NCBI GenBank assembly: GCA_000708835.1
Contig: DF237282.1
Coordinates: 1-64,000 of the forward strand
Origin: Klebsormidium nitens
Lineage: Eukaryota; Plantae; Klebsormidiophyceae
Length of the DNA: 64,000 nt
Direction: 5' to 3'
A model generated the notes under the pieces. The model ran no database searches. It worked only from the letters and a program-made list of their open reading frames with translations, and was not told where the DNA came from. Positions 1 through 64,000 of this stretch are shown here, piece after piece. The first letter of the stretch is position 1; every line of letters starts with the position of its first letter. The position numbers and the translations under genes were made by a program.

Positions 1-49
1 TTTCTAACAATCCCCGCGAGGGGCTCGGAAAGCTAGCGCCGTTACACAT

Positions 50-339
50 GCCGTCAACCACGCGTTAACCGTTGTCTGGTTGACCCTCAACCGGGCTTGC
101 CCCGGTTGACGGTCAACCGTGCTCTGGTTGAAGAATCCGTCAACCAGACCTGCCCCGGTTGACGATCAACCGATCATGGTTGACGTCAACTAGTCCTGGC
201 TAAGAGCTCTCAACCAGGCCCTGCCCGGTTGATGGTCAACCAGACCTCGGTTGAGGCCCGTCAACCAGGCCGGGTCTGGTTGGCGCCTGGAAGACCTCGG
301 TTGGGCCCTGGTTGAGGGTCCTGGTTGAGTGCGAAAGTG
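50..339. repeat. Array of short palindromic units TCAACC-N(6-12)-GGTTGA, possibly the subterminal region of a DNA transposon cut by the window edge
   Basis: About 8 facing TCAACC/GGTTGA pairs, e.g. tcaaccggg-cttgc-cccggttga at 88-110; the array ends in ...gagtgcgaaagtg (reverse complement starts CACT). Confidence 0.55.
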
Positions 340-965
340 CCTTGTAATACCGTGCATGTGATATCATGCATAACCGTATCTTTCAACTGATTCGGAAGTT
401 CAAAGCGTACAAACCAACATTCAACGGGGAGTCGGATGAGAAGCTAGAACCCTACTAGTCTAGAAATGATGCTCTGCTTGTCGTCCGGTCTCATGTACGT
501 ACAGTACAAGACATTCTGGCAGCTCACATAATGAGGGAGACTCAGTGGACCATTCCCGACGATCGGACAGCGTGAAATCCTGGCCGGGCTGGCATGCAAA
601 CTTTCTCTGATTGATGCGGCTAGCTTTAAATCCACATGCAGCTTCTATTGCAGTGAATTGAATCTGTTGGACCGTTCGATCCAATAGGACGGAGCGTTCT
701 GACCATTGAATTGACCGCTTGTTCTGACCGTCTAGAGCTCATCCTGCGATGACTTTCAGACCTTGCCTCCGGAAAAATGCGTTTCGTGGATCCGGAGCTT
801 GCGTCATTGGGACGCAAGCGCGCCTGCCCTTTTCTGGGAAACTTTATTAGGCGCTCTGCCATGTACTTGGAAGACCTTGTCAGGCTACGTACGCTCAAAT
901 GGGACAAACACATGACTCTACAGGTACTGTACACGCTTTTGCTTTCCAATCAGAACCAACCAGAT

Positions 966-3900
966 TTAAAATGTATTTTCCTCTGGACTGTTTGAGTCCA
1001 CTCCCGCGGCAAATGGCGCCGCGCTGCTGCTCGCAATCTGCCTATACAATCGTTGCGCCCATTCGACGTCGCTCACAACGCCAGTCCGGGCATCATCGAA
1101 ACAATCAATCGCCGTCGAATCGCGCGTGTCCGCCGCCATCCGGAACAGCCGCGTCGCCTCCTCAACATTCCGGTCGACTCCCACCCCGTAATAATAACAC
1201 AGCCCGAGGCAAGCTACACCGCCCGGCTCCCCCGCGCTGGCCGCCGCCTGGTAAAACGCCACCCCCCGCTCGACGTCCCTCTCCACCCCGACCCCCATCA
1301 CGTAGCAGTCCCCCAGTTTCACCTGCGCGCGCGCACAGCCCCGGTCGCTCGCTTCCCGGTACAGCTCGGCGGCCTTGACGAGGTCCCGCTCGACCCCCTC
1401 CCCGCGCGCATGGCATTCACCCAAACGCGCGAGCGCCAGCGCGTGCCCCTGGTCGGCCGCGCGCGCAAACCACTCCACCGCAGTTTGGCAGCACCAGTCG
1501 ACTCCCGCGCCTCGGGAGTAGCACCACCCGAGCCCCGCCTGCCCCTCCCCGTTACCTTGCTCGGCCGCGAGGCGGTACAATTCCGCAGCCCGCTCTAGTT
1601 TCTTCTCGACCCCGGACCCGTCCCTGTAGCAACCCCCGAGCGCGGCCTGCGCTGCGGCGCTCCCCTTTGCGGACGCGGACTCGAGCAACCGGATCCCGAG
1701 CGCCGGGTTCCGGTCCACGCCCCACCCGTTCAAGTAACACTCACCCAGGCTCGCCTGACCGGCGGACTCGCCCAATTCGGCCGCATGCCGGAAAAGGTCG
1801 ACTGCGCGCGCGGGGTCCCGGGTGACGCCAAACCCCGCGAACACGCAGTGCCCCAAATTGACGAGCGCGGCCGCGCTGCCGCGGTCCGCCGCCCGCTCAT
1901 AGAACTGGATTGCCTGGCCGTAGTCTTGGCCGACGCCCCGCCCGCTTTGGTAGCAGAGCCCCAGGCCCAGAAGCGCGGTCGGGTGATTTTGCTCCGCGGC
2001 CTGGCGGTACATTTCGGCGCCCCAGGTTTTGCGCGACGCCGTCCCCGCGCTGAAAGCAGAGCCCGAGGCTGACCTGCGCACGAAATTATGATAAGCAAGT
2101 GGTGTGTTACGATTCCTGCAGATTGTACCCGATATCAAGCGAGCATAGCACACGTGAATGGACCCGCTACCTAGATGGCCAGGCTGCGTTGTGTCAAGTA
2201 CTGCTGCCATCAATCAACCCGACTTGTGGCGACCAGAAGAGTCGCACTGCCCGTTCCTTGTCGCCTCTTTGCGGTTGCACTCTGGCTCCGTCTCAGTACT
2301 AGTTGTCCCCTTCTGGCCTCCTGTTTCCGACTCTCGTCTTTTAAGGAATTGATGAGTATGGCAATCCCTGATCAGAAGTCGCACCTTCTTAGTGTCGTGG
2401 CCTGAAGCTGACGACGAGTCTCAACAGACTTCCAGCAGATTGTCCGTCTTGAGAAGACACCAAGGGGATTATCTGAGAGTCTTGGGTAGGCAAAGGTCGC
2501 GAAGAAAAGGACGTGCGACTGAGTTTACGGGGAAAAAGAATGGATTGATCCCTAGCAAACTCGGAGTCTAACTCGTACGGTATAGCGATATTGGGCTGAA
2601 ACACGTCGACTCTCGACGTGATTCAAATAGTTGATTGTCCGTTCACATTCATCTCAATGTCCTCGAAGACGTGCTTTGGCGACCTCACTGGTGATCAGAG
2701 TACGGCTATGGAAGCCAGTCCTCAAGTGGGAAACGGTGGCAAACTGATCCGTAAGAAAGGGCAATCTGCTCGTAGCAGGCCTTTCAAGAATTGCGAGTCG
2801 ATTGTGTCTCCATCAGATTGACTACATCAAGCTCTGACTTGGCAGATGTAGTATCAAAAGCATCAAAAGGAGTACTATGATTTAGCTCACAATCTTTGAC
2901 GTTCTGCGTAGGTCTGGTTAGTCTCTGAGCTAGTTTAGACGGATTTGCACCTACTCAACACAGAGCATCAGCTCGATTCAGCAAATATATCACAATTTCC
3001 CAAGACAAATTGCAAGATTGACTTATTTCCGCGCTCCCTCACCTGTGCGGTTGCCTGCCCGTGAGCTGCCGCTGCAGCATAGAGCATGGCTGCGCGCACC
3101 ACGTCTTTCTCGACCCCCTCTCCCCGGTGGAAGCACACCCCCAAGCTAAGCTGCGCGCCCGGATGATCCCTCTCCGCAGCCTGCCTGTACAACTCCGCCG
3201 CAATCCTCATATCCTTTTCCACGCCTAACCCCCGCGAGTAACACAACCCCAGATTGAACAGACCCAATGCATAGCCCTTCCCTGCGGCCCCCCGGAACAA
3301 CTCGACCGCTCTGGGGGGGTCATTTGTCTGCCCCCGCCCGAGCAAAAGGCACACCCCCAGATTGACGAGCGCCGCGGGGTGGCCCTGCTTTGCGGCGTCC
3401 TCGAATAATGCAGCCGCGCGCGAGAGGTCCTTGGGCGTCCCGAGGCCCCTTTGATAGCACAGCCCAAGATTCACCTGCGGGGTAGTGGACTGTGTCAGCA
3501 GGCCTGCGCTCGAAAGCACAACTGGTGCGAGGTTCAAACAGCGCATGCACTTGATGGAATCTGGAGGAAGACAGCATGTGATTCATGCTCTGCAAACCAG
3601 AAGTTGATGTTAGTCAAGCCCTGACGTTATGCTTCTGTAATAAACACATTTCAACAAGCATTCCTTCCTTTCCTATGCAACAGGAGCTGGTGTTGGCTTG
3701 AGGTTGATTGAGGCCATGTGCGGGGCTGAGCAGCGCTCGAAACAAATCAAGGAAACACTATGAAGAATCAGGAAGATAGAGAAAGGGAAACGAAGAGAGA
3801 GAAGGGGCATAGAGAGGAGTAAGGGTGACTAGAGAGAGGGGGAGAAAGTGACCCCTGAGCTGAAACGCCTAACCCACTCAACCCATCAGCTAACCTCACA

Positions 3901-4512
3901 AGGCAGATTTGCCCCCACCTGTGCGGCAGCGCTTCCCTGTTGCACCGCCGCGCGGTATAGACAGAGCGCCTTTTGCAGGTTGCGCTGCACGCCCCTTCCC
4001 AGTTGATAGCAAGACCCGAGGCACGCCTGCGCCGAGGGATCCCCCTCGTCGGCCGCCCTCTGAAACAGCTGCGCCGCGTGCGCCTCATCTTGTTCGACAC
4101 CGCTGCCGTGAAAGTAACACCCCCCCAGCGCGACTTGCCCCGCAGCATCGCCTTTCTTTGCTGCACTATCAAACAGCCGCACGGCTTCGCATAAGTCTCT
4201 CGGGACCCCCCCTCCGGTCTGGTAGCAAACCCCCAGGCTCACTTCAGCGGGAGAGTATCCCCGCTGTGCAGCCTGCTGGAGAAGAGTCACCGCCGTTTCC
4301 CGGTCTTCAGCTGCCCCCCCACAACCACAGTAGTAGCAATGTCCCAGTTGGAATTGCCCCTCGGGGTCGCCAGCTTCAGCCGCGGTCCGAATGAATTCGA
4401 GCGCCGTTGCGTCAGACTCTCGCGGGCCCCAAGCCAAAAGGAAATGCCCCGACACATCCAAGGGGCTTCGCTGCTCTGGTGTAATGCAGCGCGCCTCCTG
4501 GTAGCTAGCCAT
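966..4512 (-). CDS. Sel1-like repeat (SLR) protein, roughly 17-18 repeats, 3 coding exons (3919-4512, 3043-3474, 966-2073); frameshift near 2017, so possibly a pseudogene or assembly error
   Basis: Repeated 36-aa motif A..G...AQ..LG.CY..G.GV..D...A..LY..AA..G in all three ORF blocks. GT/AG junctions are all phase 0 at AQ|V.LG; exon 2 is 432 nt, exactly 4 repeats. The start ATG at 4512 is inferred. Confidence 0.85.
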
Positions 4513-4522
4513 TTGAAGGAGT

Positions 4523-4790
4523 GGTGGAATCCAGCTACGACATAATGAAAGGGCTCCAATCCTCAGCACATTGTGCTGTTCAGAGGCGTTCGTAGCTTCC
4601 TTAGTGGGTCAGAAGAGGAACGAAAGGCCAGCAGGGACTCTCACTGATTTCGCAGACTTGGTGGATTTCAGCTACGACATGATTAAGGGGCTCAATTCTT
4701 AGCACATTGTGCTGCCCAGGGGTGTCTGCTTACTTGAAGTCAGTGGGCCTGAAGAGGAACGGACGGGCCAGCCGGGACTCTCACCGAGTC
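4523..4790 (-). repeat. Two-copy ~137 bp tandem duplication, each unit containing a complete GT-AG intron-like segment upstream of the Sel1 CDS
   Basis: ggtggaatccagctacgacataatg...gggactctcactga versus ggtggatttcagctacgacatgatt...gggactctcaccga; on the minus strand each unit reads GTGAGAG...TGTCGTAG. Confidence 0.75.
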
Positions 4791-7700
4791 CCCCCAGCAT
4801 TTGCAATTGACTTGACTTGTGTGCTGGCAGATTGCTCTCTGGATAGACGTACATTACAAGTAAGCAATTCAGAAACATTGGGAGGGAGCTAGAACAGAAT
4901 GCATTCTAGCGCCCCTGGCCGGTGTCAGCATTCTGTGAGCCACCTCAGAACCAAAAAAACAGGTTTGGCACTAGTGTAGCTTCCCTCATACGATAAGGAA
5001 ACCGAATGGGAAGCACCTAAGTCGTGTAGCTGAGCAATGGCGCCGCCCATGCTGATGCCCATGACAGCTGTCCACCAACATTTGCAACGTTCATTTGTAA
5101 TTCAGCGCCGACCTTAGCTGCGCGAATCTTGTACAGGCGGCCACAGCTTTGCTTGAATCACCTTTCCCAATGCAATCCGTTGACTGTCTTCTGATGGGGC
5201 CCGTCAGAGTGGTACGTCCAAGCCGACGTACGACAGTTGATATCAGCAATATCGTCCACTTCTCACCACTTCTGGACCAAAATATCAGCCACGTAAGCCT
5301 TTTTTCAAGAGTTCCTCAGGCTGATTCCCAGTCCAAAAGTATAAAAAGTACTAGGCGTAGTGCTTTTAGTACTGGGCGGGTCAGGCGAATGACACTATAG
5401 ACTACCGTACGGTATTAGCTAGGGCTGCTAGCTAGCCTGCTACTACTAGGTACGTGACTTTGACTCTTCAGACTCAAAAGCCACGCTCCACACTGCAGTG
5501 CACAGTGCATAGTGCACATTGCACAGTGCCCAGTCTTGTACTTTCCGGATCTTGATGGGATCCAGTCAATTTATAGTCCTCAGAGGGGCCGGGGTTTCCG
5601 GGCAAAATCGGGCCGGCCGGGATTTGGCGACGTTCGCCCGAGAAGCTCCGGTCGGAAGCTTCCGTCGATCTTGCGTGCGCCCCCCGTGCGCCCCTGGGGG
5701 GGCGCAAGCCACGTCGGTAGTAGTCCATGGCGCTGGGCCCCAGGGCCTGGAGGTTCTAAAATCTTCCCGGGGCCACTCATTGGCCGGGCGTGGAGGGGGG
5801 GCCCCGGCGGCCCCCGGGGGGCCCCGTTTACGCCGTACTGACTCGGAGTTCCGTACTCACATTGAAGTTACTAGTCACACCTCCGAGTCGGCACCGTCCG
5901 ATGGTGTTGACACTGTTGAATAAGCCGCCGAACCCTGACACCCTGACAGACGGTCCGCAGACTCCGCACTGTCCGGACCTGGGATCGCCGGGCGGGATAC
6001 GGCAACAAAATAGCGTATCGCGGTGGTTCGGCCTCTGTCAGACTTCGGTACGTACGGTACTACGCGGACGCACGCTTCTGCCGGCCGCCGGCCTAGGGCG
6101 ACGGTTCACCTTCCCCGCCGCGGCCCGGATCGATGGCCGCCCAGGTGCTCCCCAGGTGATGCTATCCAACTTGGAGGAAAGTAAGAAAGCATCACTTCGG
6201 TCGCATTCGTTCCATTTTCCGAGCTGTCAGCGGAGACCGGACGCAGCGCCTGACGCATAAATGGGATAGTTGGCCCCACAAGGTGGGCCCCCGGTGGGCC
6301 AATTGGGCGCCCCATTGGGCGGAATTCCGCCGCACCACGTACGTACTCTCAGACATGCATCTCCGACAATCTGGACGGAATCAGCTAACATGCTGAACTT
6401 GGAAACATGCAATTTCGCTGAAGAAGTTCAGGTCACGTTCCGGTTCTTGGCAGCAGCGTTTGGTGCCGGTAGCACCCTCAAGGTACTTATTAGACGTTTC
6501 AGACGAAATCATCAGTTGCAGGCACCGGGTCGACACCGGCACGCTGCAACGTAGTAGACGCGTTTCGAGGTGGACCTTCGCAGAAATGGAACATCGTCTT
6601 GGCATATCCCCGGTTGGCTAGTAGAGTAGGTCTCAACCGCTCCTTTGCTTCATTGAACAAAGTAATGGCGGTACTGAATACATGACACAGCTTGGCAAAC
6701 GTCTAAGACCTAGTAATGGCAGCCGTACATTATTGGGTCCGGTTGGCAGCTTTGTACGATGTAGGATATTTTCAGTCCGTTCACGTGATTATGTAAATAG
6801 ATCGAACTTGGAAAGCGGAATTGTCATTAATTGCCTAGGAGCTCTTTCAATGAAACAATGAGCGGGGCTGTTGAAAGCGGGCCCGCACTAGGCTTCGACA
6901 GTGAAACTACTCAATTTCACAGAATCTGCTAATGGATTTCAACAGAAGAGAGGGGTGCACTGGCTTTACGTGCTCTTCTACGACTTGTTGACCAGGCTTC
7001 CAAGTGACGCTGACCGGCATCGCAGAAAACGAGTACACGTCTTAAAGGCTACTCGTTACTAGTAATCTAGTAAGTAGGCCATGACTCGCTACTAGTACAC
7101 GTTTCCTCCCCTGCCGGGTAGTATGCGAAACGTAATTCTCATCAACGCTCATGCAAGCTGGCAAGCCATCAAGCAGATTATAATGAAGCTGTAGACACGA
7201 ATTACCTTGAGGGATCGGTGCGTCTTTCAATCTTCTTTCAGCTGTAGACCTTTTTGCACGATTGCTTTGATTCCCTTATGTCTCCATGTTCGCTTGATAA
7301 ATTCTATCCAATTGCTAGTCCTTCCCCGGAACTTTAACAGCAAGAGGTTCTCTTAGCGTGTTGATTGGCCACGGGACACATGTCGTCGGGCCGTGATTTT
7401 AAAAATAGAAAAGGAGATCTGTTTTGACGAGAGTTAGTTTTCAGCCTGGATGGTCCGGATGATTCAAATCCAAAAGAGCTGATCCTATCAAAGGACATAC
7501 TTTTGCATGCACGTATCAGTTCTGTCTAAGGCATGTTCAATGTCCTGATATTAAATCATTAGTTGAATTCTACTCTTGCAGCTTGTTCGTCCAAATAGTT
7601 GCTGGAACGTCTTCGTAATCTCATGCAATTGATTTCTATGTCTGCGTTTATATGCATTCGAAATTGTTGCTAGCCTGGACTACGTTTTTATAATCCTGCC

Positions 7701-8649
7701 AGCTTGGTCACGTCATGTGCTCCGAGCCGACTCTGAAGGGAGGATGAATCCTGGTTCAGTGAGTTGAACACTGGGACTCTGGAAAAACAAAGTATTCTTA
7801 ATTTATGGTGGATTTATGCCGGTACTGTTTGATTGATAATGTTCAAAACTATTTTCTTTCTAGCCCTATCCGTCCATACAGTCTTCCAGGCCCTCTAGCT
7901 AAGTTTTACCTCGTTATTATAAGGAGTTTTGAGATTTATTCGAATCGAGTTTAGGAGGCCTCGACCGTCACCTCTCTGAAAGCCCCCATGTGCAGGCACG
8001 CGTGTGCCCAGCTCTCGGGACATGTTACATCCGTTTCAGTATTTACCGTCAACTCTCCCGTTCCTTTGCATGACGGGCCGCCGTGGCCGACCCCTCAATT
8101 CACTCATTAGCCCATTAGCCCAATTACCCTACGATTGGATGCAGCGAGATGGTTCATACACTCGCGGACAGGGCACTAGCTTCGATGGCGCCCTGCCCAA
8201 CGCTGCGCGGCTGTAGCTCGACCTTCAACGTAACGGTGACCGTCCAGGCTAGCTGTACATTCAATACACTGAGATCCATTGAGTGGCTTTCCGGTGCAAG
8301 AGGTACATAAATGGAATCCGATCCCATGATTGCGTAAGTCCATCATGCATAGTGCAACATGCACAGGCCACAGGCTTTAATTAGAAACTGGCCACTCACA
8401 GGTTTTATTCCTTTCCGGGACGTCGGACCTGCGAGCTGCGCGTCGTCGGACTAGTGATGCCCAATTCTGGAGACGTGAATGTACGTTCTGCCGCCATGGG
8501 CGCGGCGGCCGCGCTTTACGAGGTATATAGATCAAAACGGCGGGCCTGGCCGGGCGACGTTACAGGCACATATATGCAGCATCATGGTATACTAAGCTGG
8601 CAAGCACGGCCCGGCCAGAGTGAATCAAGTACGAACATCAACAAGCCGT

Positions 8650-8700
8650 CATACAGTGCGGTACAAAATCGAATACATACAGTGCGGTACAAAATTGAAT
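8650..8700. repeat. 26 bp tandem duplication downstream of the MFS gene
   Basis: catacagtgcggtacaaaat(c/t)gaat occurs twice in tandem. Confidence 0.85.
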
Positions 8701-9156
8701 TTCAAGCTCAACAGTAAATTGTAAGCAGAGCCTAGACATAAAGTCATTTGGTTGCTTTAGTTCACTTGACTCAACACTTGTCCTTACCCCTAACAAGCCA
8801 CGTGCTATTCAACAGAAATACCGTTCAAAAACACACACGTCTACTACTGACCAAAAGTTCATTATAGCAACGCACTCGATCGTTGATCTGACCAAGCCCT
8901 GGCAGCGTCCCGCTGAATATTATCTTTAATATTAATATACTTTATGTTTTGACCGACAACTTACTCAATCATGAGCCGTGTCAAGTTCGACGTTTCATAT
9001 GGCCGCACCCGACTTTGGCACAAACTCGACAGACACTATAAAGCCGCGGCAGTGGGACGGAAAGGTAGAAGGGGTTTATATACTAGGTAGACCGACCTTC
9101 GCTTTTGCGCCCCTCTTTGACGCAGTTTGTAGGTATGATACAGATCCACGGGCGGC

Positions 9157-12100
9157 CTATGCCAAAACGGTACTCGGCTCGCCATCCTCGTCCTCGTCGT
9201 GGGGTACGTCTTTTGGGCGAATCGCAAACCCGTAAAAGACGTAGTGAACCAGATAAAACGGGAATATAAACAGCAACAACCCGGCCACATCAAACCCGAC
9301 GTTAATCCAGAAGTAGTCGCCCCCAAACTTGTGCTTCGCGAGTTCGGTTAGGGTGCTGATTAGCGATGTGCTTATGGCGCCCGCCAACCGGGCGATGCCG
9401 AAAAGTTTGCCGAAGTTGCGGAAACCGAAGAGGCGTCCGAGGTACGCGGCCATGGCGCCGAAGAGGTACGGACGGTTCGCGGAGTAGGCGACGAATGCGA
9501 TGATCTGGCGGTATAAAAAGAGGAGGTGTTAGTGCGTTGTGAATCGCATGAAGCGAGCTTATCATGCGCGCGAAATTTTGGAGTGGTTAAGGTTCGATGT
9601 GCTGGCTGTGGGCAAGGGTCTCCCTCTAAGGACAGAGCGAACCTCCTGCAGAACACCTGGGGGCTGGAGCCTGGGTTAAGAATTAAGGGTAGGGGCTGGA
9701 TATTGACCTGAATATTTGTGCCGTTCTTCGCGGAGAAGTTTCGGGCAATTCTAAGAGCAATGACCTAACCAGAACAAACGCTTCGTACTGTCGATGGCGT
9801 TCTTCGACTCTCAGCTTTTATAAGGCAGAAGCTCTGATGCGACGCTTTGGTCGCCAGGACGAAGCATGTCGGTCCGACGGCAGCGACATCAAAGCCTGTA
9901 TCGGTGCCCCGAGGTCGCTGAAATCCACGTGAGCCTTTCGTAATCACCGCGACGTCCTTATTGGAACTTCGACTAAAATCTGCTGGAACAAATGCAGATG
10001 AAACAAGATACGGGGAAGTTTTTAAGGAAACAGGGGCTACTCGGCAACTTGAAAGATCTGGAAGGGTAAATCTCTAGCTGACGAGTGTCGTCATCGAGCA
10101 GAAGCTTGTGCGGGGTTGGACTCATCGCGCTGAATTTCGTAATTCGTACCGACCGTGCAACTGATCACAGGGAAATGAGGTCACATGCAGATGGAAAGTT
10201 ACGAGATAATATCGAAGTCGAAAGGAGCAGTGCAAAGCTCACCTGATACTTGATGGGGATCCAGTTGAGGGTTGACACGATGGAGAAGGTCTCATTCAGG
10301 ATGGCGATGAGGAAGAACGATGGCCCCAAACCCAGGTCGGTTAGCGACCAACCCACAAACGGAACCATGAGGACGCCGCCGAAGGGCAGTACGTAGTTGA
10401 ACAAGGCTGCGCCCAGGAGAAGGGAAACGGTTAGAAAGCCTCATAACGAGGTTAGAAGGGGTAGCAGACAGGGGTTCAGGAGGGTTAACGTAGGGCCAAT
10501 CGATTCTCAAAGCTAAATCTCACCGGTTACGGAAGGTTATGCCTCCCGTCAGAGGGACAACCTGATTGAGCGCACAGGATACGGTTATGAGCTGATCAAC
10601 TGTGGGACGACTGCAAACAGGCATCACAGAGCAGCCAATCACACTGAGTCTGGCAATGTAAATGTCCATACAAAGCGCACGCAAGCGCAAAAAGCGGTCA
10701 CAATTGAGGAGTCTTGAAAGGGCGCATTGTGGTACACGGCGACCGAACTCCCAAAACTTCACCTTCGCTGTCGCCCGCAAATGCCACAAGACATACTTAG
10801 CGACACACAGGTCACAACCCGTCTTTGTCTGTCGCCGCAAGCCTGCTACGCAGCGGAAATACCTCTTTCAAAGCCTGATTGTGGAAACCTCAATTCCTCA
10901 CCAGTATACGAGTTTGCCATGACGAGCGCGCTGCGCGGCGCCTGCATCTTGGCCGTGAACAGCAGCTGGTCGAAGATCGTGGCGATGTAGAAATTGACAC
11001 GTAGCACCAGGAACGCGGTGACAGCTGTCATGCTCCAGAAGATGCCCGACTTGAGCTGCTGCGTGAACTCCGTGTTGTAAATGTCCGAGTGCGGCTTGTC
11101 GCCCGTATCGTTGAGGAGAGGAACTGTGACCTCTGCGTTTACGGGGATCCCTTGCGCTTTGGCCCTCGTTACCTGCAGGGAAACACTCTGAAGCTTAGAG
11201 CTTCTACGGAGAGGGTTTGGCAGAAACGGGCCTCTGAGATGCGGCTTGTCGCCCGTATCGTTGAGGAGAAAAACTGGGGCCTCTGCGCTTACGGGGATCC
11301 TTTGCGCTTTGGCCTTCATCGCCTGCAGGAAACACTTACAAATGAAGAGCTTTCCTGCACAATATCTTGCAGACCCCATGCTCCGGTGAATGCGGCTTGT
11401 CGCCCAGATCGTTGAGAAGCGGAACTGTGGCCTCCGCGTTCACAAGAATACCTTGCGCCTTGCCCTTCATCACCTGACGAAATACGAGTTTTGAGGATAT
11501 AAGTTTTAAGCCGTTATTAGTTCAAGAGCCTCGAGATCGTGCCGTGTCGCCCAGATCGTTGACAGAGGAACCGTGGCCTCCGCGTCTACAGGAAAACCCT
11601 GCGCCTCGGCCTTCATCACCTGGGGCAAACCATAGCTTTTGAGGATTTCACTTACTAGTGGCAAGTTTGTAAGTTCCCAACTTTCAGAGACTTTGCAGCA
11701 ATCTTCTCGGTTTGAGTCTGGCGCGTTGCGCAAGTCGGTGAAGAGGAGGACTGCGGCCTCCGCCGAAGCGAGCGATCCTTCAGATTGGCTTTCATGACGT
11801 ACGCTAAAGAAAATGGTTCCAGAAGCTGAGAGTTATGAGACTGCCGCGTTTCTTCAAACCAGCACTCAAAACATGCACTTCAAGTTCTTAGAGAAGAGTC
11901 GTGGCTTCAACTTAGAAGAATGTACCCCGTGCCTTGGGCTTCACGCTGATAAGGGATTGCGTGCTACTAGCTTCATTAGGTGCACGGTCTTGGGGGTTTT
12001 GACGGCTGCGGTTGGCAATCCAAGCGCAGCAAACTGAACTCAATGGAAGAAGATCGAGGTACTGGAATATTCTCTCTCCGTAAACGGTTACCGGCTTATC

Positions 12101-15100
12101 AAGGCCTGTTGACTATCTAGCAAATTTTGTAACATGGAGCCCAGCGCTGAACCACAGGCTGCTCTCGGCGCTGGCTAAAGCAAGATAATGGAGTCCTGGA
12201 TTTCAACAGCCAACCTCCCTTACCTCCTTGGTATGCTTCAGACTCCACACCCGGAAGATCTCACCCTTATTCTTCGAGTTGGCCCCGCTTCCGAACGGCT
12301 GCAAGTGAAAAGTACAGTGCGCAAATTTGAGCCGGAACGAGAACGACGAGAGTGGAGAAGACGTAACCTGCTGCCGTTTCCGGACGATGAAATGGGCGTC
12401 CTCTGCCGCGATTGTAAGTATTTCGTCAGAATCAGACAAAGAAAGAGAAAATTAGAAGACAGATAATGGTGGAAAACCTGCAAGGAAGGTAACTAGGCAA
12501 AACAGGGGCTTTACATTGAAAAGGAAGCTGTCGTTAAAAGCTCCTAGCTTCGAAGGAGCAGCGCTTTATCAGCAGCGTTCCTGTCTTGCTACAGATGAGC
12601 ACATCCTCCAGCGAGTCAAGTTGGTTACGTCGTGCTTGGGGCGAAGAGGACTTTCGTTCCTAGCGACGCAACTCTAGCAAGAATCTGAAATTTCAAGGGG
12701 GGAAGCTGCCAATCCGCGCTGAAAAGTTCGCTAAGCAGCCGGTATAATGAACCCCAAGTCCAATGCAATACGAGGAGGGAGTCCAGCCAAGCGCCTCTTC
12801 GTTGAAGAGTAGGACATTGCTTGGAGGATGACGAGTAAGTGGTGCTCAATCTTTGAACCTTCGACCACTGAACGGATTGGCTATGGTCCTGATTGGTCCG
12901 GAAACGGCGGATCTGGAAACGCATGTACAGGCAGCCTTGAAAGGCTCTTCAAACGCCTGATCGCCACCCTCGTAAAGTGGGCGGCGGCGGATGCATCCGA
13001 TGACGTCACAAAAGTGACCAACTATGCGCACATTGATCCTTTCGGTCGCCCAACATCCGTTGGGATGAAGGTCGACCGTCGACTCCAATTCAGAGTCGAG
13101 ATAGCTGGTCGCTGCAGCGTGCACGCCCCCACAACGCCCTCTTTGAACGCCAATTGAGATTCAAAGGATGCAGACAAGGAGTCCCCAGATGGTATACTCA
13201 AGTAAAACAAGTTTATTCCCACTCGCCTGGTCCGGGAAGAGGAAGAGGCTGCAGACGAAGATGGTAACCGGCACCACCATATACGCGAGGCAAACCAGTT
13301 GGAAGGGAATGCCGAATATGTCGACGGCCTGGCCGAAGGCGAACATGACGACGGCGGAGGAGTCGAAGGCCCCGTTCAGAGCGGCGATGATCATCTGCAG
13401 GTGCGGGAGGGGCGCGTCTGCTGAATAAGAGGGCCCCAGGCGAAACATGAACGTTTGGACTTGAACCTCAATGTAGTTTTGAGAATCAATTGAAATCTGA
13501 CCTTCTACTTGAACAGATAACCACGCAGAAATCTGGGTCAGAAGTGATTCAAAAGGGAAGGAAAGGCATGGGAGTCTGAAGGGGGACGGCAGCAGAGCTG
13601 AGCCTGAGCTGGCTCCTCGATCGACAGCGAGCGGGCAATTCAACCACCAGTGATTGCGGTAAAACCCAGGATCCGGGCTGAAACGTAAGGCGCGGAGGAA
13701 AAGAACAGGAATATTGTGCTTTTTCCTAATCAACCGGCTGGTGGACGCTCCATCTTCTCAACCCGTTTGCGGATTCCGAGCCGTGCAGGGCCCAACAAAA
13801 GGTGTTCCTAAAGCTCAATTACTGAAAGACGGCCAGGCCAGGTTGCGTCAAGCGGCCAGTCTTAGGCAAACACTGCACAGACTAAGGGAGACGCCTTACC
13901 GCCGAGGATTCGGGGAAGAGCTCCCCAAAGCAGATGAGGGAGTTGAAGATGCACGGTCCCGCCAGAGCCAGTAGAAAGTAGCCCAGGTAGTATAGCAGAG
14001 ACGACACGTGGGCGGCCATCGCGAGAGCCGCAAGACCTGTGGGGAGCGGAAAAGCGTTCTTTGCCTGTCTGCTTCTTGTTTAAAGTTGTAATCAATAACA
14101 ACTGAGTGGTAGGGGAAAGGAATAGTAGCGGAAAGAGTGGGAGCGGAAAGAGGGGTAGAGGGCAAAGAGTTGCAACGGAAAGGAAGGCAAGTAGCCAAGT
14201 AGTACAGCAGAAAGACACGTGGGCCGCCATTGCGAGCGCTGCCAAACCTGTGAGAGCAGAAAGATCATGGGGGAAAAGAACAGTAGCGGAAAGCGTGGAA
14301 GCGGAAAGAGTGGTAGCGGAAAAATCGTAGCGGAAAAGGGCGGTAGCGGAAAAGGGCGGCTGCGGAAAGGGGTGGTAGCGGAAAAGGGCGGTAGCGGAAG
14401 AGGGGGGTAGCAGAAAAGGGCGGTAGCGAAAAGAAAGGCGGCAAGATTCTACAATCCGTGGCGGCGGAAGGGGGGAAAAAAGCACGCGAGCAAGGCAGAG
14501 GACAACTGTCCCTCGACTGTGGAGGCCGGACTGAGGGGCGCGAACTTCTGGTAAAGGAGAAGAGCGTAGCGCGGTTTCACAATAGCGGTTGACAAAAGGA
14601 CACTCGAGCAGGGGCAGAAAGCGGCTTGACGGAAATTTCACGTGAGGCAAAGTGTTGGAGACGACCGCGAGGGCCGCCGAGAACTGTTCGCCCCTAGTGA
14701 TAGTGACAGCTTTCACATCGTGAAACTTTACGGATCTGCTTGATGCTACGACACCTTTCGCTGGACTAGCGCTCACTGGATGTCAATCCGCACAAACGAA
14801 CAAGAGAGTACCCTTGACATCGGAGTAGTTGGATACTCGGGTTGCGTGCTGCGTTCAGCAAGAAGCGAAGATTGGAGCAAGTGACCGAACGTGGAGTCGA
14901 GATTGGAGAATCTCATGAACGATATGTGAGGAACGTCTCAGGAACTCTTAACGCTAGCCCCGATTCCTGGTGTAAAGTATCCAGATGTCATTGAGGGAGC
15001 GCCTCTGACTTGCTGGACCCTGGCTTTCACGAACACAAAGATCAAGGATCCGACGCAAGCCTTGATCCGCGGCGGGGCCAAACGAAGACGCGGACACGCT

Positions 15101-17442
15101 CAAAAGATGGCGCATCTCAATACTCTGCAGTCACCAAACTGCATCCGGTTGCAACATGTCCCTGGAGAGCCTTAACTCTCGACTTCGAGACAATATCACT
15201 TACCAAAGCGAAGATCATTGACCAAACGCAAGCCGGGATCTTAGGCCCAAAGCAGTCCAAGAACATCCTCCACAAAGGCGGCGCTTTCAGATGCTCTTCG
15301 CACCGTTTGCATCTGGCTGTTCAGAACATCGAGAATCAACACTCACCGAAAGCAAGAATGATCGACCCGACGCAAGCCGTGATCCGTGGACCGAAGTAAT
15401 CGAGAAACATCCCCACGAAAACGGCGCATCCGGATTCTCTGCGGCTTCTTAAATTGCCTCTCGTTCACGATATGTGCGCCTCTCAAAAGGATGATCCCGT
15501 TCGTGAGACCAGTATTACATTATCAGAATCCGGCAGTTACCGAAAGCGAAGATGATCGACCTAATGCACGACGTGATCCGCGGCCGGAAGGGGTCGAGGA
15601 CCATCGCCACAGTGATGGCGCATCCCAAAATTGTTAAATTCTTGTGCACGGAAAGTCTGCTTTTAGGGACGGCTTTCTTAAAATACCTCTACTACTCACC
15701 GAAAGCGAAGATGATCGAGCCAACGCAGGCCGTGATCCGTGGCCCGAAGTAGTCAAAGAACATCCTCACAAAGATGGCGCATCCCGAGATCGTGACATTT
15801 TCGTGCGGAACCTTTTGCACAGTATCGTATCAGGGACGGTTTTCCAAGAATCACCTCTTCTCCACTCACCGAAAGCAAAGATGATCGACCCCACGCAAGC
15901 TGTTATCCAGGGCCCGAAGTAGTCGAGGAACATCCCCACAAAGATGGCACATCCCGAGGTTGCTTCATCGATCCCAGAGCAGATTGTTCAAAAAGTCGAA
16001 GTCAGGGAACGTTTCCCAACCATCAGCTCTAGTACTCACCGAAACCGAAGATGATCGACCCAACGCACGCCGTGATCCGCGGCCCGAAGTAGTCCAGGAA
16101 CATCCCCACAAAGATGGCGCACCCCGAAATTGTGGTCGCCGCAATGGTGTACATAAGCGTGAGGCGGTCCGTCTGTGCGTGGCACGGGGGCGGCCCCTCG
16201 CAGAACTCCGCAAACGCCTTGACGTCATAGACGAAAACCTTGATCAGGCCGGAGTAGCCAAAGACGATGCCTGCGCAAATGGAGGGGCAAAGTACTCTTG
16301 TCAGAGTTCTAGAGCGTCAGACACAGAAGTCGGGGGCTCATATACTCACACCTAAATATCGGTTTGAATGGAAGCTGATTATTGAACTAAGGAGTGTAGA
16401 AAAGCTCTGGTGTGCTTAAGGGCCGTCTTCAAGTTGGTCTTGACGACGGAACTCAAGCCGATACTGACGAAATGGCTGCAAATGAAAAGGAACATCCTGA
16501 AGATACTGATGGGTGTCGAGTTCTGAGGATCAATCGATAGTTGGCCGGATCCTGGTCTTTCTGCGGCGGTCAATTTCTGAGGTGATTCGAGCATGGGAAA
16601 ACCAAAACGTCCCTGGAAGGTAGTTGGCGGGCTCATGTGAGCCTTAACATCTGAAAGGATGGTCTGGATAACTCGAGGAAATGAAGGCTTCGCTTAAGGC
16701 AGTCCGTGTGGAAGCGCCTGACCCTCCCATCTTCATGAGCTTTCTGACCGTCTCTGTTTTGAGCATAGCTTGTTATTGTTTTTGGCAGTTTGACAGGCGG
16801 ATTGACTGAAACTCCTAAAGATCATACCCAGCGCTACCGTTGCAGAAACCAAAGTCTATGGCTCTGTAGTCCAGGTATCGAGTCAGCATCTCTGATCAGT
16901 CTGAGATTGCAGTTGGGCTTCTGCATTCATGTTCCACTAGAAGAGTCTAAGCCTCAGACCCCTGATAAAACTTGGGGTCTAAGCCGCAAAAAAGGGCTCT
17001 GGCATGACTGCAAAGGAGGGCTGTAAAATCTCAAAATGTTGAGGTAAAAAGGCTTTGAAAGTTTGAAATTTGAGCACTTCTATAAGATGAGAACCACAAA
17101 TGCGCCACTATACCTAAGCTCAGAGTTGCCGACAGACTCGTTTCTCGCTGGCGCCCTCGACATGCGACCGGGTCTCTTACAGCAGCGCCAAGGCTGAGAG
17201 TCTGGAAACCTAGTAGGAAAGCATAACAATCTTCCAAGGCCAGTGTCCTACGAAAACACTGCGCAACTACGTTTGAAGCGCGTCAAACTTCAGAATAGGG
17301 GACTTGGAAACTTCAGCTGGCTGTTAAAGTGGAAGACTTGCCACTTACCTGAAGTCAGAAAAGCAAAGACCACAGCCACAAGGGCAAGGAAGTACTTTGT
17401 GGAGGTGGATTCCCCCCCGGGGACTCGGTGCATGAACCCCAT
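9157..17442 (-). CDS. Major facilitator superfamily transporter, SLC43/FMP42-like, 7 exons (17349-17442, 16040-16270, 13900-14036, 13227-13394, 10902-11172, 10243-10406, 9157-9504), 470 aa
   Basis: Spliced CDS is 1413 nt with all phases consistent. Motifs include GIVFGYSGL, MFS motif A region GMFLDYFGPR, LALAGPCIF, AALNGAFDSS, FTQQLKSGIFW..LRVNFYIATI, LPFGGVLMVPFVG and LFGFRNFGKLFG; many hydrophobic TM segments. Family assignment is from recalled motifs. Confidence 0.88.
11090..11790 (-). repeat. Tandem ~150 bp duplications of the splice acceptor plus 5' end of MFS exon 5 (4 clear copies, 1 diverged)
   Basis: cag|GT(A/G)A(C/T)GA(A/G)GGCC...GGCGACAAGCCGCA copies start at 11172 (real exon), 11322, 11473 and 11619; diverged AEAAVLLFTDL copy near 11730-11780. 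Confidence 0.9.
14120..14430. repeat. Intronic minisatellite of ~15 bp units (GGTAGCGGAAAAGGG-like), interleaved with a partial duplicate of the MFS exon 3 acceptor (start 14247)
   Basis: Repeated tagcggaaa motif. 14195-14260 matches 13985-14045 (GLAALAMAAHVS) with frameshifts. Confidence 0.85.
15028..16135 (-). repeat. Seven-copy ~170 bp tandem array of the 3' end of MFS exon 2 plus its donor site
   Basis: GCAIFVGMFLDYFGPRITACVGSIIFxF-G|GT(G/A)A units with donors at 16039 (real), 15869, 15699, 15540, 15346, 15203 and 15030. Confidence 0.92.
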
Positions 17443-18056
17443 TGCTACTTTCGCTTCCGCTCGCAGACTGGGGTATGGACCTGTCTTTGCGAATCTCTGC
17501 TCCCCTGCTTCTTTAAATGCGCCCCGTGTTGATTGTCTTAGATCCTTCACCACAATGATTGCTTCTCTCGACTGCGGCTACTCAACTGGACCTGTTCGTG
17601 TGACCAGCGCGTTCACAGGAGAGGACTCCTCCTTTGGACATCTGGTAGATTAACGATTGAAAACCTGCATAAAATGAGTTGTGCTGTGTTCAGAGCATGC
17701 GTATGTGGTGGTACAGACTCTCTTTCCTCTTTAGTAACGACGGTAACTCCGAAGAATGTATTATTCTCATCATTTATTGTTTCTGCCAAAGTCAATTGCA
17801 AACCGTTGTCTAGAAGCAAAGGAGCAATGATCTGCGTGTCAGAGTTCTCTTTAGGTGTTCGCCTGTGTAAAGTATGTTCACTGTTTTGTCAGATGGCAGC
17901 ATTTGATGCACTGAGAGTGACTGACAAGTGTCCAAAGAGGCACTTGTACTATACAAATTTTTTTTGGGCAATGCAGACTTGGCACTTATAAACGGCATAT
18001 GTACTCAACATTATGTAGCCAAACCGTATGCCGCTTTGCCAAATGATGAATCTTCA

Positions 18057-18098
18057 TCTATATAACCCTGGGTGACAGATTACCCAGGGTTATATAGA
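18057..18098. repeat. Perfect 17 bp inverted repeat with 8 bp spacer
   Basis: tctatataaccctgggt-gacagatt-acccagggttatataga. Confidence 0.9.
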
Positions 18099-19005
18099 CT
18101 GATTATCTGATGCTGCGGCCTTTCCATGCACAGTAATAACAGCTCCAGACTAAATTAACATGACCAATTCAATCAAGCCTACTCAGTCAGTATTTATGTG
18201 CATGGCCAGGGATTTGTCAATCAACAGCGAGAGGGGGCCAATCTGTGAATGTGAGTCAGACTTGCAGGTCTGTGATGTGGCTGAGTACTTCACAAGGAAA
18301 CAAGATATACAGGTATATTTGAGCACGGCTTGATGAACTTTGACACCTTCAACCTTTACAAGGTATTTGTCGAACTCGCCACAAATAGGAGCATTCCAGC
18401 TGCAAGGAATGAGTCCAGAGTTGGCGAATGCAACAACTGAGGGGCAGAGATGAGCTCAGGTGAGGCAACTAAAAAGTCCATTCAATGTCCAAGTCGCCAT
18501 AATCAGTCTTTGCCTATAACCTAGACAAGGTGTGCAATTCGACTAAACTGACCTTGGAATTCTCAGATAAGGAGCATCTTCACGGACGAAGCCTTTAATA
18601 ATGCCTTGATCTTTGCCTATTATCCGATCTTTGGCTTGTCCAGGAATTGCAAGCTATCTCATGAGCTGAACCTGAGGTGCATTCAAGCGCTCAGGATTGC
18701 CAACATTGTAGGTACCAGCACGTCAATGTATTGTTTAGGTTATCACTGGTCAGATTGATCAAGGTCAAGCTAGCTAGCAAGAGAAACCGTCCCAACCCCA
18801 GATCCCCGGCCCCCCAGATTATCTCCCCAAAATCTGGGAGCTAAGCCCTGCAAAGGTATACCTTAGCATGATGGTTGCTTCCTCAGTTTACTGGACCTCT
18901 TTCTTGTCTTAGAGCAGATGATGTTACTTGTCTCTCTTTCATTGGTGCATTGTGGAGAACCTCAATGATAAGAGAGGCTGCCGCGGCTGCCTAATTTCCT
19001 CACGA

Positions 19006-19204
19006 TGCTCAAGATTCCTCCACCTGTTCAATGTGTTGCAAAGGAGGAGCCATGCAGTCTCAGAGTACTCAGAGCGGAGAAAAGCCACGAAGTGGAGAAA
19101 TCTGGAGCAACTAAAATGGGCGCCGCGGCGCCGCCGGCCAGTGCAACAGAAGCCTATCATCCCTGTAGGCTGTAGGTATATGATAGGCTTCTGTACAGTG
19201 CACA
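19006..19204. other. Two adjacent fold-back hairpins, candidate structured or small-RNA locus
   Basis: 19006-19025 pairs with 19090-19109 (17/20 Watson-Crick); 19146-19160 pairs perfectly with 19180-19194 (acagaagcctatcat/atgataggcttctgt). Confidence 0.5.
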
Positions 19205-19879
19205 CTGGATGCACTGTCTTGCACAGTGATGTCATCTTGGGACGCTGGTGACCACGTGGTCCACGGGAAAACTTGTCGGCAGATCGGACGGTACGGTCTT
19301 TCCGAGGGTTTTGTGTCAGAAATAATCGCGGGGCGCGGCCGCCGCTGGGGGCGGTCGCGGACTGCTGGACAGCTAGAGCTGAACATGGAAGAAGAGCCAT
19401 GCATGCCATGATGCAGCTGCCCATTGGAATCATTGAATCTGGTCATTATTGTTTAACTTGAAGTTATGAAGTACCATGCAGATGATCGAGTGATCGACTA
19501 TGTTTCTGATGGAATACCTATCTTCACTGAAGAGCTGAGTAGCGCACGTCCGCCAGCTGTACTCCTGCGAACCACGGTACGTGTTGCGGTACATGTTTGA
19601 GTATACGTAGGTACATGTCCGAATCCTCTAGTGAGCGGTATTGTTGGGGTATCCAAACGGCGCAGGACGTCGGCCAGAGCATTCCATGAATCTACGCAGA
19701 GAGTAGTAGCTTTAGCGATACGTTTGGAGATGAGATAGCACCCTTTGGGCAAGTACAGGAATGTGCCACACTTGACTCATTCAATCTGGACACTTTATAA
19801 CCGATCAAATCTGAGAAAAGTGGCGGCGTCCCGCGATTGGGCCACGACTTGCCTAGTACTTTCCCTGTCCTAGACATCC

Positions 19880-20660
19880 TCAGACTTCAAAATCGGATTG
19901 GCCAGGAGCGGGAAGAGCTGGCCAGCAGGCTGCGAGAAAGAGGACTCGCAGCCAGCCAAGGATTGTTTTTGGATTGTTCCAACTTTCCAAAAACCTTGCC
20001 ATGGAACGCAATAGAAAGGACTCCGCTTGAATATTCTTCAGATTGAGCATGTGACGGATCAAAGGCAGTTGAAGTGCTGAAACGCGAACATGAGGGCCAG
20101 ATAGCCATTGTCGAAGCTTCGGAGGAGAACGGTAGGTTACACTAGAAAGAGCGATCAGGACTGGGATCAAATCATCAGGACCGCACTAGCGTGCGTATCC
20201 CTGTGCTCGTGGACTGCCTTCCCAAAGTATTCCGCAAATACCAAACGTCTTTGTCAAACGATGACAAGATTGTTGTAGCAAAGAGCTTCAACATGCTAGT
20301 TCTCTTAGGTGGGGTGGCATGCTTAGAGTCGAGCATCAGCGCTGCCTCTGCGAAGTACTGCCTACAGATGTAAAGGAACCAGGTACCATGCTGAACGTTC
20401 TGGTAGTCTGGCAGGCAAATTAGCTGCCTCAGTTTTGGCCTCGTTTTGGCGGCAATCCCTCTCGAGTCTGCGCACAAGCTGCGCCCGAATCAGGAGGCCA
20501 GAACCAAAAACGCCCACGACTAGTACGTCCGGTTTCCACGTGCCATCTGGAAGCACGTGGATTTATTTCGGAGCTCTCCGTCGGATCGCGTCTGTCAGAG
20601 GGTGTACGAGTTGAAGAGAAGATGGGGGTGCGTATTCCATGCGAGTTGATCCTGGCAACA
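19880..20660 (-). pseudogene. Possible decayed BTB/POZ-BACK (POB1-like) gene fragment
   Basis: Fragments in shifting frames, YAPPSSLQLVHPLTDAIRR, LIALSS/NLPFSSEASTMAIW and LPLIRHML, resemble recalled BACK-domain motifs (LPSS..QPLTDAAK, ILSSDDLQVASE, LIRFP). Stops and frameshifts lie between them. Confidence 0.3.
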
Positions 20661-21831
20661 TACTGCAAGCAAGTCTGTGGCTTGTAAAACTCGTAATGCC
20701 AGATCAGTCAAATCAGTGCCTTGACGCCCCATAGACGCCTAGACGCTGGTACATCGTACGTTGTACGTATGCGAATGACGCTACGGCGATGTCGGTCACG
20801 AAGAAAATAATCCGTACGTGACGCGAATCTCATGCCACCCTGTTGCGCCCCACTCGTTCGTTACCACAATACAAGATGCGTTGTGATCGGCCAAAACGCA
20901 CATAAACACAGACACCATGCAATTCGTAGTTGGCCGGGGCATGAAATTCTGAAACTCTATTATGCACACCACAAGAGTATTTGCAGATTGTTGAGTCGGC
21001 GGTTGCAGTTTACGAGCGCTGCATTGGATGACTGGCAGGACCGTCCTAGCTAGCAGCATAGCCTATAAGGCCCGAGGTTGGTGGCCGTGGGGCTCCGATC
21101 ATTCGCTCAATTTCCTGGCCCGTCGCTGAGTACTCAATTCACTGACTCGCAGTCTAGCGGTGGTCATGGCGAGGTTTACTAATTTTCCAACATTGAATGG
21201 ATGTTGTCACATGATGCGAGTGAGTAAAGGGCGATTCAATGATTGATTGAACGGAGTGTGTGTATCCAAGGTCAGACGGACCCTGTGTGAACTTCAGTGT
21301 CCGGCGAACTTGTACAACATTGGAAAGATCCTTACGAAGCTAAGGTCCAGACTATGTAACCGCGTGGCTGCGCATTTGTTCATTGCCATTCCAAACTGCA
21401 GATTCGAACTTAGGCTCCATGCAGGTACCGTATACTCGAAGTTCAAACGAACTTACCAATTTGCAGCCAGAGCCAGATGACGACAACCAACGTATTCTGC
21501 TTTGTCCACCCCAACTTGGAAGGCGGAAGTCAGATCGAACTAGGAAAACTGCGGAACAGTTTGGAACCGCATTCAATGATTTGAAACGGCCATTCAGCCG
21601 TTTCATATGGCCAAATTTGAGCGAAACAGCTGTTTCTGAATGGAATACAATACATTTCGACCCCTTACGATACATTGACCAACTCTAAAGTACAAATTGC
21701 TCTTCCCCGTCTCCTAGCTGACTGCCAAAATCCTCGCTCTGCGTGTAAGATGAGATGATCCTCATAAGCGCAAACCTGATCTCCGTGATTCGACCAGTAA
21801 AACTAACCCCGTTCGATGCACGTTATCGAAT

Positions 21832-24800
21832 CTATCTCATTTGCGCTGGGCTAGTCATTGGATGGCCGGGAGGAATGTAGCTGTCGTTCCCTCGAGGACC
21901 CATCTTCTCATGACCGTGCATCCCCGTCAGCTTTGCCTCCCCCAGGATGTGCCCCTCCATTGCGTCTTCCAGAACGGGCTTGGTAATCTGCACCAGGAAC
22001 GGTACGTCTTTTCTCGATTTGAAACCCTGAGATGAACCACCTCATCAATGCTTTATCGACTTTCTCTCTGGCTTACCTTTCACACCGCCCACCGCCCTCC
22101 TCCGACAGAGTATGGCAAGCGGCTGGTATAAACCCAATTTGGAATCCCGCATTACTTCGGCCAACTGCTTTCGAGCAGGAATCCGCAACCCTCGAGAAGC
22201 ATATATGGCTCCAATCTACCGAGAACAAGCAGCGCGTCATGCCTGACCAGAATCTGACCAGATTCAGAATCTCAGAAGGGGAAGGAGAAAAGCAAAGCGA
22301 TAAAACAAAGTGCGAGCGAGTTTGGCATCTCGTCGACTGCATCTCAAATGCCCCATCCAACCCCTTATCAGACTGCCCCTAAGCAAAATACCCCGGTCGA
22401 GCCGATCCTTCCGTGCAGCATTTCAGACGACTGAAAAGTCGATTCTATCAACTCCGACGACCAAAATTTCAAACCTGACCACTCTGTGCCTCGTTTGGCA
22501 TTCCTCAATCAAGTGCTGAGCACTTTCTGTCAAGCCTTTCTGGTGGTCAATACCTCTTCCCGTTCTACTAGACCTCGATTGAAGCCGGCAGGAACGAGGG
22601 AGCAATATGGAACGAGAATATATACGAGCCGTTACATACAGATCCCTACCTTGTTGGGCAGCTTCTCGAACATCTTGTCGAGCGCGTACAGCCGGATCTC
22701 GAAGCGATGGGCAGCGGCGGTCGGCGGCGCGGGCCCCCGGTACCCCGGCTGCTTGAAGTCGTTGTACCCCTCAGCGATGCCCTGGTGCTCCTTCTTGATC
22801 TCGCTCTCGTCCAGGCCGTGCACCCGGAAGTTCTCCGGCAGACCTGGTAAGGGAGGGTTAAAGGCGGTTAAGCGGGGGGGAGAACGGGTCAGATCCGGAA
22901 CCCCAGATGATCATAGGTCACCTCGGTCAACGGCTAAGATACTTCAATTCTTATGCCTTGTGCCCTCGTGCCCTGGTGCTCCTTCTTGAACTCGCTCTCG
23001 TCCAGGCCGTGCACCCGGAAGTTCTCCGGCAAATCTGGTTGAGGAAATGGTTAGACTCGGGTTAGGAAGGATTAGAAGGCACCCAAAAATGATTCCGCTC
23101 TTTTCGCTCGCTGGTTGTAGTGTGCGTTTCATCATCTTACAGAACCCTGGTGCTCCTTCTTGCTCCCACTCTCGTCCAGGCCGTGCACCCGATAGTTCTC
23201 TAGCAAATCTGGTCAAGGAAGTGGTTCAGGTTTAGTTAGGTCCGGGTTAGAGCGGGTCGTAGTCGACATAGTTTCCACTCCGTCAAGCGGTAATCAACAT
23301 ATGCTCTGTGCCTCTTGAGGGATCCTGGTGCTCCTTCTTGATGTAGCTCTCGTCCAGGCCGTGCACGCGGAAGTTGTCCACAAACCTGGGTAAGGATCTA
23401 CAAAGTGCTTGCCCTTCATTGTGGCTAGTAAGTTGTGAAAACTGATTGAGTGCCCTGAGGTACCTAATCGAGTCCGCTCGCGACTAGAGTTCGCACCCCG
23501 GAACTCTTGAGTAACCCCTTCAAAACGAGCACTTACACCGTGTTTGCTTCACAAGACCGTAGAGATGGTGCCAGCTTGAGAAAAAGTAGCTCTTGTATCC
23601 CTTTGTGAGGACCCTGGTGCTTCCTACCAGCACCAGAATCTCACCCTAGCTCAGCCCCTCCACCCGGAAACCGCCCCACAGACTTTGATAGTATAATGGG
23701 TTGACTTTGTCAGCCACATAATATAATGGATGACTGGCTAGGACAGCTTCCCCCTTGCAAAAGCCCTGGCCACAACTAGTGGGTTCGACCTAATTGATAT
23801 TTCGCGGTTCTTTCTTACGCAACAGCTTCAGACGACCAATTTGCTAGGGACACTGTGGAAAATGAGATTTAGGAATGCGGGACGGAGAATTCGGTGATAA
23901 AGACACGGCTGCAAGTATGGTTCTAAAACCTGACACTGTGAAGAAGTCTTCTGAGACAAACCTGTGGACAATAACCACAGAGACAGCTTCTACTGGAGAA
24001 ACGGTTTCTCTGACAGAGCTGTGCAGTAGTCTCACCATGAAGAGTGGGAGGGATATTGACCACAACCCAATGGACCCAGGGCACAATTGGAGAGTCCGGG
24101 TCAGGAGCATCTGCAGGAAAGAGGCATCATCCAATTTGTACCAACTTCCAGTCATTGAGCAATTGCGAAAACACGAGCTTGACACCAGCACTTTCCACTG
24201 AGTATTCTTTGCCAAACAAGAAGTCTCGTGTTGCGCATCTATGAGCACTGCGGCTGAAAGCACTATCCCAGGTTCAATGCTGCAACAATAGGGGCGGCAA
24301 TGGAAAACCAAAGCTAGTTCGGTAGAAGAGACTGCCGGGTCGCCTAATTTAGGAGCTCTTCTGAATCCTGCTTCGTCCTTCCTCTGATCCGTAACAAATG
24401 TCAGAGCTCAATCGATCAATCTCCAGCTTTAACAATCAGAGTGTTTTGGCTCCAACTTTATTGACTAGTGTGCTTTGACAGTCATGCACGGTGCTGCCAG
24501 CATAACGACGGAATAGCTTCAAGTAAACAGGTCAGCTTTTCACTTGCTGGACGAAGCCAGACCCTTGGAGTCTGGCTTCGACAACAGAACAAACGAGGGG
24601 CACATTCTCCAGTCCACTCGCAGAACTGCCAGATTGGAAACCTGACCGTCAAATTGTCCGATTACACAATTAACAACTCGAAAAGAGGGAGCTGTCTGAT
24701 GCGACTCACCTAAGTCTTCCATGATGAGCGCCAGGCTTTCTGTCCCCTGCATATGAGTGGACCCTTTAGAGAGGCCTTTTCGAGTGTTCTCAGTGTTCAA

Positions 24801-26166
24801 TCAGCTCCACATTTGGAAACCAGATGATGCACCTGCTTAAAGACCCATCAATAGCTTCTGTCCATGTGTACGCGTCACACACCGAAGACAATTGGCATAC
24901 CACTCCTTGTACCTGTCGACCCAAACCATATCAACACAGGCACTAGCCATCCTGTTAAAACGGTGAGCCAGATAGTCAAAAAACTTTAATGCCAGGTGAG
25001 ATTCCAATGAACATAGCTAAACGAGTGTTCATAAACTACATAACTATGAAATGCAAAGCAAACCCAGGACTGGACCGCCAACCTTATGCTATAAACGTGA
25101 TTCCTTGCAGCCACGTGGGAGTCTCACTTGACAACCAGATTGAACATGACACTGACGAGCCTCAAGGTGAGCGAAGCGAGTACAAGGAACCAGCTGCAGT
25201 CGTGTCCAATTTCAATTGTGTTTGCATTGGTGCACTGTAAAGTTAAGAGCAGTTTGAGCAGGCATGCATCATTTCAGGATCATCCTGTGTAAGAAGGCTT
25301 GTGAAGACTAACCTCAGGTACATTGTGCCAGGACAGCTGGGGGCTGATATCCTTCTTATCAACTGTGCCCTGCACGTCAGATGTTTAGATGGGTGAGAGA
25401 CAGTACACCGTGTCATTGGAAAATTCAGCTGCCAGCATACTTTCTTAGGTGACTTTATTATGTTCATGAGTGTTTTTATGGAAGTGCGCGCCAGACGTCT
25501 TCTTCCAGAATTAATTCTGATTGGTCAGAAGTCACTCCCAAGCTGATAAGCAAGAGAGTGCAAAAGTCCATATCTCTTTATTTGGACAGCGGTCAGTCCA
25601 GAAACGCAGTCGACGTATAGGGGGAACTCAATCGGTTTTGACAGCAGTCTGATGTTGAGAAAAGCTTGCAGTTCGACCATTTATGCATGGCATGACTCAA
25701 TTTGAGCATTCTTGAGCAGCTTTCCCAACCGACTGAACAAGGCCCTACATAGGGAGCGACTGAACAAGGCCCTACATAGAAAGTGCGCGATGGAACGACA
25801 ATTTGCGAGCGATAGACTTCATGCAGACTAGAGAGGAGCGCCCCTCCAATTGATGCTGCAACTTTGACAGACAAAAGAGGAGCGCCCCTCGAATCAGTGC
25901 TGCAACTTTGACAGACTTCAAGGACAAACCGGTGCAGTGGAGGTATGAACCATATCTTGATTACCAGGAAACCCATTCAGACCACAACAAACAACCATCA
26001 ACCTTCAAAGGGACGCCCAGAAACTCCCAGAGCGAGTTGTGCAATGTTGGTGGCACGAACTTTCAAAAGGAAGCAGGCGCATCAATCTTACATCAGCGGT
26101 GTGCTTGCGAGGAATGTGGCCTCCGTCCTTGAAGTTCGAGCTGTTCAACCGGAATTCGTCAGCCAT
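21832..26166 (-). CDS. PEBP-superfamily protein, YbhB/YbcL (Raf kinase inhibitor-like) type, 6 exons (26092-26166, 25313-25369, 24710-24746, 24036-24110, 22650-22843, 21832-21987), 197 aa
   Basis: Spliced CDS is 594 nt and phase-consistent: MADEFRLNSSNFKDGGHIPRKHT..KDISPQLSWHNVPEGTESLALIMEDLDAPDP..PWVHWVVVNIPP..NDFKQPGYRGPAPP..HRFEIRLYALD..MEGHILGEAKLTG. Confidence 0.92.
22780..23680 (-). repeat. Tandem ~175-190 bp duplications of the acceptor plus first ~65 nt of PEBP exon 5
   Basis: ccag|(G/A)T(C/T)TG..GAGAACTTCCGGGTGCACGGCCTGGACGAGAG...AAGAAGGAGCACCAGG copies start at 22843 (real), 23034, 23208 and 23385; diverged copy near 23610-23680. Confidence 0.9.
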
Positions 26167-26922
26167 GATAGCGCGCACTAGTCCCACCACCCAAAATCAG
26201 CAGGTGTTTCGATGGATGCTAAGTCGATAACAAAGGCTTTCTTCCGGCGTTGTTTGCTGCCTGCACAAGACCTGCAAAATGGATTTTGGTAGACCTTGGA
26301 AGGTAAGTCAGGACGACACGGTGCTCTGAAGAGACGCTGAGGCTGATTTGATGGTCTAGGAGTAGGACCTAGGACCTAACATTGTAGTACCTAACGAGTG
26401 TAAAACTCAAAGCTGTGAAAGCTGCACCCGGAAAAAAGAAGCTTCTTCAAATTCTGGACCACTGCATGCAGTGCTGTTCATGAACCGTGCCGATGCCGTT
26501 CAGCCAATCAGAATGCAATTCATCTGGCCAAGTGGCACGGCACTGCGGTAATGGATGATTCTGGCAGGCTTTGGTTGCGTATCATTACCGCGTCTCTAGA
26601 TGAAAAGTATCCCGAACCTAGTTCTGGAAGGATTGAGCCGCCCCAGGCGGGCCTGGCTGGGCAAACACTTCTGCGTGCAATTGCAAAAGAGGTGGTCTTT
26701 TTCAAGAAATTGGCGCCCAGCCAGCTTTTGAAAGGAAAGTTATGTTCTGACTAATATCTGGTAAAGTGTCGCTGCCACCGCTTGCTGTCTGCCATCGATT
26801 AGCAAGGACTATTGGAATAGTTCCGGAGCTGCATCGGTCCCCCTTTTAGCAAACGTTTGGAGCAAACATGTACCGAATCTGAAACCTTAGAAAGTGCGAG
26901 TGAGTTTTGGGCACCGGCAGGC
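26167..26922. promoter_or_regulatory. Putative bidirectional promoter between head-to-head PEBP and ZMAT2 genes
   Basis: Divergent start codons 756 bp apart; no specific motif identified. Confidence 0.4.
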
Positions 26923-29900
26923 ATGGCTTCAAAGAAGGCGGCCGCCGGGGTGGATAACACGCAGCGGCGCAAGTGGGACAAGGAGGAGTATGCAGAGCGG
27001 GCGAGGGAGCGAGAGCGGGAGGAGGAAGAAGAGGAGGAAGAGCGACTGGCGCCAAAACGTGAGCCACGCCCTCACCCCGCCCTCAAGTGACATTTGAAAG
27101 AAGCGTTTTTTGTTTATTTTTTTCCTGATGGCACCTTCACTTTTTCAGGGTGCCAATACGTGATCAACGCCCCTCCACTCTTCATAGGATTCAAAAGAGA
27201 GGGCTTAAAAGTTTGGAGCCAACTTTTACTTTCTAGGAAACGTGGAAGTCCGCAGGTGTCAAACCCCGGGTTGGAAACATTTGATGCTTGGTGCTGCAAT
27301 TTATTTGAATTGGTTTTAGAGATTATCCTACCCAAGATAAGGAATGCTTCTCCGCACTTCCACTCTGTGCGATTTGAGTTCAAATATGGGCTCCTTATTT
27401 TCATGAGCAGCGAGTAGGTGGAAAGAAGATGATCTTTTCTATTCAGGCTCTCGACACCGTTGGTCGCTTAGTGAGTAGCCATTCATTTGCTTGGACAAAA
27501 GCGAGAGGTTGACAAATATCCCTCAAGAAAGCTGATTTCAGGGATGCTGCTTTTGTCCAGAAGACACTTTTACAGTAAGGCATGAGAATCTTGGATTCCG
27601 GTGGGCAAAAGCAACGATGTCAACTATGTAGCCTATCATACACGTATGTCCAATTTGAACAACAACCGGCAAGGCTGGCTTCGTTTTTCGGAGTTCAAGA
27701 TGGGCAACACTGTGAATTCTGCTTCACAGCAGAGTTGGTCCCGGGGCTCGTCTCTTTAATTCGGCACTTACTTTCGACATGTCAAATTCCAGCAGAGTCT
27801 GAACTCGCTCGACTGTGCCATGGCCCTCAGTGCACTCCATACATTCTCAGAGCTTGACAGATTTAAGATTGACAGAAACAAGGCGCCCTTGCAGTTTGAA
27901 AGAGAGACCTAAAGCAAAAGAAAGACCCAGTACAAGCTCAGGCCACAGGTTGTCTGGCAGGTCACAATCATATGGTTGTTGTCACATGTTTGTTTGTCTG
28001 CTTTTCTCCTTGTAGTATCTTTTCTATATTTCTTGATAGCAGCCATCTCCATATGGGAAGATTGCAGATTTTGGGTCATGGCCAACCTTGCAAGTTTGTC
28101 TTCTAAGCTGACGTATTCAAGTAACCATGACGATTTGCGAACTTCTGTTGTTAACGCCTTTCCCTGCTCAATTGAGCCACTTATATTAAATCGCTGTTCG
28201 CCTGTTCGTCTGCAGGACGAGAGCCCCCTGTCCAGCGAGCCCCACTGCAGCAGAGGGCATTTTCGGTAGACCTAACCAGCCGGTTAGGCAAAACACAGGT
28301 AAATTTGTCGTTCAGCTGCATCTTCTTCGAAGCTTTTGATTCCCAGATCTCAGAGGGCGACATCTTTGCGTAGCTGTTGATGGTGGTTGATGTCTCCCAA
28401 TCTCCTGAGTGTGCATCAGCTGTTGGGTTTCATACGGTTCCTTATCGGTCCGGTTTTCTGCATTAACAGGCTATTTCGTCCGGGAATGGACGGGGCCACT
28501 CGTGCTGCTTTCCAAACCCCTAATAAATCTCTTCACACAGGACTTTCGGTGGCAATTGCCTATTTGAACGTACGTTTGGAATTCCTGTAGGTTGTCTTCT
28601 TATGCCACCTAGCAGGCTCCCCTGAGCATGCAAGCAAGCTTCATCTACAGCGTCGGAGATCAATGGTCAGGTCATCGTTCCCTGATAATCGGAAATTCTT
28701 TCTGACCATATCTGGTCTGATCATTCTCCGTTTTGCGGCGCTGCAGGTTGTCACTCAGCAAGCTCCCCTGAGCATGCAGGCAGGCTTCTTCTGCAACGTC
28801 TGCCAGTGCATCGTCAAGGACTCCGCTGTCTATCTAGACCACATCAACGGGAAAAAGCGTAAGCCACCGGTCAGCCATTCTAGTCTCAGTAGTTTCCTAT
28901 TTGGTCCAAGTGGGATCATCTCAGGTTCTTTCGACAACGAGTTTGATGTCGTGTTGGGTTTCGTTGTTTCCGCTGATTGACTCTTGGATTTCTTAGATCA
29001 GTGACGTGGGACAAGGAAGCTTGAACAGTCCGGTGCCATCGGAAGGGCTTTCTGTCTTCAAGTCCAGTCGAAGCTGAACACCATCCCCCTTCTCAGCTCA
29101 CCAACTGGTGGAAACGACATGGTGGAAATGTCATTTATTCCTGCAATATGCACACCAGCGGAGTCCTCCAGCTCAGCAGAACTAGAAGCCGATTAGATTC
29201 TTGAGTTCCTGGATGCACGGTAGAAAGTACACATTGGTTGTGGTCAGCTCTTCATTGTGTTCCTCACGTCTGGTTGATTGTGTCCGACTGGGCAACCCAG
29301 AAACTTCTGTCGATGTTGAGTTGCGCAGTATGGCCTCTGTCCAAAAACAAGCGTGGCCTTTGTCAATAGTCAAGGCCCTTCGACAATTGAAGGTGTTTCT
29401 TAGCCTCAACATCGTCTCGTGGACTCTTAAAACATCCTCTTTCCTCCTCATTCTTGCAGATCAACGTGCACTAGGCATGTCGATGCGGGTCGAGCGCTCG
29501 AGCGTCGACCAAGTGAAGCAGCGCTTTGAGACGCTCAAACGGAAGCAGGCGGAGACCTTCACGGAGGAAGGTGAGGCCCGCTGCTTGTGCAGATCTCCGG
29601 TCACTTTCTTCGTTGGATCAGTCATTTTCTTCAGCAGATCTGGAACACCCAAATACAGGTTTTTATTGTCTTACTGAAGGGCTTTGCTGACGTGACTTGA
29701 CGGCTAACGAAACGAAGTCCGTGCACTAGCTTAAAGAATCTGCCATGGTGCGAAAAGTTGGCCCCCGCATGTACTGCATAGTCGTTAGATTTGACCCCCT
29801 TTCGATCCGAGCCGGTAAGATAAAACCAGCCGTGTACTGATCTATCTCCGTCATCGGACGGTCAGATTTGCGATTGGTGAGATACAAGTTGGGTCAGACG

Positions 29901-30944
29901 GCGGGGTGAAACCAGTTTTGCAAAACTGGTCTTTCGGCGATGGGCAAGCCTTTTGCGGAAACAGCGGACTTGCTTACGCAACTGCTCCCCCAGGTGTACG
30001 CAGGTGCTTGGATGTAAGCTTGTAGATTCGTAAAGCACGTCCTAAACGTCTCTGTAAAGGAAAGGACCGCTGCAGACTGCACCATCTCCTGGCCGGCTCA
30101 AAATTCTGAAGATTGGTGATGGCACCGTGAAAGTTTTCCCGAATTCTGCGTAATGTGAAGTTGCATTTGAGGCAATTATGTTCAGGTCCTCTCTTTGGGA
30201 AAGAAGACGGCCCCTGACCGATGTATACTGGATATCCTTGTTCGTGACAACCATCGGACATAAAGAGTAGTGACCGATGGAAGACCACTGTTCGAGTCGC
30301 TTGCGGGGGCCGTGCAGAACTCCTTTGCCGATTGCATACTTTACTCACGGCTGCTTGTCACATTTCGTGAAGGCCCATTGGGAAAGAGAACTATCAATGT
30401 GAACAATTGAGCAATTGAAAGCTTGAAACTAGAGCTCCTTCTCCTGCAGATCTCGATACCCGGATACGAGCTCGCGAAGAGGAAGAGGAAGAACGGCGAC
30501 GGCAAAAGAAGGAAAGGAAAAAGGACAAGAAGGTGAGGTTCGAATGAAGAATTGATCTTTGATGTTCTTACTCCTGCGAAGATGGATCTGCTCCAACTTC
30601 TGAAGGCCGAATACAAGTGCTGCTTTGAAGATCGATCTCGCGTGTTTTTGGCACAGTCGGACGTCTCTTGCTGGACGCCGCAAGACCTAGTCAGAGCATC
30701 TTTCTTCTGCTGCAAGTAGACTCTACACGCTTGCGTTTGCTACAAGCAGATGTAGTATGCTTGGTCCGACAAACAAAAGATCTTTTCCGCCTTGGTTGAG
30801 CATAAACGAACTTGGTTTTCACACTGTTTCTCATGTTATCTTCTGCAGAAGTCGGACGACCCAGTCGATGACACAGGAGACATGGATCCGGAGATGGCCG
30901 CACTAATGGGTTTCGGGGGCTTTGGCTCTAGCAAACAAACTTGA
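26923..30944 (+). CDS. ZMAT2: Zinc finger matrin-type protein 2 (Snu23 spliceosomal factor), 6 exons (26923-27058, 28216-28298, 28747-28858, 29460-29570, 30450-30532, 30849-30944), 206 aa
   Basis: Spliced CDS is 621 nt and phase-consistent: [67 protein letters not shown], C-terminal DPEMAALMGFGGFGSSK. Confidence 0.95.
28585..28660 (+). repeat. Decayed duplicate of the ZMAT2 exon 3 acceptor and exon start, 156 bp upstream of the real one
   Basis: ctgtag|gttgtc...gcaggctcccctgagcatgcaagcaagcttc versus ctgcag|gttgtc...gcaagctcccctgagcatgcaggcaggcttc. Confidence 0.85.
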
Positions 30945-33900
30945 AACATAACGCTGAGTACTTGGTCCTGAGTATGTTATATGGTTCGGTTCTAGCAAAC
31001 AAACGAGAAAAACGAAATTTGTTGCACACTTCCGTGGCGGCCGGAGTGCATCCGGGTGTGCACACATGAAAATGGTTCAGTGGACCATGCCACGCATGCG
31101 TGGTGTTAATTGGATTCTAGTACATATGGATGCATGGGTCTGCTTTGCAGCTTGAACAAGGGCACCCACCGTCACCTGAATAACCGCATGTACTGAGTAT
31201 ATATTGCATAAACTGTATTTAGTGACCGTTTACCGATGAAGTTATATGTTGCCAGAGTCGGTGACTGGCGCGCAGCCAGCTTTGAAACCTACGCAGCGGC
31301 TGTGCGCGGTGGCAAATACTAAACTTAAGTCCAGCTACTCGGACATGTGAGTTGATCATGGCATGTGCATGTGTGCAAAGGCTGGGGGCGCACACCGTCG
31401 GGCGGGCCCTTGCACACGCGGCCCGGCCTGCATGCAAACTTGGTCGGAAGGATTGATATATGGCCATGTCTGATAAGAATGCGCCTGGCCACGCGGCGTC
31501 ACTCGTTAGACGTGGACGGTCGAATAAAGGACGGTCGACTGCGCGACGATTCAGAATTTCCTCGAAGCTTGGTTGGATTGTGTCCAGGCTGTATACTGTC
31601 CGGCGGCATGTTTGATCTTGCTTCTGAGTTCAATTAGTCAAGGCTTGTCTCAAAAGCTGGCTGGCCGCGCATCATGGCATGAGTAAAATTCTTCGCAGGT
31701 ATAACGTATCATTAGTACAGGCCATGGCTAGCTAGCCTGGTATTTCCGGATCCCCGGATCATGAGATTCGAGGAGATGAACAGCAATACGTTTCAGGCTA
31801 CTAGGCTAATGTCTTAATGTACCACAGCCTGCTATAGCCCTTCCGGTGAGTACTAATGCGCAGCTCAAACGCTGGTCGAACTGTCACCTTACTTAGTTAA
31901 GCTCGCCAGGCTAAGATCAAAACACCTTCAATTATTTTGTCGATCATAGTCCCTAGGGTGTTCATATCCAGATTCAAATATCCAACATTTTGAAGTTATT
32001 CGGAAACAAGTCAATTAGAACCGGAAATGACCTTACAAATGTTGTCGCACTTACCGAGTTCGCAAAGTCTCAACCTATTAACAACATTACCTTTGTCAAA
32101 TAGCACATCGCAAGATTACCTCATGCTTTATCTATATTCAAGTGTTGACTAAATCTACGATGGCCTGAGGCCCAACTTAGTTTGCAGGTTCGCACATACG
32201 AAATTCTGCGCTAAGACTTCATGAAAGGAACATAAATGTCACAACGCCGATGCAACAGGTTTGGTTATGTGATCAACAATTGCCTTAGACCTCTTCGAAC
32301 TTATCCAACGTCCTGCACACAAGTGAGAAACGGATTCAGGAAAATGAAGTACAGGTGGCAAACAGGACGAACTCTCAGGTAGAATTGGAGACGTGCACAT
32401 CTCCATGCTTTCCAAGCGTGGGGATACGGCAAGACCGTAGAGGTCTCCAGTACATCAAGGATTGAAGCATCCTTTGCACGTTTGGAAAATGCTCGAAGAG
32501 TGCCTCACAAAACGTACATCAGTTCATTACGCCACTACGAGATGGAGGGGATTGCGAAGGGAACTGTCAAATCTAGTACCGAACAACATTCGATTGCAAT
32601 AGCGAATCGATAAATCAAGGTCGCCACCAGAAGCTAAGTAGAGCGCCTGCAAAGTCTAGCAAGGCCCGTGGTTTAAGGGGAGCAGTATCTAAATGCACAG
32701 ATACTTTCTACTGGAAACTCCACCCTCAAAGCTGTTGTTAACCGATGAAGCGGCGCACATCTGAAATGGCCATTGTCTCAACTCAACCTGTGGATATGGT
32801 TTATGAAGGGCTAACTCGTTTGGGGTCCCCTTTGTGGCTCAACACACAATTACAACCACTTAAAACATCCTTTTCTGGCCTTGAACAGAACAATCGACTT
32901 CAAGTACCCGGTTTACCAAAATCAACACAGAGACACAAGTCTCATTGAAGTGGTGTCGACAAGCTCTTTTGCGAAGTTCATCGGAGATGGACTCATCTGT
33001 GTGGAAAGTGAAAAGGGAAGGCAGGATACTCACTTGGCCCCACCGGGAGGCTGATATACAGTCGCCTTGTACGACTCTGCTGATCCCCCTGAAACTTTCA
33101 GCTTCAACTCAAAGAGCAGTCCGTTGACGACTTGCTTGTGCGCTTCAACGACACGGACCAACTCGAGCGAAGCATTCTGGGCAGCACAGGAAAACTGTTA
33201 GTCCAGGGCCACAAGATGATCGTTACAGGCCGCGTACCCAACTTCACATACTGTGAGCAGGAAGTTTTCAGATCAGGAATACAAAAGCGAGATATATTCA
33301 AAAGCTGCTGATGACTACACAGGAGTGACTTCCAGATGAACCAGGCAAGAAATCTCTTCAGAGCTTACATATCACGTACTTAATGTCAGATGGTACAGGC
33401 AAGCCACTTGGTCAAGAAAAGATGAAAATGAGCAGGGTTGATATCGAGTCAGGTCAGACAGCTCAGGTGTCGTCCAGGAGCTCAAATGACGATCAAATGG
33501 GAGTGAAAGCCTGCTTCCTGCTGAAGTATGAGCAGCATTCAACCGACCTTGGAACGGCAGTTCTCAAAATTCCACCGACATCGTGCATGCATGCAGAAGG
33601 CTTCCAGTAGCCAGCAACTCCAAAAACTGGGCACAGAAAACATACAGCATCTGCAATTCAGTAGAAAGATGCAAAATGCTGTTTGGTTACTTCACCGTTT
33701 GCTTCGAGATTTCTTCCACAGCAAACTTGGCGACGCCCTGGATTTCGTGGCTGTTCTCATGAGTCACGTCCTGTTTGCCACCGAGAAGACCCATGGTTCG
33801 GGGATGTGAGGAAGTCTGGTGGTGGAAGCCCGCTGTTGCGCCCTGAGAATCAAAGTTGGACACCTCAGTTTCTGACTTCTTCAACTCTGACAGAAAGCTT

Positions 33901-34411
33901 CAAGGGGAACGAAACTTCGAATATGCTTGAAAGGGGCAAAATTGGCAACTGCCAGCGGCGAGTGTCAAGAACACCTTTCAACATCTTTGGAGGGAATGGT
34001 CAAGAGAGCATAACGCCCTAGTGATAACGGGACCCAAGTAACCATGGTTGTACAGATTACGCCCTCGGGTGAGGATCTCAATTCAGGTTTGTGGGCAAGT
34101 TTGGGTTAGGTAGTGAGTTAGCAAAGAAGCAACTTACGGAGTGAGTGTACAGAGAGGAGAAAGGTGCCAGCTGGCAGTGGCACCTGGTGCTTGAGATCCA
34201 GTGGCAGCAGAGATCAGAAGGGGGAGTTCGCTTGAGCCTGAGGCAACCAATGAGGGCAATTCATATTACTTCAAGTAGAAGCAAATGCAACGCAATGCCG
34301 TCCCAATTGGGGCCTTGTAATATTGTCAGGCGTTGGAAGTATGTGCAAGCCTGGAGGATGTCGGAAGCAGCCTGAGGTAGCCTCGCTGGGGCACTCCGAT
34401 TTCGCAGCTGA

Positions 34412-37400
34412 ATGGCAGAGGAGCATGGGGATGAGTACTTGGAGGCGCTCTCTGCATTCGTAGAGGAATGTGGTGAGTGAAAGCTACAAGGTGCCAGAAT
34501 TGACCTTCCAGATGCTTGCAATCGTATGCTACAGAAATGGCTGTAGAGTAAGTTTGATTCTCGTAGTTGAAGTCCTCTTTCGCGCATGCCCGCGGGGACT
34601 TTCATCACTATCGCTGCTGCGGAGATCTCTCCAACATATCACGAATATTGAAGAATGTCTACTGAACTGTATGACGGTCCTGCTTGGCGAAATGATGCCG
34701 TAGGTTTGAAATAAGGGAGGTAGCCTGATGTTCCAAAATATTAAACGTGAGCGATACGATGCATTCCCGATAGTTTTCAATTTCTTTGCTTGTAATGCTC
34801 ATTAAAAGAGGTTTGGATACACTGCTTAAGAGCTTTGAGGGTGAATGGTGACACGTTTTAGCCCACTACGATTTGCCTGGCAATTGCGACGTCTTTCCAG
34901 CCCCCAAATGCACCACCCTCGCGATGCGTTCACATACAATTAAGGTAGTGCAATCATCAGGCGTACATTCTGGCTGGGAGACAGATGCCAGATGTGACAA
35001 AGTTTCCAATGCATGACTCCCTGGGGGACAAACAAACATCATTTCAGGGATCTGCTATTGCATTGAAATCCATCGTATCAGATGAACAACCTCAGTTCTG
35101 CTCAGTGAAAGACTGTCCCCCCAGTGCGATCATTGACCCCACGTTTCCTGCTTCACCTGAACTTCTCACAACTATGATAATGTCAATGAAGTACGACAAA
35201 GGAACGAACATGTTTGCTCCCTTGCTGCAGCGGAGGGTCTCCTCGATGGGAGTGTTGTGTTGAGGCTGAAACCCCTGGGCCTGCTCTACCTGGACTCCCG
35301 CTTTGGCGCCCTCTCAGAGCTGGAGGCATTGAGGGCGGATGCCCCTGTGGACTATCTGCGGGCGGTGGTGGCGGATCTGGGGGACTACCGCAAGCTAGAA
35401 AAACTGCGGGGCTTTCTGCGGATGCTCGAGAAGGTCAAAGTGAGTTTGAGTTTGACAATCTGCACTATCGACATCGACAAAACAGAGATTCCTTCGGGGC
35501 AAACTTTTGATGATTGGTGAAAGATTTGGGCAACTACTGCAAGCTGGACGAAATTGTCAAAACAGAGAATCCTTCAGGCGGAAATGGTGATGATTGGTTT
35601 GATGATTGTTGGAAGATTTGGGCGACTACTGCAAGCTGGACAAAAAAGGTTGTGGGGATGCTGAAAAGAAGTCGGGGCGTGTCTAAGTAGACAAAATACT
35701 GGAGCGATCCAACAGCTTGAGAACAGTGGTGGTAGATCTAATGGTACGTGAAGCCAAGCCTTTTGACTGGGAAGGATTCTGGCGAGAACAATATGGTCAG
35801 TGTCTCGTTTATTTTGCTGAGCAGAGTGTATTGAAGCATGTTGAAGCCCAATCCTCACTTTTCTTAAAAATCTGAGATCCTAGTTTTACTCTTGAGACAC
35901 GGAACCTGAAAATACCAGTTCACTTGTAAGCTGAGTGCCAGAGCCTGCATTCACAAGTTGCAGGTTCAGCCAACACTCCTCGAATCAATTTGAAAACCCA
36001 ATCGGGATTTGCCATCTACAGGTCGCTGGCGCAAATGCGCCGCTTCGTGATTCTGTGCCCCTGCGCCTATCCATGCTGAGCGGACTGCGCCACCTAGAGC
36101 TTCACGGTTGCGATCTGTCCACTGCAGCAGCGCAGGGACTGGTGGAGTTGAAGCCGCAGCTGGAGACACTGGTCTGCGTGGATTCAACGGTGAGACCAGA
36201 CTCCACCATCTGCAAAAAAACGGCCTCTCAATGTCGATTCTGAGAATTGGCTCAGGAGATTTAAAATACAATCATCAACAATCCTCAACAATCATCATCA
36301 ATCAGGGCCTGCAACATTGGCCAGCTATAAGCGTGAGTCGCAAGCTGAGAGACGCTGTTCTGCAAGGTTTCACGGTAGGCACTGCCAACTGATTCGGCCC
36401 AAGAAACGTTATCGACCAAGGCAACTCTTTGAGCTCTTTCTTTGCAACCTGGCAAACGCAGAGACGCATTTCGTTTCTCTCCGTCAGATTGGTTTATCAT
36501 CTACCCTCTGGTCAGGACTCCCGGTGCCGTTTGACGCAACGAAAGTGTTACCAGACCCTCGGACTTGAGTTGTGACACGTGGCATTTCTGGCCGCTTGCC
36601 GTTCGTCTGATTGACTCTTTGTCAAAGAAAATCTCCATCCTGATTGTCTTGGTCTGCGATGCAGAGGTTTTGGAGATTGTCGAAGGTGTCCGTCGTCTGG
36701 AACTTGGAAACCTCGCGCTGATGTTTTTCGCCCCAATCAACAACCTTCACCGAAGGCATTCCGTAGCAATTTCCGAAGTTGCTTTTATTCTTTTCATTCA
36801 GGACTCCCTGGCAGACTCTCGGCCGACAGCAGATCACCCCTGCCCAGATTCTGTATCTCCGCCTGCCCGGCTCCCCTGCCGGCTTAAGCGTAGCTTCTTT
36901 TTGTAGACAGTCACTGTAACATAGCTTCTTCCTTCTGCAAGAGGGGAAACTTGCATCCCGGCCAGATATCATTCTGCTTACGCAAGATGCACTGGCAGAC
37001 CTACTGTAACTCGCAGATTTCTGCAGAGCGCCTAACCCAGCTTGCCTGCCCGCACGACAACCTCCGCTCCACGGGACGGTGTTCCTCACCTTGAAAAGCG
37101 GAAGGTCGTCATGCTCAGCGTGTTTCTTTTCTCCCTTGGCAGGACTCATTAGCAGACCTCCTAGCAGAGCGCGGTGCGCCCCTAATCCTCCAAACCCCGT
37201 GGTCCCGGCTAACCCGGCTAGCCTGCCCGCGTAACCACCTCCGGTTAATGGACCCCAGCCTGTGCTCGCTGCCAGTAGCGGACGAAATCGACCTCAGCCG
37301 GAACAACCTAACCACAGTGGCTAACCTCCATATTTGCGTGCGGTTAACCAAGCTGGACCTGGGGTTCAACTCGATCACGTCGCTAGTGGGGCTGAACAGG

Positions 37401-40400
37401 GTAAGCCACGTTTTTGCCTACCTGTGTACCTCTCAATCAAGGGAAACCGGCGCCGAGGAGTCACTCCGAATGGATGCGGAAAACAAATATTTAGAGCTTG
37501 GTTATGAGGGGATTCGTTGCACGCTTCTGTTCCTAGATCCAGGCGCACTTTGTCTGGAGCATACGGTGTCAAGTTAATAAACGGCACACCATAACGACGA
37601 TTCAGATGCTTCCGGGAGTCCTTCGACGTGCTCGAAAGTTGATTGATGGCAGAGAAAGTCGAAGTACTGCTGTTTCCGGCGGTTGAGCCTCGTCTTTCGA
37701 TGCGGCTTTCTTACGATTCAATTCTGAAGTCGCCCGCTTCCCGTCCCTTAAGAGTAGGTGCACGTGTTCAGCTCAGTCTGTGAGCCAACATCCCCTTCGT
37801 ATTCGTCTGAGAAAGCTGTAGGCCCTCAGATCTTTCGGAAATCGACTTTCTGTCGTCTTCACCTTTCAAGCTCTCTCTTTGACATACAAGCTGAGAGCAA
37901 TTCCTCGCGGATGTCTATCTGCTCCCTCGCCAGTAGCTGTGCCCCACAGAGTCACGTTGCGACCCCCGTCGCATTGTCCACAGGTGGTAGGGGCGATTAC
38001 GCAGCTCATCCTCCGGGGCAACGGCATCCACTCACTCGCCGGTCTCGAGAAGCTGTACGCTATCGAAGCCCTCGACTTGGCGCACAATGTCATCGGGTCG
38101 CTCTCCGAAGTCGCTCGGCTGGGGCAGTTACCGTCGTTGACCCGGCTGTGGTTAGAGGGGAACCCGATCGAGCTGCGACGGAACTACCGAGCGGAGGTTC
38201 TGGGCCTGCTGCAAGACGGAGAGAAGGTGAAGCCCTGCTGTTGTATCTCCGTCTTCTGCTGGTTCTGGTGGTTTCTACTCGAATTGGGTCATTAGCGAAA
38301 ACACTGGTGCTTATGACTTTGGAGACTTCCCCAAAACCCACAGATGGTGTGAGTTCTATTGTTTCCGTTCCGCTTTGTATCTTCTGTCATTTTCTGCTCG
38401 TTACTTCTCGGAGTGCTTCTCCTTCGTGACCCGATAGAGTACCCGACTAGCACCTATCCCGTATTTTGCCGGATGCAGACCCAGTTCTCTTTCGCTTCTC
38501 CAAAACATCCAGTGCTCGGGGCTTTGGCCCACCCGTTTTGAGTCACTGCTCAAGCAGCATCCACAAGCCCGAAGGAAAACTTCTGCTCAAGGACGCTTAG
38601 GGGCATACAAAACCACGTGAATTCGTCGAAGACCTTGTTCGGGGAGACCTTGTTCGCGGGAACCGTTTAAAAGTGTTAGAAGTTTTGGAAAAAGACACAC
38701 TCGTGATCAGGATATGGCAATGAAGACACCGTCTTGACCCGTCGGTCACGAGGTTTTCAACTCCTTGGATGCCATCTACAACACAAAAGAAGGCGGCTAG
38801 CACCGCACGAAGCTTTTGTGAAGGTCCCCCGTGTTTTGAAGCTTCGGTCCACTATAATTAAGGTTGGTACAGCAGCAGCAGCGGAGCTCAGATTGAGTAT
38901 TGCGGCAACCTGCGAACCAAGCCGGCCTTCCAGACTGCACTGAACACACTTTGGTAGGTCTCCAATGCGAGACGTCGACGACTTCTGGACTTCTGCGGAC
39001 GAGACCTACGCATTGCGTGTGCACGTTGGATCGTCTTTCATTGCGAAGTACCTTTCTGTAATGTTTGGAGCCCCATCTTTGTCTTTTCCTCTTTGCTTTC
39101 CTTTCCTTTCCGGAAAGTTGTGCCAGATTCTCGACGTGGCCGTGTGTTTTAGTCCGATCGGTCGTCGTCTTGCTCATAATATTTATCTCATGGTCCGTTG
39201 GCAGCTATCAGTGTTTGCAGTTAGCTGACGTAGCATTGCTAGAATTTCGGAGCGTCAGTACTAAACCTCTTGCCCTCGGCCGGTCAACGGCGACCGGGCT
39301 GCGCACCATGTTCAGAACGCCTTTGCTTGAACGCCCACCTTGAGTCTACGACGGGACACCACGCTTATTGCGAGGACTTGTCCTTTGTGTAATGAGCAGA
39401 TCACAAACGCCAAACCTCGTTTGAGGGATGCTGTCTAATTGCATTTATAAATTTGTCTCTGCTGCACCGAACTGAAAGGGTGAGCAACATTTTCCGAACC
39501 TTTCTGACCTTGGTTGCTCCGTATTTACCGCCGATGCCTTTGTCATAGGGATCTCAAGGGCCACGTTGCCTCCGGTCCGAAACTCAAACACTGCCTTGAA
39601 GACGACACTAAAACTTGGCCGCAGAGTATGGCAGGTTGTACGCATGTGCAGTTGTCGGAGACGCCAGCCTTCAGAGATGTTATCGGGTTCTCGATGACGA
39701 ACGACGGTAGTGACGAGGCAAATTTGGCCTCTGATCACAGTGAGCGTCTCAATTGGCTGAAGTTGGCGCCGTTCTGCGGTAACTTGTTCTAGGTTCCAGC
39801 ACGGTCTGCTTCCTGACGAGTCCCGTTGCTGTGTCAGTAGTCGGTATCATTGGAAAAAATGGTGAAGAGATTGCAACCACCTTAGTGATAATCAAAGACG
39901 TGTGCAACAGTAAGGCGGGTGGCCATGCAGATTGACGCCAAGTTGGATTTGCCCGTTACGCGGCTGAAACAAGTGATCGTGCTCAAAACCAGGAGCGGAC
40001 ATTGCCATCGTGCTCCCTATATCCACATGGGAAGCTCCAGAAACCACTGAAAGGTGACAAGTTTGACTTGAGGGCTGGTTCACGGTGCCTTGAGAAAGGG
40101 ATTCCTCGTTGCCCTAGTATCAAGCCATTTTTTATGACATACCCGTAGCCGTTCCTTCTTTTTCCATTCTTGAGTGTGTCCTTCGTCTTGGAGTCACCCA
40201 AGAATCTTGACAAGGGCAATGAAGTGCGACCTTCTGACTGTCTGGGCAGAAAGGAGGAACACGCACGTTCTGACGCCTTTCCGTGGGGCTCAAACGGTAT
40301 ATGCGCTGATCAGTTGGGAGGCTGCTCTGATCTGGACAGCGCGTCGCTTCGGCCTGACGAAAAGTATGAATGGACTTTCTTGGCCACACCCTCAAAATTT

Positions 40401-43400
40401 GAGAGCTTCAGCAATTGATCCGCGGCCATGATAGAAGAACGCTTCCGACGTTGGTGGGCTCTTTGGTAAAGGAAGCCCAATGTCTCTCGGTTGAGGCCAA
40501 GTGAGGAGCAGGTCTGTGTTGGACTGGGGCAGCTCCGATGCGTCACAAAGGAAAAGACAACCGGTTTCGACAGATTTCTAAATGCCTCATCTTTCATAGT
40601 GGAAATCCAGCGAGCCTCCACACGGTGTGCGGTAACTTTGAAGTGGTATTTGTTAGCAGCGATGTCATTCGGTGACACATGCTTTTTCGGCGAGGGGATG
40701 TTGCATACTCACCGCCATTTCCTTCCAGGGCGCCGATTTGCCTATGGACGGGAAAGATCGCCCGGTTAAGTTGGTCCGCTTTCGATGCCAGCCTGTTCTA
40801 CTCCGTTCCCAGCTTTTGATTGAGCTCATGATGTTGATTGAAGATCTTGACCCGGGATCATCCTACTGTTGATGCGACCACGATATCCAATGGCTGTAAT
40901 GATTGTCTGCAAACTATCGGGGCAATGAAAGGGAGACGTTGACAAAATTGTCACCGATACAGGACGAACGGATGCCCGTCGAAATCTGACTGGCCGCTTT
41001 GGAATACTCAAACAAGCTTCATTCTTGTTGCGAAAGCACCGGTACGTGCTGCTGAGACAGTTCGGTGTGCGATTTGACTTTGCAACAGCTCTCCGTACAT
41101 CGTCATGGGTATGTCGGAAGTAACGCACGTCCATCATTGTTAAGCCCCTTGATTGCAATCGTTTCAGACTTCGCGAGCCACCCCCTATCAGGTAGCCCTG
41201 CCGACATGTCACATAACGCGTCGAGGGGGCTTTGCTGCTGGAACTCTATTTCCTTATTTCCGTGTGGCCATTGTCACCAGCCCTCTTGTAGCCCTGCGTG
41301 TCTGGACAGTCTGCACTTTGGGCTCATTCTTGTACAGCCCGTCGGTTTTCGTATGTTGGCAAAAGTTTACTCCATGTTGACCTGACACCGTCTCACTTCC
41401 TTACGACAGGACAACGCCCCCTTAATTTCTTTGGTAGAGGCATCTAGACATGGTGTCGTTTTCCTTGCGCGTCTAGTGATATCCTTATATTTTGGCCTTC
41501 TCCCGATTGCTTACGTATCAGCTGAGGTCGAAATTTTGCTCACGCAATCATGGTTTGCCTTTTGTGCGAGCAGACAATCTACACGAGCACAATAAAACGA
41601 CGGCAAAAGAAATGAGCTTTTTCATTTGTCAGGCGTGGACTCGGGCACCCTTAGTCGTGGGAAATTCAAAGCATTTGCTAGCTTACTCGGCCGCTTGCTA
41701 ATTGTTCCAGGCTTGTGGCTTGTTTTTCCAAGCCATGAGGAGTGATTCTCTGTGTTGCCGGACCAAGTACCGCAATATAAGAGCCACGAGATGCGACGCT
41801 GTGTAAATTCAGTTTCGAGGACATGACGTCAGTCTGACGTGAAGTCTGTTATGTGTATAGAAACGTAATGTATGGACACGTTGAGCCCGCGTCATGTTTT
41901 TGATATGGCCGAACAAGCGTCCTCTGTCTAATTTCGAAGGAGACGACGACAATCAGAAGAAAGACTCGCAAGCTAGCCAAGCCAGTCTCTCTAGGGGGGC
42001 CGTTTGTTGATGTTGGTTGTGAATCTGTTACCTGTGTTTTGCCAAAGTGGTCGATTTGGTACCCAACCTACGACTTGAATTCATTTTCTCACTGGATTTG
42101 AGGCAAATTGCTATCTTAAGCAGCTAATTAGAAGCTTTCCTTCTCAGCATTGGGTTTGCTTTCGGCGGCAAATCGTAAGCTGTGGTCGCATTGAGCGGAG
42201 TCAGCATAAGAAACGGGCTTTTTGCTGCAAAACTTTTCACCGAATAGATTTGACGCTCTAGCGTACAGAATCCTTTCCAAAATGGCAGTGTGTCACGCTT
42301 CTGTTGCTTGGATTGTTGTTCTGACTCCAGAAAACGTATCCGCTTTTGTGGTCTATATCAGCGCTCTTCAGATCTGACTTGTCGTGCCTCGCAAGCCTCC
42401 TGTCGTGCAGACTTTCATGGAGGCTTCAAGCCCAGCCACACTTTCAGTGCCCTCCTGTCCTTTCTCACCAAGAGCCACGCTGTTATCCAATACGCGTGTG
42501 CTTGCTTTATCGCCGCATACGTGGCGTATAGATCCTCACAAAGCTTTCGCTCATGCCTGACTCTGATGCATCGTCAGGAAACCGCTTGCTGATGTCTCTT
42601 TCCTGTTTTCTAAGTGAGGACGGCGGCAATGAAGAATGCTGATGACCATAAGGTCAGTCTGCTGCAGTCGATTGTCGGATGCCGTCTGATCGGTGTTCCC
42701 CGTCCTCTTGGGGGCCCATCTGATTCAAGGACCTGCGGAGCAGAAAAGTTCCGAATCGTCGAAAGGCCGAACGAAGTAGTGGCCTTTTATGGTGCGTCGA
42801 GAAAATTGCGTCTTTCTTGACCCCGGTGCTACGTGACGACTAGTTGAGCTTTCTAAGAGTCACACTTGCCACTCGTTCACAGAGGTTTCTTTGATGGTCC
42901 TTTTGAAACGACCGCCCTTGATGGACATCTGCAAGGCGATGCAAGCTGCCATTAGAGTTGGCGCACATACTCCATGCTTCTGCGTTGTGTTGCACGGAAT
43001 TCCATATCTCTGCCCTGGGCTATTTTGATGAAAACCGCGCACCTAAAATGGTCCGCAGAATACGAGTGCTGGGCTCAGCGCGGCGTTTCTGCTGGCGCGC
43101 CAAACTCTCAATAGGGGGAAGAATTCCTGATTCTTTTGCTGGATTGGCGGTCAAGCGTGCCTGCGAGTTGTGAAGCGACGGCCGTGATTCCATCTCTGAC
43201 TGGTTCAGGCTCTGATTCGAATTTGAGGCCGTCTTATGATCGTCCTTTTTCGATTCGAGGGCATCTCCTTTGAAAAGTACCACGGGTCGTCTAAGAGTGT
43301 GCAGATAACGAGTGGTAGGTGTTTGTCTGGCGCTGCTCTCTTCTCACCTAAAGGTGGAGGGAAGGGGACTTTAACACCCCCGTCTTTTGACGCAATCGCA

Positions 43401-46400
43401 ATCAAGCTGAAAGATGGACGCAAGCCAACACGTATCTGCTGTTTTATTGCAAACGAGAAGCTTCCCCTATACTGCCTTCAAAGTCTCCTGTTAGCCAGAA
43501 TAGCGCAGGATACCGCACAACCTCTTGACTGCTTTCTGTCAGGGCCTTACTCCTTTAACCAGCATCTCAACGAAGGTTTTGCTATTGGGCCGTTCAAGCG
43601 TGGTCCGACGTTACTCAGACGCTGCACGAGATACGAATCCGCATCGTTCCGCCAGCGTGACGACTTGATGTCTAGCCTAAAAAATCAGCGCGCCAGGCCG
43701 ATCACAGCACTTTTGGCATACGCCACTGTTTGCTCCTGTTTCAACCTGACTTGCGTCCCAAAGTTTCGATTCGAAGCGAAGGCTGGATGGAATGATGCAG
43801 TGAACAAATGTAGGACATCCGAGGGAACGGTCTGAATCGTTCTGATAAGTTGAGACCGAGGGCAAGGATGAGCCTTTCTGAGTTCCGCTCAGTGGTCGGT
43901 GCGACTTCTCTGATGCCAATTGTTCTTCAGAGTTTGTCTAATCTTAATTTAGTCGCGAGCCGAGTCGGCTGGGAAAAAGCGGGAACAATGCCGAGGATGA
44001 GATCTGCACGTCTTTCTCCTGAACGTCTTTCATATCTCACTTTTTCCAGCACGGTATTCTCCATGTCGCTTGCATTTACTGCCAAGTAGTCAAAGCGGAC
44101 ACCTTCTGAACTCGATTTCAACGCCTTGCGTGCGCCTTGTGAACACGTCACTCGTTTCTTAAACCAACAGATCCGTAATTACGCTCGCCCTTTTTCAAGT
44201 GCTTGCTGTCCGAGGCTTGCATCAATGGAAAGCTTTCTGGCATTGAAGAACCAACTCTGACCTGCGGGTCAATGGACTGGAAGTTTGGGCTGACGCCATA
44301 TAAAAGCCATCCTGATATCAATTATCTTTCTTGAACGAGATTGTTCGCTAGCATAGGGACGACAGTTCTGCGAGCTGGTCAAACGCAGTGCGTCCGGCAG
44401 ACGTCACCACTGCTATTCTGATCGCATCATAGCGCAAGGTTTGAAGCGTCTTGTGCGTTATCATCAACCGACGCAGTAATGATGTATTTGAAGTCCAAGA
44501 GGATTCTCTTGCCAGTCGGCCTGTATGGCCTGTATGCTGGAAATTGTCCACAAGCGATGGCAACGACGAACTTTTCTGAGCTGATGTTCATTGTTCCAAT
44601 AATTCTGACGCCGCCATGTCAACCTTAGCTTGTTGGTTTTAAGTTCGTAGAAAGTGGATTCGGCCGAGTTAATCGTGAGGAACGCCGCTCCGCAAGAGTT
44701 TGGCTGCTTGCGAGGTTTCGAAGGCTTTGTCGTGCGTAGCTCGTCGGCGGACTGGCGAGATCAGGTTTCAGCGATCAGCAAATCTGAAACTTCAAGTTTA
44801 TGCTTCTCGTTACTGGCCTCTAATTGGAGCTTTTAGGATTTTTCAGTGCCCTCGCAAGTGCCCACACTTGCGGATGGTTTACTTCGAATTCCCAGACCGC
44901 ATAACTTTCGCCTGCTCTTGCCTGTGGCGATCACGCTGCTTAGAGCTTGACCGAAAGCGGTCACCGTTCATTTGTGCTTGTCCCGACTGCCGTTTTGTCG
45001 AGCCCTTTCGGCCGAGTCCTTGCCGCGTTGTGCCACTATACAAAGACACCAAAGCAACAGTGCAAAAAGCAGGGCAGAATTCCTTGTCCGATCAGAGCCG
45101 AGGCTAAATCGGGCTTTGCAGTCTACCTCTTTCTAACGCTGTAAGAACACGTTTCCTCCAAAACGGCATCTTCCGCTGAACCATCTCTTTCTTTTGTACC
45201 GTGTCTGCAAAGATTTAGCTGCCCGCTATGGGGACGACGCCTTGCCTTGGCACCCAAGAGCCTTTCTTCCTTCGATTCTTCTTTTTCTCGCCGATTTGAA
45301 AAGACCCGCGCCGTAAACTGCGAAGGTTCTCATGTCGCCGGGAGCATAAACAACCGTCCTCTGAATGACACGTTTCTCCCTTTGCAGGTGAAGCTGGACG
45401 GCCGGCACAGCTCCACCTTCGAGCGTTTCGCGATCCGCACTCAGCAGAGGCGCAACGCTCGCGCGCCCCGCTTTCCGGAGCCTGTGTACCCGTCTGGAGC
45501 TTACGTGGCGGCCGTAGAGAGCGCCACGTCAGAGGGCAAGGAAGCGCATCCACATGTACATAAGGTGAGGGCAGTAGTCACAATTGCATCTGTTCCGCTT
45601 GTTTGCCGGTCTTGGACTTGAGGAAAGCAGGGGCTTATCAATGTGTGACTGCATGGTCCTTCATAGGGGCCAGCCATTCTGGGGATCTGGAGATTTATTC
45701 GCATCGCTTCTGGGGCCATAATATGTCACACCATAAAAAGGTTGTTTCTTTGAGGCGGCAAGATTCGATCAATGGCATAGCACGGGTGTGCTTTCGAAGA
45801 GCACCCGGAATGTGTCGAGAGCTTAGAAAGCAGATTGATTTGTTCGGTTTGAACCTGGCAAGAATGTTCAAAGGGGGCATGCCGTGTCATACCAGCTTCG
45901 CCCTCGCCGTTTATAGGCTGGTACCATCAACCAGAATTGAACGGAAGCCTTGTTTGAAGCCTTGTGGTTCTGCTCCTTCAAAGTGAGCTGTCTGCTGAAA
46001 GGTAGTCTTTGACGGTTTCCAAGAAACATTTGCCTTGACCTCTGCACTTACGTTCATGGGTCTGGTTCGAGTCCAGTAGAATTGCGGAGCCCGACACCAT
46101 TAGGAACAAAGTCGTCGTACTCTATAAAGATCGCACCCAAAACCATGCCTTTCACGGCACTGTTTCAGGCACCCTGACTCGACGCGATGGCGCATCACTT
46201 TTCTCGTCGATGTCTTTCGAATCACGCTGCTCTTTCGCATTATCGGAACCAAGCCCAGCCAAGTCGTAAAGCCCGACGAAGAGCCAAGAACCCCTGTCAG
46301 AACCAAAAGACCAGCAGAACCTGAGATGGATCAAACGATTGAATCTTGGTGAAGTCTGCGCCTCCTCGTAATCCAAACCCAGTGCTCTTTCGTAGACAAC

Positions 46401-48242
46401 CGCAGATCTGGCCTACCCGTAAAGCCAACCCAGAGAACGTTGAAGATGCTCTGGACGAAGAACCACGAACCCGTCCCATACTTCGACAAGGTTGAAGTTT
46501 TACCACCCATATGACTCGGCGCAAACCCTGTCTTTGTACTTTTCATTCGAGCGCTCGCTTGTCGATTGCCGCAGATCGTTGAACAAGCTCCCGACAAAGA
46601 CCCGACGACTCCTCTCAAAATCCCGTAAGACTCAAGAAGGATGATTTGTGCCGCAAGAACTTTCTGGCGGAAGCTAGTTCTGGTGTTTTTCTGTTCTAAA
46701 CTCTCGCTCGTGGCATCGCAGATCAGACCCACCCGCATCGCCGAGCCGGAGATCGTGGATGAAGCTCCTGACGAAGACTCGCGAACCCCTCCCAAGACCG
46801 CGTGTATAATGGAGCACCCGGAAGAAGACCCCGAGCGCATGTTTAGCGTCCGGGCGTTGAAGCACAGCCCTCCGACACGTGTCAGAAGCCCATTGGCCGA
46901 AGAGGCGTCCCCCCCAGAAGCGACCACTTCTTCAGCGGAAGAAGAGCTCGCAGGCGACCCGCGCTTTGTCGAGAGTGTGAATAGGCCCCCGTTGCTGTTT
47001 AAAAGCCCAGGTTCCGGAATCGTGGAGGGTTTTCACACCCCGGTTTGGACCGCGGAAGAGGGGCCGAGCGGTGGGAGTACTCCGCGGAGTGTGAATAGGC
47101 TGCCGTCGCCTGTGGCGGATGCGACGCCGGGCAGAGAAGGTGCGGAAGAATTTCACATCGCGATGTCAGTCTCAGAAGATGAGTCCAGCAGCAGTACTAC
47201 GGTGGCGAGTGTGAATACGCCCCCCTCGTCTGGGGCGGAGTACGAGGCCCCTAGTCCGAACGAGGGTGAGGGTATTCACACACCAAGCGTTTTAGGGGCA
47301 GAGCAGTTGAACTGGAAGACTGCAAACGGGAACGTAAATGAGGTCCAGATCGGGGCGGCTTCCATCTCTGAGGGCACACATAAGCGGGATCCCTTCGGGT
47401 TGGGTGTAGACGGAACGGGGCCAAAGTTGGGCTCGTCAGAGAATCATGAGGAGCGCTTAACGACTGCGGCGGGAAGGGCAAAGGATTTGCACGGAGACCC
47501 GAGATCCGGTCTGATTCAGAAAGGAGGGTACGAAAGAGGGGGGCTTGACAGAACCGGTCAGAAGCGTGGTGCGGAAAGATCGGCTCTTCGGCTGGAAGAG
47601 CCTTCGCACGCCGGGACGGCAGTCATAAACGAAAAGATTCCGGTCAAGCAGGAGGAGAGGGGTCGGAAGGATTGGGTATCCGGTGGCAGGGAAAGCGAAC
47701 CCCCCCTGCGAACGAAAAAGAGGCCGGGGATAGGGAACGGAAGCAGTGGAACGGAAGAGTGGTGTCGGTCGGGGTCGGAATTGCCCGGTGTTTGTCAAAG
47801 AGGAGGCCTTCGCCATCTAATCGTAAGAACCGCAGTGGAAACGGACACGGAAGAGAGTCAGAAGTGTTTGGAGACGCCTACGCCCTCAGAGGAAGAGATC
47901 GACGTCGTAGAAAGAAACGCGCTCAAGGCAAAGAATGAAGGGGCAGCGGAAGGAGGGAGTTTAGGAAGCTTAGATTGTGCAGGTGACCGGGATCCGGCAC
48001 TAGCATCAGGATTACTACTTACAGAATCTGCGGTTAAGGAGCAGCCAAAATCGCTCGAGTCGCCCGACACGGAGAGCCTTCTATCAGCTAGTGGTTCAGG
48101 TTCGGATCTACTAATAGGAACCCGCACTCAGGAAGCTTCTGATGGCGATTTGAAGTCAATCGAAAATAGTATCATATCGTCAAAGCCCAGCAAACAGGCA
48201 AAAAGGAGGAGCAAAGCACGCGTCGTAAATCTTGACGCCTAG
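34412..48242 (+). CDS. Leucine-rich-repeat protein of the STK11IP (LKB1-interacting)-like plant family, 7 exons (34412-34472, 35231-35439, 36022-36189, 37143-37400, 37984-38226, 45388-45564, 46722-48242), about 878 aa
   Basis: Phase-consistent splicing: GDEYLEAL..LRLKPLGLLYL..APVDYLRAVVADLGDYRKLE..LELHGCDLST..MDPSL..IDLSRNNL..LDLGFNSI..LWLEGNPI..YRAEV..KLDG, then a long acidic low-complexity tail. The last exon boundary and C-terminus are less certain. Confidence 0.85.
35374..35680 (+). repeat. Two intronic copies of the 3' part of LRR exon 2
   Basis: gatctgggggactaccgcaagctagaaaaa (35374) versus gatttgggcaactactgcaagctggacgaa (35523) and gatttgggcgactactgcaagctggacaaa (35615). Confidence 0.8.
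36795..37240 (+). repeat. Two decayed upstream copies of the LRR exon 4 acceptor and exon start
   Basis: cag|gactccctggcagac (36802), caa gatgcactggcagacc...cctaacccagcttgcctgcccgc (36986) and the real cag|gactcattagcagacc...ctaacccggctagcctgcccgc (37143). Confidence 0.7.
46240..46800 (+). repeat. Decayed upstream copies of the LRR exon 7 acceptor and exon start
   Basis: cgcag|atctggcctacccgt...gacgaagaaccacgaaccc (46406) and cagatcgttgaacaagctcccgacaaagac (~46572) versus the real cgcag|atcagacccacccgc...gatgaagctcctgacgaagactcgcgaaccc (46722). Confidence 0.65.
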
Positions 48243-48423
48243 ATTAGAGACCGTACAGGACTGGAACGCGGCCCTAACAAGCAGATTATCATATGCATCA
48301 CTGAGTCAACTTTGCGCCACATCGAGTGGCCCGGCCCACACAAACCATGATCTAAACATTGTTCTCTTTGCTGTATTATAGTATATCACATCATGCATCG
48401 CATCTCACTTTGCAAGATCATTA

Positions 48424-48768
48424 TGGTGAGGTCATTTTGACCTATGTCCAGTTTGCAGAGGGTGGGGGTTGGGGGCTTGCCACGGACTGGGCAGCGGGAG
48501 GGGGGGTTCTTGGGGCTTTGGCCGGCCGTGGTCGAGCCGCAGGCTCGATCGAAATATTGTGCAATAATCAGCTAAAAAGGGGATTTTCAGGGCCCGGCAA
48601 AATTTTTGCGAAATATAAACATTTATGTAGCCGAAGGGGGCGGGGGGCCGCTCCGCTTATCCTGAGCTTGAGGCTGGCAAGGGAGGGGGGGGGGGGCTTC
48701 AGTGGCCGTTTGGGTCCCAATGGGCTCTGGACTGAACATAGGGGGTTCACTTCAAAATGACCTTACCC
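48424..48768. mobile_element. Non-autonomous MITE, PIF/Harbinger (Tourist)-like
   Basis: Imperfect TIRs ggtgaggtcattttga..cctatgtccagt and actgaacatagg..tcaaaatgaccttacc, flanked by TTA at 48421-23 and 48769-71 (candidate TSD); no coding capacity. Confidence 0.6.
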
Positions 48769-49901
48769 TTATGTACTGGGTTCGTGTATTCCATCATGCA
48801 TAGGCCCGCCGGCCGGCTAGGTTCTCGCTAGCGCGCGTGTGTTAACTGTGCATGGCAATGCACGCGCCCCGCGCAGCTCCCAGTGACATGGCGGAAGCAG
48901 CTACTACAACGCTGTCGACCGGGGCTTCTGTATATGCACGGCATGCATCAAAACCATGTGCAGAATTGTATCGAATGCACGCGACGCTGTTCCGCGCGCG
49001 GTGCATATGGGGCCTGGAAATCGCGTACGTCATGATTGTACGTACGCGGTACTTCCACCTTTGCGCGCGGGTCTGGAACACATCTAATGTATATTAGTAC
49101 GTGACTGCATGAGTGAACTTGGAAGGACTTCATTCATCGATCGCAATTGGTAGTCAACTTATTGACAGGATATGAATCATGCGCTCCTTCTGTATAGTCG
49201 GTTGAAATTTATGTTAGGTAATGATAAAGATCTGGCTGCATGTTGAACCGTCCGTCAGTGTAGCAATTAGATTTGCATAACATGGAGACTTAGAGTGTAC
49301 TGTACATGCTCAAGTCATGGTACGTGTGACGAATAGCTAGATTACGTGAATTTTGTAGAAGAATCAAAGACGCAACCGGACCGTCAGAAAGGCCAACGGT
49401 CAAGTGTAGTAGCTGACGAGCTTTCAATGAATGATCGTCTTTAGAATCAGAAGTAAATGTGCTAAAGCGCCATCTATCTCCTTTCATGTTCTGGATACGG
49501 AGCTTAAGGGCTCATCAACGAGTTCGGCAACCTTGCACAGCCTGAGCTCTCAAAGCGATTGTTGTCCTGAGAGTTCATGGAGGCATCAAAAGGATTTGCA
49601 AGATATATTACTGAGATGAACCGAGACGGCACTGTTTCTGACTCATCAACAATTCTCAAGCTGTCCTTGCTGTTTGTTTCGCTAGTCGAACCTTGTCGAC
49701 CGACTCCTGGGACTTAGTGTAACACAAAATCGACACGTGGCTGTCTCTTAAGTGTCGGTCGACCCTTAGAAGGTCCCTCCCCAGGATCCAACTCTGCATT
49801 ACCACAACCCCGCTCCTGCAGCTTCCTGGAAAAACCCTTGCCGTAACCACCTGTTGACCCTGTCAAATCCCACTCCGTAAACCCGCCGAAACCCTCGCCG
49901 T

Positions 49902-50055
49902 TTAGCAGACGAGCTGGACGCTGTTGCAGCCAATCACGACTTTGTTGAAGGCAGCGCTCGGGAGGCCGTTGCTCTTGGTGGGGCACCGGTAGCCGACCTC
50001 CGCGTGGCCGTTGCACATCTTGACGCAGCAGCCGTCGTTGCTCGGGGAGTTCCAC
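49902..50055 (-). CDS. Terminal exon of an unidentified small cysteine-rich protein; upstream exons not located
   Basis: ttctgcccag|G TGG AAC... reads WNSPSNDGCCVKMCNGHAEVGYRCPTKSNGLPSAAFNKVVIGCNSVQLVC-stop with strongly GC3-biased codons like the other exons; acceptor duplicated at 50171. Confidence 0.6.
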
Positions 50056-50159
50056 CTGGGCAGAAAAGGGGAACCGGGGGATTAGGTGGGAATTGTGGGA
50101 ACTGGAATTTTGGGGATCAGGAATTAATTTGAGTGGGGTGGAAATTTGATTTTTAGAGA

Positions 50160-50580
50160 GGGGAACTCCACCTGGGCAGAAAGGAGGAACCGTGAGAAAC
50201 AGTGGAAGTGGGCACAGAGGGAGACGAGGTGGGCACAGAGAGAGACGAAGTGGGCTTAGCAAAGACCGACGATTCAAAAACGAGAGCGGAGAATTCTACC
50301 CGGGCAGGATGGCGGGACCGGGGATCAGGAAGGGGGGACATGGAAAGGACCGGGCTGTGACGGGACGAACCGGGCTAAGCAACGACCGGCGATTGAGAAA
50401 AGCAAGCTGAGCTTTTTACCTGGCAGGATGCGCATGTCCAATGGCGGGACCGGGGGACAGGAAAGTGGGCACGAAATTGAACCGGGTTATGACAAGACGA
50501 AGTGGGCTGAGCAACGACCGGCGATCAAGAAAGCTAGCGGGAGTACCATCTTAGCAGAAAGACGAACCGGAGATCAGCGT
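50160..50580. repeat. Nested intronic tandem repeats: acceptor duplicate, 21 bp gtgggcacagag units and ~125 bp agcaacgaccggcgat units
   Basis: Repeated motifs at about 50255, 50376 and 50508; 21-mer repeats at 50207-50255. Confidence 0.7.
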
Positions 50581-53500
50581 AAACGGGTCCCTGCCAGAAA
50601 GAGACCGGGGGACCAAAGGACAAATCGAGGGTCAGGGCGACTGCGGCTGCGGAGAATGAACAGGGGGATCAGGGGCAAAATCTATTATTGCATGAAATGA
50701 TGAGAGATCGAGACTGGCGTCAAAAGGCAAACGAGTTTCATCGGAGAACGGACTCAATGAAAACTCTCGAATCTATTGGAGGGGATGTTTTTCGAAGTGA
50801 ATCGGCCAGTCAGTGGGTCTCTGAAAAGGATCACAGCGTGGAGCTACGACAAAGAAACAGCTACCGCCGATTGTTTTCACTGGCGTTACAAACCACAGAC
50901 TGCGCTGGACCCCACAGTCTAGTTGGTTATGTCACCGCTCATCTTTCATCACCAGCCAGATTTTGATCCAGATCGACGACTCATCGAGAATCTCACCATG
51001 CAACGTGTCACACCGAAGCACCATCCGCACAAGAGGGGAGGTGTCGTTTGAAGTAATTAATAACATCAAGATAGTTAAAAGGATTGATGAGCAAGCTTGT
51101 CTACTTCTTTTGGAATCCAACGACACGTCCTGGCTGCAAGATACCACACGGGGCGAGTCCGACCTTGACATGACTGCCGAACAGAACACGATGTCCGGAA
51201 TGAAAAGAGTTTGGTAAAGCTTTCCCGTTCAGCAGGAACGCCAATGTATCCAACGCGTGCTTAAGCTTATGAGCAGACAACACGAGGAAAGACACTTCGA
51301 AGGCGTCAAATTTTGCTGCTAAAGCTTCGAATCACAGGATGAAAGCGTCCCATGAACATTACGAGAAATTCATCGCCACTATGTTGGTTTTCCAGGTAAG
51401 CTTATCACAGGGAGAAAGCTTTGAAGATGATGATGAACCTGGAATGCGTCTAATATTTACACTACAGCTGCGGAAAGTCCGCCATTCTGCATGCATTCAG
51501 ACACAGGCACAAGCAACCTGCAGCGCCGAACTGACAGAACCCGTCGAAGGAGAACGTGGACCAAATTCGGCCTTTTCGAAACCCCCACCATTTTGTACCC
51601 AGGACTGCGCACAAGTGTACCTAGCTTCTCCCGGCCGCACTGACTTGGGGACCAGCACTTCCCCGGTACCTCCCGCAGACCACAGCCGTTAGTAGTTCAG
51701 GTTCAACGTAAGTACCGGGTACGATTTGACCAAAATCAGGACCCCGGACTCAGCAACCCGGGTGGCGGGCCCACCCAGGGTCGAGAGGGTACTAAAGCTT
51801 GGCAGGGTCTAAAAAGTGCAAATTTGGTCCACGTTCTCCTTCCACGCATTCTGACAGGATCAGACACAGCAAGTGCCCGCTTACGACCATATGCCAAAAC
51901 TGCGCCATGAACGTTAGATCGCACTAGTACCAACTTACAACCGAATTCACTTTTCTAGCAGGCTATCAGAATCTTCGGTTTCCAAAAGGAGGGCAACGCA
52001 GGACCCCGCCTTAGATTTGAATTCTGTCACTACAAGCGCGTTGAAGTTGTAATCCGCCACCCTGTTTCATTGAAACTCCGGCGCGCTTCATTGGCCACTT
52101 TCAGGCGACCGAAGTTGAACAATCGGTGTTCCCTGGCCTAAAATCATGTTGACATTGGCTACCGCAGTTGATGATTCTGAGAACGGTGACTCGATTCAAG
52201 CAAGCCGTAAGGTCTCTGCATTCAATTTGAGAACCTTTTTGAGCGAACACTTACTAGGCAACTGCATACTGTCTGGTCACAGAAAAGCCGGCCGGGCATC
52301 TCAAGCTGACTAGGACTTAAAAAAACAGATTCTAGTATGCTCGTCGAACTTAAAGGCGCACTATGTGTAATTGAACCTCGAACGGAGGGCATCATTCAGA
52401 ACTTTTGATGAAGCTCGATTGAAAATAACGCGTCCCGTGCAGATACTGTTAATCGCCCATAAGTGGAGTGTTTTCAGGTTGGACTCGAAGGAATGAAGAG
52501 GAAAGAAGTCCCGATGACGTCGACGAGGGTAGTTTTGGAGAAATAGAGAAGAACGAAGCTACTTGGAAAAAGCACAGGCCAACTCGATCAGGGACAAGCT
52601 GAAGCATTTACAAGAGAAGCTTCGCGTAGTACAAAACCAACAAGTGCTGTCGATAGACTACAACAAACGGTCGTTTCGTCCTTGCTTCGTTCGAGCCCAG
52701 CAGGCGGGAGTCAGAGCTATACTGTCGACTTGCTGTGAGATCATTGCCTATCTCCTGGAACGTCTAAACTTGCGGATTGAGTATTAATAGGGTATACTAC
52801 GACTATTGGACAGCACGTCAAGGGTATCCAACCTGCACGAATAGCGCGCTTTATCGAGCCGCTAATTCGGGTTGCCTTCAGGGAAGTGGGACCCCATATT
52901 TGGAGGACTTTTGACATATCCTTGACAACTTTTCGCAGATACTAACCTGCGGCCTGCCAGTGTCTTTCACGAAGATAGGGTTGGGGGTTCCGCGCCAAAC
53001 CCAAGTGACCGATCGAACCCATGTGTATCTGTGGATCTCATGCATAATCAGAAGCTTGAAGCGTTTCATGAAACAATATTATGGACAGATGCGCAACGGA
53101 CTATTCATTGAATGATTGGCAACCCTGAGAAGTCGTGATATTGGCCGTGGATGAAGGCTAGAGAGCGCAAAGGAGCCAGCGTACTTCATTGTGATAACGA
53201 TGAAGAAGCATAGCGAATGAACACGCTAAAACCGTTTCGAAGATGGCCGCGCCTGAGTGCTGGATACAGGAAATGCTTTAGTAGTTGGCCACGACAAAGG
53301 ACCGTAAAGCATTTCTACAAGCACGTCAGAGTGTGAGTCAGCCTATCCAAAGCTCTTAAATCGCCAATGCCCCGCCACCCCCCCGCGGGCCGCCGAGCGG
53401 ACGGCCGCAGCGCCCACCGCCAGCTTTGCGCGCAGGTGCCTCTGGTCACGCAGCAATCTCTGCTCTTACGTCTTTAGTTAGGTGCCAACGGCCAAGCCGG

Positions 53501-55469
53501 AACTAGCAGACATGATGATAAACTGGGACAGCGAGACGGCTTCACTCTGTCAGCTGACCAGGCTCCGGATAATGAGCACCGCTTTCGCTCACGTCGCCCC
53601 CCGAGTGGGCTCGCGACAGTAACAGATAGACTGGTGGGCGATCCGGGTAGCAGGAAGTCCCGTAATTGACTTGCTCTATATGTTTGAAGTACATCCGCCT
53701 TGGGTAGGCCTCTCAGCCACTCAATTGAGTACGTATCAGAAACGTCAGGCCCAGTGATCTGCCGCCGAAAGGTCGTTTTTTCAAAGAAGCAAAGAAGCAA
53801 AACCTGTCTTCCTTATCGGTCGCATGCCGAAGGCATCTGAAAGACCACCACGGTGGTTACGAAAGGCCTTTCGTGAGAAAGTTGCGACCAAGAATGTCTC
53901 CGCAAACGACCAGCACATAAATCGAGGCGCCAGCTGCAATGTAATCAATGCTTGATTGAGTACATTTTCAGGCACTTCTGTGCCAAATCTACGTCAGGGG
54001 TGCGCACTGTGCTTATTCTGAAGCGCCGGGGCAATTACAAGCGCGGCTTAGGGTTTGGAATCCGGTGATCAGTGATCCTTTCGATTAGGGAAGTGGCTCG
54101 GGGTTCTCTGAACCAAGAGTCGTTGCGCATGGACACATACTCGAGCTAAGCTGACGCTGACATCCATCATGATCACGAGCATGATAAGCGCTCACAAGCA
54201 TGCATTAAGCTGGTCAGGCTAGACGCATGCATGATGCGTTTGCGCCAAACTTGCCGTCCCAAGCTCAATCAACATCTGAAAAGCCAGTGGCGTCAGATTT
54301 GCAAAGTGCGCTCAAGTTCACTGGGCTCAAGCGTCCCACGCCATAGCAGGTCTTCACTGCCACAGATCAGGGCGTGGGTGAAAATCAAAAGATGTAAAGT
54401 CAGTCCGGTTCCTCGGAAGTTCGCAGCCAAGCGCCAACTTTTAAGTCGATTTGGATCCACTTCCGCCTCTTCGAAGGTTAGACGCGCCTCCCTGAAAACC
54501 ACTGGCAACTCCAAACAGAGGCAATGACCGCGAGCCCTACAAAACGAATGACGAATTTGTATCTGCGGTGTGAGTAAGCTCCATTAAGGTGTCCATGAAA
54601 AGGCTCGAAGTTCCTGCCTGGGCAAACGCGCCATCCCGTAATGTATGCGCGCGCATGTTCCCGCCACTGGGCCCCGATGCAAGCCATCCCGGCCCAATCT
54701 TACTTGCCAAAGCAATTGGGCTGGCAAAGAGATGAGGGCTAGCTGGGACCGCACTGACACAATCAGAATCACTTTCTTTCCAGTACTCAACCCCGACCTT
54801 CTAAAACATACATGTTAGGCTTGATAGGAGCGGTGTCAAAGTGTGACGTGTCACGTGAAGACGCGCCGAATCCGCCACGCGGAATTCAGGAGCGGAATCC
54901 CCAGTGTCGGTGCAACCTGGCCGCGGCCCCTGGCGGCGGAGTTACGTCGATCAGCAGCCAGGTAAGCGTTCACACAAAACATTCCCCACCGCCACAGTCG
55001 ATTCTCAAACACGTCCGATCTTTAACAACAGTAGCTGCCAACATATTGACCTAGCGGGGGCTCCAATCTGGTGACCATGAAAGCTTCCCCGTCGCTTCCG
55101 CTCAAAAACCCAAAACGTATCTGGGATCTGGGGTGCAGTTGGAGGCGTCAGAAACAGAAACTTGAACAGATTTGTTAGCCGATGAGAAGAAACGTAAATT
55201 CTTGGGTGCGTGTTTGACACACATATACTTTGTCAAAGCCAATGGTACAATGGCCTCGGTCGGGTGCGACAGAGCTGCTTTGGGAACCGACAGCTTCCCG
55301 TGCAGGTGACGTCGTCACTGCCAGATTGCCTCAAAGCTGCCGGGAAACATCGGTTCAGCGTACACGCACATCAATTCAATGAACCATGAATTTCTTGAAG
55401 AGCGTTGGCCACATTAATACGGTCTGCCTCACACGTCAAATCGAAGCACAAAACCCTAAATAAGTTACT

Positions 55470-56517
55470 GAAAGACACTATTTAACGCCACGCGTCTCAA
55501 TCACGTCTCGCCTGACTTGGAGTGGCTTGCGAATGCTTTCGTGGCGGAGAGAAAGATGAAGATCGAGCAAGCGGGGGACAGCACCACGTGGTCCGCTGAG
55601 ACGAGGGCGACGTTGGAGGCGGACATCCGCCACGCTTTCTTTGAAAGCAAGGCGAAGGCGGACACGCTGCTCGGCAAGGGAGTGGTTCGCCCCCTCTTCG
55701 ACCCAGACAAACCACCAAGGTTAGATTCCTATTCTCCTCTATGGTAAGGCCTATGGCCCCCCGGTTAAGTTCTGACGAGTGTCCGAATGCGGTTGAATTG
55801 GAACAGGACTAGAACTAAGTTGAGAATTCTGGAATCCCTGGGATGGCAGGCTTCGCTCGATTCATCACTTTGCCGAGCAACAGAAAAGTGTTCCCTCAGT
55901 GCTCGACAGCGAAGTAGAAGGCAGGGACCACTTCGAAGTAATTCGACTGACTAAATGTCAGAGCCCTGTGGCCTAAACCTCAGATTAGCGGATTGAACCT
56001 AAGAATCGAGGTCGGTTAAGATCTGGCTGTACGAGCCGTTAAGAAAGTTCGTTAGGAACAAATTCCAGAGCCCTCTGGGCACAGCCGAGAAAGTGCTGAC
56101 TCGAAGTAGTCCTGAGCATGTTGCTCGGCCATGTGCGCCAACATGACGTCACCTGTTGTGGCTTAATGCCGAGCCCTGTGGGCATGACTGTGAACAGAAT
56201 TGCTTCTTTAGGAGAATTAAGGGCAGAAGGCCCGGCCATGTGAGCCATAATTGGGTATAAACGCCTCTCGAGATGTGAGACAAGCCTATAAAAGGCAGGC
56301 ATGTGTCCTAATGCCGGTTGTGCCGGCCTGCAGGAGGAGCAACAACAAGAACAACCAGGGCAACTGGAACCAAGGCAACTGGAATGCCCCGCAGGGCGGA
56401 AGGCAGAACTTCGGAGGCGGACAAGGTGGCGGCCGCGTTAGGTTTGGCCGCGGCTTCGAAGGAGATAGAGAAAATCAAGGAGATCAGGGAGCGGGACAAA
56501 ATAGAGGCAACAGGTAA
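55470..56517 (+). CDS. Putative gag-like ORF fragment, possibly spliced (55470-55719 joined to 56334-56517), with an N/Q/G-rich RGG-like C-terminus
   Basis: EWLANAFVAERKMKIEQ...LFDPDKPP AG|gttaga ... ctgcag|G AGG AGC AAC joins in phase 2 to RSNNKNNQGNWNQGNWNAPQGGRQNFGGGQGGGRVRFGRG. Gag identity is inferred from position only. Confidence 0.4.
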
Positions 56518-56773
56518 ATTGCTGAGTGGTCATAAGTTCAGGGCCACGTGAGCGTGACGTGCTTCTCAGAAAGAACTTACAAATTTAGAAAAGTACCAAT
56601 GCAGGCAAGCGAGAGAACTTTAAGAGTTCGAGCTGGAGAACTTTTAGTTAGTCGAACCAATACCTTAGTCCCTGCTAACAAGCTGCTTTAAGAAAAGGAT
56701 CCGAATTTGTTTTTGAAGTCCGCTCTGGTCCTTTCGAGGCGAACCCCGGCGCATGTAATCTAGAATTCTAAAT

Positions 56774-59633
56774 GTGTCACGTGTACACTTTGCTTCAGAA
56801 ATGAATGGGCTTGAAAGGAGTTCAGTTCTGGTAAAGTACCGACATGAGTTTCTATGCACGACCTTCGAATTGCTGATGCATCACCGTCGTGATGGCAGCA
56901 ACTCACCGCCTGTGACGTCAGCGGCCGCGGCGCCGCCCGCGGCGGAGCCCTGTGGGCCCGACGCCGAGCGAAATTCGCTGGCCCAACTTGAAGCTGCGCA
57001 CGAGTCCTCAGAAGTTGCTCCAGACTTCGAACCTGCTGGAGACGCTGGGCACAGCTTCGAGTCCGCTCCTGACGAAATAGATCTCGACGCTGATCCGTTA
57101 ACCAGCGTCGGTAGTCTCTCAGATGCGTCAGATTGGGACTTCGAGTTCTTCTCGTCTCGTTTCACGCCACGTGTCGCGGCGGCCCCGGACGCGGAGCAGC
57201 TCGCCCGCGACCTGAGGTCCCTTCTCACGGAAATAGAAGCCGGGCCGTAGATTAGCGCGATGCAAGAAGAAGAGCTGTCCGCGTGGCTTAAGTCAGTTGA
57301 GGAGAGGGTGCACCCGGTGGAGAGTTTCGTGGCGGGCAGCTTTGGACGACATCTCCCCGTTTGGGAAGAGCTGCTCAAGGATTCAACGCGGCCTGCTTTG
57401 AGAACGGTCCTGTCTTGGTTACGAAACGGCATAAAGCCGTCTTTCGCCGGCACAGCCCAGTGTGATCCCAAGAAACTCGAGAAGGTTCGCCTTATGCTCA
57501 GGAGAACGCACTATAAACGGGCGCCCTGTTCAAGTAGCAAAAGTTCAAGTTCTTATGCTGCTAGAATTTTCGTTGTTCAAGTCGCTATATTGCTGAAACG
57601 ACCGGTTTTTTCTTTGTTCTAGTTGCATTCCTACTAGAACGTCCGGGGTTCAAGTCGCTTGTACCCGTTCAAGAGGCCATTCTGCTCGAACAAGGTCGAA
57701 ATGCTTGAACATACTTGAACGTCCGGTTTTCAAGTAGCTTATGCTGCTTGAACAGCTACTTGAACGGGGCCTTCGTTTATAGTGACGGTAGGGGAAGCGA
57801 AAGTCGAAGAGTGGCTCTTCGGGGATGTGCCGCATCCTGTAGAGTTCCACAACCACCGCTCGTTTTACGAGAACGCGGAGTTCGGAATCCAGACGGTGGG
57901 CGAAATGTTGGTTAACGGCTCAGTCGAGCTTTGCGCGCCAGGTCAGCGCAAACTGAAGGTAGTTAACCCCCTGGGAGTCGTCAACCTTCCCAAAGGACGC
58001 CTAGCGCTAGACGCCGGTTACGTAAACGCCTTCTCGAAGCCGCACCCGTTCAAATACGAGACGCTCCGCGCCATCCTAACCTTTCTGGCTGCCAACGGCT
58101 TCTTCTCAACCTGGGACTTCAAGGCGGGCTACTACCACGTGCTTATCCATCCCCGCTTTCGGACTTACTTCGGCTTCAAGATTGGCAAGGCCTACTTCCA
58201 GTACAACGCCATGTGCTTCGGGTGGTCCGAAGCCTGCTTCGCCTACACGCTCATCACTCAGGAAGCAGCCAAAGAGCTCCGAGTCAGGGGTGTCCCCGTT
58301 TCGAGCTACCTGGACGACGGTCTAACCGCCAATCAGAGCTTTGCTCTGTGCCTGTGGCTTATCGTAGTGATCGTCCGGTTCCTCACCCTTCTCGGGGCGG
58401 TCTTTAGCCTGTCCAAGTGCAAGTTCTGGCCGTCCCAAACGGGCGACTGGCTGGGATTCGTGGTCGACACTCAAGCGGAGCAGTTCAAAGTTTCGGAGGC
58501 CAAGTTAGCCAAAGTGAAGGCGGTCTTAACCGAGCTCGTCAACGCAACGGAGGTCAGCCCTCGCCTCCTTGCGAAGGTCGCGGGAAAGATCATCGCGATG
58601 GGGCCCGCGGTTCTGCCGGCCTCCCTCTTTAGTCGGCCTCTGTTTCAGGCAATGCAAGGACGCATTTCCTGGGATGCGGTTTTTCCTACGCCTGTGGCGG
58701 CCAAAACCACCGCCAAGCTCTTCCTGGAGCGTCTCGACGGCTGGAACCGTCGGAAGACGCTGGTTCCCCCGCCGAATCCTGATCGAAGCATCTTCCGATG
58801 CATCCGACTTCGGGTTTGGGGGATCCCTTCACCTCGCCGGCAGCCCCCCCTTCCACGTGGCAGGATCTTTGACGGAGGCGGAGGTCAGCCAATCAAGTAC
58901 GGCGCGCGAGATGATTGGCTTCCTTCGAATCCTTCAGCAGGCCGTGCTCCACCACCGCCTTCTCCTCTCTGGGGCTGCAATTCTGTTGATTGGCAACAAT
59001 CAAGGCGCGGTGGCGGCCGTCAACAGTATGAGGAGCCCAGCGCCCGACGTCAACGCTGCTCTCCAGGAAATCTTCGCGTTATGTTCTGAAGAAGATTTCG
59101 ATGTCCTGGCTCAGTGGATACCCCGGCGGGCAGAGCTGGCTGTGGAGGACGCCCTTAGTCGAGTTCCAGACGCTTCGGACTGGGGACTTGCCCCGACTGC
59201 CTTGAGAGCCGCCTTCTCGCTCTTTGGCCAGCCAGATGTAGACCTCTTTGCTTCTGACACGTGGCACGTAGCAGAGCGGTTCGTGACCCCGCGCTATATG
59301 CCGGGCTGCTGTGCAGTTGACGCCCTCCGAACGGACTGGCGGACTCTCGTGGAGCGAGGCGAGACGGCGTGGATATTCCCGCCGCTGAGAGCACTGCCTG
59401 GTGTAATTCAGTCACTCCGTAACTTCAGGACGGATGCGATACTGGTAGTTCCAGAGGCGACCACCACTAATTGGTGGCTGGAATTAATGCACTTAGGCAG
59501 CGGCGCGATCATGGCGGGTCCGCTCGAGATCGAGCGGTCCACGGATGCGTGCACCCCAAGCAGGCGGGTGCCTGCTGGAACCGTGAATCCCGCATTGTAT
59601 AAGCTCAGAGTATTCAAAATAAACTGGAAGTAA
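56774..59633 (+). pseudogene. DIRS pol: reverse transcriptase, RNase H and Dam-like methyltransferase (MT) domain; disrupted
   Basis: Pre-RT motif VAGSF..LPVW..VLSWLRNGIKPSF. RT: WDFKAGYYHV, YNAMCFGWSEA, SYLDDG, WLGFVVDT. RH: SDASDFGFGG, STAREM, DALSR. MT: DVDLFAS, DALRTDW, AWIFPP, LVVP...WW. Lesions: in-frame TAG at 57248-50, MITE at 57509-57784, 4-nt frameshift at 58748-51. Confidence 0.9.
57509..57784. mobile_element. 276 bp non-autonomous CACTA (EnSpm) element inserted in pol
   Basis: TIRs CACTATAAACG...CGTTTATAGTG, 3 bp TSD ACG (57506-08 and 57785-87), and about 10 internal TTCAAG/CTTGAA subterminal motifs. Removing it restores the frame LRRT-VGEAKVEEW. Confidence 0.92.
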
Positions 59634-59939
59634 GACGTGCAGGTAGCAGGAACGCACGTAAGTGACATGAAAGTGATTGAAAAACTCGAATGTAACACGC
59701 AGTTGCAGCATCCTGACAAGAGGACGTTGTAGGTCGAGATTCAGTGACGTAGACGTCTTGAAAGACTTGAGGAGATTGTCATAAGTAATTGTCATCAGAA
59801 TTGTATGCATAAATAAAAGGCGGCGCGCGCATGAGCACCACCTGTGCAAGCAAAGGCAAAAGTATATGTCACGGCACTCAGTCAATTACGTATGCGTCAG
59901 GTTAAATCGTTTGTTGAAAATATGACCACCGTTTGGCAG

Positions 59940-61496
59940 TCAAGTTGCAGAATCTCTCTGATCGGTACAGAATTCTCTACTTGCGTATAATCGGAAGGCG
60001 GCATAACCTTTCCACCGTCCTAACTCCATTAAGTGCTTAACACTGTACTTCAGGTTTACCGCCGCATGCTGAACGGCTGATCGACGGAAAGTATGCACAG
60101 TTTCCCCTTCGAACAGGCCGGCTTCCTTGAGTCGCTTCTGCAGTCTCTTCCTCAGAGTGTCGCTGCTCATTGGCTCGTTAACGAAGCCGGTCCGGCTCCT
60201 GTTCATGGCCCGGAACAGGAACCCATCCCCTCCAACCGGATGCCCTCCTTCTTCCATACCGAACAGCAGCGCCTCGGCAGCCTCCACAAAGGTTAGCCGG
60301 ATCTGAGATTCCGGCACCGCCAGCGGAATCCGCGCGCTGGGCTCCTGCCGGACTGTCTTGCTCCAACCCGGGTAAGCCGCCTGCTCTTCCAATTCCACTT
60401 GCCGACGCTGCAGCTGTCCGCACTCCTTTCCGCGGGCAAGCGGCTCCCAAAGGTATAACACTGCAGCCTGGTCTGTCAGCATGACGCACCTCTCTAGCCC
60501 AGGGGAACTCGCCTGGATCAGTCGCGCAAGGTGCGCCAGCAGCGCGTCCAGCTTCGCCTCTGTAAAGACTTTAGCACGCTGCACCCTCACCCCCTGTTCG
60601 TGCAACAGTTTCTCGTAGCCCACGCGGAATGACTTCACCACTTCGGCTTTAGCAGGATTATTCCGCCCTTCGAAACCGAGGAGAGAGTAGGACTTCGATA
60701 AGTCCTTTACCACGTGGGTCACAGCAGACGCTGACGGACTGGTCTCCCCCGTCCCCGGCAGCTTGGTCCTACATCCGGCCCTGTGATTGGGAATCCAATC
60801 CCCCATAATGAAGGCCCCTACGTCAGCGGCCGTGGCTGTCTCAACCGTGACTCCGAAGGCGTTCCGCGCTAAGAAATCTTGGTATTGCTGGAACGTCCGC
60901 TTAAGGCTACTGTTGCTGGCTTCATTAACGCTCTTCTCGGCAATTTTTCCGAAGCCGGCGAGCGCCCCGTCGTAAAACCGTTGTGTCTGCTCCGCGCTCA
61001 TCTGTCCGCTTGCTTCGCAGGTTCCACCCAAGCTCACCCCACGAATGGCTCGCAGCTGTTCCTCGCATCTCCGTTGGAAGCCCAACCTGCAGAAAGACAC
61101 CCCACGGTTATCTCCAATAATTGTCGTTTGGGCAAACGATTGTCTTTTTGGGGCGGCGTTTCCGGCACTTCAGAGGCGCTTTGCAGCCGTCCGGGCGCCC
61201 CCCAACCGTCCCCGAAGGTTGATATTGAATGGATCTGACAGGCTCTGTCTCTGTGATTGGTTGGAAAAGTGTTCTTATGATTTTAGAAGACGTCTTCTTC
61301 AAAGAGAAGAAGACGTTCTGCTAGTTCTTCAAGATTAACACAGAGGAAGCGCCCGTGGCGCCTCCTTACTTAGCTCTACGCTTCTTTCAAAGAAGTTCCG
61401 CTTCGACCCAGCCCACCCACCCTGAGTCGAATATCATACACTAACCCCTTACCTGGCTTCTGCCAACCCGCCGGTTTCTGTCAACGCAGACTCCAT
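59940..61496 (-). CDS. Tyrosine recombinase (YR) of the DIRS element, antisense to pol; main exon 59940-61086 with probable upstream exon 61453-61496
   Basis: Catalytic-type residues in order: ARGKE (R), WSKT (K), HTFRR (H-x-x-R), GRW (W), AFRLY (Y). Putative intron 61087-61452 (GCC AG|gtaagg ... ctttctgcag|G TTG) joins in phase 2. Confidence 0.88.
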
Positions 61497-61933
61497 GCCT
61501 CCCGGCGCCTTCTCTGCCGCCGCCTTCACGAAACTGCCCCGAAACTGCCTTCCATTCTGTAATGGACGTCTAACGCCCTGGCGCTTCGCTCGGCATCTCA
61601 CCGCGCGCGCCCCAACCCCCCCAACCCTGTTTCACCGCGGTCAACGAATCCCGACCGTCCATCCGATCTCCGCAGATGTCGACACCATTCAATATCAACC
61701 TTCGGTCCGCGGCGACCTTCTGCGTCACTTTATCCGCAGCGGTCGTTGCAATCTTCCGGACGCTCATACGCTTACCTCCGGTGCCCCTATGCCTTACCCG
61801 GCGTTTCCGGCACTTCAGAGGCGCTTTGCAGCCGTCCGGGCGCCCCCCAACACCCCTATCGGAAGGTTGATATTGAATGGATCTGACAACTCTGTCTCTG
61901 TGATTAGTTGGAAAAGTGTTCTTATGATTTTAG
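61154..61933 (+). repeat. Direct repeats B1 (61154-61286) and B2 (61799-61933), with a 21 nt inverted copy of their core at 61685-61705
   Basis: cggcgtttccggcacttcagaggcgctttgcagccgtccgggcgcccccc...gaaggttgatattgaatggatctgaca...ttggaaaagtgttcttatgattttag occurs twice; ccattcaatatcaaccttcgg is the exact reverse complement of 61212-61232. Confidence 0.92.
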
Positions 61934-62582
61934 GGCTCGGACCATGCAACCGGTTGTAACCAATTTCGGTTTTTGATTTGTAACCCTTGCGTGGTGGTTT
62001 TTCAGGCCAAATGATTGCAAATGCATGATGCTTTCAATGTCAGCCCCAGGCCATCAAGCGGGAATTTCGCTTGACGACATGCTCAAGCTACCGGTAAGGT
62101 AAGCCGACGGCAAAAGTGAAGGGTGAGGGTGGGTACCGGTACGTGAGGGTTGAACTTTGAAGCCTACGGTACGTCGGTTACGGACTCACGCCGACGGTCG
62201 TCGGTCGCCCAATGCCGGGTTGGTCGGAGGTCCCCGGCGTAAAGCTTCCGGAAAGCCGGAAGGAGTCAGAATGCTTGAAGGACACGCACCATCACATCAT
62301 TGAGCACTGCAGTCGGTGCATCGTGGCGCCAGAGCCGGAAAAATGTGAAGAGAGACTGGTTGAATGACTGGCTGCTGTGAATTGGAAGTCCTTTCAAGTT
62401 GTGTGCTCAAAATGGTGTGCTGAATGAGGCATTACAGGGTCCGCTCAATTCTTAAAGGGAGGCTGTCCGGCCCCTGTCCGGTCTCTGTTTCCCAGGCTGA
62501 ACCCAGGCCTGCTTACGCTACCGTAGATCCGTTGAGGAGACTAGTGGCTCTTCAAGATAGCTTCCCTGGTTTCAAGGATTAA

Positions 62583-63826
62583 ATGATGGCGCAAGGCGTC
62601 TACCTTGACAGCAGGCCGGGAGCTTGGTGTTCTGGCTGTGCAACTTTCGTATGTCTGATCCTCTTAGCTTCTTTGGGGAGGATGCCGGTCGCTCTTGGGA
62701 GTTCCTATCCGTATCTATCCGGCCTCAATAATGTGATTGTCCCAGGACAGCTGACATTGAGCTACTTTGACTACCTTGGGGGATCCCTTAGCAACACACA
62801 AGAATGCCTCTGGTCAAATGCCCCCATGTCCAATGGTAGCAGCAATGCCGCCTTGGGGATCCGAGGCTGCCTCAAGTCTACAGACTTTGCGGCCTTGGGA
62901 GACAAGTGGAGCTACAACTACAGTTCCTGCGCGTTCCAGTACTGGGGCGCCAGCAACAGAAACCGCCTCTGCTTAGATGCAGCTGAGTTGAACGTGTACG
63001 TACCCTGACTCTGGAAAAGCCTTGTATTTCTTTGAGACAGGACGTCAAAGTATGGAGTCAAGGTTGAGCTTTTCTGGCTACTTGCTTTCACACCCCTATC
63101 CGTCCTGCTGATGCACGGCCGGCTTAGACCTTGTAGTGTCACAGACCTAATTTGTTCTGCTCTAATGTAAACATATTCTGTAATGCAGTGGCAGATACGA
63201 GCTCTGGACGGCAGCTCAAGCTTCAAACAGCCCCCCAGGTAAGAGAAGACAAGTAAGACCTCTTGTTAACCACATGGGGCCCTGTATCTGATTGACTTCA
63301 AGTTGGTATGGCTAGACAACCGTTACACTCCAGTGATATATTCCAAGCTGCTTGTTCCTTCTGGTTCCAAATTGTCAACTCGAATCTAGCTAGCTTATTA
63401 AAACGGTGAGGGAAGCTTGAGGTCGAATCAACTAGAAGTACACAGCAAAACCAGCTCTGGCGGACAACCACCAGCATGACGCAACTCTATTGTTGCACAT
63501 ATGCAGGTTACAGCTGGTATTCTGGCTATGATCTCAACCCGGATTCTGCAAACCTCGTTCTGCAATTACTGAGTACCTCCTGCACGCTTAACCCGTGTGG
63601 CTCTTGCAAAGTCAACCAAACCCTACTTTGTGGAGCAAACAATGGGCTCATTTCCAACAACCCCGCCAACTGCGCCCAGCTCTGTAACTCGCTGTCTGGA
63701 TGCGGCTGTGCGGGATTTGTTGTGGATCCCCAGTCCGGGTGTTGCTACCTGAAGAACGTATCTCCTTCGACTGCGTTTGTAAAGGCGAGCAAGGGATTCG
63801 ATGCCTACGTGCGATCCGACGTGTGA
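62583..63826 (+). CDS. Probably secreted Cys-rich protein with a C-terminal PAN/Apple-like domain, 3 exons (62583-62995, 63189-63238, 63507-63826), 260 aa
   Basis: Hydrophobic N-terminal segment CATFVCLILLASLG; phase-consistent splicing (783 nt); C-terminal NPANCAQLCNSLSGCGCAGFVV...GCCYLKN matches the PAN/Apple Cys pattern. Confidence 0.75.
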
Positions 63827-64000
63827 GCAGGCCCGGACTTTCCCTGTGTTTCTTTTCAGTTGACTACGGTCATTGTAGGATCGCATCATGAGAGAGGGCT
63901 TTGACCTCCCAGCTTTTGTGTGCTTGAAAATCACAACTCGAAAAGAAGCATCAGAGAACGGCGCGCCTTTGCAAACCACTATTTTCTTGTTGAACTCCTT

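Follow-up and report, generated by a model that had tools for sequence, protein, structure and literature searches.

A decayed, probably PAT-group retrotransposon of Klebsormidium nitens with a reverse-strand recombinase gene and a putative antisense intron

A convergent pair of genes in the streptophyte alga Klebsormidium nitens, one for a reverse transcriptase polyprotein and the other for a tyrosine recombinase (YR), raises the question of whether a retrotransposon can keep a spliceosomal intron in the gene for its integration enzyme when that gene reads against the genomic RNA. The window analysed is a 64,000-nucleotide stretch of contig DF237282.1, in which a preliminary description had placed a DIRS-type retrotransposon at 57260-61500. 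That identification holds for the protein domains and for the convergent YR; decay and a 5′ truncation had been overlooked, and the element is also larger, spanning about 55475-61933. We consider it likely that this segment is an old, inactive, 5′-truncated copy of a multi-copy Klebsormidium retrotransposon of the DIRS order and PAT group, with gag and pol (RT-RH-MT) on the forward strand, YR on the reverse strand and a B-A-B arrangement of repeats. Its features are as follows.

55475-55743, forward: gag-like ORF fragment, 5′-truncated (tblastn to K. nitens protein P0136)
55744-56333, forward: non-coding stretch with three degenerate repeats of ~105 bp, possible gag sense intron (motif search, sequence reading)
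56334-56517, forward: Gly/Arg/Asn-rich ORF, possible C-terminal part of gag (within ORF 56251-56517)
56870-59633, forward: pol, with an acidic N-terminal region, RT, RNase H and Dam-like MT (Pfam, tblastn, alignment)
about 58082-58462, about 58790-59100 and about 59202-59483, forward: RT, RNase H and Dam-like MT domains of pol, respectively
57509-57787, no strand: CACTA/EnSpm-type MITE of 276 bp (57509-57784) within pol, plus the second copy of its target duplication (terminal inverted repeats, homology gap)
59634-59939, no strand: 306-nt spacer between the convergent stops (no repeat partner; YR homology ends at 59985)
59940-61086, reverse: YR exon 2 (alignment A1, tblastn, Cre-like model)
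61087-61452, reverse: putative spliceosomal intron of YR, 366 nt, containing B1 (sequence reading, conserved acceptor)
61154-61286, no strand: internal direct repeat B1 (92.6% identical to B2, sharp edges)
61287-61798, no strand: 512-bp segment flanked by B1 and B2, taken as internal repeat A2 (layout fit)
61453-61496, reverse: coding portion of YR exon 1, 14 codons plus 2 nt, starting Met-Glu-Ser-Ala-Leu (gene models)
61685-61705, no strand: exact inverted copy of a 21-nt B segment, inside A2 (blastn-short, repeat search)
61799-61933, no strand: direct repeat B2, right end of the element (similarity stops at 61933)

Composition and decay of the element

The RT-RH-MT unit does end at 59633 on the forward strand, as Pfam matches and comparison with relatives confirm, but its start lies at 56870, about 390 nt upstream of the 57260 first proposed. 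ORF 57782-59089 matches RVT_1 (E 9e-12). The Dam-type MT match in ORF 58569-59633 is weak (E 0.007-0.01, under the Pfam cut-off); the close relative P0143 gives E 1e-5, and the distant relatives P0152 and P0154 have Dam above the cut-off in the same position, at the end of the order RVT_1, RNase H (RVT_3/RT_RNaseH), Dam, each above the cut-off. RNase H in the window is assigned by homology alone, the region aligning with that of the relatives, and the C-terminus of pol agrees with that of P0136. Three lesions interrupt the gene. tblastn with P0092 returns three colinear pieces (56870-57508, 57785-58756 and 58752-59111), the first two separated by the MITE, past which pol homology resumes exactly. 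The MITE is flanked by a 3-bp ACG duplication (57506-08 and 57785-87), has 30-nt terminal inverted repeats that begin with CACTA and are 87% complementary (57509-57538 / 57755-57784), and contains numerous subterminal TTCAAGTAGC-like repeats. Alignment A2 reveals an in-frame TAG at 57248-57250, where relatives have Glu, and a 1-nt frameshift near 58752-58765, across which relatives read WNGRRWFPRR.

Upstream of pol, residues 42-117 of P0136 align to 55481-55720 at 44% identity. Since the homology begins only at residue 42, we count it as decay by 5′ truncation; stops lie directly upstream of the fragment, and matches to an N-terminal gag exon further left were at chance level, none of them credible. 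No CCHC zinc knuckle was found in the gag-like region, and the Gly/Arg/Asn-rich ORF had no match among the fetched proteins. The intervening non-coding stretch carries a 15-nt motif at 55959, 56066 and 56169 (0.05 expected by chance), an array that was detected by motif search and not reported by TRF. Judged by its letters, this stretch is a possible sense-strand gag intron, bounded by GTAAGG ... CCTGCAG and keeping the phase of the ORF that follows.

The right end contains repeats, as the preliminary description had stated, but their B-A-B structure had been missed. Only the right half of a set of split direct repeats, A1 ... B1-A2-B2, is visible: B1, B2 and the 512-bp segment between them are present and the left repeat is missing. 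A sensitive search of the window gave no twin of 61287-61798, an absence that we attribute to the 5′ truncation of this copy. From the fit to the DIRS/PAT layout, quoted as 'A-coding-B-A-B' (PMC5890265), we infer that 61287-61798 is repeat A. The 92.6% identity between B1 and B2 is counted as a further sign of decay. The inverted 21-nt copy within A2 (blastn-short E 7e-6 against the full 64 kb) pairs with 61212-61232 and, over 19 nt, with 61862-61880; the right end has no inverted sequence beyond this 21-30-nt motif, and terminal inverted repeats are absent.

With a 5′ end truncated inside gag, a pol gene carrying a TAG, a MITE and a frameshift, and a YR gene whose last residues are frameshifted, this copy is dead. 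RT, RNase H, a tyrosine recombinase and dispersed copies with linked YR and pol are all found, as in the DIRS order, and a Dam-like MT follows RNase H, as in the PAT group; Ngaro and VIPER are without this domain, which speaks against assignment to Ngaro. No Pfam family beyond those named, and hence no DDE integrase or endonuclease, matched any scanned ORF. Neither blastn nor tblastn detected additional copies in the window. Homologues in the family number 85-88 for YR and 75 for pol, and K. nitens proteins come nearest, at 83-93% identity. When metagenome, prokaryote-genome and viral contigs were scanned with a YR profile, pattern matches and no relatives were returned, and the profile search yielded the Klebsormidium-type clade only.

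Convergence of pol and the recombinase gene

Direct reading of this one copy confirms that YR lies on the reverse strand, ends at 59940 and converges with pol. The YR ORF (61100-59940) matches Phage_integrase at E 0.001, and its paralogue P0002 does so above the cut-off. A sequence-profile search of the PDB gave no match, whereas a fold search with the AF2 model succeeded, the best matches being Cre (Foldseek E 4e-6, TMt 0.57-0.62); the protein atlas returned generic recombinase clusters only. Catalytic-type residues R223, K248, H336, R339, W363 and Y372 (ORF numbering) are invariant or nearly so in the family (alignment A1). By tblastn, 61088-59985 is 83-91% identical to K. nitens proteins, and the tail after Y372 is frameshifted relative to the family end ..LYVEEVWRK. 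Nothing else in the window repeats the region 59634-59990, which includes the spacer.

Because the orientation was read in one copy, and because nesting is frequent among DIRS-type elements, the convergence might be peculiar to this locus, produced by two elements lying tail to tail or by a local inversion, in a family whose YR is otherwise co-oriented with pol as in PAT/TOC3. We regard this as very unlikely. Chance juxtaposition, which the preliminary description had named as a way in which its reading could fail, was checked against the homologues: YR and pol homologues share a contig in 16 pairs, four of them on contigs of only 5.7-7.6 kb, and at three annotated K. nitens loci they are immediate neighbours with consecutive accessions (GAQ83653/4, GAQ86251/2 and GAQ90234/5). 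Moreover, both ORFs reach family-typical C-termini, so that neither is cut by a junction, the 306-nt spacer between them is clean, and the B-A-B repeats lie beyond the 5′ end of YR, as expected of a native right end. The near-intact state of the YR ORF, compared with three lesions in pol, together with the gene-like combination of a putative intron and a predicted separate promoter, could also suggest a domesticated host gene beside a dead retroelement remnant. This is more improbable still, given that there are dozens of diverged YR paralogues, mostly linked to pol, and that the C-terminus of YR is frameshifted in this copy. By our own estimate, the ~3-4% divergence per lineage indicated by B1/B2 makes it not unlikely that a 1.1-kb ORF would stay open by chance. 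A single element with pol and YR convergent remains our reading of the locus.

The putative recombinase intron

The splice signals reported for YR, and the in-phase joining of an upstream Met exon, are present in the sequence. The proposed exon 1 begins with an ATG at 61496-61494 and ends at the donor CAG|GTAAGG, with GT at 61452-61451; the acceptor AG at 61088-61087 is preceded by a pyrimidine-rich run, and joining in phase creates an AG|G (Arg) codon. Exon 1 falls within A and the intron spans B1. Among seven GTRAG donors within 1.5 kb upstream, none but this one follows an open, correctly phased ATG exon.

The putative intron, whose refutation had been tied to unconserved or unused splice sites, has comparative support: four public K. 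nitens gene models have a coinciding intron, and the signature of the acceptor is kept across the family. The four models (GAQ93183.1, GAQ92604.1, GAQ85468.1 and GAQ91268.1) share an M[E/D]xAL first exon that joins at R-x-x-FQR; the start, length and phase of exon 1 are conserved in five copies including that at 55475-61933. In 14 of the 15 in-register unspliced calls, down to about 46% identity, Arg at the junction follows Cys, Phe, Tyr or Trp, and a further two have Cys-Arg one residue out of register; these pairs are as given by reading through a Y-AG acceptor. The block R-x-x-FQR..IRGV is conserved although it lies upstream of the first in-frame ATG, and several prokaryote-style YR calls are forced to start at GTG or TTG. 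Still further upstream, the copies either lose the frame or show no relation to one another. The antisense YR gene therefore probably carries a conserved intron, as far as comparison of its copies can tell.

YR might instead lack a functional intron and start at the Met34 ATG (about 61002) or at a non-AUG codon, the Met exon being a gene-prediction artefact repeated in similar copies. Many database calls, of 341-349 aa, do begin at Met34; in the closest subfamily, Met34 could start a shorter, catalytically complete protein unspliced, chance alone could plausibly give one in-phase ATG exon across seven strong donors, and the K. nitens gene models were perhaps predicted ab initio from identical signals. 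However, the protein sequence of the ~30 residues before Met34 is kept at identities as low as 42-46%, and the Met34 position is Trp in more distant subfamilies. The limitation of pre-junction codons, directly before AG, to TGG and those with a final pyrimidine, the loss of frame and similarity upstream, and the conservation of exon 1 in five copies likewise argue for splicing, and we consider the intronless alternative unlikely.

If the intron is used as predicted, intact copies might work as follows. A full-length sense RNA would serve both as gag/pol mRNA and as the template for reverse transcription, and YR would be made from a separate antisense mRNA starting in A, between both B repeats, presumably from a promoter in 61287-61798. 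Splicing of the short Met exon (61496-61453) to the main exon, which starts at 61086, would take out the 366-nt intron with B1, and the mRNA would end in the spacer of about 300 nt, opposite the end of pol. Since the GT..AG signals lie on the antisense strand only, genomic RNA would keep the intron and each new copy would inherit it; the reasoning that an antisense intron would escape splicing of the genomic RNA is sound. The Cre-like YR would then insert the circularised cDNA. With exon 1 and the YR promoter both in A, this repeat would be a two-way promoter, giving sense RNA from its left copy and YR mRNA from its internal copy; the 3′ LTR and HBZ of HTLV-1 follow a like logic.

We suggest, tentatively, that the intron is genuine and was present in the ancestor of the whole Klebsormidium family, that its antisense position relative to the genomic RNA has carried it through many retrotransposition cycles, that exon 1 and the promoter lie in a two-way A repeat, and that descriptions of the DIRS order, kangaroo included, contain no integration gene with such an intron. 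A full-text literature search, with coverage that left out the primary kangaroo paper and YR-retrotransposon reviews, returned no described antisense intron in a YR retrotransposon. If correct, the proposal would make an essential integration enzyme dependent on a spliceosomal intron that survives reverse transcription only because it is antisense, a modest and possibly new finding. As the genomic RNA would be fully complementary to YR mRNA, we would also expect active copies to form double-stranded RNA and attract RNA interference. The candidate gag intron, if real, would mean that antisense orientation is not the sole way for the element to keep introns.

Relation to known elements

The layout, for which novelty had been raised subject to comparison with known families, is not new, since inversion of YR is the defining trait of kangaroo of Volvox carteri (Duncan et al. 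2002, as cited in PMC4157794 and PMC3266345) and is also seen in a PAT element of Daphnia pulex (PMC4157794). In the descriptions given by these later papers, kangaroo resembles the Klebsormidium element in its DIRS order, PAT group, RT-RH-MT pol, inverted YR, green-lineage host and gag without a zinc finger and, to judge from the right end, in having direct (split) rather than inverted terminal repeats. However, its internal repeats are placed between MT and YR (PMC4157794), whereas those of the Klebsormidium element lie beyond YR and its spacer has no repeat; the hosts are a chlorophyte and a streptophyte, respectively. The 'novel' Daphnia pulex PAT element (Szitenberg et al. 2014, PMC4157794, Fig. 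1G) has the same order of parts, with internal repeats after YR, just before the 3′ terminal repeat, a likeness of layout only; its host is an animal and PMC4157794 reports nothing on introns. Inversion of YR was inferred to have arisen more than once (PMC4157794), and the present case fits that view, extending the inverted-YR layout of the kangaroo and Daphnia PAT type to a streptophyte alga near the land-plant lineage.

PAT1/TOC3 share the RT-RH-MT pol, the YR and, to judge from the right end, the A-coding-B-A-B logic, but their YR is co-oriented with pol. DIRS1 of Dictyostelium belongs to the same order, with the same enzyme set and integration by YR; its inverted terminal repeats, internal complementary region and overlapping co-oriented ORFs have no counterpart in the Klebsormidium element. 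By analogy, a known parallel to the proposed intron is HBZ of HTLV-1, a spliced antisense gene expressed from the right-hand terminal repeat with its first exon in that repeat, so that the sense genomic RNA keeps a spliceosomal intron (PMC1459196). HBZ, however, is an accessory regulator of a retrovirus and not an integration enzyme, and its sequence is unrelated to that of the Klebsormidium YR.

Coding domains and linkage of a convergent recombinase

The element combines a forward-strand reverse transcriptase (RT), RNase H (RH) and Dam-like methyltransferase (MT) unit, hereafter pol, with a tyrosine recombinase (YR) gene on the reverse strand.

Coding regions of the element
57782-59089, forward strand: reverse transcriptase ORF (Pfam RVT_1, E 9e-12)
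58569-59633, forward strand: Dam-type methyltransferase ORF (weak Pfam match, E 0.007-0.01)
61100-59940, reverse strand: YR ORF (weak Pfam match, Phage_integrase, E 0.001)

The weak domain calls are backed by homologous proteins that score better: Phage_integrase is above the Pfam cut-off in the YR paralogue P0002, the Pfam Dam match reaches E 1e-5 in the close pol relative P0143, and in P0152 and P0154, which are more distant pol relatives, RVT_1, RNase H and Dam follow one another in this order, all above cut-off. An AlphaFold2 model of YR (mean pLDDT 74) has Cre recombinase as its best Foldseek match (E 4e-6; TMt 0.57-0.62 across about 330-350 columns), and the expected R-K-H-R-W-Y catalytic positions, which are invariant or nearly so in the family alignment, are present in the window's copy. 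The stop codons of pol (59633) and YR (59940) are convergent and lie 306 nt apart; the ORF listing and Pfam confirm the opposed orientation of RT and MT versus YR that was reported in the preliminary description.

Searches identified 85-88 relatives for YR and 75 for RT, the closest named relatives being Klebsormidium nitens proteins with 83-93% identity. YR and pol homologue matches pair on contigs of exactly equal size in 16 cases, four of which involve contigs of merely 5.7-7.6 kb, and accessions are consecutive in all three K. nitens YR/pol pairs looked up (GAQ83653/83654, GAQ86251/86252 and GAQ90234/90235). These pairs bear out the proposal that YR and pol form one element; they demonstrate linkage, and orientation was read in the window's copy only. 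Scans of three contig collections (metagenome, prokaryote-genome and viral) with the YR profile returned pattern matches but no relatives.

A probable antisense intron in the recombinase gene

The splice signals originally proposed to join an upstream Met exon to YR (donor 61452, acceptor 61087) are present on reading the sequence. On the reverse strand, exon 1 opens with an ATG at 61496-61494 and runs for 14 codons to an AG/GTAAGG donor, with the GT at 61452-61451. The acceptor AG, at 61088-61087, is preceded by TCTTTCTGC; the split codon AG/G encodes Arg and the frame runs on into YR. The 1.5 kb upstream contains seven GTRAG donors, of which only the proposed one follows an open, correctly phased ATG exon. 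Such uniqueness alone is weak evidence, and the comparative data are stronger.

The block R-x-x-F-Q-R...I-R-G-V, right behind the acceptor, is conserved down to 42-46% identity and lies upstream of Met34, the first in-frame Met of the unspliced ORF, which is replaced by Trp in more distant subfamilies. Since, in addition, several prokaryote-style YR gene calls are forced to GTG or TTG starts, the start codon appears to be supplied from elsewhere. Of 15 unspliced calls that match in register, 14 have Cys, Phe, Tyr or Trp directly ahead of the junction Arg, the outcome expected from reading through a pyrimidine-AG acceptor; two further unspliced calls contain Cys-Arg shifted one residue out of register. 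Farther upstream of the junction, the copies diverge in frame and sequence. Four public K. nitens gene models, which are possibly ab initio predictions (GAQ93183.1, GAQ92604.1, GAQ85468.1 and GAQ91268.1), have the same M-[E/D]-x-A-L first exon of similar length, joined at the same Arg. This support from relatives suggests that the intron is probably used.

Right-end repeats, proposed mechanism and comparison with known elements

The sole repeat in the element is a direct repeat of 133-135 bp with sharp edges (B1, 61154-61286, and B2, 61799-61933; 92.6% identical), the copies of which are separated by 512 bp. B1 lies inside the putative intron and exon 1 inside the 512-bp segment. Divergence of about 7% between B1 and B2 is consistent with an old insertion. 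DIRS/PAT elements have been given the order 'A-coding-B-A-B' (PMC5890265), and the B copies with the intervening 512 bp fit its right half. No left-end twin of the 512 bp was found in the window, as expected for a 5'-truncated copy, and we therefore only infer that this segment is repeat A. An exact 21-nt inverted copy of part of B (61212-61232; 19 nt shared with 61862-61880) is located between the B copies at 61685-61705, and may serve for recombinase binding or for RNA/cDNA pairing. Between B2 and the YR start codon, the reverse strand also contains upstream ATGs and a 65-codon ORF (61570-61767); a YR transcript beginning at B2 or close to it would carry them as upstream ORFs, which makes a transcription start nearer 61500 probable.

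We propose that the element is a PAT-group retrotransposon whose sense RNA would be used for gag/pol and reverse transcription, the recombinase having its own mRNA, antisense and spliced, which would start in the internal A segment. With splice signals on the antisense strand only, genomic RNA would retain the intron, which would be inherited by new copies. This sparing of an antisense intron, suggested in the preliminary description, is a reasonable inference, and the mechanism predicts that exon 1 and the acceptor stay conserved among diverged paralogues, as seen. HBZ of HTLV-1, a spliced antisense gene that starts in the 3' LTR (PMC1459196), follows the same antisense-splicing logic.

Reading of the sequence also reveals a possible intron in sense orientation.

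Candidate gag intron
55744-56333, forward strand: possible gag intron (donor TG/GTAAGG, 55743/55744; acceptor CCTGCAG/G, 56333/56334)

The candidate splice is in phase with a Gly/Arg/Asn-rich ORF (56334-56517), and the 590-nt candidate intron contains three degenerate repeats of ~105 bp (motif at 55959, 56066 and 56169). The same motif occurs once again in pol, at 56943. Retroviruses retain introns through incomplete splicing. If the gag intron is real, incomplete splicing would also preserve introns in this element, and antisense orientation would not be the sole route to keeping them.

An inverted YR is a described hallmark of kangaroo from Volvox and is also reported for a Daphnia pulex PAT element (PMC4157794; PMC3266345); one of these studies concludes that the inversion arose more than once (PMC4157794). 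Such a layout has thus been described before: the preliminary interpretation holds for a DIRS-type element with a linked antisense YR and comparative intron support, but not for novelty of layout. Judged from published layout descriptions, the element differs from kangaroo, in which internal repeats lie between MT and YR, whereas the Daphnia pulex form, with internal repeats immediately before the 3' terminal repeat, has the order seen here (PMC4157794). Titles, abstracts and term counts of the nine papers naming both Klebsormidium and DIRS gave no evident account of the Klebsormidium family, which, as far as these sources extend, seems undescribed so far. The conserved antisense intron may be the single new feature, kangaroo being compared by layout description only.

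Decay and extent of the copy

The copy is dead and is larger than the interval initially flagged (57260-61500). Intact relatives read without interruption from the 158-aa acidic ORF at 56774-57250 into the ORF beginning at 57260, their Met-Leu-Met-His pol start mapping to 56870; in the alignment, the TAG at 57248-57250 of the window occupies a Glu position. Pol homology breaks off at 57508 and restarts at 57785.

Insertion in the gap in pol homology
57509-57784 (57506-57787 with target duplication), no strand assigned: CACTA/EnSpm-type non-autonomous transposon (MITE), 276 bp, in pol

The 30-nt terminal inverted repeats of this MITE begin with CACTA (57509-57538 and 57755-57784; 87% complementary), subterminal TTCAAGTAGC-like repeats are numerous and the target duplication is 3 bp (ACG). 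Together with one duplication copy, the MITE measures 279 bp, which is divisible by three, yet stops occur inside it. No second copy was found elsewhere in the window. The RT and RH-MT frames are parted by a 1-base frameshift near 58752-58765, where relatives read WNGRRWFPRR. The C-termini of the window's pol and its relative P0136 agree, indicating that 59633 is the native stop. YR is alignable to relatives over 61088-59985; in its tail (59985-59940, reverse strand) the family ending LYVEEVWRK is replaced by 14 unrelated residues, apparently through small indels after the catalytic Tyr.

Towards the left end, 55481-55720 matches residues 42-117 of P0136 (the gag-like N-terminal part). Because stops lie directly upstream of this match and no credible gag N-terminal exon was found further left of 55481, the copy is most likely 5'-truncated near 55475. 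Its absence from the annotated proteins fits this decayed state. The right flank, 62583-64000, is presumably host DNA with cysteine-rich ORFs.
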